Assembly: GCA_900128395.1 (NCBI GenBank)
Contig: LT649266.1
Span: 1 to 51,846, forward strand
Source: Stramenopiles sp. TOSAG23-2
Lineage: Eukaryota
Reading direction: 5' to 3'
Length of the DNA stretch: 51,846 nt
In this document: positions 1 through 51,846 of the stretch, one piece after another
Position numbering within the stretch: position 1 is the first letter of the stretch
Layout of the letters: every line of letters begins with the position of its first letter
Translations under genes and position numbers: made by a program
The notes under the pieces: generated by a model
Database searches by the model: none
Told to the model about the DNA's origin: nothing
The model's input: only the letters and a program-made list of their open reading frames with translations

Positions 1-2
1 AA

Positions 3-170
3 GGCAATGGTGAATATAAGTGGGTAGATGGTGCTACATATACCGGTGAGTGGCACCAAAATAAAATGCATGGTAAAGGTGTATTTATTGATCCAGAGGA
101 AGTACGTTGGGAAGGTAAATTTCATAATGGAAAATATTATAATGGTAGATGCTATGTCACATTACGTTAA
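3..170 (+). CDS. MORN-repeat protein, 3' end only (runs off window start)
   Basis: Manual translation of frame 3: GNGEYKWVDGATYTGEWHQNKMHGKGVFIDPEEVRWEGKFHNGKYYNGRCYVTLR*. This matches the MORN pattern YxGxWxxxxxHGxG. Confidence 0.85.
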   Translation, partial: GNGEYKWVDGATYTGEWHQNKMHGKGVFIDPEEVRWEGKFHNGKYYNGRCYVTLR

Positions 171-660
171 GCATCTATGTGTTATTATTGTCTATTTGTA
201 GCATGCGTGATATAAAGTTAGGATGTATATATATATATATATATATATCAATATCGTACATAACGAAAAATCTAAAAAATATTTGTTTACTAACTTTTTT
301 GAAGTGTGTGTTGTTTAAATGTAAAAAAAAAAAAGAGAGAGGAAAAGTTTGTTTTATTAGCAGGATGTAATATGAGACAGAATGAAAATATGATGGTATA
401 TATATGTAATGCCAGAATTCTAATATGCATAAAATATAAAAGGGAGAGGTAAAGGAAACAGGTGGGGCGTGGTGTTTAAAAAACTTTCTGCTCTGTATAT
501 AAGATATATAATATATCATATCTATTAATATTTTTAATATTTATAAAATAAAATAATTTCTTTTATTTAAAAATAAGATGTATTAATAATTATATTTATC
601 GATCATACAGTACATGCACTCTCTCTCATACTCACTTCACACCTCATCCCCAACATCATT

Positions 661-1719
661 TTATGGCCATAACCAAAATTGTTTTTTATATAAAACAATT
701 AAACATAATAAGAAATTACAACATGAATGTACAATAATACAATTGAGTACATTCCCACCCATCCCAATACCATTATTATTAGTAGAGGAGAACAAAATGA
801 TATGCAATACCATACCCTTCACAATTCCTGGTAATATAGAAATTAAATAATGTTTCTTATCAACTTTTTTATCTGCATTATATGCATTGAATAATAACGA
901 TGTGATCAATGCAATTAATAGATTACCATGTCTACTTCCAACAATATATGTTATATATCCATTTCCTCCTTCGTTTAAAAAGATAATATTCATACGATGA
1001 TAAAAAAACATTCGAAATAACATTTCATCACATATTGGTAAAATAATAGATGCTTGTATTATTTTACATACAATCGATACAGTCACAATCATTGAATAAC
1101 TTTTATTATTTGTAATAAATGCTTGATATGGATTGTACATTGATGTTTCTTTTTGATGTTTATATGGTTCTCCTAATACAAAAGTACGATATAAATGAAG
1201 AAATAAAAACAAAGCAAAACCAATTGTGATACAATTAAATAGACCGATACCATTGTTAATATAGTTTTTCTTGCTTAATAATAATTCATCAATAGTAAAC
1301 ATATATTGAAGTTGATATAATATTATAAATATAATACTATTAAAACAACATTTCAAAATTTGTGAAAAACATTTATGTGCTTGTTCTGAGTCGGAACATA
1401 GATTAATATTATCTTCATACGTTCTATTGACAACTCTCATTGCAAGTGGTGATGATACTATTCCTACCATGACAGCAACGAATTGTGGCAATATTGTTTT
1501 AAATAAATCTACATCTTCTGATTTATGCGTTCCATTTATATAATCATATAATGCTGAAACACAACTAATAAGGGCATAAAAATTAAATATTAATGTTATT
1601 AAATGTAAAATACCACCTATTATACCTTTTTCTTTTAATTTTTCAATTTCATCATGTCTACCTTTTTTACTAGTATCATTTGTATTCTTATCGTTCTTTT
1701 TATTTAATCGTTGTCTCAT
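661..1719 (-). CDS. CPBP/CAAX-protease (Rce1-like) family multi-pass membrane protein
   Basis: Several hydrophobic segments; PICDEMLFR resembles the EExxFR motif and the C-terminal HSCCN resembles HxxxN. Confidence 0.6.
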   Translation of the reverse strand: MRQRLNKKNDKNTNDTSKKGRHDEIEKLKEKGIIGGILHLITLIFNFYALISCVSALYDYINGTHKSEDVDLFKTILPQFVAVMVGIVSSPLAMRVVNRTYEDNINLCSDSEQAHKCFSQILKCCFNSIIFIILYQLQYMFTIDELLLSKKNYINNGIGLFNCITIGFALFLFLHLYRTFVLGEPYKHQKETSMYNPYQAFITNNKSYSMIVTVSIVCKIIQASIILPICDEMLFRMFFYHRMNIIFLNEGGNGYITYIVGSRHGNLLIALITSLLFNAYNADKKVDKKHYLISILPGIVKGMVLHIILFSSTNNNGIGMGGNVLNCIIVHSCCNFLLCLIVLYKKQFWLWP

Positions 1720-1969
1720 TTTTTTTTTGTTATCTATATGTTTTTGTTTTTGTTTGTTTTCTATTGTGTTGTCATTTTTCTTCTTTTTTATTTGTTGTTA
1801 GTTGTCGTAATAATGAGAGATAAAATCATAAAATCCTCTCGTTTTATACAAATAGAAGAAATATAGAAATATAGAAATATAAAAGTAATAAAGGAAAAAT
1901 GATAAATGTGGAAAAATAAAAACAACTAAAAAAACTGCATACATTGTAGTAATAAAATTAACGTAAAGA

Positions 1970-2635
1970 ATGCCACCAACAGTATTCATCGTCGGTGCAA
2001 GTCGTGGAATTGGTAAAGGACTTGTTGATGTCTTTCATAAAGCAGGATGGAGTGTACACGCAACAATAAGAAATACTAATGTTACATTTCCGTCTAATGT
2101 TGTTACTCATTTAATGGATGTTGAAAATGAAGATCAAATACAATCAGTAGCAAATAGTGCAAAATTGTATAATGTGCCTAGTATTGATTTATTTATACAC
2201 AATGCTGGAGTAAAACCATCTGATTCGATCTCCGATGCACAATGTCTCAATATTAATACGGAAGGTCCATTTCGTGTTATCAATGCGTTTATGAAAAAAA
2301 TCACAGATACAGAAAGTCAAAAAAAAGTATGTATTATAACTTCAAAATTAGGATCTCGCGAAAGATTCGGTGGAGGAAAAACACCAAGGGATACCTATGG
2401 AAAAAGTAAATGTTATTTAAATGATAAATTTCGCAAAGTGGAACCAGAATGGAGAAAACATGGGGTACAAAGTATTGTGTTACATCCAGGATGGGTCGTA
2501 ACAGATATGGGTGGCACATCTGCACCAACCTCGATTGAAGAATCTGCAAATGGTATATATAAAGTTTGCGTCACTATGAATTCAGATTATTGTGGAAAAT
2601 TTTATACATTTGAAGGAAAGGAACATCCATGGTAA
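1970..2635 (+). CDS. Short-chain dehydrogenase/reductase, C-factor (CsgA)-like
   Basis: GASRGIG NAD(P)-binding motif, HNAG, catalytic YGKSK, HPGWVVTDMGG and the C-terminal GKF...PW. Confidence 0.92.
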   Translation: MPPTVFIVGASRGIGKGLVDVFHKAGWSVHATIRNTNVTFPSNVVTHLMDVENEDQIQSVANSAKLYNVPSIDLFIHNAGVKPSDSISDAQCLNINTEGPFRVINAFMKKITDTESQKKVCIITSKLGSRERFGGGKTPRDTYGKSKCYLNDKFRKVEPEWRKHGVQSIVLHPGWVVTDMGGTSAPTSIEESANGIYKVCVTMNSDYCGKFYTFEGKEHPW

Positions 2636-3334
2636 AAGATTTTTGAATTTAGTGTGTGCAGTAAGTGTTGTTGTGGGAAGAGATGTGCATGAAAAGTAAA
2701 AATATGTGTGTGTGTTGTGTGTGTGTGGTAGAAATTAATTATGTTTTGTTTGTTTCTTTCAATGTAGTTTAAATTGCTTTCTACAGATGATTGATACAGT
2801 TTGCTATCAATATATTTTTTTCAAAGAAGAGAAAAGGAACTGACTTTCATGGATGATTGTCGTATTTTGTCCACCTGGCCACGGCCACGCTATCAAATGT
2901 TCAATAATTTATACTTGAAAGGGTAAATTAGAATATCAACAAAAAAACTCATCATCGATTTTCTAAAATCTTATCAAATGGCACACAATGACTATTAATA
3001 CAAAATTATTAAGTAGTAAAATTCTAATACCAGTTTAAGTATAATTATGAATATTTTGATAGGTATTTTAGTGATTTCCATTTTCTCATTTTCACACATT
3101 TCTTCCTGAAAATTGATAAATATTTCCGCAAAAATGATTGATTTTACATACTTTCCAATCAAATAGTCTATCAAGTATAATATGTTAAAATAGCACTGAA
3201 TAGGATTGTTTTTACATATTAAACGTCTTTTGACACATTAAACGACTGTGGCACTGCATTTAAAATTTCTTATTTAACTGTACCGGCCTAATAGCCACAG
3301 GTAAAATTCTAGGCTGCCTATAAGCTAGATGATA

Positions 3335-3818
3335 GGCTGCCGATTTCGATGGTGATGGCGACATGGATGTGGTGTATGCGCGTATCTCTGGTCTATATGG
3401 AGACGTAAAATGGTTTGAAAATACAGATGGAAGAGGTACATTTGGTTCTCCTAAGACTATTATCGCAAGCATGCGTAAAATGTATAAAGTCCATGCTGCG
3501 GATATAGATGGTGATGGTGATATGGATCTGTTAACCACATCTGAAAGAGAAAACAAACTACTTTGGTCTGAGAATACAGATGGAAAAGGGACATTTAGTG
3601 CTCCGAAGTTAATAGATGATACAGAACGCTCCCCTGTATTTGTGCATGCTGCGGATATTGATGGCGATGGCGATATGGATGTGTTAAGTAGAAATAATGA
3701 TGAAATAGCGTGGTATGAAAATAAAGATGGAAAAGGGACTTTTAGCGCCCATAAGACAATTGCCTCGGACGCGGGAAAGGCATATTCCGTGTATGCTGCC
3801 GATATCGATGGTGATTGA
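3335..3818 (+). pseudogene. FG-GAP/VCBS-repeat protein fragment
   Basis: Four (A)ADxDGDGD(MD) Ca-binding repeats alternate with W(F/Y/S)ENxDGxGTF. The frame opens right after an in-frame TAG with no signal peptide and stops mid-repeat. Confidence 0.7.
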
Positions 3819-4287
3819 TAAAAGAGTAGAAAAGACGAAAATAGTTCCTATGTCTAATGATGAATCATCGAGAGAGAAGGCAGAGAAAGCTTGGGAGGTC
3901 AAACAATAAAAATAAAATGTGGGGTGTATTTTTGATTTTATGTCCATATGCGAGAAAAAACGCTTGGAAAGAGGAGTGAAAGTGTTTTGTTGTTGTTGTT
4001 TTAAAATTTATAACAAAAAAAAATAAAAGACTCATTAATATTTTTAATATTTTATACACAGAGATATTATTTAAATTACGAAAATTGTGTTACGTTCTTT
4101 CACGTTTTTTTGGTCATGTCTTGGATTTAGAATGGACACAGCAGGTACTACAAAATAAAACTACACATCAGTATTGAAAAATGAACCATTTATTGGAAAT
4201 CTGCGCCGAACAACTCCGAATCCTGGGCTGGCTGGGCTGGGCTAGCTCTAGCTAGAGCTAGCTCCTAGCTAGCTCTAGTCTAGCAGA

Positions 4288-4625
4288 TAGGGCTGATGGA
4301 ATGGGGACATTCGAGGCGGGCGGCGGGCAGATCGTGGGGACGCAAATGGGGATTTTACATAGAAATATCATTAATCCCTAACTATCCCAATGCTAAATGA
4401 TATGTCAATAAACTAAAAATGATAGGTGGGGACACTGGTTTTACTTTACATTTTGAGGTCAAAGGTACAAAAAAATCCACAAAAGTAATTATGATAGGTT
4501 AAAAAAAGAATATAACTTTTACAAAATAAGTAAGGAGAAATTTGAGCCCGGGCGGCTGGCAGATGTCCCCAAAATATGTGTCCCCAAAGCAAATTGTGGG
4601 GAAAATCCCCATTCCATCAGCCCTA
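4288..4625. mobile_element. Non-autonomous hAT-type MITE (338 bp)
   Basis: Perfect 20-bp TIRs TAGGGCTGATGGAATGGGGA (4288-4307; reverse complement 4606-4625) and an 8-bp TSD CTAGCAGA (4280-4287, 4626-4633). Subterminal GGGGAC/GTCCCC motifs are present and there is no transposase. Confidence 0.92.
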
Positions 4626-5692
4626 CTAGCAGATAGCCGCTTTCTGGCCGCCTTAGCCTTATTACTGTACTGTCCTGTATGTAGGATGTAGGTAGCTCAA
4701 ATGCCAAATGTGTACACATTATTGGACTTATGGTTTCACAGAACTCTTATTAATAATAATGTTGCTAATCTCATATTTTACATCACATAGCCATGAGGAT
4801 ATATATTGTATGTGAAATAACTAACTGACGTAGATACGTATAGATATATGGATTCAATAGATAAATATTATATATTCTTTTTCCTCTGTCGTCTGTGGTA
4901 TTATAGATTAATTTTTAGTGCATTACACACACATACTTTTCTTCTCTGGTAATAAATAATTACATATACATAATTATAACAAAAGAAATAGACCTTCGTT
5001 TATATTATGAGTAACCATACAATAAATAAAACGGGATCCATCATACCATGTTATCTACTGAAGAAGATGATGATATAAGTGACGTTTCAAGTAGTAGTAG
5101 TAGTAACAGTGAGGATGATCCAGATGAGAAGCAAAATGGGTCAAACGTTGTAAATCCATTAGCAAATGTTCGTAACTTAGCATAAGAAGAAGCTACTGAT
5201 ATAATTAAAACTAAATTTTAACTTTTGTTCTCGCATAAATTTTAAAAGTTATATACCACACGAAAGAAGTATTAAAAAAAAACCATTTTGTTGTCAAAAA
5301 TCTGTTTAAGCTTTAACATAAAAATATCCTCTGAAAAAAGGGGTTGTGCTATATGCTATATACGTATTCGTGCATTCCAGCATTCCTGGCATTCTGGCAT
5401 TCCAGGTTCCTCTCTGGTTCCAGGTGTGACTAAATGAAGTTAAGGTGTACACGGTATACATAAAAAAAAGTGTGAGAAGAAGAAGGAACAACCACAGGTG
5501 TGTGTGTGTGTGTGTAATAATTTTTAATCTTACACCTTACAAAAATGTTTTATCATTTTCCTAATACTGTATAGTGTTATTTTATTTATACTAGCTCTAT
5601 ATTAATACTAGTAAAAATGTGTAATATTACACACACGAATATTTATAATCAAGATATGATATTTATTATGTTTTTTTTATATTTTTTTACTT

Positions 5693-8617
5693 TTATTTAC
5701 TACTCTCTGCTTCTTTTGCAGATGGCCCTTTCTTTTGCTCACTAGTAATTCTATCTCCTAATGACAAAGCTATGCCTTGAGTTTTACTACGTATACGTAT
5801 TGCTCCAATAACTCTGGAAGTAACAGTTTTGCCATTTGGCACTTGTATACATTCCACACTTACATTAATAAGTGCATCTTCACCAAAAATACTTCTTGCG
5901 TACAAATTTGCTGCTAAGAAATTACATTCGCCACCAATCGCTTTTGGTGGTGTCAAGCAATTCATGTTTGTAATTGACATGATATGCGTTAAATACTCGT
6001 GTAAATCGTCCATTGATGTATTGACCGTTACCTTATTTTCCCATTCAAATTCAGCCCACATGGAACGGAATTTTGCTTCTGTGCACGTAGCTGGTTTGAT
6101 GTAATCCATAATATCAACACGTATATCATGTAAATTTAACACTGTATTTTCTGCTCTTGTTGAAGAGTCAAAGACAATATTTCCGAAAATATGGCCAGTT
6201 TCCGTGGAGGAAACTTTAATATTTGTCTTCACCGTTTTTCTATCATGGGGACCAAGCGTAAATGCTGCTGGCCTTTCAACAATTTTCAAATCACCCATTG
6301 TTGCTAATTCAATTGTAATATTTGTCAATGTTTGCGGTGTACGATTCATAACTAATACTTCAATGACGATATCATAATCAAGTACTGTGACATATGCTTC
6401 AGCATATATCGGATCTGCAAATCCTGTCAATTGGAATACTTTTTTCAAACGCTCCCTGAAATCAGAAAATCTACCAACTTGTTCACCAGTTGCTTTACTA
6501 ATATCTGCTTCATCATCCAAATCTACTTCTTTTGCACCGATCAAACGTCGCTCTCTTAATTGTCTAAAACTAATCAATGAATCTGCTTGTGACACAACTT
6601 TGGTCACTCCATCCTCATCTTCATCGTCATCGTTTCCAGTGCCGCCAGCAGATGCATCTTTATTTGCACGGCGATCTTTTACCATTTCATCAAAACATAT
6701 GCCACAATCATCAATAAAATTATTCCTCAATGCATTGGATGCATTTGGATCACCTAATACACGTAACCATAGTACTATACGATCAAATGCATCTTGATCC
6801 ATTCGTTTAGATGAATTTAATAATAATTGACCAAGCTTTACCATACTGCACATGGTCAACATGGTATGAACTTGCAATCGTTTTACATCGTTGGTATCAT
6901 ATCCACCTTTCATTGCACCAAGATTAAGTATCATTTTTGACAATGCTGCACATAATGATGTAGCAACGAAGAAATTTCCTTCAACAACCATAGTACGCAA
7001 TGGTGTTGAATCGTCCATCCCTGAATCATCATTATTAGATGAGACGCTTGGCAACGATGTTTGCGTAGCATAAGTGCCATCAGCTAATACAGTCACCGTA
7101 GTGCGAGGTGTATCATCAACGACAGCATCGTTATTATTGTTATTATTATCATCAGAAACTTTTGGTAACAATGGTAATGGACCAAGTGCATCAGATATTA
7201 CACTAAAATTTTGTAAGATCAGTTCTTCCGTAGTACTGTATTCACCAAAAATCCACAAAATAGCACGCATAACATCAGCATTTTTAACTACTGAGATGGA
7301 AACACTCAATTGTTCTAAAATATTTCCTTGCAAATCGCTATATTCTTTCATAATCTCCCGTATGAACAAAATGACTTCCAAACCACCTTCGCTGCTTAAA
7401 AATTCCAATAGAACAGGCACGACAGTTTTTGCAACGGTTGGAAAACGTACAGCAATACTATGTATGGCACGTACTAATAATTGTCTAAATCGTCCAGAAT
7501 TATCAATGGAAGAATCTTGCGTTTTCATCAATTCTTTCTTCAATAATAATACAACTTCATCCACATTTTTCACCGATACTAAACCTAACACGATACTCAT
7601 TGTTTTCGCGCATATATCCATATTTGGACTAGCTAATGCACGTGAAATATCCATCGTATGCTCTTGCACTAATTTTTTATGTTGCTTCGTAAGTTTTGCT
7701 AAACGATCTAAAATGATCAATTTAATATTATTATCCGAGCGATTGCTAGTTAACAACCTGGCATATGTACCAGCTGCTGCACGAACTGCAGTAGCAGCGC
7801 TTGATAATGATACAAGTGTCCATGCCGCTTCATATGAAACTGCATGTGAATCATTATTTAATAAATTATACACTGTCATGATAAATCTGCTTTTTTGTGT
7901 TATATCTTCCCTGCAAACTTTTCTAACTAGTTCCAATACGACTAATTGAAATCCATCACCAAATTTAGTAATTGAATCTTCATTTTCTGCTAAATAATCC
8001 ATAGCACGTGCCGTATCGCATTGAAACAACATGAGGAAACCATTTCGTCTTGCACTGGTATCGCTTTCGCTTTTTAAAAAATTCTCAACGTCCTCTGGTG
8101 CATCTGGCAGCAACTCTGGGAATGCCTTGTACATGCTATAGATACATAACACAGCATTTCTACGTACGTATGCTACACGATGATCTAAATTTTCTTTAAT
8201 TGCTGGAATTAAAGGTTCAATCAACTCCACTTCCTTTAACTTGCATAAAAATCGTAATGTAGACCCACGTACAAACTCATTTGGATGTACTAAATCATTA
8301 CGTATAGCATTGCATACCAATATCATCTCTGTTTTTAATTTGCCATTATCATCGTATTTTTTGACAATTTCCCAATATACGTATAGCAATTTTTTCAATT
8401 GCTTATTGCGTGTATTAATGCAATAACGAATAACATGCATCATAGTATTTGAAGCTAATTTTTCACCTGAAATTAACATTAATATCAACGTTTTTATCGC
8501 TTCAATTTTATCTTTGTCATCGTTGCTTTCCATCAATACACGCAAATTATCAGCCGTTGATCCTTGCGATTTATTATATGCAATCAACACGGTACAATTT
8601 TCTTCCACACTTGACAT
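5693..8617 (-). CDS. COPB1: Coatomer subunit beta (beta-COP)
   Basis: 974-aa intronless ORF with EMILVCNAIRNDLVHPNEFVRGSTLRFL, QLTGFADPIYAEAYV, FRSMWAEFEWENKV and IRIRSKTQGIALSLGDRI. Confidence 0.98.
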   Translation of the reverse strand: MSSVEENCTVLIAYNKSQGSTADNLRVLMESNDDKDKIEAIKTLILMLISGEKLASNTMMHVIRYCINTRNKQLKKLLYVYWEIVKKYDDNGKLKTEMILVCNAIRNDLVHPNEFVRGSTLRFLCKLKEVELIEPLIPAIKENLDHRVAYVRRNAVLCIYSMYKAFPELLPDAPEDVENFLKSESDTSARRNGFLMLFQCDTARAMDYLAENEDSITKFGDGFQLVVLELVRKVCREDITQKSRFIMTVYNLLNNDSHAVSYEAAWTLVSLSSAATAVRAAAGTYARLLTSNRSDNNIKLIILDRLAKLTKQHKKLVQEHTMDISRALASPNMDICAKTMSIVLGLVSVKNVDEVVLLLKKELMKTQDSSIDNSGRFRQLLVRAIHSIAVRFPTVAKTVVPVLLEFLSSEGGLEVILFIREIMKEYSDLQGNILEQLSVSISVVKNADVMRAILWIFGEYSTTEELILQNFSVISDALGPLPLLPKVSDDNNNNNNDAVVDDTPRTTVTVLADGTYATQTSLPSVSSNNDDSGMDDSTPLRTMVVEGNFFVATSLCAALSKMILNLGAMKGGYDTNDVKRLQVHTMLTMCSMVKLGQLLLNSSKRMDQDAFDRIVLWLRVLGDPNASNALRNNFIDDCGICFDEMVKDRRANKDASAGGTGNDDDEDEDGVTKVVSQADSLISFRQLRERRLIGAKEVDLDDEADISKATGEQVGRFSDFRERLKKVFQLTGFADPIYAEAYVTVLDYDIVIEVLVMNRTPQTLTNITIELATMGDLKIVERPAAFTLGPHDRKTVKTNIKVSSTETGHIFGNIVFDSSTRAENTVLNLHDIRVDIMDYIKPATCTEAKFRSMWAEFEWENKVTVNTSMDDLHEYLTHIMSITNMNCLTPPKAIGGECNFLAANLYARSIFGEDALINVSVECIQVPNGKTVTSRVIGAIRIRSKTQGIALSLGDRITSEQKKGPSAKEAESSK

Positions 8618-9723
8618 TTTTGTAATTAATTAATATATATATATATATATGTTTTTATTTGTTTAAATTATAATGTGTCACACAGAGCCTCCCAAGAAAT
8701 TACCAAAAATAATGTATATATATTTATATATAATAAAATAGGAAAATATGTAGTAGATGGTTGGATACGACACTACTACGTATATATGTATATATAATGA
8801 AATATACTATGAAACGTATAGTTATTTGTAGGTAGGTATATCTTTCTGTATATTTACACTTCTACTACGTCTATATATGTTTGCATCATCATCTTGTATG
8901 GATCCATTCTAATTATTTCTTCTTCCCATCATTTATTCATTTTTATGTTGTTTATTTTTGTGATTATTATTATTGGTGGTGGATGAGGGATTTTTGAACT
9001 TGTCCTGGTATAGAAATAGCAGAGAGAGAGAAATAGCCTTCTGGCCTTTATAATATCCTAAATCCACTGCTAAATCCTTTTGCATCCTTTTCTCTCTGCA
9101 TCCTTGCTAACTTCTTTATCTTATCAAAAATTATATTATTAAGGTCTAATGTGTGCTGCCTGTGTGCTGCGTAAGTTAAAGTGTAATATTAAAATATTGT
9201 AGCTATAATTATTAGACGACTAACTATACTGGTTTTTGGTTTTTGGCACGGCAATCTGGCAAAGTTCCAATTTAAGCAGATGGATACCATTGGATAGCAT
9301 TTAAATATTTATGTATACTACCAACTACAATAACCCTCAATATCATTAGTAGCCAAATAGCATTGTAACTATCTTTAGTAAGCGAATAGCATTCCAGCAT
9401 GGGTGTAAGGTATATGGCCCAAAGAAGTTTTTTGTTATAGTAAGTACCACCAGGTAGTGTTGCAAGTATAAATTTAATACATATTTTAAATTATTATTTA
9501 TGAATAATTTATTATTTCAATTGTGCAATTATAAATCTAAATAAAAAAAAAGAAACAAAAGTAAAACAAAGAATTGTACCAGGTGTAGCGGGGATACACG
9601 TGTAGACGATATTGAAATTTGCCTTTTGGGCTTGACATTGCATCCTCATCGTCTTTCCACTTTCCTTTCTATCGTCTTCTTATTTTGTATATATATATAT
9701 ATTCACATAAACCAATATAAAGA

Positions 9724-10056
9724 ATGTCATCCATAATAAATAATGAACCGAATTTTAGGCAGGATTTAGAATTTGTATGTTGTTTAGCAAATCCACAATA
9801 TTTAAATTCATTAGCTACACAAGGATATTTTGATGATGAAGCATTTATACGGTATTTAAAATATCTATTATATTTCAAACGTCCTGAATATGTAAAATAT
9901 ATATTATTTCCACATTGTTTATTTTTCTTAGAATTATTACAAAATGAAAAATTTAGAGATAGTATGAAAGATCAATGGTTTGTTGAACGTGAAGTAATGA
10001 GTGCACAAGCAAGTCAATGGAGAGCATATGCAAAAGAATTGACAAAAACAAGTTAA
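9724..10056 (+). CDS. MED31: Mediator subunit 31 (Soh1)
   Basis: LEFVCCLANPQYLNSLA...FIRYLKYLLYFKRPEYVKYILFPHCLFFLELLQNEKFR is the MED31 core. Confidence 0.96.
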   Translation: MSSIINNEPNFRQDLEFVCCLANPQYLNSLATQGYFDDEAFIRYLKYLLYFKRPEYVKYILFPHCLFFLELLQNEKFRDSMKDQWFVEREVMSAQASQWRAYAKELTKTS

Positions 10057-10233
10057 AAGAGAGAGACGGGGGGGGGCTCACTCGTATTCACAAAAAGTTC
10101 CACAAAAGATGTACTATTTTTATTTTATATGATATTTTTATTTAAAAATTACGAGTATCTGATTCGTATATCTGTTTACATTTTGAAACGCGATATATTA
10201 TTATTTATATATATATGAGATAAATATCTCTCT

Positions 10234-11709
10234 CTACTCCACGTTATCATTCATAAATTGATTTTTTTGATTACGTTTATGTCGTCTTTCTTTTGTGCGT
10301 TCCAATGCTCTTTCTTTTTTAACACTTGATGCATCTGACATATACATACGTTTTTCTAATTTACTTAATTTATCAGTTCCATCTTCCTCTGGTGGTGCAC
10401 CTAAACCAAAAATTTCACGGACCAATGGATTGTAACGAAAATGAAATTGAAATCCACTTTTTAAAACAGATTTTAAAAAATTCATTTGTAATATATGTGA
10501 CCATTTTTCAAATGTAATAGATTCATTTCGTATTTTTATACATAATTCTGGATTTTCATTGTTGGAGATGGAGGAAACGATATTGCGAAAGACACTACGT
10601 TGCTCTTTACGCTCTTTTTTTCCTTTCGAACGATCATATTCACTTGCCAATCCTTCCACCATTCCAACTACTTCATCAACAGATAATGATTCTTCCTCTT
10701 GTATAGCTTGTTTCAATGCATCTTCACCATCAAAACTTTCAGTATTATTTTTTCCATCCACAGAATGTATACTGAAACCACGTTGTTTCATTTTCACTGG
10801 TTCACCACTATTTTTTTGTTTTTCATTTCCATTTAAATTTGATTCCCCATTAATTTCAAAAACCATTGCAAGTGTTTGCCCTGCTGCAATTCTAACTTTA
10901 CTCGAATCATGTTGCAACAATGCACCTAATCGTGAAACTGTTTTTTGAAAATTATCACCAGAAAAATATTGCCTTTGAATCGTACTTGCTAATAAACCAA
11001 AACAATCACATGCAGCTTCTAATATGATTTCATTTCCATTGTTTTTTTTTGAGTTAATCGATGCACTTGCAATTCTTGTATATAATATATCAAAACAATG
11101 CCATGTATGGGTATGTTCCATTGTATTGATGAATGTGGAAAAAGTCAATGCGCGCAACGCTGCTGCACATATTGCTGGTTTTCTTGATTTCAATGCAATA
11201 TTTTCTATCCCAGGTGCATTTTCTTCATATAAACTTTCTTCCTCTGGACCTAATGCAAGGCATACTAATGAAAAAACAGATGCCGCAATAATTGCTTCTT
11301 TTTCTTTACCACGTTTAATACTATTCATAATGATCATCAAAATTTCATCTCGGTTACTATCAACCCATTCAGCACAGTTCGATTTTCGCATAATTTCTGC
11401 TATTGTTTTATATGCCTTTATACGTGTCATTTCTCTTTTTTGTTGCAAAAGTTCTAACTGGTCATTTAATGTAGGTGTCATATCACCAGTTATATTATTA
11501 TCATCTTCGTCGTTATTATTATTGTTTGTTTGAGAAACAATGGATTCGGAATATTGCGATTCGGAATCATTATAATCTTCGTAATCTGAATTATCATTAT
11601 TATTATGATTATTAATCAATTCTTCTGATAATCCACCATTATTATTATTAGAGGAGGAAGATGAATTTTTTTTTAGTTTTTTTCCTTTACCACGTCCACG
11701 TTTTCCCAT
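10234..11709 (-). CDS. IFRD1: Interferon-related developmental regulator (IFRD) family protein
   Basis: Acidic N-terminus and helical repeats; VRIAAGQTLA, KKERKEQRSVFR, LKSGFQFHFRYNPLVREIFGLG and a basic tail. Confidence 0.88.
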   Translation of the reverse strand: MGKRGRGKGKKLKKNSSSSSNNNNGGLSEELINNHNNNDNSDYEDYNDSESQYSESIVSQTNNNNNDEDDNNITGDMTPTLNDQLELLQQKREMTRIKAYKTIAEIMRKSNCAEWVDSNRDEILMIIMNSIKRGKEKEAIIAASVFSLVCLALGPEEESLYEENAPGIENIALKSRKPAICAAALRALTFSTFINTMEHTHTWHCFDILYTRIASASINSKKNNGNEIILEAACDCFGLLASTIQRQYFSGDNFQKTVSRLGALLQHDSSKVRIAAGQTLAMVFEINGESNLNGNEKQKNSGEPVKMKQRGFSIHSVDGKNNTESFDGEDALKQAIQEEESLSVDEVVGMVEGLASEYDRSKGKKERKEQRSVFRNIVSSISNNENPELCIKIRNESITFEKWSHILQMNFLKSVLKSGFQFHFRYNPLVREIFGLGAPPEEDGTDKLSKLEKRMYMSDASSVKKERALERTKERRHKRNQKNQFMNDNVE

Positions 11710-12495
11710 GTTTGTTCAAATATAATTTATTTAAAAGTTTGTTGTTGTAATGAAATAATACAATATATTGTGTATAAAGTAGTACAAATATATATATATT
11801 GTTTGTATATTATAATTGAATATACACACACACACACACACAAATATTTCTAAAAATAAAAGAGAGTGAGTGAGAAGGGGGGAGAACGAATTAACGTGAT
11901 TCCCTTTTTTCTGGTATAGTTCTATCTCTCACACATACCGGTATATCCGGAAGAAACTTTTGATTCTTTTACATGTTGTTTGTGTTTGTAAACTGTTGTA
12001 ATTAGAGCTACTTTTTATTGAACCAACTGACCACCTATGATAATGCTATTTACCTGCTATTTACCTGCTTTCATTTGAAAACAATGGGCCTAGGGAATGC
12101 TAATGCCAGGAAATGATGCAGCAAAGTGCCAAAATATCGCAAACAGGCAACTTATCCTCCTCGTATAAACCTGTAAAACCAATGCAAAAACCAAGAGATC
12201 CAAATTTTTTTCAGCAAATTTTGTTGTATCATTAACGCAACGAGGATACTGCACATATTATAATACCATTTTTACCATTATTATTACTCAACCTGTCTCA
12301 ATGTATAAATTTTTCCGCAATCCGAAACATTCAATCAAATCCCACCAGACAAAGAAACCTCTCCTGTCATCATGTTATAATGGTGCTAAAATCACAAACG
12401 ATCTCCTAATGCTATGATGGTTCTAAAAGTCATAGTGCCTATTTCAATGCTATGACAATTAATGGTATTCCCATATTAACCGTGCCGGGCGTGTA

Positions 12496-12680
12496 TTTCC
12501 TCCAAAAAATTTCTAGAAATCGTTCCTACTTTTTTTTAAAATATATATTAAGTATATATAATTGTATACTAAGATAACTATTTGATTTGATAGAACTATC
12601 TTAGTATACAAATGTATATACTTAATATATATTTAAAAAGTCGATTTCAGAAATTTTCTTTTGGGATTTGAGGAGGAAAA
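12496..12680. repeat. Imperfect fold-back inverted repeat (possible MITE relic)
   Basis: Core arms ~12533-12576 and 12597-12639 (ATATATATTAAGTATATA..TTGTATACTAAGATA and its reverse complement). The outer TTTCCTCC..AATTTCT.GAAATCG pairs with CGATTTCAGAAATT..GGAGGAAA. Confidence 0.75.
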
Positions 12681-13036
12681 TCGATTTATTTGTTTTCATT
12701 CTAAAAAAAAAGGGGGTGTGGTGCTAAATGATGATGCTTTTGATGAACCGAAGGAATTTTATTAATATCGATAGCATGGGAATACTATTACTAAAATCAT
12801 GGATCAAAATTAAATGTCCATACATATCTAAAAAAAAATAAATATTTTTATACAAACAGATACATACAGATGGACATATAGAAACGAAAACATTGTTGAT
12901 ATATTGAAAAGAAGTGTATAGGATAGAATAGATAGATTATCCATTTCGTGTGTTTTTGTTGATACATATATATATATATCTATTTTATTACAATATACAA
13001 ATAAATTGATATATATATATATATATAATTACAAAG

Positions 13037-14191
13037 ATGATGAAAATATTACAAATATTGATCCTGTTTACAATTATCAATGTTATCATAGGTATTACAA
13101 ATAGTGAACAAACATTTGGTTCGAAAACAAACAAGTTGGTTTCAAACAAACCACGTCAAGCAGTAGCAAAAGAGAAGAATGTTGAAGATGACGTGCCAGC
13201 TACGGATGCGATACCAGACAAATATTTAAAACATAGTGTTTCCGTATTTAAAGATACATTTGAGGATTCGAAAGTAACTAAAAAAGTATGGAAAATGCCT
13301 GATTTAGGCAAAGAGGCAAGCGATATGATAGGCATTGAAATGATGCCTGGGAAAGAGCCTATGGCCGACGGAGCTGCATGTCCAAATTTAAATGAAACTG
13401 CTAAATGTAACCAATTTAAATGTGCGATTATGGGTGTTCCACACATTCAACGCAGTGGAAAGCCACTTGTAAAGGCACCTTGGGATACATTGATGACAAG
13501 AAACAATAGCAATTGGTGTTACCAAATCGAAAAAGCAATTGCACCATACCATTACGGTTATTTGCCTGAATGCACAAAAGTTGTTAAAGAAGACATTGAT
13601 GCAATGCAAAAAGCATTAAATGAAAAATTGGCAACCAGGGCAAAATTAGCACAAGAAGAAATGGAAAATACTAGATCGGAAATGAATACAAAACGCCGTG
13701 AAGAAACCATGAAATACGATGAAGCTAAAAACAAAATATTAGATGCACAACAAAATTTAGTTAAACAGCAAGATATGAAGCGTATTGAAACTGAGCAAGA
13801 ATCGAAATCTGCGCAAGATGAAGCAAAGCAATTTGAAGCTGAAAAAAAATTAGCAAATGATCGTCAGAAAAAAATGGAAAACGAGAAAGAATCTGCTGCT
13901 AAAGAATCTGTTGCTGGTTTACAACAAATCAATGCAGCTAAAGCTGAAAATGAAATGCGTGCTGCGCGTGCATTACAAGTAGATCAAAAGGCTGAGTTGG
14001 CAGATAGTGAAAGCAAGAAAGCAGCTGAAGCAGGCATTAAATTAGCAGCATTAAAAGAGCAACAAAAAGCTACAGAAGGAGAAGAGCAAAGCTCCTTGCA
14101 AAATGGCAAAGCAGTTGCCAATGATGCTAAGGTGAGCCAAATAATGCAAGAAACAAAAAATAGATTAGCACAAGAGAGTGCAAGAAATTAA
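13037..14191 (+). CDS. Putative secreted protein with short Cys-rich segment and long C-terminal coiled coil
   Basis: N-terminal signal-like hydrophobic stretch; GAACPNLNETAKCNQFKC; E/K/Q/A-rich C-terminal half. Confidence 0.7.
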   Translation: MMKILQILILFTIINVIIGITNSEQTFGSKTNKLVSNKPRQAVAKEKNVEDDVPATDAIPDKYLKHSVSVFKDTFEDSKVTKKVWKMPDLGKEASDMIGIEMMPGKEPMADGAACPNLNETAKCNQFKCAIMGVPHIQRSGKPLVKAPWDTLMTRNNSNWCYQIEKAIAPYHYGYLPECTKVVKEDIDAMQKALNEKLATRAKLAQEEMENTRSEMNTKRREETMKYDEAKNKILDAQQNLVKQQDMKRIETEQESKSAQDEAKQFEAEKKLANDRQKKMENEKESAAKESVAGLQQINAAKAENEMRAARALQVDQKAELADSESKKAAEAGIKLAALKEQQKATEGEEQSSLQNGKAVANDAKVSQIMQETKNRLAQESARN

Positions 14192-14433
14192 AAAAAGATA
14201 ACAGAGAGTAAATTGACAAAAAAAGAACGAATAAACACATTTTTTATAAAATACTCGTAAATATGAAATGTATGATATTCGTATAATATATAGTATATAT
14301 TTTTAAAAAGACAAAAAAATATTTTTTAATATGACCGCAAAAGAGTATATTCGTAGATACAAGTAGCTATTAATCTACTACACACCGATTATCGTAATAT
14401 ACACTCTCCACTCTTATACAAGTAGAAAAATCT

Positions 14434-16356
14434 CTACGAATGATACCATAAATCACTATTCTCTTTATCCACATGTATCCACTTCCCAACTGCATCGACT
14501 AACTGCCCTGATCGTAGCAACTCCACAACTGCTTCTATATCAGGTGACATGTGTCGATCACGATCCCATGGTTTAACTTTAGTTCGTACTAAATTGTACA
14601 CATTTTGCAATGGCTCGGTAGTTTTCAATGGTTTGAAAAATTCCAATGCTTGGCATGCGGCAAGGATCTCAATGGCAAGTACAATCTCAACATGAGAAAC
14701 AACTTCCAAGGATTTACGTGCAGCAAATCCACCCATTGATACATGGTCTTCCTTCGCACCACTTGTAGATAATGAATCCGTTGATGATGGATGTACAAGT
14801 ACTTTATTCTCAGACACAAGTGCAGCCGCAGTACAGTGTGCAATCATGAATCCAGAGTGGAAGCCACCGTTTTTAACTAAAAATGCAGGCAAACCGCTTA
14901 AATCAGGGTTACATAAACGTTCAATTCTACGTTCAGAAATGGATGCTAATTCAGATATACCAATGGCTAAGTAATCCAGTGCTTTTGCTGGATACTCTCC
15001 ATGGAAATTTCCACCACTGATGACAAAACCACCACCACCAGTATAATACGTATCGCTTTCTTGCTTGTATATACCCCATTTTTTTAAATTGCTTTGTTGC
15101 ACACTTGTTGCTTTTGATGGCGATGTAACCACTTGTTGCTTTGCTAATAAATTTCGTAAACGTACAATTTCAGCTTTTGCTTCTTGTAAATCTTCCACTT
15201 GATTTGGATCTACAGGATCTTCTTTACCATTATCATCATCATCGTTTAACAAGGAAGAAGCCGTTTGATTACCATTATTATTATTATCATCTTCTTCCCT
15301 ACCACCAAGTAAATTTTCATTGTTTATCTCTCCAGTAAATACCATTGGATTGTCCGTAGCACTATTCATTTCAGTCGATATGATGGAAGAAACAAATTCA
15401 ACAGTATCATGTGCAATCCCATGTACCTGTGGTGCACAACGCAATGTATATGCATCTTGAACTTTCCCAACATATCGATGTTGAGAATAAATCTCAGATG
15501 GTGTAGCTGGCGTTAATAAATTTCGTAATCGTTCTGCTACTAAATTTTGGCCTCGATGGCGTCTTACTGAATGTATACACGGATGATATGCTTTTGGCGT
15601 CCCTTTCAATACTTCTAAACTTAAAGCAACTGCAATATCAGCACATATACAGGCTTGTCTTGATCGTTGTACAGCTTCTGCACCTAATGATGTTATCAAT
15701 TGCGTTCCATTAATCATGGCTAAACCTTCTTTCGCTTCTAAATGCAATGGTGTTAATCCATTTGCACTTAAAATATCGCTTGCTTTGCCAATTTTATTTA
15801 CATTGTTATCATTATTATTATCATCATCCTCATTTGGATACCACATATCACCAATTCCCATTAATCCTAATGCTAAATGTGAAAGTGGTGCTAAATCCCC
15901 TGATGCACCAACCGTCCCTTTACAAGGAACTACTGATAGACAATCTTTATTGAATGCAGCTATGACTTGTTTTAATGACTTGACTGATATTCCACTATAT
16001 CCTTTAGATAAAACATTTGTTCGCAATGCTAATAACATTCTTGTTCGTTGGCGAGATAAAGGTTCGCCAACGCCTGAAGAGTGTGAAAGAATTAAATTCA
16101 CTTGCAAATCATGCAATTGTTCTTTAGTAACAACAACTTTTGAAAACAATCCAAATCCAGTATTGATCCCATATGCCACTTCACCAGATTCAACAATATT
16201 ATCGACTACTTCCCTTCCAGCTTTTACCTTGTTCCAACTCTCCTCTGTTAAATCAATGTTGTATTTACCAGAGGACAATAATACGAGTGAATCGACATCT
16301 AAAGTATTACCATCTAGATATATCGTTTCTTTTTTAGTAGTAGATAAACTTGTCAT
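14434..16356 (-). CDS. HAL: Histidine ammonia-lyase
   Basis: [11 protein letters not shown]-forming [52 protein letters not shown] and EDHVSMG. Confidence 0.97.
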
Positions 16357-17156
16357 GATACTAATATAAATAAACCTTCTTCTTTATTATTAAATTTATT
16401 GCTACGTATAATTTTTTTAATTACGAAATTATAATACTATCTATAAAAAATGCAAATTGACTGTGGGTGTTTTATATAGATACAGGTAGATAGATACGAT
16501 AATCTATACAGTATATGTCGTTCTATATTTAAAGTACTTCATCCATTAAACATATATCTAGTCTATACATTAATATAATATACTATCCTTTTCAACTTCA
16601 ATCAACAAAATATATATAAGAAATATTTTAAAAATCATTTTTTTTTTGAAAGAAGAAGATTACACAACAGGCACACACGCTTGAAGAGGTTACTCAGAAG
16701 CATTCGTGGCACCACACAAAAAATCAGACGAGAAGAAGAAGAATAAACAAATATTTTGCATAAGTTTATAGGTGCATTTTTTACATAGAATTACTTTACA
16801 GTATTATATCTATCTCCTTGTTAATTGAGAAGGATAAGGCCTCGTTAATTAACTTTTTCATATTTTAAAATATTTTCCTTAATAATTTAAACCAGTTTGG
16901 TTTAAGTTTGGTTTAAGGGAACAACCGATCCTTTCGATTTGGATTACTCTCCACCGACGCGCACTTTTTTTCCAAGTTCCACCACAGTCCAACATCACAC
17001 ACAGGCCAAGTGTTGAATTTAATGCAAGCAATAGAACATACGAACGGTATCTTTTCATTTTAATTTTGTTTGTATTTATATTATAGATACTGAACAATCA
17101 GCAATACTCTAAAACATTTTGATTTTATTATCATTAGTAATATTTATTTGAACAAG

Positions 17157-18413
17157 ATGGAACCACAATATATATTATATGGATCGTATGCATCCTATTT
17201 CACTGCAAAGACAAGGGCATATTTACGGAAAAAGTCCATACCTTTTATTGAAAGGCATGTTGGAGACCCCCAGTTCCGTTCATTAATTCAACCACAAACT
17301 GGATCACACCGGATACCACAGCTTTATTGTATGTTGAACGGTGATTGTGTCCAAGATAGTACCAATATATTAGATTACTTGGAGAAACGACATCCAAAGC
17401 TTCCAGCTATACCGCCTACACCATGCCAACGTGTTTTTGTACATCTTATGGAATTATATGCTAGTGAAGGTTTATTGAAATTAGCTTATGCATATCGATG
17501 GTTATTTATAGATAACATGGAATTTATTACTAAAGATTTTGGTATGGCATTAAGACCACAAGGAAATACGGAGATTCTGAATAAATATGGTGGTAGAATA
17601 GTTAATAGGATGGAAGGAGGGAAGAATATAATGTTACGAAGCGTAAAAAAGACAGAAGATGTTATGGATGATACTGATTTACGAAAAGATTTAAACAAAG
17701 CATACTTAAAATTATTGAAATTATTTGATGATCACCTTCTATTAATGCCATATCTTTTAGGTGGACATCCATCTGCAGCAGACTATGCAATGATGGCAGC
17801 ATTACATGCACATTTAGGACGTGATCCGGTACCGTTACGTCTTATGCAAGTGAATGCACCACATGTATTTCGATGGGTTGAACATATGTTAAATTTTGCT
17901 GAAGTGCAAAGTCCAGAATTTTTTGATTATCCAGTTGAATTTGAAAAAAATGATATTGTACCACCTTCTGCATTAAAAATATTAAAATTTATTGCAGTAG
18001 ATCAACAACGGATGTTCAAAGATGATTATGTCAAAGAGGTGATAGCATTTGAAGAGGAAATGGAACTTCATCCAGAGAAACGTGGCAATGGAAATCCACT
18101 TTTAGATGGCAATGATAAAGGTGCAGATCAAGCAATTCTTATAGTAGATCGAGATGGGGGAAAGAAAAAAATGGGCATAAGTCTACATCATGTATGGCTG
18201 TCCCAACGCTCACGTGAATTTTTTCAAACTTCTTCAATATCCGATCAAAATAAAATTATAACAATGTTAGGTGAAGATAATGATTCTTTGGATCTTTTAA
18301 AAGTTCCTATACGAACTAAGATTAAACGTGTTATTTTAAAAGAACCAAATCGACCTAGGTTTATTGCAGAGGAGTGGGGTAATAATCAGAATATTAACAA
18401 AAGCAAACTTTGA
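17157..18413 (+). CDS. Glutathione S-transferase-fold protein with C-terminal PTS1 (-SKL)
   Basis: LYGSYASYFTAKTRAYLRKKSIPF, RIPQL..VQDSTNILDYLE and PYLLGGHPSAADYA. First ATG is at 17157 (the ORF track starts at an upstream TTG). Confidence 0.85.
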   Translation: MEPQYILYGSYASYFTAKTRAYLRKKSIPFIERHVGDPQFRSLIQPQTGSHRIPQLYCMLNGDCVQDSTNILDYLEKRHPKLPAIPPTPCQRVFVHLMELYASEGLLKLAYAYRWLFIDNMEFITKDFGMALRPQGNTEILNKYGGRIVNRMEGGKNIMLRSVKKTEDVMDDTDLRKDLNKAYLKLLKLFDDHLLLMPYLLGGHPSAADYAMMAALHAHLGRDPVPLRLMQVNAPHVFRWVEHMLNFAEVQSPEFFDYPVEFEKNDIVPPSALKILKFIAVDQQRMFKDDYVKEVIAFEEEMELHPEKRGNGNPLLDGNDKGADQAILIVDRDGGKKKMGISLHHVWLSQRSREFFQTSSISDQNKIITMLGEDNDSLDLLKVPIRTKIKRVILKEPNRPRFIAEEWGNNQNINKSKL

Positions 18414-18674
18414 AAATGAGATGAAAAGGGTGGTGTTGTGTGTGAATTAAAAAATATTTGTGTACCGATATTATACGTGTTCAAGTATGCTCGTAATTTA
18501 CATTTTTTGTATAATACTTAAAATATGCGTATTGTAAAATATATTACACATCTAAATTATACACAAAAATATACTTCGTACTCGTATTTTATCGAGTCGT
18601 ACGAGAATAATATTTTTTTGAACAATACTCTCTATACCCTCAGATATTAATATGTCGTTTTCGCGTCTCCCTTT

Positions 18675-19856
18675 TCACCCTAAATCGACTTCGTTTTTAT
18701 CATAATAAAAATGAGAATTTGGATCTAATTCATCCACCCTATCACCAAATTCTTTTTCAAATGCAATTGCTATTTCATTATATTTTTCATCATCTTCAAG
18801 AGAAGTTGTTAAGGACATTACAATCTCTTCAACTTCCAATACACTTTTTGCACCAATTAATGCAGTCGATATTGGTGGGGAGAAAGATTGAAAATTACGT
18901 ATCCCATATGCAATTTCTTTTTTATCTGAACCTGGCGCATCCACTTTACACATACCAGTTGCAAATCTCAACGCTAATCCTCTTAAATCGATCTCCTTAT
19001 CTTGGCACCAGTCATTCATTTCAGTTGCTAATTGAATAACTTCTGGTATATCAATATTTTCTTTTATACCTTGTGAAAATGATGTTTGTGGATCCATACC
19101 ACTTAACAATCCCATATAAAATGGTCCACCATTTAATATGGAAACACCTAATCGATTTGCCATTGGTAATACATTGACACTTGCATATCGTCGTAATAAG
19201 TTCCAATCATTTACTATCAATGCAACATCGGCTACCATAGATGGATCTTTCATGAAATTTAATAACACATCATGTTCTCGTACGCCAACCCCAGTAGCTC
19301 TAACTTCCCCTGATTCCCGCAACTCTTTAAACGTTTCAATACCACCAGTTTTTGGTGTGAAAAATTCATCTAAATCTTTTTGTGTTGGATCATGCAATAA
19401 AAAAATATTTATGTCATGACCAAGCAGATTATTGATCGATTTCTTATAACTTGCTAATACACCTTCTTTTGAAAATGGGGAATGGCCATCATTTTGTGGA
19501 CCTTCATCGCCACATTTGGTGACTATAATTGGTTGAGATCGAACTAATTCTCCAGCTTTTAACTCCCAACAAGAACCCTCTGGAGCATCATAATTTGTTA
19601 ATGCCGTCCCAATTCTACGTTCACTTTTGCCATTGCCATAAATTGGAGAAGTATCTATTAATGTTATACCGAGGTCTAATGCTCGCATGACGGTTTCGAC
19701 TGCTTGCGTATCTGAAATTTCACCGTAAATATCACCTAACCCAACACCACCTAAACCTATAATGGACGTCCTCATCCCAGTCATGCCTAGTGGACGTGTT
19801 GGTACTAATGGAAATTTCGGCATTCCTATTCTGGGAAGATGTATCATTCTTTTCAT
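18675..19856 (-). CDS. Aldo/keto reductase (sugar dehydrogenase-like)
   Basis: RPLGMTGMRTSIIGLGG, IDTSPIYGNGKSERRIG, catalytic TK, LLHDP and a C-terminal LIGAKS..EV. Confidence 0.92.
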   Translation of the reverse strand: MKRMIHLPRIGMPKFPLVPTRPLGMTGMRTSIIGLGGVGLGDIYGEISDTQAVETVMRALDLGITLIDTSPIYGNGKSERRIGTALTNYDAPEGSCWELKAGELVRSQPIIVTKCGDEGPQNDGHSPFSKEGVLASYKKSINNLLGHDINIFLLHDPTQKDLDEFFTPKTGGIETFKELRESGEVRATGVGVREHDVLLNFMKDPSMVADVALIVNDWNLLRRYASVNVLPMANRLGVSILNGGPFYMGLLSGMDPQTSFSQGIKENIDIPEVIQLATEMNDWCQDKEIDLRGLALRFATGMCKVDAPGSDKKEIAYGIRNFQSFSPPISTALIGAKSVLEVEEIVMSLTTSLEDDEKYNEIAIAFEKEFGDRVDELDPNSHFYYDKNEVDLG

Positions 19857-20291
19857 TTTTTATACGTATTATTATTAATTTTATTAAATTCAATATTATT
19901 GTTGTATTATCCTTCTATATATTGATGGAGTCTTACTCTGTAAAACTATAATTTTATTTTATTTTTAATATATATATATAATGAATATATATATATTTAT
20001 CATCGATGATTATATCAGTTGTATATTTGTTTCTATTTATTTCTAATTGTGTGTGTATATTATACATATATGTATTATATGATGAGAGATATTGTTTATA
20101 TATATATTTACCACACATTTATTCCTATATCGATACTGTATCACCAGAGAGTTTGTACTTTTAATAGAAGAAAGAAAGAAAATATTAATACAATATGTCT
20201 CGCAATTGAAATACACCGAGAACCGAGAGTGTCAATAATTAATTTAATCTTTTTTAAATCTCTACTCATTATAAATACCGTTAATTCCCAC

Positions 20292-21701
20292 CTACTCCCC
20301 TTTTTCTGGCTGCAACAAAGCCAGATCAAATGCTTTAAAAGACGGAAACCACTTTGCATACATTAAAATTGATTCAACAATCATTACAAGACGATCCTCA
20401 ATTGTCAAGGAATGAATTTCGTCTCTCGTCATTAAATTTCTTTCAAATTTTGATATTGGCCGTTTTGATGCAGAACAACGAAATGTCATAGCCAATGATT
20501 TACGCGGTGGAAGATGTGAAGAAGAAGAGCATGAAGAGCCCCAATGAATGCAATTAGGTTGCCAAAGAAGAATCGATCCTCTTGGTGCTGGCATTGGCAT
20601 TACTTTGTCCAAAGGAAAGTTTAAAATGACTTGTTCCGATGGTGGTTTAATTTTACGCGTTGGTAACTTTTGATTTAAATTAAGACCTGCTGTTTGATAT
20701 GCAACACGTTCATGCCAGTAATCATTACTCATATAAAATCTTTCATCTGCATCTTTTGGTAGAATATGCATACAACCATTTGTCAATCCAACATCATTCA
20801 CACACATCCAGGTAGATAAATGTGATGGACTACCATCAAGAAAATTAGCTTCTTCAAATGAATTATCTCTATGCGGTAATGGAAAATTTCCTCCGACTTC
20901 TGCTTCAGCAGTAGAAGAAGAAACATTTTTTTTTTTAGCATTGTTAATAGTAGTATTAATAGTAGTTGTGTTTGTTGTTGTTGCTTCATCAACACCATCA
21001 ATATTATTTGCCACTGCTGCTGCTTTGCTTCTAGATAATGCCCAACCATGCATTGAACTTTCCAATAAACAATCTTTCCCTAATATTGGGGATACCAACT
21101 CAAACATACGATCAATTAAAAGCCATGGTTCATCAAACAAAAAAACAAAAACTGGTGGCCAACCCGCTAATTTAAGAGATTCCATCGAAGCATCTATACG
21201 ACGGAGTATTTCATCATATTCTTTTCCCCAGCTAAAGGTTGGGTTTGGTGGGCCGTATAATGAAGGAGTTTCTGCTGCTGTTTTAAGACAATCATTTTTA
21301 ACAATAGTACATCCGCGTGTAGTTAAATTTTTTGCGACAAGTTGATGTAATTTTTCATTAAATAATGATGACATAGATGACGTACCTTCTCCTCTGTTTC
21401 CCAATGATAATCCCACCATTGTATTTCCACATGCATATTTCTCCCATTTATTTACAGCAAGAAGTGGTTTTATAGCTTCTGGATTTCGTGATACAATTTT
21501 TTCAAGTTGAGTAATGTACATGTTTGATACTTGATTGTTTTCTTTTTTTTTCCTTTTATTGGCTCTCCTTTCTTCATTGAGTCTTTTCTTTGCTTCCTTT
21601 TTACTTTCTTTCTTTTTTTTCTTTCCATTTTTTTTAGATGATGTAGATTGGTCAATTTCAGTATTGTTTTCCAAGTGTATATTCGCAATGTTCATCATCA
21701 T
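20292..21701 (-). CDS. Phytanoyl-CoA dioxygenase (PhyH)-like Fe(II)/2OG oxygenase
   Basis: PHRD iron motif, WMCVNDVGLTNGCMHILP, GSILLW...IHWGS and RKSLA; Lys-rich N-terminus. Confidence 0.85.
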   Translation of the reverse strand: MMMNIANIHLENNTEIDQSTSSKKNGKKKKKESKKEAKKRLNEERRANKRKKKENNQVSNMYITQLEKIVSRNPEAIKPLLAVNKWEKYACGNTMVGLSLGNRGEGTSSMSSLFNEKLHQLVAKNLTTRGCTIVKNDCLKTAAETPSLYGPPNPTFSWGKEYDEILRRIDASMESLKLAGWPPVFVFLFDEPWLLIDRMFELVSPILGKDCLLESSMHGWALSRSKAAAVANNIDGVDEATTTNTTTINTTINNAKKKNVSSSTAEAEVGGNFPLPHRDNSFEEANFLDGSPSHLSTWMCVNDVGLTNGCMHILPKDADERFYMSNDYWHERVAYQTAGLNLNQKLPTRKIKPPSEQVILNFPLDKVMPMPAPRGSILLWQPNCIHWGSSCSSSSHLPPRKSLAMTFRCSASKRPISKFERNLMTRDEIHSLTIEDRLVMIVESILMYAKWFPSFKAFDLALLQPEKGE

Positions 21702-21803
21702 TTATTTACAATATATATATTATTGAAATAAGTAGAAATTTTATATATTTATGGTATATGAAATATTATTCTTATTCTTGCTAATTTCTACATGTATATA
21801 TAT

Positions 21804-21804
<1 letters not shown>

Positions 21805-21850
<46 letters not shown>
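21805..21850. repeat. (AG)n microsatellite
   Basis: Uninterrupted AG dinucleotide run of about 45 bp. Confidence 0.95.
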
Positions 21851-21853
<3 letters not shown>

Positions 21854-22287
21854 ATAAAACTTTGTTTCTGATATATTAAAATATATGTTGCATATGTGCA
21901 TACTTTATATATATATATATCAATATAAATAATAAATACGGGTCAACAAAATCACGAATCATCACGTGTTCCTTTTCTCCTTCTCCGTCTCCAGCATTAC
22001 GAGGATAATAGCATAGTGCCATAAGCACATAAGCACATGTAAAAATTGCACCATTCATTTTTTTCTCTTCTTTTTTTTTTTTTTTTCAGAAGATATTTAT
22101 ATTATTCATTCTATAAAAATTGTTAATTTGTGCTCATACAAGATTATAGTATATATATAATAGATTACTTTTTTACTTTTTTTAATTGAATGGTACGTGT
22201 TGTCGTCTATTGTTGTTGTTCTTCTTTGTTGCATATATATATATATATATATTTATTTAGTTTTCAATATTGAAATAATTATTTACG

Positions 22288-24132
22288 ATGAAAGAAGAAG
22301 AAAATAATAATAATATTACAACAACAAAAGCGGAAAGATTAGCAGCAAAAAAAGCAAGAAAATTAGCTAGACGTGCATTGCGTAAACAAGAGGAAGAGGC
22401 AAAGGCAAAAGGATTATCAACGGATACTATTGGTGTTAATATTGAAGCATCTAAATCAGTTATTAATAAACCATTGCCTGAAATACCGTATAATTTGAAA
22501 CCAAATGCTGTTACAATATGTCTATGTTATCAATATAAAGAACCTGCTTGGAGTAAAAAACAACATAAAAATGCAATAACACAAATTTCTAAATTTGCAA
22601 ATCAATATAATATTACAGGTAGAGGACGTTGTGCTAGAGAAGGTTTAAATTGTACATTGACTGCAAGTGCTGAAAACATGAGAAAATTCTGTTATGCATT
22701 GAGAGAATGGGATCCTTTATTTAATGAAACTGATTTCAAATTAAGCGATGGCGAAGTTTCAAGTGCTATGTTTCGTACATTTACGTTGCGAAAAGTAGAA
22801 GAGCTTGTTGGGTATGGTTTAGGTGGGGTCAAAGCTCCTTCTATTAAAAAACATGCAGGTAAACATTTAGAAGCAATTGATTACCATAAACAAATGGAGC
22901 AAAAAGATACGGTAATCATAGATGTTCGAAATAAATATGAATCAGATATTGGACATTTTCAACCACCAAAAAATGGTGCTGAACTTTTGTTACCACCTGT
23001 ACGTAACTCAAATGAATTTCCGAAATGGTTCAATGATCCACAAGTAAAAAAAAAATTACATAATAAAACTGTAATGATGTATTGTACAGGTGGAATACGA
23101 TGTGAACGAGCTACTGCATTATTAAATCAAATGACGGAAGCGGAAGAAGATGGTGGTTTTAAAACAAAAGATGTAGTCATGGCACGCGGTGGCATTGAAC
23201 GATATATAAAAACATTTCCAACTGGTGGTTATTGGAAAGGTAAAAATTATTTATTTGATAAAAGAATGGAGCAAGTACCAGAATTAAAACCTATAAATAA
23301 AACAGATGAAGAGTTGCAAAATGTAACATGTTGTATGTGCGATAAACCATATTCATCGTATCGAGGTCAATTTAAATGTGGAAAATGTTATGTACCCGTC
23401 ATTGTTTGTACAAAATGTCAACATAAGGCAAAACGAAAGCCAGAAGCATGTGTATGTCCATTATGTAAAGAAGGATACGAAGTCCCAGATTTAAAACCAG
23501 ATTTAATTGGCCAAAAACGTAAACTTGGTTTAATAGATACTAGTGGGAAAGATGTAGTCTCAGGAAGTCTTATTACTGGCGGGAGCACGAGTCTCGTATC
23601 AAATAAGAAAGGTAGAATTGATACTAATACTAGTGTGGAACCATCATGTTACCTATTATTAAAGCGTTTACCATTGATAATAACAGCCAATGCACTTCGC
23701 CATTCAATATTACTTTCGTTATTGTTGTATTCATCACCATCATTGGAAGATAGTGATGAAGACTTGTCAATAAAAGACATATCACAAATAATTAAACATG
23801 TAAAATGGAATATTGATAAAGATACAAATACATTTAATGGTAATGCTATTGTCCACCTATCGTCGTTAAAATATGCAAACGCAATTGTAGACTTTCATGA
23901 TCAACAAAATGGTTTAATAGTATTTTCATCAGATTCTGACGCATTGCAAGTAATACGTAAAGCAAAGGGTGCTATTAAGTATCAAGGAAAGAAGAATGTA
24001 AATTATTTAGAAATTTGTAAGAAAATTAAAAAAAAAAAATTAGGACGTCGTATGAATGTTACTTTTATGAAAAAAGATAAGGATTTATTATTATTTGAAG
24101 AAAAAGAATTAGAATATCCACCGGTATTATAG
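22288..24132 (+). CDS. UPF0176/TrhO-TSTD2-type rhodanese-domain protein
   Basis: GRGRCAREGLNCTL, IDVRNKYESDIGHF, active-site YCTGGIRCE, GGIERY, WKGKNYLFDKR and a Cys-rich C-terminal domain. Confidence 0.92.
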   Translation: MKEEENNNNITTTKAERLAAKKARKLARRALRKQEEEAKAKGLSTDTIGVNIEASKSVINKPLPEIPYNLKPNAVTICLCYQYKEPAWSKKQHKNAITQISKFANQYNITGRGRCAREGLNCTLTASAENMRKFCYALREWDPLFNETDFKLSDGEVSSAMFRTFTLRKVEELVGYGLGGVKAPSIKKHAGKHLEAIDYHKQMEQKDTVIIDVRNKYESDIGHFQPPKNGAELLLPPVRNSNEFPKWFNDPQVKKKLHNKTVMMYCTGGIRCERATALLNQMTEAEEDGGFKTKDVVMARGGIERYIKTFPTGGYWKGKNYLFDKRMEQVPELKPINKTDEELQNVTCCMCDKPYSSYRGQFKCGKCYVPVIVCTKCQHKAKRKPEACVCPLCKEGYEVPDLKPDLIGQKRKLGLIDTSGKDVVSGSLITGGSTSLVSNKKGRIDTNTSVEPSCYLLLKRLPLIITANALRHSILLSLLLYSSPSLEDSDEDLSIKDISQIIKHVKWNIDKDTNTFNGNAIVHLSSLKYANAIVDFHDQQNGLIVFSSDSDALQVIRKAKGAIKYQGKKNVNYLEICKKIKKKKLGRRMNVTFMKKDKDLLLFEEKELEYPPVL

Positions 24133-24140
24133 CACTATAA

Positions 24141-24355
24141 TATGAAATATTTTATTATGTGGCTGTAAGTAGTTTGTATATATATATTTGCCTGTCTCTT
24201 AACCTGTATGTATCTTTTTTTTCATCCCCCCCCCACATCTTTAGTATGATGATTTAAAGTGTAATGAAATTTATGGCAAGACTAATACTCTTGACACTTA
24301 TGATACATGGGTCAATCGCATCGATAGTTCACAGCGACCCCATAATATCGATTAA
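24141..24355 (+). pseudogene. Orphan gene 3' fragment with a candidate 80-nt intron
   Basis: GTAAGT donor at 24165, a polypyrimidine tract, and TTTAG acceptor at 24244. The spliced frame YEIFYYVA/YDDLKCNEIYGKTNTLDTYDTWVNRIDSSQRPHNID* has no start codon. Confidence 0.4.
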
Positions 24356-24468
24356 AGTCCATATTCATACACCGTCTGACTTTAGATTGGAATCTCTCTA
24401 TTATATATTAGATACATATTATGTTTGAGATAAATTTTACGATTGATGGTTTGCTAACAATATATATA

Positions 24469-24635
24469 TTACAACTTTATGAAGGAGGACCTCTTTCACT
24501 TAGCTCTGAATCACAGACAGAGGAACCATCTTTTGAATACTAAATAATTTTTACTGAAACTTTATAAATCATTTTTGATTTGAGATGTTAATGAACGGGA
24601 GTAAAAGAATTTTATATAACATATGAGTAAGAGAA
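24469..24635 (+). repeat. Dispersed repeat A, copy 1
   Basis: 24469-24567 equals 29399-29497 with 1 mismatch, and 24588-24635 equals 29503-29550 with 1 mismatch. It encodes LQLYEGGPLSLSSESQTEEPSFEY* followed by UTR-like sequence. Confidence 0.92.
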
Positions 24636-24836
24636 AAAGACACAGTGCAGAAATATATTATAAAAAATAAAAATTTTAGATATTTACGGGAATACGAAGC
24701 TGGTGATATACAGAGAAAACGAGACGGAAAGTAAAAATTATTACCCACACAAGAGAGGTGGTATGATACTAAATTTTTAAAAATAATTTGTGTATATCTA
24801 TATACTCGTAATATTTATTTTGTGTATATATATAAT

Positions 24837-24891
24837 ATATAATTTAATTTACGCATAATTTATTTTTAATTTACTCATGATAATTCCTACT
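24837..24891 (-). repeat. 55-bp inverted copy of 26446-26500
   Basis: Its reverse complement AGTAGGAATTATCATGAGTAAATTAAAAATAAATTATGCGTAAATTAAATTATAT matches 26446-26500. Confidence 0.92.
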
Positions 24892-25080
24892 CTTCAAAAG
24901 AATAAAATAACTGAAATAATCTATCTCACACAAGTGTGTTGATATTCTCATAATCGAAAATACCAATGAAGGTAAATAGATAGTATATATTTTTCACAAC
25001 CGTGCACTTCAAGATCTTTATCCGACTAGTTACCGATTGTTGTTCACAACAGGATCTTTCACTTTGACAGCCTCACCGCT

Positions 25081-25252
25081 NNNNNNNNNNNNNNNNNNNN
25101 NNNNNNNNNNNNNNNNNNNNNNNNNNNNNNNNNNNNNNNNNNNNNNNNNNNNNNNNNNNNNNNNNNNNNNNNNNNNNNNNNNNNNNNNNNNNNNNNNNNN
25201 NNNNNNNNNNNNNNNNNNNNNNNNNNNNNNNNNNNNNNNNNNNNNNNNNNNN
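25081..25252. other. Assembly gap (N run)
   Basis: Run of N characters. Confidence 1.
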
Positions 25253-25793
25253 GGAAGGATAGAAACCTACTTGTGCTTGTAGAGTATTAGTTTGCAGAGG
25301 TGCATTAGAGCTTTACTATAGTAGGATATAACATATTATTCTTGCGATTGAGTATTGAGCATATTACTTTAACACGAGAAGTATAAAAATATTATAACTT
25401 ACTTCGTAGATTTTAACCATTTTATTTTATATTTAAAAAATATATATATAATTTTCTCAACAAATACAAAAACCGATAGCTCACGAATTGAGAACTCCCA
25501 TGATGATGACCGGGGCATAACGGGATTTTTTAAAGACGGAAATCAATATAAGGAATTGCATGAGGACATGAATTTACAAAAATTTCAAAACGATATGAAT
25601 AATGATGATGAATCTTCTTCATTGCCAAAATATGCGTAGAAAGTGCTGTAAAAGTATGAGTGTAATATTTAAATAAATAAATATAATAAAACTAAACTGA
25701 AGAATATATAAACGAATTGAGAACTCCCATGATGAGATATATATAAATAATTTCCTATGTTTATACGTACCAGTATAATAAATAAGTATTTAA

Positions 25794-25916
25794 AAATCAT
25801 TTTTGATTTGAGATGTTAATGAACGGGAGTATAAAAGAAATTTATACGCTCGTATAATATAATGAGTAAGAGAACATTTTATATAATTTTCTCTTACTCA
25901 TATAATATTATACGTA
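25794..25916. repeat. Partial copy of repeat A followed by an inverted copy of its end (hairpin)
   Basis: AAATCATTTTTGATTTGAGATGTTAATGAACGGGAGT as at ~24566. ATGAGTAAGAGAA (25862-25874) pairs with TTCTCTTACTCAT (25889-25901). Confidence 0.85.
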
Positions 25917-25920
25917 TATA

Positions 25921-26500
25921 TTACGTGAACTTCTATTTTATGTCGATACAACAATTACAAACAAAACCCAACCTAAGATACCAAAACTACGAAAATTAAC
26001 CGTCGAGAATGATCCTCTTGACTGCTGCCAAAACTTATTGATGAATACGATGGTCGTTAACAACCACATTTTCCAAGCTTCAAAATTAAAATTACAAAAG
26101 TACAAAAGAAGCCATGAAAATGCACGTGCTAACGGTTCTCGCTCTAATGCATCAATAGTTCCATTCGCAGTCGATACGCTAGGAAATTTTTGCTCTATTG
26201 CTATTACCTTCTTAAAAGCAATTGCTAAAACAAAGTTTGCAAAAATCTCGAACAAAGCCGAAGTAAGGGAGCTCGCAGCTTCTAATTGGATTTCTACTAC
26301 GTGTAGAGATATACAAACCGCGATTATTAAGACTTGCGCCTATAATAATCGTTTTGCTTTAAAATGTGCATTTGGTGAGTCGTATAATGAATTGTACCCT
26401 GGTACAATTTATTCTCCGCCTTCCTATGATGCCCATTTTTTATCAAGTAGGAATTATCATGAGTAAATTAAAAATAAATTATGCGTAAATTAAATTATAT
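25921..26500 (+). mobile_element. 5'-truncated non-LTR retrotransposon fragment, restriction-like endonuclease (CRE/R2-type) C-terminus
   Basis: Open frame 25921-26466: YVDTTIT...ASKLKLQKY...IVPFAVDTLGNFCSIAITFLKAIAK fits the RLE pattern D(V/T)T...KxxKY...PxxxET(L)G. No RT domain is visible. Confidence 0.65.
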
Positions 26501-26514
26501 TACGTACTTTTAAT

Positions 26515-29286
26515 TTAACTAAATAATTTTAACAAATTCCAACCCTCAGTATCGTCCTGCGAATCTTCTTGTGAACTGTCCCAATCTTGCATTTTTGGTG
26601 GTCGATAGCGTTTTGTGGAAACAATGGTGATTACGCAACCCATATACCGAGCATCTTGCATTATTTCTATCCGAACCGTATCCACCTCCACGTCATTCAC
26701 TCGCAATACCATCACAATTTTATCATCTTCTTCCAAAGTCCCAGTCAAAAATTGATACAATAGTGGCAGAAAATTTCCAAAGGTTAAGGTGTTGGTTTTG
26801 ACTCGCTGCATGATCGTAGTATAATCCCCGTAGTATTCCGCAGCCTGTGGGCTGCGGTACACCAAACTCTGCAACCAATTTTCCACATGCATGTCATGAA
26901 TCACAAACATCCGGGCCTTTGATTCTGGACCATGGACTTGCACCAGTTTCTCCAAAAACTCTTGGTATTGTTTCGGATTAGAAACCTCAGTAGGGTATCC
27001 TTTAAACTTTCGCAGCGTTTTATGCATCCACTCTCGCACATCGTATTCCCCAAAGTCCGTCGGTACTTCTTCTTCGATGACACTTCCAACCAATGCGTGC
27101 ATCGCGTCAATTTCCGGGGTTTTTTCCACGATCACCGCAGTATAAAATTGTTTCGAGGCATCGGTATGAAAGGTTATGGTAAAGGTCCGACACATTCCAT
27201 CCTTGCATTGAATGTCCCGCTCTATTTCTGGAATCCGTCCACTCCAGATCGGCCGTAACACCACGTTCCACATGACGTGCATGGGGTTACGAATTGGTTT
27301 GATATTTGTTGAAATTTCGAAAATATTTCCAAAACAATGTAGAAATTCATCCGAATAATGCAGAGACGTCTCAAAGGTAGACTGCGACAAATCGGAAGTC
27401 ACGTACATTCCCGTGTATCGAGACTGAACTTGCTCTAATGTTATTGAGGATGACGACGGACGATAAAACCATTTCAACACGTTCCATCCCCATCGCGTAG
27501 CAGAAAGAATGGAACTCCCCGATCCATTCAATTTCTTTCGTTGATTTTCGAGATGCAATGGCAAGTTGTAATTCTGCTTTCCCTCCACCACCAGCACGTA
27601 GAATCGCTTGCTCTTCGAGCGGAACTGTCGCAAGACATAGGTATGCATCTTTCCTTCACGCATCACGTCTCGATGTAAGCGTGGGGTCCTTCCTTGCAAC
27701 AATGGTTTCAAAAACCCTGTCCACATAAAGGTGGTGGAGTACCCCTCCTCCCCGAACACGGTATAGATATTTTGCTGGGGCCCGAATTGTTGGACGTATG
27801 CGTTCGAGGCATACACGTGAGAGGCTTCAAACGTTGTCGCTTTTAAATCCCAAATGCAAAACCATGCACGTTCTTTGTACAGGTCCACCATTTGTGCTAA
27901 CGTTCCACCATCACCAGCAAAGTATTGCATCACCTTGAACCCCCACAACGCTATATTCTTCGCAGACAATGTTCCAAACTGATGGGTGGTTACGATTGTG
28001 GGGAAGTCATACTCTGGTGATTCACGTACCAAGCCGCAAACGTATCGGGGGATATTACGATGTTTCACCAATCGAACATCCACAATAATATCCTCGGCCA
28101 ACCGCAACTCAAAGGTACCTTTGGCGATGTTGGCTAGTAACGAGATATAAAACGAGGTGGATCGAAGATTTTCTTTGAACAAATATTCCAAATTGTGATG
28201 GGATTCCGCTTGTGATTTTGGCAAAGTAACTTGAGAATGTGCAAACGTTGATGAGGACAAATCGCCTAGGTGAAAGCATCGCCGGCCTGCGTCCATTCCA
28301 AGTTCGTTTTGTATGATTTGGAGCGGATTGGGTTCTGGGGCTAACGAGGGTATCCCCATCATTTTTTTCACAAAGACAAATACACTCGCTTCCACGAGTC
28401 CACCAGATGGAGACATGGTTTGTTCTTGGTTGCCAGGCACCATGCTCACGTCCAAAGGCAAGTCGTCCTGGTCGATCACATCCAACCAACTTTGTACTGG
28501 ATATCCTACCAGTTGGGATATGGCAAACCGGGCTTTGGTATCGTCGTTGTCCGGTAATGCGGCAAAACATTTGACAGCCGAGGCATCGGTTCCTTGGATT
28601 GTTTCACACAATAGTAATCCTTCTTTTTTCCCAGTATGCCAATACGTACATGAGTTTTTGTATGCAAGTGGCTCACCAACAAGACCAAGTTTTTTCGGCT
28701 TCTTTTGCTTCAACAAGTGTGTCAGCAATACCTTTGCCAACGACGATTTCCCAAAGAAGTGTAACACCACAGTATGGAAATTGATTGTTTGTTGTTGTTG
28801 TTGTAAAGTTTCTTCCACCCGACCCATGAGTTGACTGTTAAGAAAGCGCACAATAACGTCAGTCGGTTGCCCTGTGCTTTCCATGACTTTCCATACTTTT
28901 CGACGCATTTTATTGACGCGTACAGTCCATGGTAAGGTACACAATACAGAAGACTTGTATGAATGACCATATTTTCCATCATGATCCGTCCAAAAAATAA
29001 CACTATTTTTTGTATATCTACGCATCGGCTCGGGCTCTTCCGATCGCAATGTATGGAGTAAATTACCCTTTCGAACACTTACGGTCCAACGATTTATTTT
29101 CTCTTCCGGTATATGAATTTTTTCTCTTTCCAGTTGCAATTGACACGGTACCACCGACTGTTTTTTTAAATACTCATGAATGTCCTCTACCAACGTGTTT
29201 TTCTTTAGTCTTTTCACTATTTTTTTCTTAATTGTTACATCAACCAATGAGGTCTTTTCGTTTCGTCTTTTAGGCTTTCTCTTCAT
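26515..29286 (-). CDS. Orphan 923-aa protein with four tandem PAS-like repeats; GC-richer than its neighbours
   Basis: Long intact ORF with first ATG at 29286 and a basic NLS-like start (MKRKPKRR). It has four ~130-150-aa internally similar units. Spot counts give ~45-50% GC versus ~30% in a neighbouring gene. Confidence 0.8.
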   Translation of the reverse strand: MKRKPKRRNEKTSLVDVTIKKKIVKRLKKNTLVEDIHEYLKKQSVVPCQLQLEREKIHIPEEKINRWTVSVRKGNLLHTLRSEEPEPMRRYTKNSVIFWTDHDGKYGHSYKSSVLCTLPWTVRVNKMRRKVWKVMESTGQPTDVIVRFLNSQLMGRVEETLQQQQQTINFHTVVLHFFGKSSLAKVLLTHLLKQKKPKKLGLVGEPLAYKNSCTYWHTGKKEGLLLCETIQGTDASAVKCFAALPDNDDTKARFAISQLVGYPVQSWLDVIDQDDLPLDVSMVPGNQEQTMSPSGGLVEASVFVFVKKMMGIPSLAPEPNPLQIIQNELGMDAGRRCFHLGDLSSSTFAHSQVTLPKSQAESHHNLEYLFKENLRSTSFYISLLANIAKGTFELRLAEDIIVDVRLVKHRNIPRYVCGLVRESPEYDFPTIVTTHQFGTLSAKNIALWGFKVMQYFAGDGGTLAQMVDLYKERAWFCIWDLKATTFEASHVYASNAYVQQFGPQQNIYTVFGEEGYSTTFMWTGFLKPLLQGRTPRLHRDVMREGKMHTYVLRQFRSKSKRFYVLVVEGKQNYNLPLHLENQRKKLNGSGSSILSATRWGWNVLKWFYRPSSSSITLEQVQSRYTGMYVTSDLSQSTFETSLHYSDEFLHCFGNIFEISTNIKPIRNPMHVMWNVVLRPIWSGRIPEIERDIQCKDGMCRTFTITFHTDASKQFYTAVIVEKTPEIDAMHALVGSVIEEEVPTDFGEYDVREWMHKTLRKFKGYPTEVSNPKQYQEFLEKLVQVHGPESKARMFVIHDMHVENWLQSLVYRSPQAAEYYGDYTTIMQRVKTNTLTFGNFLPLLYQFLTGTLEEDDKIVMVLRVNDVEVDTVRIEIMQDARYMGCVITIVSTKRYRPPKMQDWDSSQEDSQDDTEGWNLLKLFS

Positions 29287-29398
29287 GATATGAATGGTGT
29301 TTATTTGATCTAGTTCTCTGTAAACATATAATATATATATATATATTATATATATTAACGACAATACAAAAACATTTAGATTGATTAAAGAATGTGAC

Positions 29399-29550
29399 TT
29401 ACAACTTTATGAAGGAGGACCTCTTTCACTTAGCTCTGAATCACAGACAGAGGAACAATCTTTTGAATACTAAATAATTTTTACTGAAACTTTATAAGGA
29501 TTTTAATGAACGGGAGTAAAAGAAATTTATATAACATATGAGTAAGAGAA
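29399..29550 (+). repeat. Dispersed repeat A, copy 2
   Basis: Direct repeat of 24469-24635 lacking an internal segment; followed by CATTTTATA and (TA)n. Confidence 0.92.
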
Positions 29551-29907
29551 CATTTTATAAATATATATATATATATATATTCCACTTAAGTTTCACGTAA
29601 ATATGCACTCTCGTCACACTTTTTTACATTGTTGTCCAATGAAATAGCATTACAAGAAGGGTATTTTGACGATATCGTTATAAATAGGGTATTTTATACT
29701 TTTTTTGTCAACAAAAAATGAAGTGCACAAGTGTATTAATACATAATAAAATTAATTATTATCATATGAACTTAGATTTAAACCATCAAATATATATATG
29801 CATATTAATATATATTTTAAAGTACATGTATACGCAGCATGTAAAGAATGAACATATACATCTAGACACACCAGCGCACTTCTTCTACTCGTAAATCTCT
29901 TTCTGTT

Positions 29908-30937
29908 TTAATCGTTTAAATCACCATTACCTCCTCCTACGTATCTACCATTTCTATCATGCCAATTTGATTTTCCACCTTTTGAACGTATAAGTGCAAT
30001 GATCTCTTGGCGAATTGGACTAGTATTCCATTGATATGCCCTGTCCCGGGGAGTGAATCCCCTGGACGACATCTTATTAATGCTAGCATTAGTCATATGA
30101 TTTAACAAGAACTGAATCAACTCAGTACTTGTTGTGCTATAACGTGCTGCATAATGTAATGCATTCCAACCACCACTATTTGCAATATTAGGATCAGCTT
30201 CACCATGTTCAATTAAACATTTAACTATTTGGAAATGTTCGTTCTCTGCAGCTGCCATTAAAGATGTACAATCATAACCATAACTATCTTTACTGACACG
30301 ACTCACCATTTCTTTCAATGTCATCCCATCTCTGTAGCCATTCACATCGCGATTAGTAATATACTTGTGAAAAGGATGAAGAATTATAAATAATTCTACA
30401 TCATCCATACGTCCGCGTTGACATGCACATACGATAGGTGTTGGCATTAGATTTCTGCATACTGTACCACGTTTCTACATCATCCATACGTCCGCGTTGA
30501 CATGCACATACGATAGGTGTTGGCATTAGATTTCTGCCATGTACTGTACCACGTGGAAACTCTCTTTTATAACTTTCAATTAATAAATAAAGTGTTCTCG
30601 CTGGATGTGAAAGTCTCATCTCATTTATACTTCGTCTACCTTTATAATCAATACTCAAGGCTTCATAACGTACGCGTTCAAAATCATCACATCCATATGC
30701 TTTTCTACATTGTTGTATTAAAGAAGATCGTTTTACATTACATAATGATCGAATATCTAAATGTAGAAGTATTTTTGTCATGATCCCGCAGGCAGACTCA
30801 AAGCCAGCTGGTAAAACTAATGTACCAATTTCAATAGGTTCCGCACGTTCTTCTTGTAACGCTTTGATGGTTGCTGTTCGTAATTTCGTACGTTGTCGTT
30901 TCGCATGTGGTGGAGGTGCGGTAGTCATTGATGCCAT
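29908..30937 (-). pseudogene. Ankyrin-repeat protein with F-box-like N-terminal segment, frameshifted by a 79-bp tandem duplication
   Basis: TPIVCAC..GR, TSLMAAAENEHFQIVKCLI and WNALHYAA ankyrin motifs, plus IMTKILLHLDIRSL. Removing 30394-30472 fuses the two ORFs in frame. Confidence 0.8.
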
Positions 30938-31236
30938 GGTTGTATATATATATATATATATGGTTATATATATATATATGTATATCTTTATTCCTTTCTA
31001 TACATTATGTATATATCGTATATATTAATACTACAATTCTATAACAATACGGTATTAGTATATATATATATTCTTCGCTCTTGTGTGGTGTGGTAGTGAC
31101 ATTGCTGGCTGGATTGAAGTAAATTTTTTTTTTTCCAAGTATGATAATTCTAATAATGATAATTGAAGTATTTAAATGGTGGGAGGAAATGCGGAAAATC
31201 CTGCTGAAAAAATTCCTATTTCCTATTTTATAAATA

Positions 31237-31507
31237 ACTAATAAGTACAAATTACACATATTTTACTATCAAATCTCGTGCATTATAATTCCTATATTCT
31301 ACGAAAATCATGAATTTTTGGAAAATTTGTTACATTTATATTTTTAATCCAAGAAGATGCAGTTGATAAATAAATATTTAGTATACTAATAAGTACAAAT
31401 TACACATATTTTACTATCAAACCTCGTGCATTATAATTCCTATATTCTACGAAAATCATGAATTTTTGGAAAATTTGTTACATTTATATTTTTAATCCAA
31501 GAAGATG
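31237..31507. repeat. Direct duplication, 2 x 123 bp (period 148)
   Basis: 31237-31359 and 31385-31507 are near-identical. Confidence 0.92.
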
Positions 31508-31718
31508 GCATAAACGCATCCTGGGAATTGAGCATTTTTGTAAAGGGCACGACGGTGATTTTATACATATAAAGAATATTTTTTTTGATCAACAGAAAGT
31601 GAAATGACACAATGGTGAAGTTGTACATCTATTTAAGTAATCCATCACAAAAACAATTTCATTTCAGACATTTTCACACTTTCCCATCATATTTACATGT
31701 TTATTTTTTAATTATATG

Positions 31719-32005
31719 TTGTTTTTTTCCCCTCAAATATTGGTTGAAATCTCTGGTCTAAGTACGGAGTAGTTGTATACTAGAGATATTTACCTATATA
31801 ATATGTTATTTATCAATATCGGCCAGAAAAGTCCTCTCTCAGATACATGGGGTCATATATATATCAATTTTTGTTTTTTTCCCCTCAAATATTGGTTGAA
31901 ATCTCTGGTCTAAGTACGGAGTAGTTGTATACTAGAAATATTTACCTATATAATATGTTATTTATCAACATCGGCCAGATACTTTCAGATATACGGGGTC
32001 GTATA
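31719..32005. repeat. Direct duplication, 2 x ~140 bp (period 152)
   Basis: TTGTTTTTTTCCCCTCAAATATTGGTTGAAATCTCTGG... at 31719 and 31871, with a few substitutions and an indel. Confidence 0.9.
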
Positions 32006-32078
32006 AAATAAGTTTTTTTTTATATAAAAAATGTTTTACTATTGTATGTGATATATATAATATCTTTTTATATGTTTT

Positions 32079-32220
32079 CTACATCTTTTTCTTCTTGTTT
32101 GAATTATTGCCATTATTATTCCCATTTGCAGTTGTCGATGTACTATTTCCATCATTATTTTTAGTATCATTACTACTAGAAATTTCACTACTATCCCTTT
32201 TCTTTTTTTTTTCTTGTTGG

Positions 32221-32252
<32 letters not shown>

Positions 32253-32828
32253 GCTATTATTGTTCAATTTCAAAATATCTTTTTTATTTAACGATAAATG
32301 AAATAATGGATGGTTATAATCTATTGGCACAGCTTTATCTTCTGGCATATATTTAATATACAAATAATTCAATTTTTTCAAACTCCACATTATTCTTTCG
32401 TCATCTTCTTCTAAATACCTTCTTGCCAATGTCATAGTAAAGATATTTTTATTATCTTTATTTTTTTCCAATAACCCAATACTAATGAAATTACTAAAAT
32501 CGTTATTGCCCTTTGCAAATACTATATATTGTCCAGATGTTTTCGTATCATATAATTTTAGAGTATGCTTTGTATCCGAATGATACACCATATCATCCAA
32601 TAACCAACCTTTACCTAACATATCTAACTGATGTTGCTTATTTTCCTCATTATATTTACTACTGACTGAAAATAACATTTTACTTTTGTTAAATTCATTT
32701 TCTGTTGGAAAGTGCTTCACATCTGGTTGTTCTGTTCCACACCATTTGCCTTCCCATTTCATATTGTTATTTTGTTCATGAAAACTTCCCTCACCTTTCC
32801 ATACAAATAATGTTTCTCTCCACGACAT
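32079..32828 (-). CDS. Hypothetical protein with Asn-rich tail
   Basis: 249-aa ATG-initiated ORF with a beta-rich globular N-terminal part (W..G..W.G.W; GNNDFSNFISIG; TLARRY) and a poly-N tail. Confidence 0.75.
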
Positions 32829-33177
32829 GGTAGATAGATTGATAGATAAACAGATAGATAGATAGACCGAATTAATATATATGTATACATGTGGTTATCC
32901 AAACAAACATCTTCTACAGACAGTATTACCACATCTACTGTATCATTTTTTTGTATTTCTTTTGGTACTAAATTAATAAAAAAATATTATTGTGGGTATT
33001 GTTCATTTAAGGAGATTATGCATGTCCCTTAAAAATCGACCTCACCACAACCTAACCTAATCCAGACAAGTATAGATTTAGTGTAATAATATAGGTATAT
33101 TTGATAGGGAAGCATGTCGGCGTATATAGCGCTAAGAAGTGCATTATAACACCTTTTTACACATGTAAACAACTTTT

Positions 33178-33660
33178 TTAAAAAAATAGTTCTGTCTCAT
33201 CGCCTGGTTGGAATTCATGATAACTACCAAATGGATGTGATTTTGATTTCCAACTAAATATTCTACGCAACAACAAATTTGATTTAGAAGGTGTAGGTGT
33301 AGTTAACCAACCTGAAATTGCATATCGTTTTGTATCATTACATATCACTTTTAATATTCGATGTCCACTATATAAACGCGGAATGAATAAATATAATGCA
33401 TTGTATTCAATTGGTATTATCGTTTCATTCATGTCCATCAATGTATTATTGTTATGTTTGCCATTGTTTGGATGTATTCCATGCCATGATAATTCACCAC
33501 CACACGTAGTAGTATTCCATTTTTTGGTTATATGATACACAACTGATAATACACGTTCATATGAATGATCATTATGATAATCTAAATATGCATTTTTAAT
33601 GTATTTCGATGCTGCAAAATGTTTTTTTGAAATGTTAAAGTCTGTTAATAAGATGGACAA
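33178..33660 (-). pseudogene. Prolyl-hydroxylase-type 2OG-Fe(II) oxygenase, 5'-incomplete
   Basis: YLDYHND, GGEL, H(R)ILKV and RYAISGW motifs. There is no ATG upstream of the motifs (the track start is TTG), so it is a fragment or a last exon. Confidence 0.65.
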
Positions 33661-33927
33661 ATGAAATTTGTAATTTAATTTTCACTACAGAATATACGGT
33701 GAAATGGATTAATCAAAAAGAGAACAAAAAATTATAATATGCTAAAGACAATCCCACGTGTGACTATCTGAAACCAAGTTGTTTTCTGTATGTACATATA
33801 TTTGTTATTTTATAATTATATGTACGCATTTAAAAAATTCAATTCACAAATCTAATTATTACAAGTTTATTTTGTTGTTGCCTATACGTACCTGGTATAC
33901 CAGTATAGTCGTCTAGACTAAAACATG

Positions 33928-33956
33928 ACGTTCGCACGTTCGCACGTTCGCACGTT
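33928..33956. repeat. 8-bp tandem repeat (ACGTTCGC) x3.6
   Basis: acgttcgcacgttcgcacgttcgcacgtt. Confidence 0.85.
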
Positions 33957-34357
33957 TGGGGACAAAGTTAATTCTATTCGCCTGCTAAAAGTGGAAATTC
34001 TATTCCATACTTGTTAGTATATAGAAATATAATAAATAATACTAATATTAACGCACTACAGCAGGGGAATAGCATAGCAATCAGAGATTTTTTATAACAT
34101 TTTTTTTATTAAAATTATTCCTCCGTCGCTCCCTAGTACTCGATCCCCTCATCTTCGCCTGCCCGGCCTGCTACAGCCCATAATCAGGAATTCTGAGCGA
34201 CTTTATTTTTATTTTTTTAAGAATTTATACGTTTTACTCATAAAATCATTTATATATTAAATTAATTTTGTATATATAAATTACTAATATTTTTTTATTA
34301 AAAGCTTTGCTGATCCAAAGATCATCAAATACCTCGCCCTTGCGTCCTTTGTTGTCA

Positions 34358-35404
34358 TCAGCATTTATCCTTAAAAAATGCGCTACATTGTGGTGCGAAA
34401 CCTCTGCAATACCGATAACCAAGCATAATACATAATGCTTGGACACTTCGAGGTGCTGGGGGTGTTAGTTGGTTGAAACTCAGAGTAAGCCTCGTCAACG
34501 CTTTCAATTCCCCTAATTCTGCCGGGATGGGTCCAGTTAAATGGTTGGTATTCAGACCAAGCCACGTCAACGCTTTCAATTCCCCTAATTCTGCCGGGAT
34601 GGATCCAGTTAGTTGGTTGTTATTCAATTGAAGCTTCGTCAACGCTTTCAATTTCCCTAATTCTGCCGGGATGGATCCAGTTAGTCGGTTGGCACCCAGA
34701 CTAAGCCACGTCAACGCTTTCAATTCCCCTAATTCTGCCGGGATGGATCCAGTTAATTGGTTGAGATCCAGAGCAAGAATCGCCAACGCTTTCATTTCCC
34801 CTAATTCTGCCGGGATGGATCCAGTTAGTTGGTTGGCACTCAGAGTAAGCTTCGTCAACGCTTTCAATTCCCCTAATTCTGCCGGGATGGATCCAGTTAG
34901 TTCGTTGTTCCACAGATTAAGATGCACCAATGCTTTCATTTCCCCTAATTCTGCCGGGATGGATCCAGTTAGTTGGTTGCCATACAGATCAAGATGCACC
35001 AATGCTTTCAATTCCCCTAATTCCGCCGGGATGGATCCAGTTAGTTGGTTGCCATACAAATTAAGCCTCGTCAACGCTTTCAATTCCCCTAATTCTGCCG
35101 GGATGGATCCATTTATTCGGTTGGCAATAATATTGGTAAACAGAGCAATAATTGTAATATAATTATCTGTACATTTTACACCGTGACCGTTACCATATTT
35201 ATCAAAATTCCCACACGATGGCGAACACGGGTCTGATTTACATTCCTTACGCAACCCAACTTCAGGTCTCGCTAATTCCCAATGATCGTATATTTTCTCC
35301 CATGCCTCAAGATTTGCCCCTTCCACTAGCGCATGCAACATCATTATTCCTATGCAAACACGTATCACATTAAATCCACCTCCACCACGATCATTTCCTT
35401 TCAT
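34358..35404 (-). CDS. Secreted plant-specific-type LRR protein (about 9 x 24-aa repeats)
   Basis: Signal-like N-terminus, Cys-rich N-cap, repeats LxxLxLxxNQLTGSIPAELGELKA and a Cys-containing C-cap; no TM or kinase domain. Confidence 0.93.
   Translation of the reverse strand: MKGNDRGGGGFNVIRVCIGIMMLHALVEGANLEAWEKIYDHWELARPEVGLRKECKSDPCSPSCGNFDKYGNGHGVKCTDNYITIIALFTNIIANRINGSIPAELGELKALTRLNLYGNQLTGSIPAELGELKALVHLDLYGNQLTGSIPAELGEMKALVHLNLWNNELTGSIPAELGELKALTKLTLSANQLTGSIPAELGEMKALAILALDLNQLTGSIPAELGELKALTWLSLGANRLTGSIPAELGKLKALTKLQLNNNQLTGSIPAELGELKALTWLGLNTNHLTGPIPAELGELKALTRLTLSFNQLTPPAPRSVQALCIMLGYRYCRGFAPQCSAFFKDKC
34465..35110. repeat. 72-bp coding tandem array (LRR units)
   Basis: TTCCCCTAATTCTGCCGGGATGGATCCAGTTA recurs every 72 bp nine times with very few changes. 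Confidence 0.95.
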
Positions 35405-36219
35405 GTTAGTATTGTATTGTATTATATTATATTATATATATCTATGTAACTATCAGTAACAATGACTAACTTATATATATATATATATATATTCAGACTT
35501 TTGAACAACGTAGATAATAAATGATGCACGTGTGTATTGTGTATAATATATATAAAGAAGTGATGAATGTGATGAAGAGTGCAAGAACGAAAAAAAAGAA
35601 GCGAAAATTCCAAAAACGAAAAAAAAGTGGCACATCTCTGGGATCTCCCTTTTGTGCACATGCCCAGCTGCCCGGCATGCAAAAAAACTACACTAGACTA
35701 TCTCAGTACAGTACCACCTGTATCATACAGTAATAGAATTAAAAAAAAACAAGTCGATAATTTTCATATTAGTTGCGTGAGGAAATCCTGGACTTTGTGT
35801 TCCAGGATTTCAACAGCCACACAGCAGGGGCTAAAACACAAAAAACAATATTTACTAAAAATACACGCAATATTATAGCACTAAATTACTGTATCACCTT
35901 ATAAGCTAACTTCAAAAAAGCGCTTGTTCCAGGAATTAATGGCAAGGCGAGAGGGATAGAAGACTACCATATATTATACCTTATATATTTACTCCATCGT
36001 AAAACAGCAGGCAAATAGTACTATATTAAAACTCAAAATGAAGATTTTTTCCATCAACAATGATGCACGCGGGCACGCGGGCTAAAAAAAACAATAAAAA
36101 AAAGGAGGGGCAATGACAATAAAAACATGAAAACATACAAATAGATGTGTACACAGACATATAGTAAATGGAAAAGTGTGTATGTACAATAAAAGAAAAT
36201 ACAAACGAATAAGACAATC

Positions 36220-36880
36220 ATGATACGCTCGACATATTCAATCGTTGCCATTGCAATCATCGCAACAACATGTATGGCATCAAACATCAATAACGATGTT
36301 ATGCTTCCAAATTTGGATTTAGGATTGTCGATAGATGAACAAAATGTGGAAATGATTCAAGTGAAAGAAAGTGTTAAAAAAGTTGATGGACCTGGTCAGT
36401 GAAATATATAAAAAAGATGATAAAGAATCTGATTCTGTATCTGATTTAATTATACTTTTTGAAGATGGGAAGAAAATTGTCTACAAAAGCACCCAAGGTC
36501 GTTTCAAAATTAGATGGTATGTTGATGAAGAAGCAAGTAAGTACCACTTGCAGCACCATCAACACATACAAATAACAAACACCTTTTCAAAAAATTTTAT
36601 ACCTAATACCAGCATCCCGAGGTGGCAAGATGATTCGTATCCAACAGGGAGGGTTGTACAATGATGATAATGATGGAGCGGTTGTCAGGCCCCAAGGAGA
36701 GATATTTATTTATGCAATCACATACATACATACATATTTCTTTATATATAACACAACAATTGTTATATTCATACATAGTATCTCCCAGGGAGGGATCTCC
36801 TGGATCTCTACAGTATTTTGAACACTTTTTTCCCGATTTTCGGCCTCTAGACACATCAAAAATGAATTGGAAAGGTACAA
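36220..36880 (+). pseudogene. Degraded intron-containing gene for a signal-peptide protein
   Basis: Signal peptide MIRSTYSIVAIAIIATTCMA and a frameshift near 36398. A candidate intron at 36537-36612 (GTAAGT...CTAATACCAG) joins ..YVDEEA in frame to TSRGGKMIRIQQGG... Confidence 0.5.
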
Positions 36881-37269
36881 ATCCCTCTATTCATAAATAC
36901 GGTATTTGATATATCTGCTTAGTATACAAATATTGTACCTATGTTCGTTTTGTCCATATTTTCTCTACCATTAACACAGGCCCGCAGGCAAGATTATTAT
37001 CTCTCTTTTTTTTAGTACCAGGTAAGTACCTGGTATTTATTATTAGCTAAGCACCTAAATAGTAAACTGTAAACTGGTAAAACAAAGAGAATCGCATAGA
37101 TAGATATATATATAGACGACTATACATATATATTGTGTTTGAGATAATTGTTATTCATTTTTATTTTGTTAGTTAGTTCGTGCTGTTGCTTGTTATTTTG
37201 AAAATTCATCGTTCTTGAGAAAGAAAACAATAAGAAGATATACTATATATATATATATATATAATAAAA

Positions 37270-38397
37270 ATGAAACATCATTATATATTATTCATTTGTT
37301 TCATCTTATTATTATTATCTATCTTTTCTTTTCAAATTAATGCAAAATATGATAAAAGTAAAAAAACAAAAATGAAAGAATATAAAACAATATCAAAACG
37401 ATTAGCAGAATCATTCGATACGTGTGGTTTAGATATTAAATCAAAACGATCCTCTAGTAGTAATACAATTAGTTTAAGTGATGTTTTTGCAGATTATGAA
37501 TGGGATAGTGTAAATACAAATTCAATGAAACGTCCTCTCGTCGCAGCAATTCATGGTACAAGTAAAACACTTCACACTTTTCAAAATGCCCTTGGATATG
37601 GATATAATGAAGATCAATATCGTAAACATACCATTGATGTTTGTGAATATGTCAATGATTTAGCATCTGGCAAAAGTCAATATGCAATACAAGATCGATT
37701 TATGAGTTATTCAAAGAATGTTAAAAATGATCAACGTATTATTATATATATTGAAAATTTTGCAAAATGTATTACAAAATCAACACTTGTTTTATTAAAT
37801 GTTTTTCTCGATCCTTGGAATGGTGAACGTGCATTTTTAACGACTAGATTTGGAGAAACAAAAATAAGTACAAATATCATATGGATATTAGAATTTAAAG
37901 ATGCAAACATGAAACAATACGATGAAAGGATTTTATCTAGTGATGATTTTCGTAAAGTGTTAGAAAAGATATGGACATCAGATGATACCGGTAATCAACA
38001 AATAACTGGGGAAGCATATTTAGGTCGATTATCACATATTTTAAGTATTGATGAAAATGATAATATCAAGCATGAATGTAATAATTTATTAAAATCAACA
38101 CCATTTGATACAAGTAGTTCAAATAATTATAGTAATACTTCAAGTTCCACTGGATTTCTTACATGGGTTATTGTTGGTATTGTAATGTTAATTGGAATAT
38201 ATTTTGTATTAAATAGTAACAATAGCAATACAAAAAATAATATTAATAAAAAAAATAAGAATCGTCCTGCTGATCCTTTTACATATGCGCCGAAAAGTAA
38301 GAAAACAAGTCCTAGTTCAACAGCTAGAAAAGGAAGAACAAAATCAAAAGGTACAATTAAGAAAAAGACAAGTGAAAAATGGAGCGCCGAGAGATAA
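37270..38397 (+). CDS. Type I membrane protein with a degenerate torsin/LAP1-LULL1-like AAA+ luminal domain
   Basis: Signal peptide; RPLVAAIHG without the Walker A GK; [47 protein letters not shown]; basic tail. Confidence 0.7.
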   Translation: [375 protein letters not shown]

Positions 38398-38615
38398 CAT
38401 AGGTTATGTTGTGTATACATCGCAGAAATATTTCGAAGGTGTGGTGTGTCGTATTAAAAGTATCTATAGTAGAGAGGTGTGCAAAGTCAATTTTAACGAG
38501 AAATGAAGATTTTATTTTATTTTAATATTTTAAAAAAAATATTCTAAAACTCTCTCTTTATATAATTATTTAAAATGCATCCTCTCCAAATACATCAATA
38601 GTTCATCATCATCAC

Positions 38616-39617
38616 CTACACGATCTTTTGACCAACCTTGATAGATGATGCTGCAATGGTTCCCTTTTTAGTAGTAAAGAAAATTCTATCAATTGTTATT
38701 GCTGGAAACATAGTTACTATTATATTTCCTAAATCTTGACTAAAATCACCTTGCATACTAATTTCTTTTTCTCCCATATCATTTTTTGTTACTGTGGAAC
38801 TACATGCGAATTTTTTACTAAATTTTTTAGCTGCATCTTTTAATTTTACACCAAATTTATCAAGTCCATAAATATTTACAGTAAATTTTCTTTTATTCCT
38901 ACGTTTCATTGTAACTACTACGCGTGGTGCCTTGTCTACTACTTTTTTTTTCAACGCTTTCTTTCGTTCCGCTTCTGCTTTTCGTTCACGTTTCGCAGCT
39001 TTTTTTGCTGCACGAGGATCATTTGGATCAATTGCCATTTCTTCAACACCTTTTTTCAAATCATCATCTGATGCTTTTGGCTTTCCTTCTTCTTCACTAC
39101 ATAATTCAGCAACCGTTTTGTCAAATTTTTGTAAATATAAATCAGGATAATTCTCCATTAACCAAGGTTTCGATACATCGAATTTCTTTGCATATTCGCA
39201 ATATTCAGCTGGTAATCGATTTACGGGGCACAATGGCACGGTGCATGGCCAATCATCTGGTGTACCTTCTACATTTGATATTGTTCCAGCTGGCATTTTT
39301 TGTAATTCTTCATTTTCTTCTTCACCTTTGACCTCATCATCCCCATTATTATTATTTACATCATTATTATCTCCTTGTTCAAGGCCCTCTTCTCCCTCTG
39401 ATAGATCGCCTTCGTTGAAATTATCCATGACACTTGGTTCTGGTCCATATTTTTTAATAATAGCAGAAAATAATTTATGTTCTTTACCTTTATACTTTAC
39501 TAATACATTCGGTAAACTTGCAATTTTATCTGGATTATATTTTTTATAATAATTAGTTAATCGATTTAACCAGAATCTATCTGGTTGTTCCCCATTGTTC
39601 GTTGTGAGGCTTGCCAT
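38616..39617 (-). CDS. DENR: Density-regulated protein DENR/Tma22 (SUI1 domain) with an extra N-terminal domain
   Basis: LPAEYCEY..WLMENYPDLY; RRNKRKFTVNIYGLDKFGVKLKDAAKKFSKKFACSSTVTK..EISMQGD. Confidence 0.92.
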   Translation of the reverse strand: MASLTTNNGEQPDRFWLNRLTNYYKKYNPDKIASLPNVLVKYKGKEHKLFSAIIKKYGPEPSVMDNFNEGDLSEGEEGLEQGDNNDVNNNNGDDEVKGEEENEELQKMPAGTISNVEGTPDDWPCTVPLCPVNRLPAEYCEYAKKFDVSKPWLMENYPDLYLQKFDKTVAELCSEEEGKPKASDDDLKKGVEEMAIDPNDPRAAKKAAKRERKAEAERKKALKKKVVDKAPRVVVTMKRRNKRKFTVNIYGLDKFGVKLKDAAKKFSKKFACSSTVTKNDMGEKEISMQGDFSQDLGNIIVTMFPAITIDRIFFTTKKGTIAASSIKVGQKIV

Positions 39618-40180
39618 GATTATGTATTTATTATTTGGTATATACTTGTTATTATAATTTAATGTAGTTTTTGATGTTTAATTGTTGTTTCTATTTCTTG
39701 CTTGTTGTACACACATATACACATATACACACACATATATACACACACACATATACAGTATGTTAACTATCAAACTTATAATCAATATAATAAGTGCATT
39801 TAATAATAAAAATGAATGGCGAGATCGGCTCAAATACCCTATTTCTAACTGGCTATTCCAGGGTTCAGGGGCAGACGACTTTTCCTTAAATACGAGTACT
39901 GGAGTACCATAGATTAGATTTGAGGCACTCGACTAATAAATTATGATGTGATATATATCCAGATACTGTATGATGCACATCATATCCTAATCCTCGTCGT
40001 ATTAAAAATGCGTTATGCGTTGCAAATCTTTCAAGTACTTATACAGGATATGCAAAAAAATAAAACAAAAGGATAAGAAAAAGAAAAAAATAGACGAAAC
40101 AACTATTTCAGGTAAAACATATTTCATACATACCATAGGGTAGACGATAGATATTCTGTCGTATTTGGATTGATATCAAC

Positions 40181-41263
40181 ATGTGCAAATGCCATGAGAA
40201 TATGACAGCTGCAGAGCTTTTAAAAAGATCCAAACGTGATAAAAAACTCATGAAATTAACATTAGAACAAATTTCCAACCACCGAGACCGTGACATGCTT
40301 GATCGTGTACTATGCCTTGCAAATAGGCGTCTTTTAGAACTGTCTGGGATATCAAAGTGGGTCCCAATACATAGCAAGTATAGTAATAATGCTAAGCGCA
40401 TTTTGGAAGAAAGAAAAAGTCAGAGAAATTTTACACCAAAGTGTTTCAAAGATGATTTTAATAATGCAAGGAACCCTGTAGCATCAAGGAAAAAATGGCA
40501 AAAAAAAGAGCCAATAAGGTATGGTAGTTGTCAATATCACGATCGAGAGTCCAAAGAAAGGCCTATTTGTGCCGGAAAACTTGACACAAATGATCCCGCA
40601 TATGGAGAGAATTCTGTCACAGGAATATTTGCAGAACGAGACATTGATGTACATGAATTAAAAATGGAATATGTGTGTGAATTTACGACACACCAGGAAT
40701 TCAATGATAAAATTGATAAAGATTTATTCAACGAGCCGAGTTATATGTACTCACTCGATCCGAAATGTGCTCCGAGTCTTACCGGCGATGCATCTACCCA
40801 TCGTGGAATGGCTGCTTACATTAATGACTATCGCACAGACATTGTAAATTTTGACGGCCCGCAAGGCCGTCAACCAAATGTAAAAAGCATTGATTGCATT
40901 TATAATGGTGAGGTAAAGATGTACATAATAAATACAAAACCAATTAAAAAGGGGGAGCAACTATTACTTGATTATGGGTTAAATTTTTGGAAAATGTATC
41001 ACACAGTTTTCAGTCGGATTGCTAATAATGTTCATGAGAAAGACAAAGAAATTACAAAATTAACACAAGAGGTAACTGAAAAAGACAAAGAAATTACAAA
41101 ATTAACACAAGAAGTAACTGCATTGCAAAAGAAACTGGCAGAGACAACAAATTTTATTGCTTCATCCGACAATAATACATTGTTGGCAAGCAAAGAAAAA
41201 GAAATTGCTGAATTAAAAAGAAAAATTAATTTATTGCAAGCACAAAATGTAGTAATAGTATAA
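40181..41263 (+). CDS. SET-domain protein with C-terminal coiled coil
   Basis: GIFAERDI, MEYVCE, AAYINDYR..PNV and IKKGEQLLLDYGLNFW; tandem EKDKEITKLTQEVT x2. Confidence 0.85.
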   Translation: MCKCHENMTAAELLKRSKRDKKLMKLTLEQISNHRDRDMLDRVLCLANRRLLELSGISKWVPIHSKYSNNAKRILEERKSQRNFTPKCFKDDFNNARNPVASRKKWQKKEPIRYGSCQYHDRESKERPICAGKLDTNDPAYGENSVTGIFAERDIDVHELKMEYVCEFTTHQEFNDKIDKDLFNEPSYMYSLDPKCAPSLTGDASTHRGMAAYINDYRTDIVNFDGPQGRQPNVKSIDCIYNGEVKMYIINTKPIKKGEQLLLDYGLNFWKMYHTVFSRIANNVHEKDKEITKLTQEVTEKDKEITKLTQEVTALQKKLAETTNFIASSDNNTLLASKEKEIAELKRKINLLQAQNVVIV

Positions 41264-41541
41264 GAAGTAAAACTATATATTTTAATATTTTACAGAAGAA
41301 CAAAGAACAATTAAAAGGATCAAGCTAAAAAATCACAGAGGGACTCTTCTGGGACTCTCCTCTCTCCTTGCCACAGCTTGCCCAGGCTTGCCTACTGTCT
41401 GTAATAGGTAGTTTCTATTGAGTAAAACTTTTTCCTTACAATTCTCCAAAATTTCAATTTAACAAGCATCATGCAAAAGTATCGAAAAAAGCGCATAGCA
41501 AGTTAATTGATGAGATAAATAGTGGCGTATTATATGAATCA

Positions 41542-42270
41542 ATGAATGATATGAATAAACGTCGTGACGAGCAATTTCGTAGAAGTGCGTGGGATGATCA
41601 ATCATTGCTAGGTGGTACATCTAGACAACAAAGTGAATATGATAATTTTCTTAAAAAGAGAAGACGAGCCTCTCAAAGCACTCGTATTCGTTTGAAAAAG
41701 TCAGAAATATTAGACATACAACTTAATGATAATTGTGAGCAATTACATGAAAATTATTATCAACTAACTAAATCTCGTTCCAATGTAAATCGACGTAACA
41801 TGTATAAAGAAAAGAATAAAACCAGGATATATAACAAGGAAGGTTATAATGATGGTAGAAGTAGACGAAGAAGCATGGCTGTTGCTATATCAGATGAGAT
41901 TGCATCAAAATCGAAAGATGGCATTATGGTGACAAATGCAATCAAGGCAAAGTTATCGAAACGGGTGAATAATTATGAGTATTTGCGCCCTCGACCGACA
42001 TTACGTAGCAAAGCCGTGTGGACACCTTCCACTAGACAATCAGAATTAAATGATTGGTATGTACCACATCAATTAGTACATAATGTTAATAGTGACATTG
42101 TACGACCAAGAGAAGTATCGAAAGATTCTGCAGCACAGCGATATTTATCTAAAATTATGCAAAAGAATAAAGATGTTGCAAGAAATGTTTTCTTTCGGGA
42201 AAAAAATGAATTTGAAGTAGATTATTCCATGCGAAGAGAATATGAAGAAGAGGGACAAGACTTTTATTAA
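41542..42270 (+). CDS. Hypothetical basic hydrophilic protein (possibly 5'-incomplete)
   Basis: 242-aa ORF; the frame stays open upstream of the ATG; no recognisable motif. Confidence 0.55.
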   Translation: MNDMNKRRDEQFRRSAWDDQSLLGGTSRQQSEYDNFLKKRRRASQSTRIRLKKSEILDIQLNDNCEQLHENYYQLTKSRSNVNRRNMYKEKNKTRIYNKEGYNDGRSRRRSMAVAISDEIASKSKDGIMVTNAIKAKLSKRVNNYEYLRPRPTLRSKAVWTPSTRQSELNDWYVPHQLVHNVNSDIVRPREVSKDSAAQRYLSKIMQKNKDVARNVFFREKNEFEVDYSMRREYEEEGQDFY

Positions 42271-42375
42271 AATAAATAAATTTACACATCATAATACGAA
42301 GTGTATAAATATTAATAATGCATGTATATTTAGCACCATACCCCAGAAAAATTACAGTATCCCATCTCACTCCGT

Positions 42376-43692
42376 CTAATCAGACGATATGATTTCTGAT
42401 AAACTAGTTACTAACTTTTTAACATCTTCATTTGTATTAAACATATGAAATGTTAATCGTAAAGCTTCTTTTGGCCCATCCAAAGGCCATTCACCTGGGA
42501 ATTGGCTGCGACCAGTCATTTTTACAACTAAACCATGTTTTTGAAATGCAGCTTTGCCAACTTCTACTGAAGTTTTATTCACATCTTTCCAAGATATGGA
42601 TACAATTGGTGCACTACTAAACGGCAAGGAATCATCTGGACATTTTGACAACATAATGAAATTAGAATCTTTATTAAATTCATTCCATGCATTTTTAGCT
42701 AATATTAAATTATGTGATACAATTTTTTCTCGGCCATAGCTATTTAGATAGTCAATTACATGCCCTAGTCCGAGAATACTATGTGCTGGTCTTGTCCCTA
42801 CTGTACGAGTATATACATCAACACCACCATCTAATACGGTTGCATATATTTTAGCTTGAAAACTATTTTTGATATATAAGATACCATTCCCAGTAGGTGC
42901 TAAAATCCATTTATGTGCGGAGGTAGCATATACATCGACACCTAAATCAGTGACATTAACATTCATACCAAATGCTTGCGCTCCATCGATTATAACAATA
43001 ACACCATGGGAATGTGCCATTGATGTAATTTCTTTAATAGGTAATGTTGCACCTGTCGTAGTTGTCACTTGAGATATTGCAAGAACTTTCGTTTTTGGGA
43101 ATTTTTCTACCAAATATTCTTCGAAATTTTTTACTATATCTTTCACATTTCTTGTATCTGGTATTGGCAGTGGTATTCTATTTAAAGTTAGAAAATCTTT
43201 ATAATCTCCACTGCTATAATGTACCCATCCAGCAATGCCACCAGCATGCTCTTGATCTGTCGTTAAGATTTGATCGCCTTTCTTTAAATATTTGCTTTCC
43301 ACTAAGCCGTTAGCAATTGCATTTAATGCTAAAGTAGTTGAAGGAAATAATATTGTTTCATTTTTAAAGCAACCAATAAATTCACTCACTTGGTTTCGTA
43401 CATCTTCCATACGTTCCAAAAAACTTGGTTTTGGAAATATTTCTGTACCTAAATTCATACCAAAATATTCATTTGCTGTTAATGATTGTAAAATATCCAT
43501 TTCATCTCGTGTTTTTTTTAATACTTCCTTTGGCACAATACCTAATGTAGCTACGTTATGGTATGAAATATTGCATGGTACATAAAACTCTTCACACGGT
43601 GCTGGTAATATTTTCAATGATGCATCAACATTTGCAACACAACATATTATTAGAATCAATAGTAGTATTGTTTTGAATAAATTACTTTTCAT
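42376..43692 (-). CDS. Class V PLP-dependent enzyme (cysteine desulfurase/isopenicillin N epimerase-like) with signal peptide
   Basis: STTLALN, TDQEH, IIDGAQ and the PLP lysine in SAHKWILAPTGNG; LRLTFHMFNTNEDV. The start is ambiguous (43713 or 43692). Confidence 0.9.
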   Translation of the reverse strand: MKSNLFKTILLLILIICCVANVDASLKILPAPCEEFYVPCNISYHNVATLGIVPKEVLKKTRDEMDILQSLTANEYFGMNLGTEIFPKPSFLERMEDVRNQVSEFIGCFKNETILFPSTTLALNAIANGLVESKYLKKGDQILTTDQEHAGGIAGWVHYSSGDYKDFLTLNRIPLPIPDTRNVKDIVKNFEEYLVEKFPKTKVLAISQVTTTTGATLPIKEITSMAHSHGVIVIIDGAQAFGMNVNVTDLGVDVYATSAHKWILAPTGNGILYIKNSFQAKIYATVLDGGVDVYTRTVGTRPAHSILGLGHVIDYLNSYGREKIVSHNLILAKNAWNEFNKDSNFIMLSKCPDDSLPFSSAPIVSISWKDVNKTSVEVGKAAFQKHGLVVKMTGRSQFPGEWPLDGPKEALRLTFHMFNTNEDVKKLVTSLSEIISSD

Positions 43693-44860
43693 ATTGATTA
43701 TTAGTAGTATCATTATTATATACTATCGACAAAATTTTTACAATTGTTTAATATAATTTTTAGTGTGTTATAAAAGAATCTACTATAAATATCTTTTTAT
43801 CAGTCTCTTTTTAAGTATCATATCTAATATTCAAATTATTTAATAATTACTTCAATTACCTCTACTACTCATTTTTAATTTGGCGTGTTGTTTTGTTGGG
43901 CACTTGCCGGGTTGTTGTTTCCAGCTTACCAGCTACCAGCTTACCAGCTTAGCTCTATACTTTAAAATATTTTAAGTTATTTAGTATAACAAGTGTAATA
44001 TAAATATAAAAATACATACTTAATGTTTATTATTGAAATTAATTTCCTTAAATATTAGCACAAAAAACTTTTTTCAATTTTGAGATTTGATTCTTTTTTT
44101 AGATGATAGGCAAATAAGACGTGTGATAGAATAATACGTAAGTACAAACTTTTTGGGCGTTTCAAATCTATTTTCGAGGAGGAAAATCGAAGTGCATAGC
44201 TGGATAGCCACAATAAGAAAAGAGGAGGAAAATTTGTTGCACATTTCATATTTTAAAACGTATAACAATAGGAAATTGTGATGATCGAAAGAAAAATCTC
44301 ACACCTCACACACATATTTAATATATATTTCACAAAAAATACGAAACAAAAGAACAACCGATGCTTGAAAAAATTATGTTACAAATACTGTAATATAATA
44401 TCGAATAATGTTAATATGATATCTCTATTATTTTCTTGTAATGTATTTTGCAATCGATCTGCTGTGTGTTTTCCGTTTCTCTCTTTAAAAGTTGTTGTTT
44501 TCCATTTCTTTTGTCGTATGCATTGTCTATTTCTATATATCTATCTATCTATTTTTTCACACAAAATTCTATGTTTTGTGCTTTTTCAAACGAAAAACGA
44601 AAACAAAAAATGTGTACATAAATCATTTTAGTATTCTAATTTCCTCTTCAAGTATAAATTATTATCATACCCGCATACCACCATGGTGGTATCACTGGTG
44701 GTTTGATAGGAAATTTTGCGAGTTTTGTTGCGAATTGCGAATTTATTGTTGTTTACACCGCCCTCACACTCCTTTATTGCATTAAAAAGAACAAAACAAA
44801 AATGCAATAGAGAGAGGGATTTATCCATATATCATATATATATATATAGATATTAGAGAT

Positions 44861-46726
44861 ATGGAAAAAGGAATTTTACCCGCCATGTTATCGATGTATA
44901 TGAGAAAGAATGTAATACGTATATGGCATAATGGAAATCGTTGTTTGAATAATCGAAGAACAAAAATTTCATTAAAATATACGAACCATTATCATCAACA
45001 CAAGAATCAAATTAATACATTTGCGAAAAAGAACAATAACATTCACTTTGCGAATAATTCATGTAAGCTATCATCTAATATAAATGTAAAAAAGAAAACT
45101 ATGTTTATTGGAGTATCTAGTATGTTTACCTGTGTGGCAGCATGCAAAATATTAGGTTTATCACCTCTATCAATCAATGCTTCAGGGGCTACCGTAGCAA
45201 CAACAGATAATATTTTAGAGTCCGATACTAATATTAATAATAATAATAATGATAATAATAATAAACTTGACGAAAACAGTAAGACAGTCATAGTAGTTGA
45301 TGAATTCAAGATTAAAGATGTATTACGTGTCTTTGAACTATTTTTGATTTTTTCACCAACCATTTTTTTATTTCCAATATTAATATGGAGGGAAGACACA
45401 CGAGAATTGCTAAATACGATATTTATATGGTGTATTCAAAAAGCTGGACCCACTTTTATAAAATTAGGACAATGGGCTTCTACGCGTCCCGATCTATTTC
45501 CACCAAAAACATGTAGTATGTTATCCATACTTCATTCTAACGTCAATCCAGAGCCGTTTTATCATGTAAAAAAACAAATAGAGGAAAGTATTGGATTACC
45601 AATTAGTGAAATATTTACAGAATTTAACTCTAAGCCAATTGGATGCGGTTGTGTAGCGCAAGTTTATAAAGGTGTATTAAAATTAAATGACGATGTAAAT
45701 AAAAAAGGACAAGTAGTTGCTATAAAAGTGTTACGCCATGATATTCGTGAAGCATTTGAACGTGATTTAAGATTAATGAGAAGCTTTGTAAAGGGATTAA
45801 AAATGGCAATTCCATGGATGAAATGGTTAGAAATAACAGAAGCAGTTGATTTATTTTCCAATCATATGACCAATCAACTAGATTTACGGGTTGAAGCAAA
45901 TAATTTAAAACGATTTCGATATAACTTTGGATTATTGGATGGTGGTAGTGATGATAATGATGTCCATTTATTAAATAATAAACGGAAGAATGTTCATTTT
46001 CCAAAACCAATTTTATCGTATGAACATGTATTAGTACAATCATTTGAACATGGTGATCCTGTATTATCAGTGTTAGACGAGGAATCGTATCGAAAAAATG
46101 TAAATTATGGTAAAAATGTTAGTGGAAGTAGCGGAAGCAGCAGCAGTAGTAGTAGTAGTACCAATCAACAGCATGTTATCAATAAAATTAAATTAGCGAA
46201 TATTGGCGTAAAAGCATTTCTTAAAATGGTTTTAATAGATAATTTTGTTCATGGGGATCTACATCCTGGTAATATTCTTGTTAGGTATGGTGATAATAAT
46301 GATTCTAATTTGGTATTTTTAGATGCTGGTCTTGTAGTTGAATTAACTGATAGAGATCGTACAAATTTCTTACGAGTTTTCAAAGCAGTTGCTGAGAAAA
46401 ATGGAAGACTTGTTGGTCAATTAATGCTTGAACAAGCAAAATATGAAAATTGTCCAGATCATGAAAAATTTATATCTGGTATGGAAAAAATTGTAAATGT
46501 CGTAGATACGTTTAACTTGGATGAAATTGAAATAGGAACGGTTTTAAGAGATGTTTTAAATCTAGTTCGTGAAAATCAAGTCCAAGTGGATAGTTCTTTT
46601 ACTACATTGGTATTGAGTATTATTTTATTAGAAGGTTTAGGTCGACAATTAAATCCCAAGCTTGATATCTTTAAAGCTGCATTGCCTATGTTAATCAAAT
46701 TACAATTACAAGAGCGTGTGTTCTAA
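44861..46726 (+). CDS. ABC1/ADCK atypical kinase, probably mitochondrial (ADCK2-like)
   Basis: GPTFIKLGQWASTRPDLFP, IGCGCVAQVY, VAIKV, DNFVHGDLHPGNI and FLDAG; basic N-terminal extension. Confidence 0.95.
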   Translation: MEKGILPAMLSMYMRKNVIRIWHNGNRCLNNRRTKISLKYTNHYHQHKNQINTFAKKNNNIHFANNSCKLSSNINVKKKTMFIGVSSMFTCVAACKILGLSPLSINASGATVATTDNILESDTNINNNNNDNNNKLDENSKTVIVVDEFKIKDVLRVFELFLIFSPTIFLFPILIWREDTRELLNTIFIWCIQKAGPTFIKLGQWASTRPDLFPPKTCSMLSILHSNVNPEPFYHVKKQIEESIGLPISEIFTEFNSKPIGCGCVAQVYKGVLKLNDDVNKKGQVVAIKVLRHDIREAFERDLRLMRSFVKGLKMAIPWMKWLEITEAVDLFSNHMTNQLDLRVEANNLKRFRYNFGLLDGGSDDNDVHLLNNKRKNVHFPKPILSYEHVLVQSFEHGDPVLSVLDEESYRKNVNYGKNVSGSSGSSSSSSSSTNQQHVINKIKLANIGVKAFLKMVLIDNFVHGDLHPGNILVRYGDNNDSNLVFLDAGLVVELTDRDRTNFLRVFKAVAEKNGRLVGQLMLEQAKYENCPDHEKFISGMEKIVNVVDTFNLDEIEIGTVLRDVLNLVRENQVQVDSSFTTLVLSIILLEGLGRQLNPKLDIFKAALPMLIKLQLQERVF

Positions 46727-47102
46727 TTATTTGCAGCAGTTTAAATTAAGGATTTGTATTTTATATTGCTTAGTCTATCGATTTTTATACTTATTTTTAA
46801 TAGTAATATTTAGTATCGCGTTAGCACCATCATAGCACCGTTTCCACAGCCTTTTCCTAATCGGAACACTTCTTGCTTTTTTTCTTTGCGATATGTGGGT
46901 AAAAAGTCACTGTAGTATCCGATATATTACTGTACACTGGTAAAACAGTATTTATAAAATAAAAACATAGACTTATATCCTGACCTCATAAATATATATA
47001 TATATATAATCAACCAGAAACAATATCATAGACAAACTTACCAAAAAAATACAACCTACTATTCAATCAATAACGTGTGGGAAAAGACATTAAAAATTGA
47101 AC

Positions 47103-47918
47103 ATGAATACAATGCTTTCGTCTAGAAAAGTGTTACCATTGGATGAAACGAAGCAGAACAATGACAATGTTGATGTAAAGGTTGAATTTGAATTAAAAAA
47201 AAAGCAAGCACCACCACTGTCTAAAATGCCGACTTTAACGACTGAAGAAGAAAAATTATTTAACAAATTCAAACAATTATTAGCAGCGACAAGTGTTGAT
47301 ACCGATGCAGCCAACTATTTAAATCTTGCATATGCGGAAAACGACGAAGATTTAGAGGATCTTGACAATATGGCGAAAGAAATTGTAGACAATCTAGCAA
47401 TTGACTCTGCATATGCACAATTCGAAGATATAAAATTAGGTGCCATTGATATAGTATTGTGTCCAGACAAATCTTTGATATCTAGGCAATTTATGATGCG
47501 TTGTATCATTATCAAAACATTTGAAACAATTTTGTTGTTATACGCATTTGCAAGTGTTCCCGTATACAACAATCCTTTCTTTAATCAGTTTATCAATACA
47601 TCAAATACAGAAACTACTACTACAACATATGTACCATTATCATTTATTATCATTTGTACATTTGCATATTATGTACAATTGAATTTAATGACTAGTATTC
47701 GTAACAGTTTGTTACTAGTGACTACAAAAGACTTTAAACCAATTAAAAATTGGAAGTATCACGTAAAATTTCTTTCTGAAATTATTGAAATATTACTATT
47801 AATTACATTATGCTTTTTTGCATTGTCTACATATATATATGAATATAACTTGGAATTGATTTTCAATGGTATGGCAGTGATATTTATTGCAGAATTTGAC
47901 GAGTTGACGTGTACGTAA
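47103..47918 (+). CDS. Hypothetical multi-pass membrane protein, copy 1
   Basis: Hydrophilic N-terminus followed by about four hydrophobic segments, ending LIFNGMAVIFIAEFDEL; possibly 3'-truncated. Confidence 0.65.
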   Translation: MNTMLSSRKVLPLDETKQNNDNVDVKVEFELKKKQAPPLSKMPTLTTEEEKLFNKFKQLLAATSVDTDAANYLNLAYAENDEDLEDLDNMAKEIVDNLAIDSAYAQFEDIKLGAIDIVLCPDKSLISRQFMMRCIIIKTFETILLLYAFASVPVYNNPFFNQFINTSNTETTTTTYVPLSFIIICTFAYYVQLNLMTSIRNSLLLVTTKDFKPIKNWKYHVKFLSEIIEILLLITLCFFALSTYIYEYNLELIFNGMAVIFIAEFDELTCT

Positions 47919-48215
47919 TATGTACTAGTAGATTCAGTTTCATTTGTTGGATAATATGCAACGACTTTTGATGGACGATAGAAAAATGACATGATTTCCT
48001 GTTTTATACGTTTAGATGGTGATCTATTATTTTTATATATTACTGTACACTGGTAAAACAGTATTTATAAAATAAAAACATAGACTTATATCCTGACCTC
48101 ATAAATATATATATATATATAATCAACCAGAAACAATATCATAGACAAACTTACCAAAAAAATACAACCTACTATTCAATCAATAACGTGTGGGAAAAGA
48201 CATTAAAAATTGAAC

Positions 48216-49031
48216 ATGAATACAATGCTTTCGTCTAGAAAAGTGTTACCATTGGATGAAACGAAGCAGAACAATGACAATGTTGATGTAAAGGTTGAAT
48301 TTGAATTAAAAAAAAAGCAAGCACCACCACTGTCTAAAATGCCGACTTTAACGACTGAAGAAGAAAAATTATTTAACAAATTCAAACAATTATTAGCAGC
48401 GACAAGTGTTGATACCGATGCAGCCAACTATTTAAATCTTGCATATGCGGAAAACGACGAAGATTTAGAGGATCTTGACAATATGGCGAAAGAAATTGTA
48501 GACAATCTAGCAATTGACTCTGCATATGCACAATTCGAAGATATAAAATTAGGTGCCATTGATATAGTATTGTGTCCAGACAAATCTTTGATATCTAGGC
48601 AATTTATGATGCGTTGTATCATTATCAAAACATTTGAAACAATTTTGTTGTTATACGCATTTGCAAGTGTTCCCGTATACAACAATCCTTTCTTTAATCA
48701 GTTTATCAATACATCAAATACAGAAACTACTACTACAACATATGTACCATTATCATTTATTATCATTTGTACATTTGCATATTATGTACAATTGAATTTA
48801 ATGACTAGTATTCGTAACAGTTTGTTACTAGTGACTACAAAAGACTTTAAACCAATTAAAAATTGGAAGTATCACGTAAAATTTCTTTCTGAAATTATTG
48901 AAATATTACTATTAATTACATTATGCTTTTTTGCATTGTCTACATATATATATGAATATAACTTGGAATTGATTTTCAATGGTATGGCAGTGATATTTAT
49001 TGCAGAATTTGACGAGTTGACGTGTACGTAA
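48216..49031 (+). CDS. Hypothetical multi-pass membrane protein, copy 2
   Basis: Identical to 47103-47918. Confidence 0.6.
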   Translation: MNTMLSSRKVLPLDETKQNNDNVDVKVEFELKKKQAPPLSKMPTLTTEEEKLFNKFKQLLAATSVDTDAANYLNLAYAENDEDLEDLDNMAKEIVDNLAIDSAYAQFEDIKLGAIDIVLCPDKSLISRQFMMRCIIIKTFETILLLYAFASVPVYNNPFFNQFINTSNTETTTTTYVPLSFIIICTFAYYVQLNLMTSIRNSLLLVTTKDFKPIKNWKYHVKFLSEIIEILLLITLCFFALSTYIYEYNLELIFNGMAVIFIAEFDELTCT

Positions 49032-49618
49032 TATGTACTAGTAGATTCAGTTTCATTTGTTGGATAATATGCAACGACTTTTGATGGACGATAGAAAAAT
49101 GACATGATTTCCTGTTTTATACGTTTAGATGGTGATCTATTATTTTTATTAACCATTTTATTTTTATTGTTATTATTTAACTTTTTTTTTAACCATGATA
49201 TCGAAGATAAACGTTTTTTTTTAGGCGATATTGATTTCGATGTACGTATAATAGAGGATGGAAATATATTTTTTCTTTCTAATATTAATTTTCGTTTTAT
49301 TTTCAATTCCATTGTTTTGTGTTGTTGTTGTTATTGGGTGTTTGCTGTGTTTATGCATATGTGTTATGATAAGCGTTCTTCATTTTGTATGCATCTATCG
49401 TATATTATTCAGAAAACAGAAAAAACACTTTTTTACATTGGTGATATACATACATACATTTGAATCACATACAATCTATATTAAAACAAGCAAAAATAGA
49501 CACGTTTTGTTTACATACTTTGAACTCCTAATCATATTATGTTTGATACACGTACTATGATAAAAGTTTTTTAATAAATTTAAGAGACAAATCTAATATT
49601 TTTTTCTTAGACGATTAT

Positions 49619-50467
49619 TTATAAAATTTCTAACAATTCAACATCAAAGATTAAATCTGCATTTGGTGGAATCGCACCACCTGCACCTTGAGCACCATAT
49701 CCCATTTCACTTGGAATATATAAGTTGGCTCTTTGGCCCACACTCATTTGAATTACACCTTGGTCCCAACCAGCAATAACTTGTCCGACACCAATTTGAA
49801 ATTCAAACGGTTGGCCACGATCTCTGGATGAATCGAATTTTGTACCGCCATCTGCTAATGTACCTGTGTAATGCATTTTTAATCGATCACCTGCTTTTGG
49901 GAAAGTTTTTCCATCCCCTTCTGTAATTGTTTCCAATTTTAACTGTTGTAAATCATCTGCTTTGGTCAATTCAACTACTTCAATATCGAATGTTAATGTT
50001 TCACCTGCTAAGCGATGATTCGTATCCAACGTAACTTCTTGGTCGTTGAATTCTGTAATTACCGCAGTTGCTCCGTTTGCCGCTTGTAATCGTAAGCCAA
50101 CTTCTAATTCAAGGTCTGGTGAAAGTTGATCTCTTGGTACTTTGACGGTTGCTTCAGGATTAATTTCACCATATGCATCAGATGGTGGTAATGTTAACAC
50201 TTTCTTTTCGTTTACAGACATGCCAACAACACCTTTATCAAAACCGCTGATCATTAAGCCTTGGCCAACTTTAAATTTGAGTGGATCACGTCCTGCAGAA
50301 CTATCGAATTGTTCTCCAGATGCTAACGTGCCAGTATATGCTACAGAGACTTCATCACCATTCTCAACAACATTATTACTACCAGAAGTAAACGCACGGT
50401 GGATTACTCTTGATATTGGCGATGGGCGCCTATGAATTTGTTTAATTGTATTTGCAAATCTTAACAT
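49619..50467 (-). CDS. Two-domain FKBP peptidyl-prolyl isomerase (SlyD-type + FKBP12-type) with mitochondrial-like presequence
   Basis: Domain 1: [36 protein letters not shown]. Domain 2: [37 protein letters not shown]. The N-terminus is Arg-rich and acid-free. Confidence 0.95.
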
Positions 50468-50519
50468 GTTTTTTGAATGTGTGAATATGTATATAGTAGA
50501 ATGTTATTGTATTATTTTG

Positions 50520-50699
50520 TTGGTTAATACGATTTTATTTTTTCTCTGTTGAAACGTTCGAAGAATGAATAAAAAAATGGGATATATATCTTTAAGTGCA
50601 TATCTGATTTTGGTTAATACGATTTTATTTTTTCTCTGTTGAAACGTTCGAAGAATGAATAAAAAAATGGGATATATATCTTTAAGTGCATATCTGATT
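50520..50699. repeat. Exact tandem duplication, 2 x 90 bp, upstream of the FKBP gene
   Basis: 50520-50609 = 50610-50699. Confidence 0.93.
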
Positions 50700-51354
50700 C
50701 ATTATGCCAAAATGTACGGCTGGGATTCGATTGCACTGCAATACCATTACATCGCGCATATTTTTCATCAAATTTCATTAAAATCAACATTTTCAACCTA
50801 AATTCTTATATTTCATCGTTGTGATGATGGATTTTTCATTTCATTACATGAAAACAAAGGAAAAACAGTGAAAATACCTTTTTAAACTTAGGCTCCACTA
50901 GTATACCATTTTTCCTATCAATTGGCAAAATAATTTTGACATTTCACGTTTTCAGAAATTAGGGATAGCAGAAATTTAAGCATCGAATTTTTACACTAAA
51001 ATTTATACTTAAATAAATTATTAATTTACAGAAATGACTAAAATAAAGTATAAAATTCATAGAAATCATTAAATTATGAAAATATCCATTTTTAAAAACA
51101 CAAAATGCATGTAAAAATTACATCGTCATTGTAACAATTGCATCCTTTTCTTAAAATTACATATAAATAACATTAATATGAAATCATACAAAATATGATA
51201 TTTTAGATGGAAATTCCCTTTTTTACATAAATTGTAAATATCGTTTTTAAAATATTTGTCCCTATCAAAAAAACAATGACTCTATTTTGTACTTAATGGT
51301 GTAAGACAGAGCCGACACTACAAGTGAAAAGCACCTATCAAGTAGTGTTACAGC

Positions 51355-51757
51355 TATAGGGTTACGCGTTTTTTTCAACTTTTAACGGACATAGGCTGGA
51401 CTAAAACTGGAAAATTTGAAAATTACAAAAGGTAGTTTATTGTGTATAAATACACATGACTTTAGCAAAGTAAGTATCCACGATCAATTTATATATGTTT
51501 GGTAATAATTTTACCAAGTATATCAATATTTCTTTATCTACTTCACATTTGAATATAGGGTTACGCGTTTTTTTCAACTTTTAACGGTTATTCAAATGTG
51601 AAGTAGATGCAGAAATATTGATATATCTCGTATAATTATTACCAAGCATATCAAAATTGATCGTGGATACTTATTTTGATAAAGATATGTACCTGTCTAT
51701 ATAAAAAACTACACTTTATAATTTTTAAATTTTCCATTTTTAGTCCAGCCTATGTCC
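51355..51757. repeat. Fold-back element: ~169-bp imperfect inverted arms plus a 34-bp direct repeat
   Basis: Arms 51387-51555 and 51589-51757 (GGACATAGGCTGGACTAAAA / TTTTAGTCCAGCCTATGTCC). TATAGGGTTACGCGTTTTTTTCAACTTTTAACGG occurs at 51355-51388 and 51554-51587. Confidence 0.88.
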
Positions 51758-51846
51758 ATGCTAATTTGGAAAAAAATCACCATTTTAAAATAAATTCAAT
51801 ACCTTGTCAGTTTCATTTAAAACATAATTAGATCAAAATATTCATG

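Follow-up and report, generated by a model that had tools for sequence, protein, structure and literature searches.

In protists, PAS regulators are described as fusions to familiar DNA-binding domains, and viral PAS domains are found mainly in histidine kinases; among bacteria, PpsR of Rhodobacter is a transcription regulator composed of three PAS domains plus a helix-turn-helix (HTH). For stramenopiles and haptophytes, fusions of N-terminal DNA-binding domains to PAS have been described in several combinations (bHLH-PAS, bZIP-LOV, HSF-PAS, and homeobox-PAS; PMC4827209). Transcription factors of the bHLH-PAS, bZIP-PAS, HSF-PAS, and homeobox-PAS types are presented as acting in the nucleus, where an N-terminal domain binds DNA and one or two PAS domains serve dimerization (PMC4827209, PMC7273347).

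Here, we analyzed a gene that resembles several of these systems and belongs to none of them. It lies in a 51,846-nucleotide stretch (the window) of the Stramenopiles sp. TOSAG23-2 assembly (contig C642, LT649266.1) and encodes 923 amino acids. As in the aureochromes, the bZIP-LOV proteins of photosynthetic stramenopiles, an N-terminal module is followed by a PAS-fold module with a long loop joining the first two strands, and aureochrome LOV domains were its best structural matches. However, the protein has no bZIP and no NCRFLQ cysteine motif, contains four PAS-fold units instead of one, and is only about 17% identical. Like the bHLH-PAS type of factor, it has a unit (unit 4) that matches NPAS1-ARNT, but its N-terminal domain corresponds to no Pfam family and is repeated, the PAS units are four, and the codon usage is foreign. 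With PpsR (ranks 2, 3, and 5 in Foldseek) it shares a tandem PAS array devoid of LOV chemistry, although PpsR is bacterial, has its HTH at the C terminus, and shows no sequence similarity to the protein. Finally, the top matches in BFVD were virus-encoded PAS arrays, in histidine kinases from giant viruses and jumbo phages (Klosneuvirus, Hokovirus, and Atu_ph07) (E values of 2.9e-6, 6e-3, and 9e-3), but these matches are of fold only (7-12% identity), and neither a kinase nor a receiver is present here.

The DNA of the window is eukaryotic and AT-rich, most of its genes lack introns, and the 923-aa open reading frame requires none. The assembly comprises 32.8 Mb in 9146 contigs and may be incomplete. 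Neither Pfam nor NCBIfam matched the protein, and its best E value in PHROGs was 0.33, not a match. HisKA and HATPase domains were absent (Pfam and NCBIfam), no bHLH, bZIP, HSF, or homeobox domain was recognized by Pfam, and the AlphaFold model contained no long leucine-zipper helix. The features of the locus are collected in Table 1.

Table 1. Features of the PAS-array gene and its surroundings (window coordinates)
Feature	Position	Strand	Description or support
Whole gene, single exon	26515..29286	-	923 aa: basic N-terminus, X1, X2, four PAS-fold units, short acidic tail
Basic N-terminus, NLS-like	29200..29286	-	14 K/R in 29 aa
Domain X copy 1 (X1), aa 30-156	28819..29199	-	beta-hairpin then helices; 36.7 bits; pLDDT 71-90
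Domain X copy 2 (X2), aa 165-270	28477..28794	-	without hairpin; 29.9 bits; pLDDT mostly 60-87
Unit 1, most divergent	28015..28395	-	PAS from homology alone; 10.6 bits vs shuffle maximum 2.5
Unit 2, PAS fold, two capping helices	27571..27969	-	profile and model; C-terminal half pLDDT <50
Unit 3, PAS fold, clade shared with unit 2	27112..27513	-	profile, structure match, tree
Unit 4, PAS fold modelled best	26611..27051	-	pLDDT mostly 81-92
Promoter-like motif WWACCCTATTYNTAA	29678..29692	-	also 97-261 bp upstream of L003/L004 genes; in addition, upstream of ordinary host genes
High-copy host repeat	29357..29580	+	apparent 3' end of truncated element, (TA)n tail; 58 matches, 40 scored candidates
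High-copy element, 3' fragment	25927..26500	+	124 matches; about 15 bp between its end and the stop codon of the gene
Rhodanese gene, neighbor on one side	22288-24132		
Ankyrin gene, neighbor on the other side			

To delimit the units we used a profile of 20 units hand-cut from distant relatives, with cuts guided by alignments to the 923-aa protein. Exactly four were found (aa 300-419, 443-570, 597-723, and 749-891), scoring 10.6, 69.6, 53.3, and 102.6 bits, against a best of 2.5 among 300 shuffles, which control for composition only. An earlier note on this DNA had placed four tandem units at about 28400-26610, with the second and third aligning clearly and the first and fourth more distant, and our profiles reproduce this picture, with units spanning about 28395-26611; the motifs that it quoted are all in the translation. 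Built from close homologues and run against a small database, the unit 2 profile detected unit 3 at an E value of 1.9e-19 and unit 4 only at 0.04, and the corresponding unit 1 profile found the other units only at about 0.1. Units 2 and 3 formed one clade in the tree (support 94/92, not starred). No PAS family of Pfam was found at an E value of ≤10 with the whole protein or ≤1 with 14 unit sequences, and we found no ligand-binding residues in the units. The earlier note had also remarked on the lack of a LOV motif; since NCRFL is missing from all 36 family sequences, the units are, judging from their sequences, not LOV photoreceptors. In the model, the segment that carries the cysteine motif in the usual layout of LOV domains is a single short helix.

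The AlphaFold model, computed from an input alignment of 35 rows, was of moderate quality (mean pLDDT of 67.8 and pTM of 0.36); another obtained from the single sequence (pLDDT of 31) was discarded. Foldseek gave eight PDB matches at an E value of ≤1e-3, all of them LOV-PAS or PpsR chains. In a structural search (VIA) among 48,161 chains, the top match was the aureochrome LOV domain 6i21 (Z 9.2, rmsd 3.6, 111 residues aligned), followed by the PAS domain of an ELK channel (Z 9.0), and the best 50 were all PAS-bearing entries, most of them assigned by their titles and a few taken by us to be PAS proteins. A second VIA search also put an aureochrome LOV domain first (6i23; Z 9.7, rmsd 3.6, 112 aligned, 17% identity). 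These matches with Z of 9.2 to 9.7 cover the model range 462-727 with about 111 aligned residues, that is, a hybrid joining the N-terminal half of unit 2 to the C-terminal half of unit 3, an artefact of some rows in the alignment being offset by one unit. On its own, unit 4 matched 5sy5_B (NPAS1-ARNT) over the model range 784-897 (Z 6.3, rmsd 3.4, 99 aligned), and no match of its own appeared for unit 1 among those listed (best 50, both searches). The PAS fold proposed in the earlier note is therefore supported by the model for unit 4 and for the unit 2/3 hybrid, and for unit 1 it is suggested by homology only. Sequence-profile searches of the PDB with three alignments (A2, A4, and A5) gave a best E value of 0.086, no match, and no match, respectively. 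In the ESM Atlas, units 2-3 reached 0.87 with TraJ and 0.86 with PAS_4 (26% of members), values that, being below 0.9, serve as leads only.

Upstream of the units, in its N-terminal third, the protein carries two copies of a well-modelled globular domain that we call X (aa 30-270). They modify the view that the protein has no kinase or other output domain: the first part holds, and the second overlooks this candidate. With a profile built from 11 distant copies, both scored far above the shuffle maximum of 2.8 bits, and two relatives (P0007 and P0008) had three copies each. X was N-terminal to the PAS units in every full-length member aligned, and it forms the N-terminal part of another protein, 540 aa long and predicted to have four membrane segments, which is encoded beside the relative of our gene on two metagenomic contigs (L003 and L004). 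Because X occurs twice here, three times in P0007 and P0008, and fused to membrane segments in that neighbor, its sequence distribution is that of a free-standing module. X1 is mildly basic (22 K+R versus 16 D+E). We detected no known DNA-binding fold or motif in X, no X-like structure appeared among the matches listed (best 50 of both structural searches, all taken by PAS), and the ESM Atlas gave no usable match for the X domain of P0043. We found no X in proteins of 1135-3240 aa, which is weak evidence. The N-terminus had been described as NLS-like, and the character is widespread, with a basic cluster within the first 60 aa in 16 of the 17 proteins examined; it may mediate nuclear import. 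By its placement, the X1/X2 pair is a candidate DNA- or chromatin-binding output module.

The gene had been regarded as an orphan, which it is not. A protein search returned 10 proteins, namely the identical one plus nine others at 32-77% identity (73-77% for the closest, 61% for an entry from EukProt), and a second search gave 25 cluster representatives, including the identical protein and a low-complexity repeat (P0052), an artefact left out of all alignments and counts. The family architecture consists of one to three X copies followed by two (P0043, P0046, and P0050), three (P0032), or four PAS-fold units, and the N-terminal X behind a basic cluster was kept even in members only 20-30% identical. 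A search with the distant profile found four proteins, all from the P0032 group. A metagenome scan produced five loci, four of them real; the fifth (L007) was rejected, because its 25-aa match arose by chance, antisense to an unrelated gene. The close relatives on L003 and L004 have 87% and 83% nucleotide identity, respectively. No model of Pfam, NCBIfam, or PHROGs matched any family member examined, and, in keeping with the earlier description of the protein as undescribed, we found no account of the family in the literature listings searched. The sequencing runs containing the gene were marine, and its host may be a heterotrophic stramenopile-like protist. The family is marine and unnamed, and the protein falls into none of the named families with which we compared it.

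A GC content unlike that of the neighbors had been reported for the gene, and it is evident at third codon positions (GC3 of 0.47 versus a mean of 0.23 and sd of 0.06 in 22 other ORFs), where the sole other high-GC3 ORF was an LRR gene at 34358-35404 (0.41). By codon log-ratio, the gene leaned by +0.31 bits/codon towards the genes neighboring its relatives on L003/L004 (GC3 of 0.39-0.66), whereas all 19 host ORFs compared were negative, after leaving out two ankyrin-region ORFs and one duplicate. Divergence along the gene was mosaic: dS to the L003 copy was lowest in unit 2 (0.03), intermediate in the remaining units (0.18-0.32), and highest in X1 (1.3). The nearest relative changed domain by domain (P0004, P0003, P0006, P0006, P0005, and P0003), from which we infer that copies recombine in a shared pool. 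Gene neighbors differed among the window, L003, and L004; the relatives are surrounded by differing orphans, which encode SET-domain proteins, a protein resembling aspartic proteases, and the X-membrane protein, and apart from microsatellites the PAS-array gene was the only one in common between the host genome and these contigs. Elsewhere in the host genome, on C686, a distant one-unit remnant follows, after about 250 bp, a tyrosine recombinase gene that has decayed but is recognizable by an intact one in the same genome (tblastn E value of 3.7e-21); this single case groups with a different subfamily in the tree. Codon usage, mosaic divergence, shuffled neighborhoods, and the recombinase-linked remnant together support, at the sequence level, a foreign origin of the gene. 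Acquisition from a virus or mobile element had been suggested before; the foreign character of the gene is upheld, and IMG/VR scans, sensitive to close relatives, showed the family on no viral contig.

As for the donor, we lean slightly towards a mobile or viral one. Sources of the L004 copy and its neighbor clusters were named as the 0.22-0.45 and 0.45-0.8 micrometre fractions. We saw no recombinase beside the window gene or on L003/L004 and no viral hallmark gene on L003-L006 (contigs of 1.9-13 kb), and the family was not matched in IMG/VR, with scans sensitive to close relatives only, or by a GTDB scan and a phage tblastn. Starships, which are tyrosine-recombinase cargo elements, would be one possible kind of donor. 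Another would be mirusviruses, nuclear and intron-tolerant, with many unnamed genes and a presence in host assemblies (PMC12768974, PMC10827195); their genes have been reported from protist assemblies (PMC10827195). However, no hallmark gene of either was linked to the family on the contigs examined. Longer contigs are on record for some relatives (50 kb for the L003 cluster, 275 kb for P0038, and 75-79 kb for P0054).

The alternative that fares best, though we consider it rather doubtful, dispenses with a virus or autonomous element: the gene would belong to a lineage-specific multigene family of related marine protists, residing in a nuclear compartment that evolves fast and is GC-richer, or in a GC-richer relative, and would have arrived by relocation or by protist-to-protist transfer. 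Consistent with this are the EukProt relative, the lack of matches in viral databases, and the eukaryote-like spacers of L003/L004, which are AT-rich with TA microsatellites and carry a host-type upstream motif; an assembly in 9146 contigs may also miss such a compartment. Two further loci, L005 and L006, contain a short canonical GT-AG spliceosomal intron whose removal restores the alignment, which implies nuclear splicing. However, introns are also compatible with viruses, many spliceosomal introns being described in mirusviruses (PMC12768974). Against a cellular origin stand, in addition, the small size-fraction labels, the remnant linked to a recombinase, and the dS of unit 2, which requires recent exchange with a compartment otherwise unseen in the genome.

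For the function, we marginally favor a nuclear regulator, because X sits N-terminally as in the DNA-binding-domain/PAS proteins to which we liken it. The basic N-terminus would carry the protein into the nucleus, the tandem X domains would touch DNA or chromatin, and the PAS units, whose fold is modelled, may act as dimerization or partner/small-ligand modules adjusting X binding. The gene did not evolve under the codon usage of the host. Its source would be a recombining pool of GC-richer accessory genes, carried by a virus that uses the nucleus or by a large mobile element, and its arrival would have been fairly recent, probably together with the upstream motif, at a repeat-rich spot flanked by housekeeping genes, where it is intact and probably expressed. 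That both parts hold, so that a mobile or viral gene pool was the source of a nuclear regulator, is a tentative proposal to which we give somewhat less than an even chance. A fuller version would make X a new DNA-binding fold and the family a class of PAS-array transcription regulators of a nucleus-replicating virus or giant mobile element of heterotrophic marine protists, diversified by recombination between domains, in this case captured with its promoter and expressed; we regard it as rather unlikely.

The PAS array could instead serve as a decoy, an option raised by the earlier note, or as a scaffold that binds host PAS regulators or other nuclear proteins and blocks or redirects them, with X binding protein and not DNA; this we judge unlikely. 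The protein does lack a recognized DNA-binding or catalytic domain, the number of units varies from two to four, and dN/dS (mostly 0.3-0.6, up to 0.5-0.9 in unit 4), together with domain shuffling, resembles that of conflict-driven proteins. However, dN/dS never exceeded 1, and members only 20-30% identical keep X behind the basic cluster, the usual place of a DNA-binding domain. Since there are two X copies, the nuclear regulator is favored over a pure decoy and also over a pure sensor.

At the locus, the gene is wedged between high-copy repeats, with an N gap at about 25082-25252. The element at 25927..26500 is probably a non-LTR retrotransposon, on the basis of motifs that we take to be diagnostic; it has an 898-aa open frame on another contig (C2433), with no Pfam match in its C-terminal 636 aa. 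The repeat at 29357..29580 is inserted in the TA run separating the upstream motif (at 29683) from the ATG; without it, the distance between them would be about 170 bp, close to the 177 and 198 bp of L003 and L004. This spacing, and a host repeat interrupting the TA run, suggest that the gene really resides in the chromosome. The copies of this repeat at 24470 and 29357 were also considered as ends of a composite element, which was unsupported (89% alike versus 83-87% for dispersed copies). Because the WWACCCTATTYNTAA motif was derived from the upstream sites given for it in Table 1, finding it enriched at them is partly circular. The ACCCTATT motif, with 29 occurrences in the genome versus 10 for a reversed control, was rejected as a donor signature because ordinary host genes carry it as well. 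In the bin at 29634-29830, both RNA runs had no cover and both DNA runs had some, an absence that is not evidence.

An artefact, in which amplification or assembly fused viral or foreign DNA to the contig by way of the flanking repeats, is very improbable. The repeats and the N gap would allow it, and no independent contig bridging the gene to a host neighbor was seen among the 32 pieces listed out of about 3,200, but the host repeat looks inserted into resident DNA, and a near-identical allele was found in runs of 11 studies, one possibly the source. One DNA run also contained a variant at about 92% identity. Expression data had been proposed as a check by the earlier note. Metatranscriptome contigs from two poly(A) libraries, made in two studies, span the coding sequence without a gap at 99.9% identity (three differences each), and of the 20 runs that contain the gene, 15 are registered as RNA; the gene is thus probably expressed, with the proviso that RNA-library contigs can contain DNA. 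Least probable of all, and barely credible, is a multi-input sensor whose units bind flavin, haem, or another cofactor for light, oxygen, or redox signaling by non-LOV chemistry, since the closeness of LOV and EAG-type PAS structures and the invariance of H490 and H538 in unit 2 (10 close sequences) are countered by the missing cysteine motif, the single helix in its place, and the absence of any His or Cys invariant across the units.

The family described here matches no Pfam, NCBIfam, or PHROG model and yet recurs in marine data, and membrane proteins, too, carry its repeated X domain. Should X bind DNA, the family would represent a new class of transcription factor in abundant uncultured plankton, and if the donor was viral or mobile, the locus would record a recent, datable capture of a regulator together with its promoter.

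Two genes in the window other than the 923-aa gene may have been captured (see the table). The LRR gene is a candidate for a second insert, with a GC3 of 0.41 and a codon score of +0.23 bits/codon, leaning to the foreign pool (codon usage of the genes neighboring close relatives of the 923-aa gene on metagenome contigs L003 and L004; positive values point to this pool). The SET-domain gene, possibly an older capture, has the least host-like score among host ORFs (-0.14) and carries, 332 bp before its ATG, the same motif as is found upstream of the 923-aa gene. This telobox-like motif, WWACCCTATTYNTAA, has 29 sites in the assembly and lies ca. 200 to 430 bp upstream of several host genes, being a possible host cis-element.

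Location of the features described in the text
Feature	Location	Strand
LRR gene with signal peptide	window 34358-35404	-
SET-domain gene	window 39834-41263	+
Ankyrin gene, two frames	window 29908-30937	-
Tandem ORFs, identical 271-aa products	window 47103-47918, 48216-49031	+
3' fragment of abundant element	window 25927-26500	+
Second dispersed repeat family, three pieces, (TA)n at end	window 24470-24635, 25790-25885, 29357-29580	
Tyrosine-recombinase remnant, frameshifted, then one PAS-like unit	contig C686 ~6690-7830 (= L002:919-2058)	
Four phage-integrase-family ORFs, above Pfam cut-off	L031-L034 (C808, C778, C8074, C2339)	
940-aa open frame, weak SET match	L003:1-2820	-
540-aa protein, N-terminal domain X, four predicted membrane segments	L003:5750-7375; L004:3323-4933	-; +

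The abundant element has an 898-aa open frame on contig C2433, the C-terminal 636 aa of which had no match in Pfam; the element probably belongs to the non-LTR retrotransposons that have a restriction-like endonuclease. An exact duplication of 65 nt (30394-30458/30473-30537) divides the ankyrin gene into its two frames, and the very high metagenome contig depth of this gene suggests a large family. The tandem ORFs represent either a recent duplication or an assembly artifact.

The recombinase remnant and the single PAS-like unit behind it (GC3 0.33) are flanked on both sides by ordinary host genes, and the unit belongs to another subfamily than the 923-aa gene. The phage-integrase-family ORFs (GC3 0.35 to 0.44) form small islands amid host genes.

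Beside the relatives, the 940-aa frame presumably also has Ulp1-like and RING-like motifs; more SET-like genes are present on both L003 and L004. The 540-aa protein, sharing the N-terminal domain X of the 923-aa family, could be a membrane-tethered regulator.

Follow-up and report, generated by a model that had tools for sequence, protein, structure and literature searches.

Torsins have been called animal-specific, at least in the excerpts seen of PMC4210606 and 10.1101/2025.11.07.687155, and an excerpt of a further paper describes two kinetoplastid torsin subfamilies (PMC10903960). The torsin substrate and the core job of these proteins are still open. Their activators LAP1 and LULL1, according to the parts seen of three papers, have no Walker A motif, a Walker B motif of the form hhhhHR, no small domain, and an arginine, Arg563 or Arg449 (PMC4358337, PMC4999309, PMC7773337). 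In the portion of PMC4999309 available, conservation in LAP1 and LULL1 is confined to the catalytic face, and a basic extra-luminal part tells LAP1 from LULL1. In ClpB, again from excerpts, Asp685 of the inter-subunit-signalling motif contacts the finger arginine Arg747 (PMC4428496, PMC5415569). Within the literature covered, partly as excerpts and mostly outside subscription journals, there is no report of a torsin activator outside animals and nothing on the family discussed here.

The locus concerned lies in a stretch of 51,846 nucleotides from a stramenopile genome, the whole of which is here termed the window. An earlier note had read its product as a LAP1/LULL1-like torsin activator with reversed (type I) topology. 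Judged from its sequence, the protein has a dead ATP site of its own in cis and has kept the face that acts in trans on a neighbouring ATPase, since the cis motifs are lost while both Arg253 and Asp181 are invariant across the 41 aligned sequences.

The gene and its family

The gene matches once in the source genome assembly (32.8 Mb in 9146 contigs), and the GC content of the ORF region is 27-30%. Its neighbours encode an LRR protein, DENR, a SET domain protein and an aminotransferase, with no visible link to the ORF, and the sequencing runs that contain the stretch are mostly marine or seawater metagenomes. Contigs from three RNA runs, belonging to three studies, cover the ORF in part and have no joint within it; showing neither strand nor level, they weakly suggest that it is expressed. 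Elsewhere in the window, two tandem forward-strand ORFs of 271 amino acids (47103-47918 and 48216-49031) share the same weak DUF4226 match and are probably a local duplication, and a reverse-strand ORF of 923 amino acids with no Pfam match (26515-29286) lies within a GC-rich island (44-46% versus about 31%).

The C-terminal end of the protein calls for some care. An extra base at position 38371, relative to the window assembly, is present in all three public runs that cover it, and GTIKKKTR closes all seven near-identical proteins displayed. The ending SEKWSAER of the assembled protein, which replaces the usual KKKTR, therefore probably reflects a slip in the assembly or else a rare allele. 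The usual terminus is of the KKxx type, which we take to fit the di-lysine ER-retrieval pattern; KKxx or KxKxx ends occur in 8 of the 41 aligned members.

Word-based searches and one exhaustive HMMER search gave 48 homologue clusters, of which the 20 that carry organism names are all from oomycetes (Phytophthora, Peronospora, Plasmopara, Hyaloperonospora, Bremia and Globisporangium). The family alignment (A5) combines the window protein with 40 of these clusters, one near-identical copy and seven fragments being excluded, and has a mean column identity of 30%. A further search with a more diverse alignment returned 21 matches, none of them a new member, and did not reach the algal clusters of the ESM Atlas. 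Databases label the family 'hypothetical'; two UniRef labels, 'RxLR effector candidate' on P0069 and 'Protein BIG1' on P0066, look like mislabels for it.

Pfam and PDB sequence searches with the window protein and three alignments gave no match over the cut-off. Weak Pfam matches to AAA_16 in 14 of the 41 rows and to AAA_22 in 8 are hints only, and AAA_2 has no match in the window protein. LAP1_C (PF05609) is absent from the 11 families matched by the window protein and from the 25 shown of 30 matched by the 41 members at E up to 1, and a LAP1_C search of the source genome likewise found nothing. No relatives were found in the viral contigs searched, where the lone match to a torsin pattern was due to chance. 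In the ESM Atlas, two unnamed eukaryotic clusters, in which Chlorophyta are commonest, score 0.84-0.88, above the LAP1_C and torsin clusters at 0.77-0.82; the latter come first among named families in both searches, and all these scores, being under 0.9, are to be read as leads only. The two unnamed clusters (374 amino acids with 60 members and 509 amino acids with 55 members) may be further dead torsin-like proteins.

Protein layout

Features of the locus, with their coordinates in the window
Feature	Position	Strand	Basis and remarks
Single-exon ORF	37270..38397	+	375 aa in the assembly; most near-identical copies have 367-368 aa
Signal peptide (probable), residues 1-25	37270..37344	+	KD scan; cleavage after INA judged by eye
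Luminal lid-less AAA+ alpha/beta domain, HCLR (ClpB-D2/torsin/LAP1) type, residues 33-275	37366..38094	+	AlphaFold2, Foldseek, VIA
Degenerate P-loop position, H95-G-T-S-K-T100	37552..37569	+	no GK[ST]
Walker B position, IYIEN	37744..37758	+	Asn for the catalytic Glu in 41/41
Asp181	37810..37812	+	in or next to the ClpB-D2 inter-subunit-signalling Asp column; invariant 41/41
Pre-sensor-1 beta-hairpin	37816..37869	+	invariant N184-G185-x-R187-A188
Arg253, arginine-finger position	38026..38028	+	invariant 41/41; next to the torsin sensor-2 Lys in the predicted interface
Cys270 closing the domain	38077..38079	+	Cys 8-45 residues after the Arg in 41/41
Single TM helix, residues 296-314	38155..38211	+	hydropathy (KD 2.63), model, family rows
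Basic, disordered extra-luminal tail	38212..38394	+	model, residue counts; one-base slip near 38371 alters the last residues

The layout is that given in the earlier note, in that a hydrophobic N-terminus, an alpha/beta domain at about residues 33-275, one TM helix and a Lys/Arg-rich tail are all present in the ORF. The hydrophobic N-terminal segment spans residues 5-23 (KD 2.57); a comparable stretch occurs in 27 of the 41 alignment rows, many of the remainder being 5'-truncated, and two homologues, P0040 and P0043, are recorded without one. A Ser/Asn-rich linker precedes the TM helix, and the tail behind it holds 18 Lys/Arg against 3 Asp/Glu, with a pI of 11.7 in the near-identical protein P0002. 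Because hydropathy places a TM helix after the arginine in 40 of the 41 aligned members, and an NLS-like basic stretch follows it in 37, the order of signal peptide, domain, TM helix and basic tail is more than chance.

Within the domain, Cys270 probably forms a disulfide with Cys52 (37423-37425), both cysteines being present in 29 of the 30 rows that cover Cys52. Of 36 ungapped rows, 28, the window protein not among them, have an N-x-S/T sequon at the P-loop position. Paired cysteines and a sequon at this position would fit a luminal location.

Fold

The core of the AlphaFold2 model for the window protein (mean pLDDT 79) is an alpha/beta fold of five strands; a hairpin precedes strand 4, a single helix follows strand 5, and a lid is absent. 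The Foldseek comparison proposed in the earlier note did return an AAA+ fold, with ClpC, ClpB-D2 and Skd3 chains ranked first at E about 1e-5. A wide VIA search gave HSP101 14.6, ClpA 14.4, ClpB 14.1, Skd3 13.7 and LULL1 13.3, the last over 214 aligned residues with an rmsd of 5.2, and the best Clp chains (ClpB/ClpC) reach Z 15.4; over LULL1, ClpA, ClpB, ClpC and Skd3 the values for the window domain thus span 13.3-15.4. TorsinA is not listed among the matches of this model, an absence from the list that does not exclude it.

The model of an oomycete member, P0045, is likewise lid-less and has a pLDDT of 85. Of 48,161 chains, LULL1 (5j1s_B; Z 18.0, rmsd 3.4, 208/235 aligned) matches it best, followed in the same search by Skd3 at Z 16.7. 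Against the 1000 chains that Foldseek places nearest, the values are LULL1 18.0, Skd3 17.7, LAP1 17.6, ClpB 17.4 and TorsinA 15.8, such that LULL1, Skd3, LAP1 and ClpB are tied within 1 Z for this predicted structure; Foldseek itself puts Clp and Skd3 on top here too. The alignment with LAP1 (4tvs_B; Z 17.6, 208/222 aligned) ends at residues 258 and 583, respectively, and, if ungapped, would bring the closing Cys of the family to LAP1 Cys582. Structural-alignment identity is 8-12% to LULL1 and LAP1 versus 14-19% to Skd3 and ClpB.

At the level of these models, the fold class is settled as a lid-less AAA+ core of the ClpB-D2/torsin clade. The LAP1-like domain of the earlier note therefore stands as far as an AAA+ fold without a lid and matches to LULL1 and LAP1 are concerned, but not as an exclusive assignment, since Skd3 and ClpB-D2 tie on fold and the tree tests given below do not reject those origins.

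Lost cis motifs and a kept trans face

The earlier note had pointed to a P-loop lacking Walker A, and this is borne out: the P-loop position is without GK, and all four motifs that the note quoted are found in the protein. The pattern [AG]x4GK[ST] is met at this position in none of the 41 rows and elsewhere in three. The GKS at residues 134-136 was rejected as a Walker A motif, as it lies after strand 2, in the wrong place, and is kept in the closest homologues only. All 24 torsins and all 24 ClpB-D2 domains aligned have the Walker A Lys, the Walker B Asp-Glu and the sensor-1 Asn, none of which is kept in the family. Lacking Walker A, sensor 1 and a lid, and with the Walker B Glu replaced by Asn, the luminal domain is, by its motifs, unable to bind or split ATP itself.

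What is kept lies on the other face. The invariant residues are R156, N163, D181, P182, N184, G185, R187, A188, T246, A249, G252 and R253, and those from D181 onwards form the arginine-finger face, which is the best conserved part of the domain. R253 aligns with the ClpB arginine finger, before strand 5, and D181 ends the helix after Walker B, in a register that is good to about one residue. Indeed, the earlier note would have yielded to an unconserved arginine combined with a genome lacking a torsin, and R253 is invariant in all 41 rows. The Cys of the LAP1 motif given in that note, presumably LAP1 C496, faces L180 of the family (Leu in 40 of the 41).

Profiles and tree

Profile and tree comparisons cover torsins, ClpB-D2 and Skd3-like proteins. 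The 24 torsins aligned come from at least 117 metagenome-contig matches and are animal-looking by sequence, and the 24 ClpB-D2 domains come from 23 of 80 loci plus the one in the source genome. By hhalign, the family matches torsins with a probability of 95.1 (E 3.3e-8) versus 79.3 (E 1.5e-5) for ClpB-D2; the torsin score is 59-60, and shuffled torsin columns give 11-20. Over 15 subsamples the scores are 51.8 (36-61) for torsin versus 43.1 (38-49) for ClpB-D2. A profile of the oomycete rows gives torsin 93.3 versus ClpB 3.0, the ClpB alignment being the less diverse of the two (Neff 2.6 versus 4.4). A profile of the six rows nearest the window protein has no torsin preference (11.6 versus 25.8 for ClpB), and alignment A4 preferred ClpB over torsin. 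The profiles, then, lean modestly to torsin over ClpB-D2. In a tree of 42 rows the family and the torsins group together at 95/77, an unstarred node that carries a long-branch warning, and AU tests reject neither a family+ClpB grouping (p 0.09) nor a family+Skd3-like one (p 0.24).

A possible torsin partner

A co-fold of residues 33-276 with torsin P0091, ATP and Mg reached a score of 0.77, the best of three controls being 0.00. The mark used was reached by 51 of 78 solved pairs versus 2 of 108 mismatched ones, and among eukaryotes by 39 of 65 versus 2 of 126. Contacts are shared between runs to at least 83%, and the partner has a pLDDT of at least 73. The partner is a stand-in, an animal-looking torsin from metagenome contigs (Pfam Torsin, E 1.5e-44). 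In the predicted complex, the torsin P-loop (66-69 and 73), sensor 1 (172) and sensor 2 are in contact with residues 245-253 and 181-183, and at sensor 2 Lys283 contacts both Arg253 and Asp181; the ATP itself is unscored. The trans face formed by Arg253 and Asp181 is thus predicted to fit a torsin ATP site. Of the check that the earlier note had proposed, namely whether the arginine reaches the ATP site of a torsin, this gives a predicted placing of the Arg253/Asp181 face on that site, with a stand-in torsin and with the arginine-phosphate contact outside the score. In model terms, the pass is a sign of likeness rather than of binding, and it may be an echo of the solved TorsinA-LULL1 complex (5J1S) or of a generic AAA+ trans interface.

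In the source genome itself, no torsin was found with Pfam Torsin and TOR1A_C over its 9146 contigs, with tblastn using a torsin, with the Walker A pattern GxxGxGKN (20 matches read), with ClpB_D2-small (4 matches) or with the PFLP pattern (84 matches, of which the 27 that have Phe as fourth codon were dropped and the other 57 read), and since the assembly is fragmented and incomplete and the pre-filter loose, this non-detection does not equal absence. A local torsin HMM run on the PFLP-pattern loci had ClpB as its best match. AAA_2 gave 25 matches, and none of the 20 loci translated combines a short signal peptide with one AAA domain; for PF00004, 20 of 109 candidates were scored. The motifs of the best PF06309 candidate, as read by eye, are those of an SF1 helicase, and the TOR1A_C candidate is noise. 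The earlier proposal of a torsin/activator system outside animals keeps its reversed (type I) layout, and no torsin was found for it in the incomplete source genome; that torsins as such occur outside animals was, in the excerpt of PMC10903960, already in print for kinetoplastids.

Two loci met in these searches are of separate interest. The torsin candidate of the PFLP pattern is a histone fusion of 679 codons (contig C2952, 1465-3501, forward strand, locus L326), in the order H2B-H2A-H4-H3 by eye and placed among metabolic genes, with Pfam Histone and Histone_H2A_C confirmed in its last 417 amino acids. Histone quadruplets occur in giant viruses. On contig C2297, a frame of 1190 amino acids (locus L023, 3329-6901, reverse strand) combines an N-terminal region of several hydrophobic segments with an ankyrin-like stretch and a single AAA+ domain of ClpB-D2 type with Walker A and an arginine of its own, in a membrane-bound Skd3-like layout; it is the sole other membrane-linked ATPase of this clade seen in the source genome.

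Proposed function and alternatives

From the invariance of the arginine-finger face and the co-fold, we propose, with confidence evenly divided, that the protein is a type I ER or nuclear-envelope protein whose nucleotide-free AAA+ core, of the torsin/LAP1 branch, activates a luminal ATPase in trans. The luminal domain, without any use of ATP by itself, would present its trans-acting face, such that Arg253, held by Asp181, could enter the ATP site of a luminal ATPase next to it and there trigger hydrolysis by this partner, as LAP1 and LULL1 do for torsin. The C-terminal TM helix would keep the arginine face close to the membrane, and the short basic tail may retain the protein in the ER or the inner nuclear membrane.

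The same domain could be an orphan of the torsin/LAP1 lineage, its partner lost or never present, which serves as an ATP-independent scaffold in the lumen of the ER or nuclear envelope and keeps the Arg-Asp pair for folding, self-association or another partner. We hold this to be possible, if rather improbable. The failure of the genome searches to yield a torsin speaks for it, as do the findings, in the excerpt of 10.1101/2025.11.07.687155, that Walker A and Walker B mutants of torsin partly rescue the fly germline and that the fly activator TorIP is dispensable while the N-terminal cysteines are needed. Oomycete members share with torsins two cysteines, one N-terminal and one before strand 3 (C13 and C126 in torsin), and both are present in 23 of 31 ungapped rows. 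Set against this, it is the whole arginine-finger face that is best conserved and that matches the predicted interface, as in LAP1 and LULL1 (PMC4999309, in the part seen), and a search for Brr6/Brl1 as an alternative partner found none, the control likewise matching nowhere. Descent is a further matter, in that a ClpB-D2 or Skd3 ATPase may have given rise to the domain on a separate occasion, with loss of the catalytic motifs and a move into the secretory pathway, in which case the arginine finger may serve a different ATPase and the family says nothing on the age of the torsin system. The ClpB-like hairpin and finger helix align well, and the higher structural identity to Skd3 and ClpB and the AU tests agree with such an origin; yet oomycete members have a torsin-like helix and a Cys-x-x-R-S-L-F strand entry in place of the ClpB pore loop, their profile prefers torsin (with the difference in Neff given above), and the Atlas, at the level of leads, ranks LAP1_C and torsin clusters first among named families, so that we regard this origin as unlikely.

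Far less probable still is a misreading of topology or place, by which the protein would be at the cell surface or secreted, or its domain would face the cytosol. The effector label on P0069, the recorded lack of a hydrophobic N-terminus in P0040 and P0043, a topology read from hydropathy and the small share of members with KKxx-type ends all lean that way. The conserved TM helix and basic tail and the co-occurring Cys pairs (6/6 and 29/30) oppose it, and presence in free-living marine protists argues against an effector.

There is also a broader reading, for which we can claim only tentative belief: that the pairing of torsin and activator goes back as far as eukaryotes themselves, the family being a stramenopile, perhaps also green-algal, sister of LAP1/LULL1 with a C-terminal anchor, a nucleoplasmic basic tail and, as partner, a luminal ATPase too divergent for torsin profiles to detect. 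[quoted passage not shown] If a hidden luminal ATPase exists, the enzyme-plus-activator design would be ancient and tolerant of an inverted anchor; if the dead module works alone, that would be a pointer to the core function, independent of ATP, observed in flies. In either case, a hitherto unstudied 'hypothetical' family gains a fold and a proposed mechanism.

Comparison with known systems

The active Clp-type ATPases, that is the D2 domains of ClpB, ClpC and ClpA together with Skd3 (human CLPB), share with the family the core fold, the pre-sensor-1 hairpin, an Asp of the inter-subunit-signalling type and the arginine-finger helix. Unlike the family, they are active ATPases with a pore loop and a lid in the cytosol or organelles, and they lack its signal peptide and TM helix.

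Torsins (PF06309, PF21376), including the kinetoplastid torsins and ERIKA as described in the excerpt of PMC10903960, resemble the family in having a signal peptide, a luminal core of the HCLR clade and no pore-loop motif. Oomycete members also share the N-terminal Cys and the Cys before strand 3, and torsin is the best profile match. The catalytic make-up is the reverse: in torsins the arginine finger is missing while Walker A, Walker B, sensor 1 and a GCK-bearing lid are all retained, and what 24 of 24 torsins show as G/K/N of Walker A, DE of Walker B and N of sensor 1 is absent from the corresponding family columns. The C-terminal TM helix is likewise confined to the family.

With LULL1 (TOR1AIP2, PDB 5J1S chain B) and LAP1 (TOR1AIP1, PDB 4TVS) the family shares a luminal, lid-less AAA+-like core with no Walker A, a degenerate Walker B and a strictly conserved arginine finger, as well as a Cys that closes the domain, one TM helix and, as in LAP1, a basic extra-luminal part. 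LAP1 and LULL1 are type II proteins with the TM helix directly N-terminal to the domain, whereas the family is, by hydropathy in 40 of 41, type I with the helix after it, and in place of their long N-terminal domain most members have a tail of 30-70 residues. In LAP1 the disulfide is C424-C582; the family has no conserved Cys column in helix 1, and Cys270 likely pairs with Cys52, in the first helix. At the Walker B position the last residue is Asn, where LAP1 and LULL1 have His-Arg, there is no Pfam LAP1_C match, identity is 8-12%, and no torsin was found alongside. In other words, topology, disulfide partner and Pfam set the family apart from LAP1 and LULL1, while that it nonetheless works as they do is a proposition for which the scales are about level.
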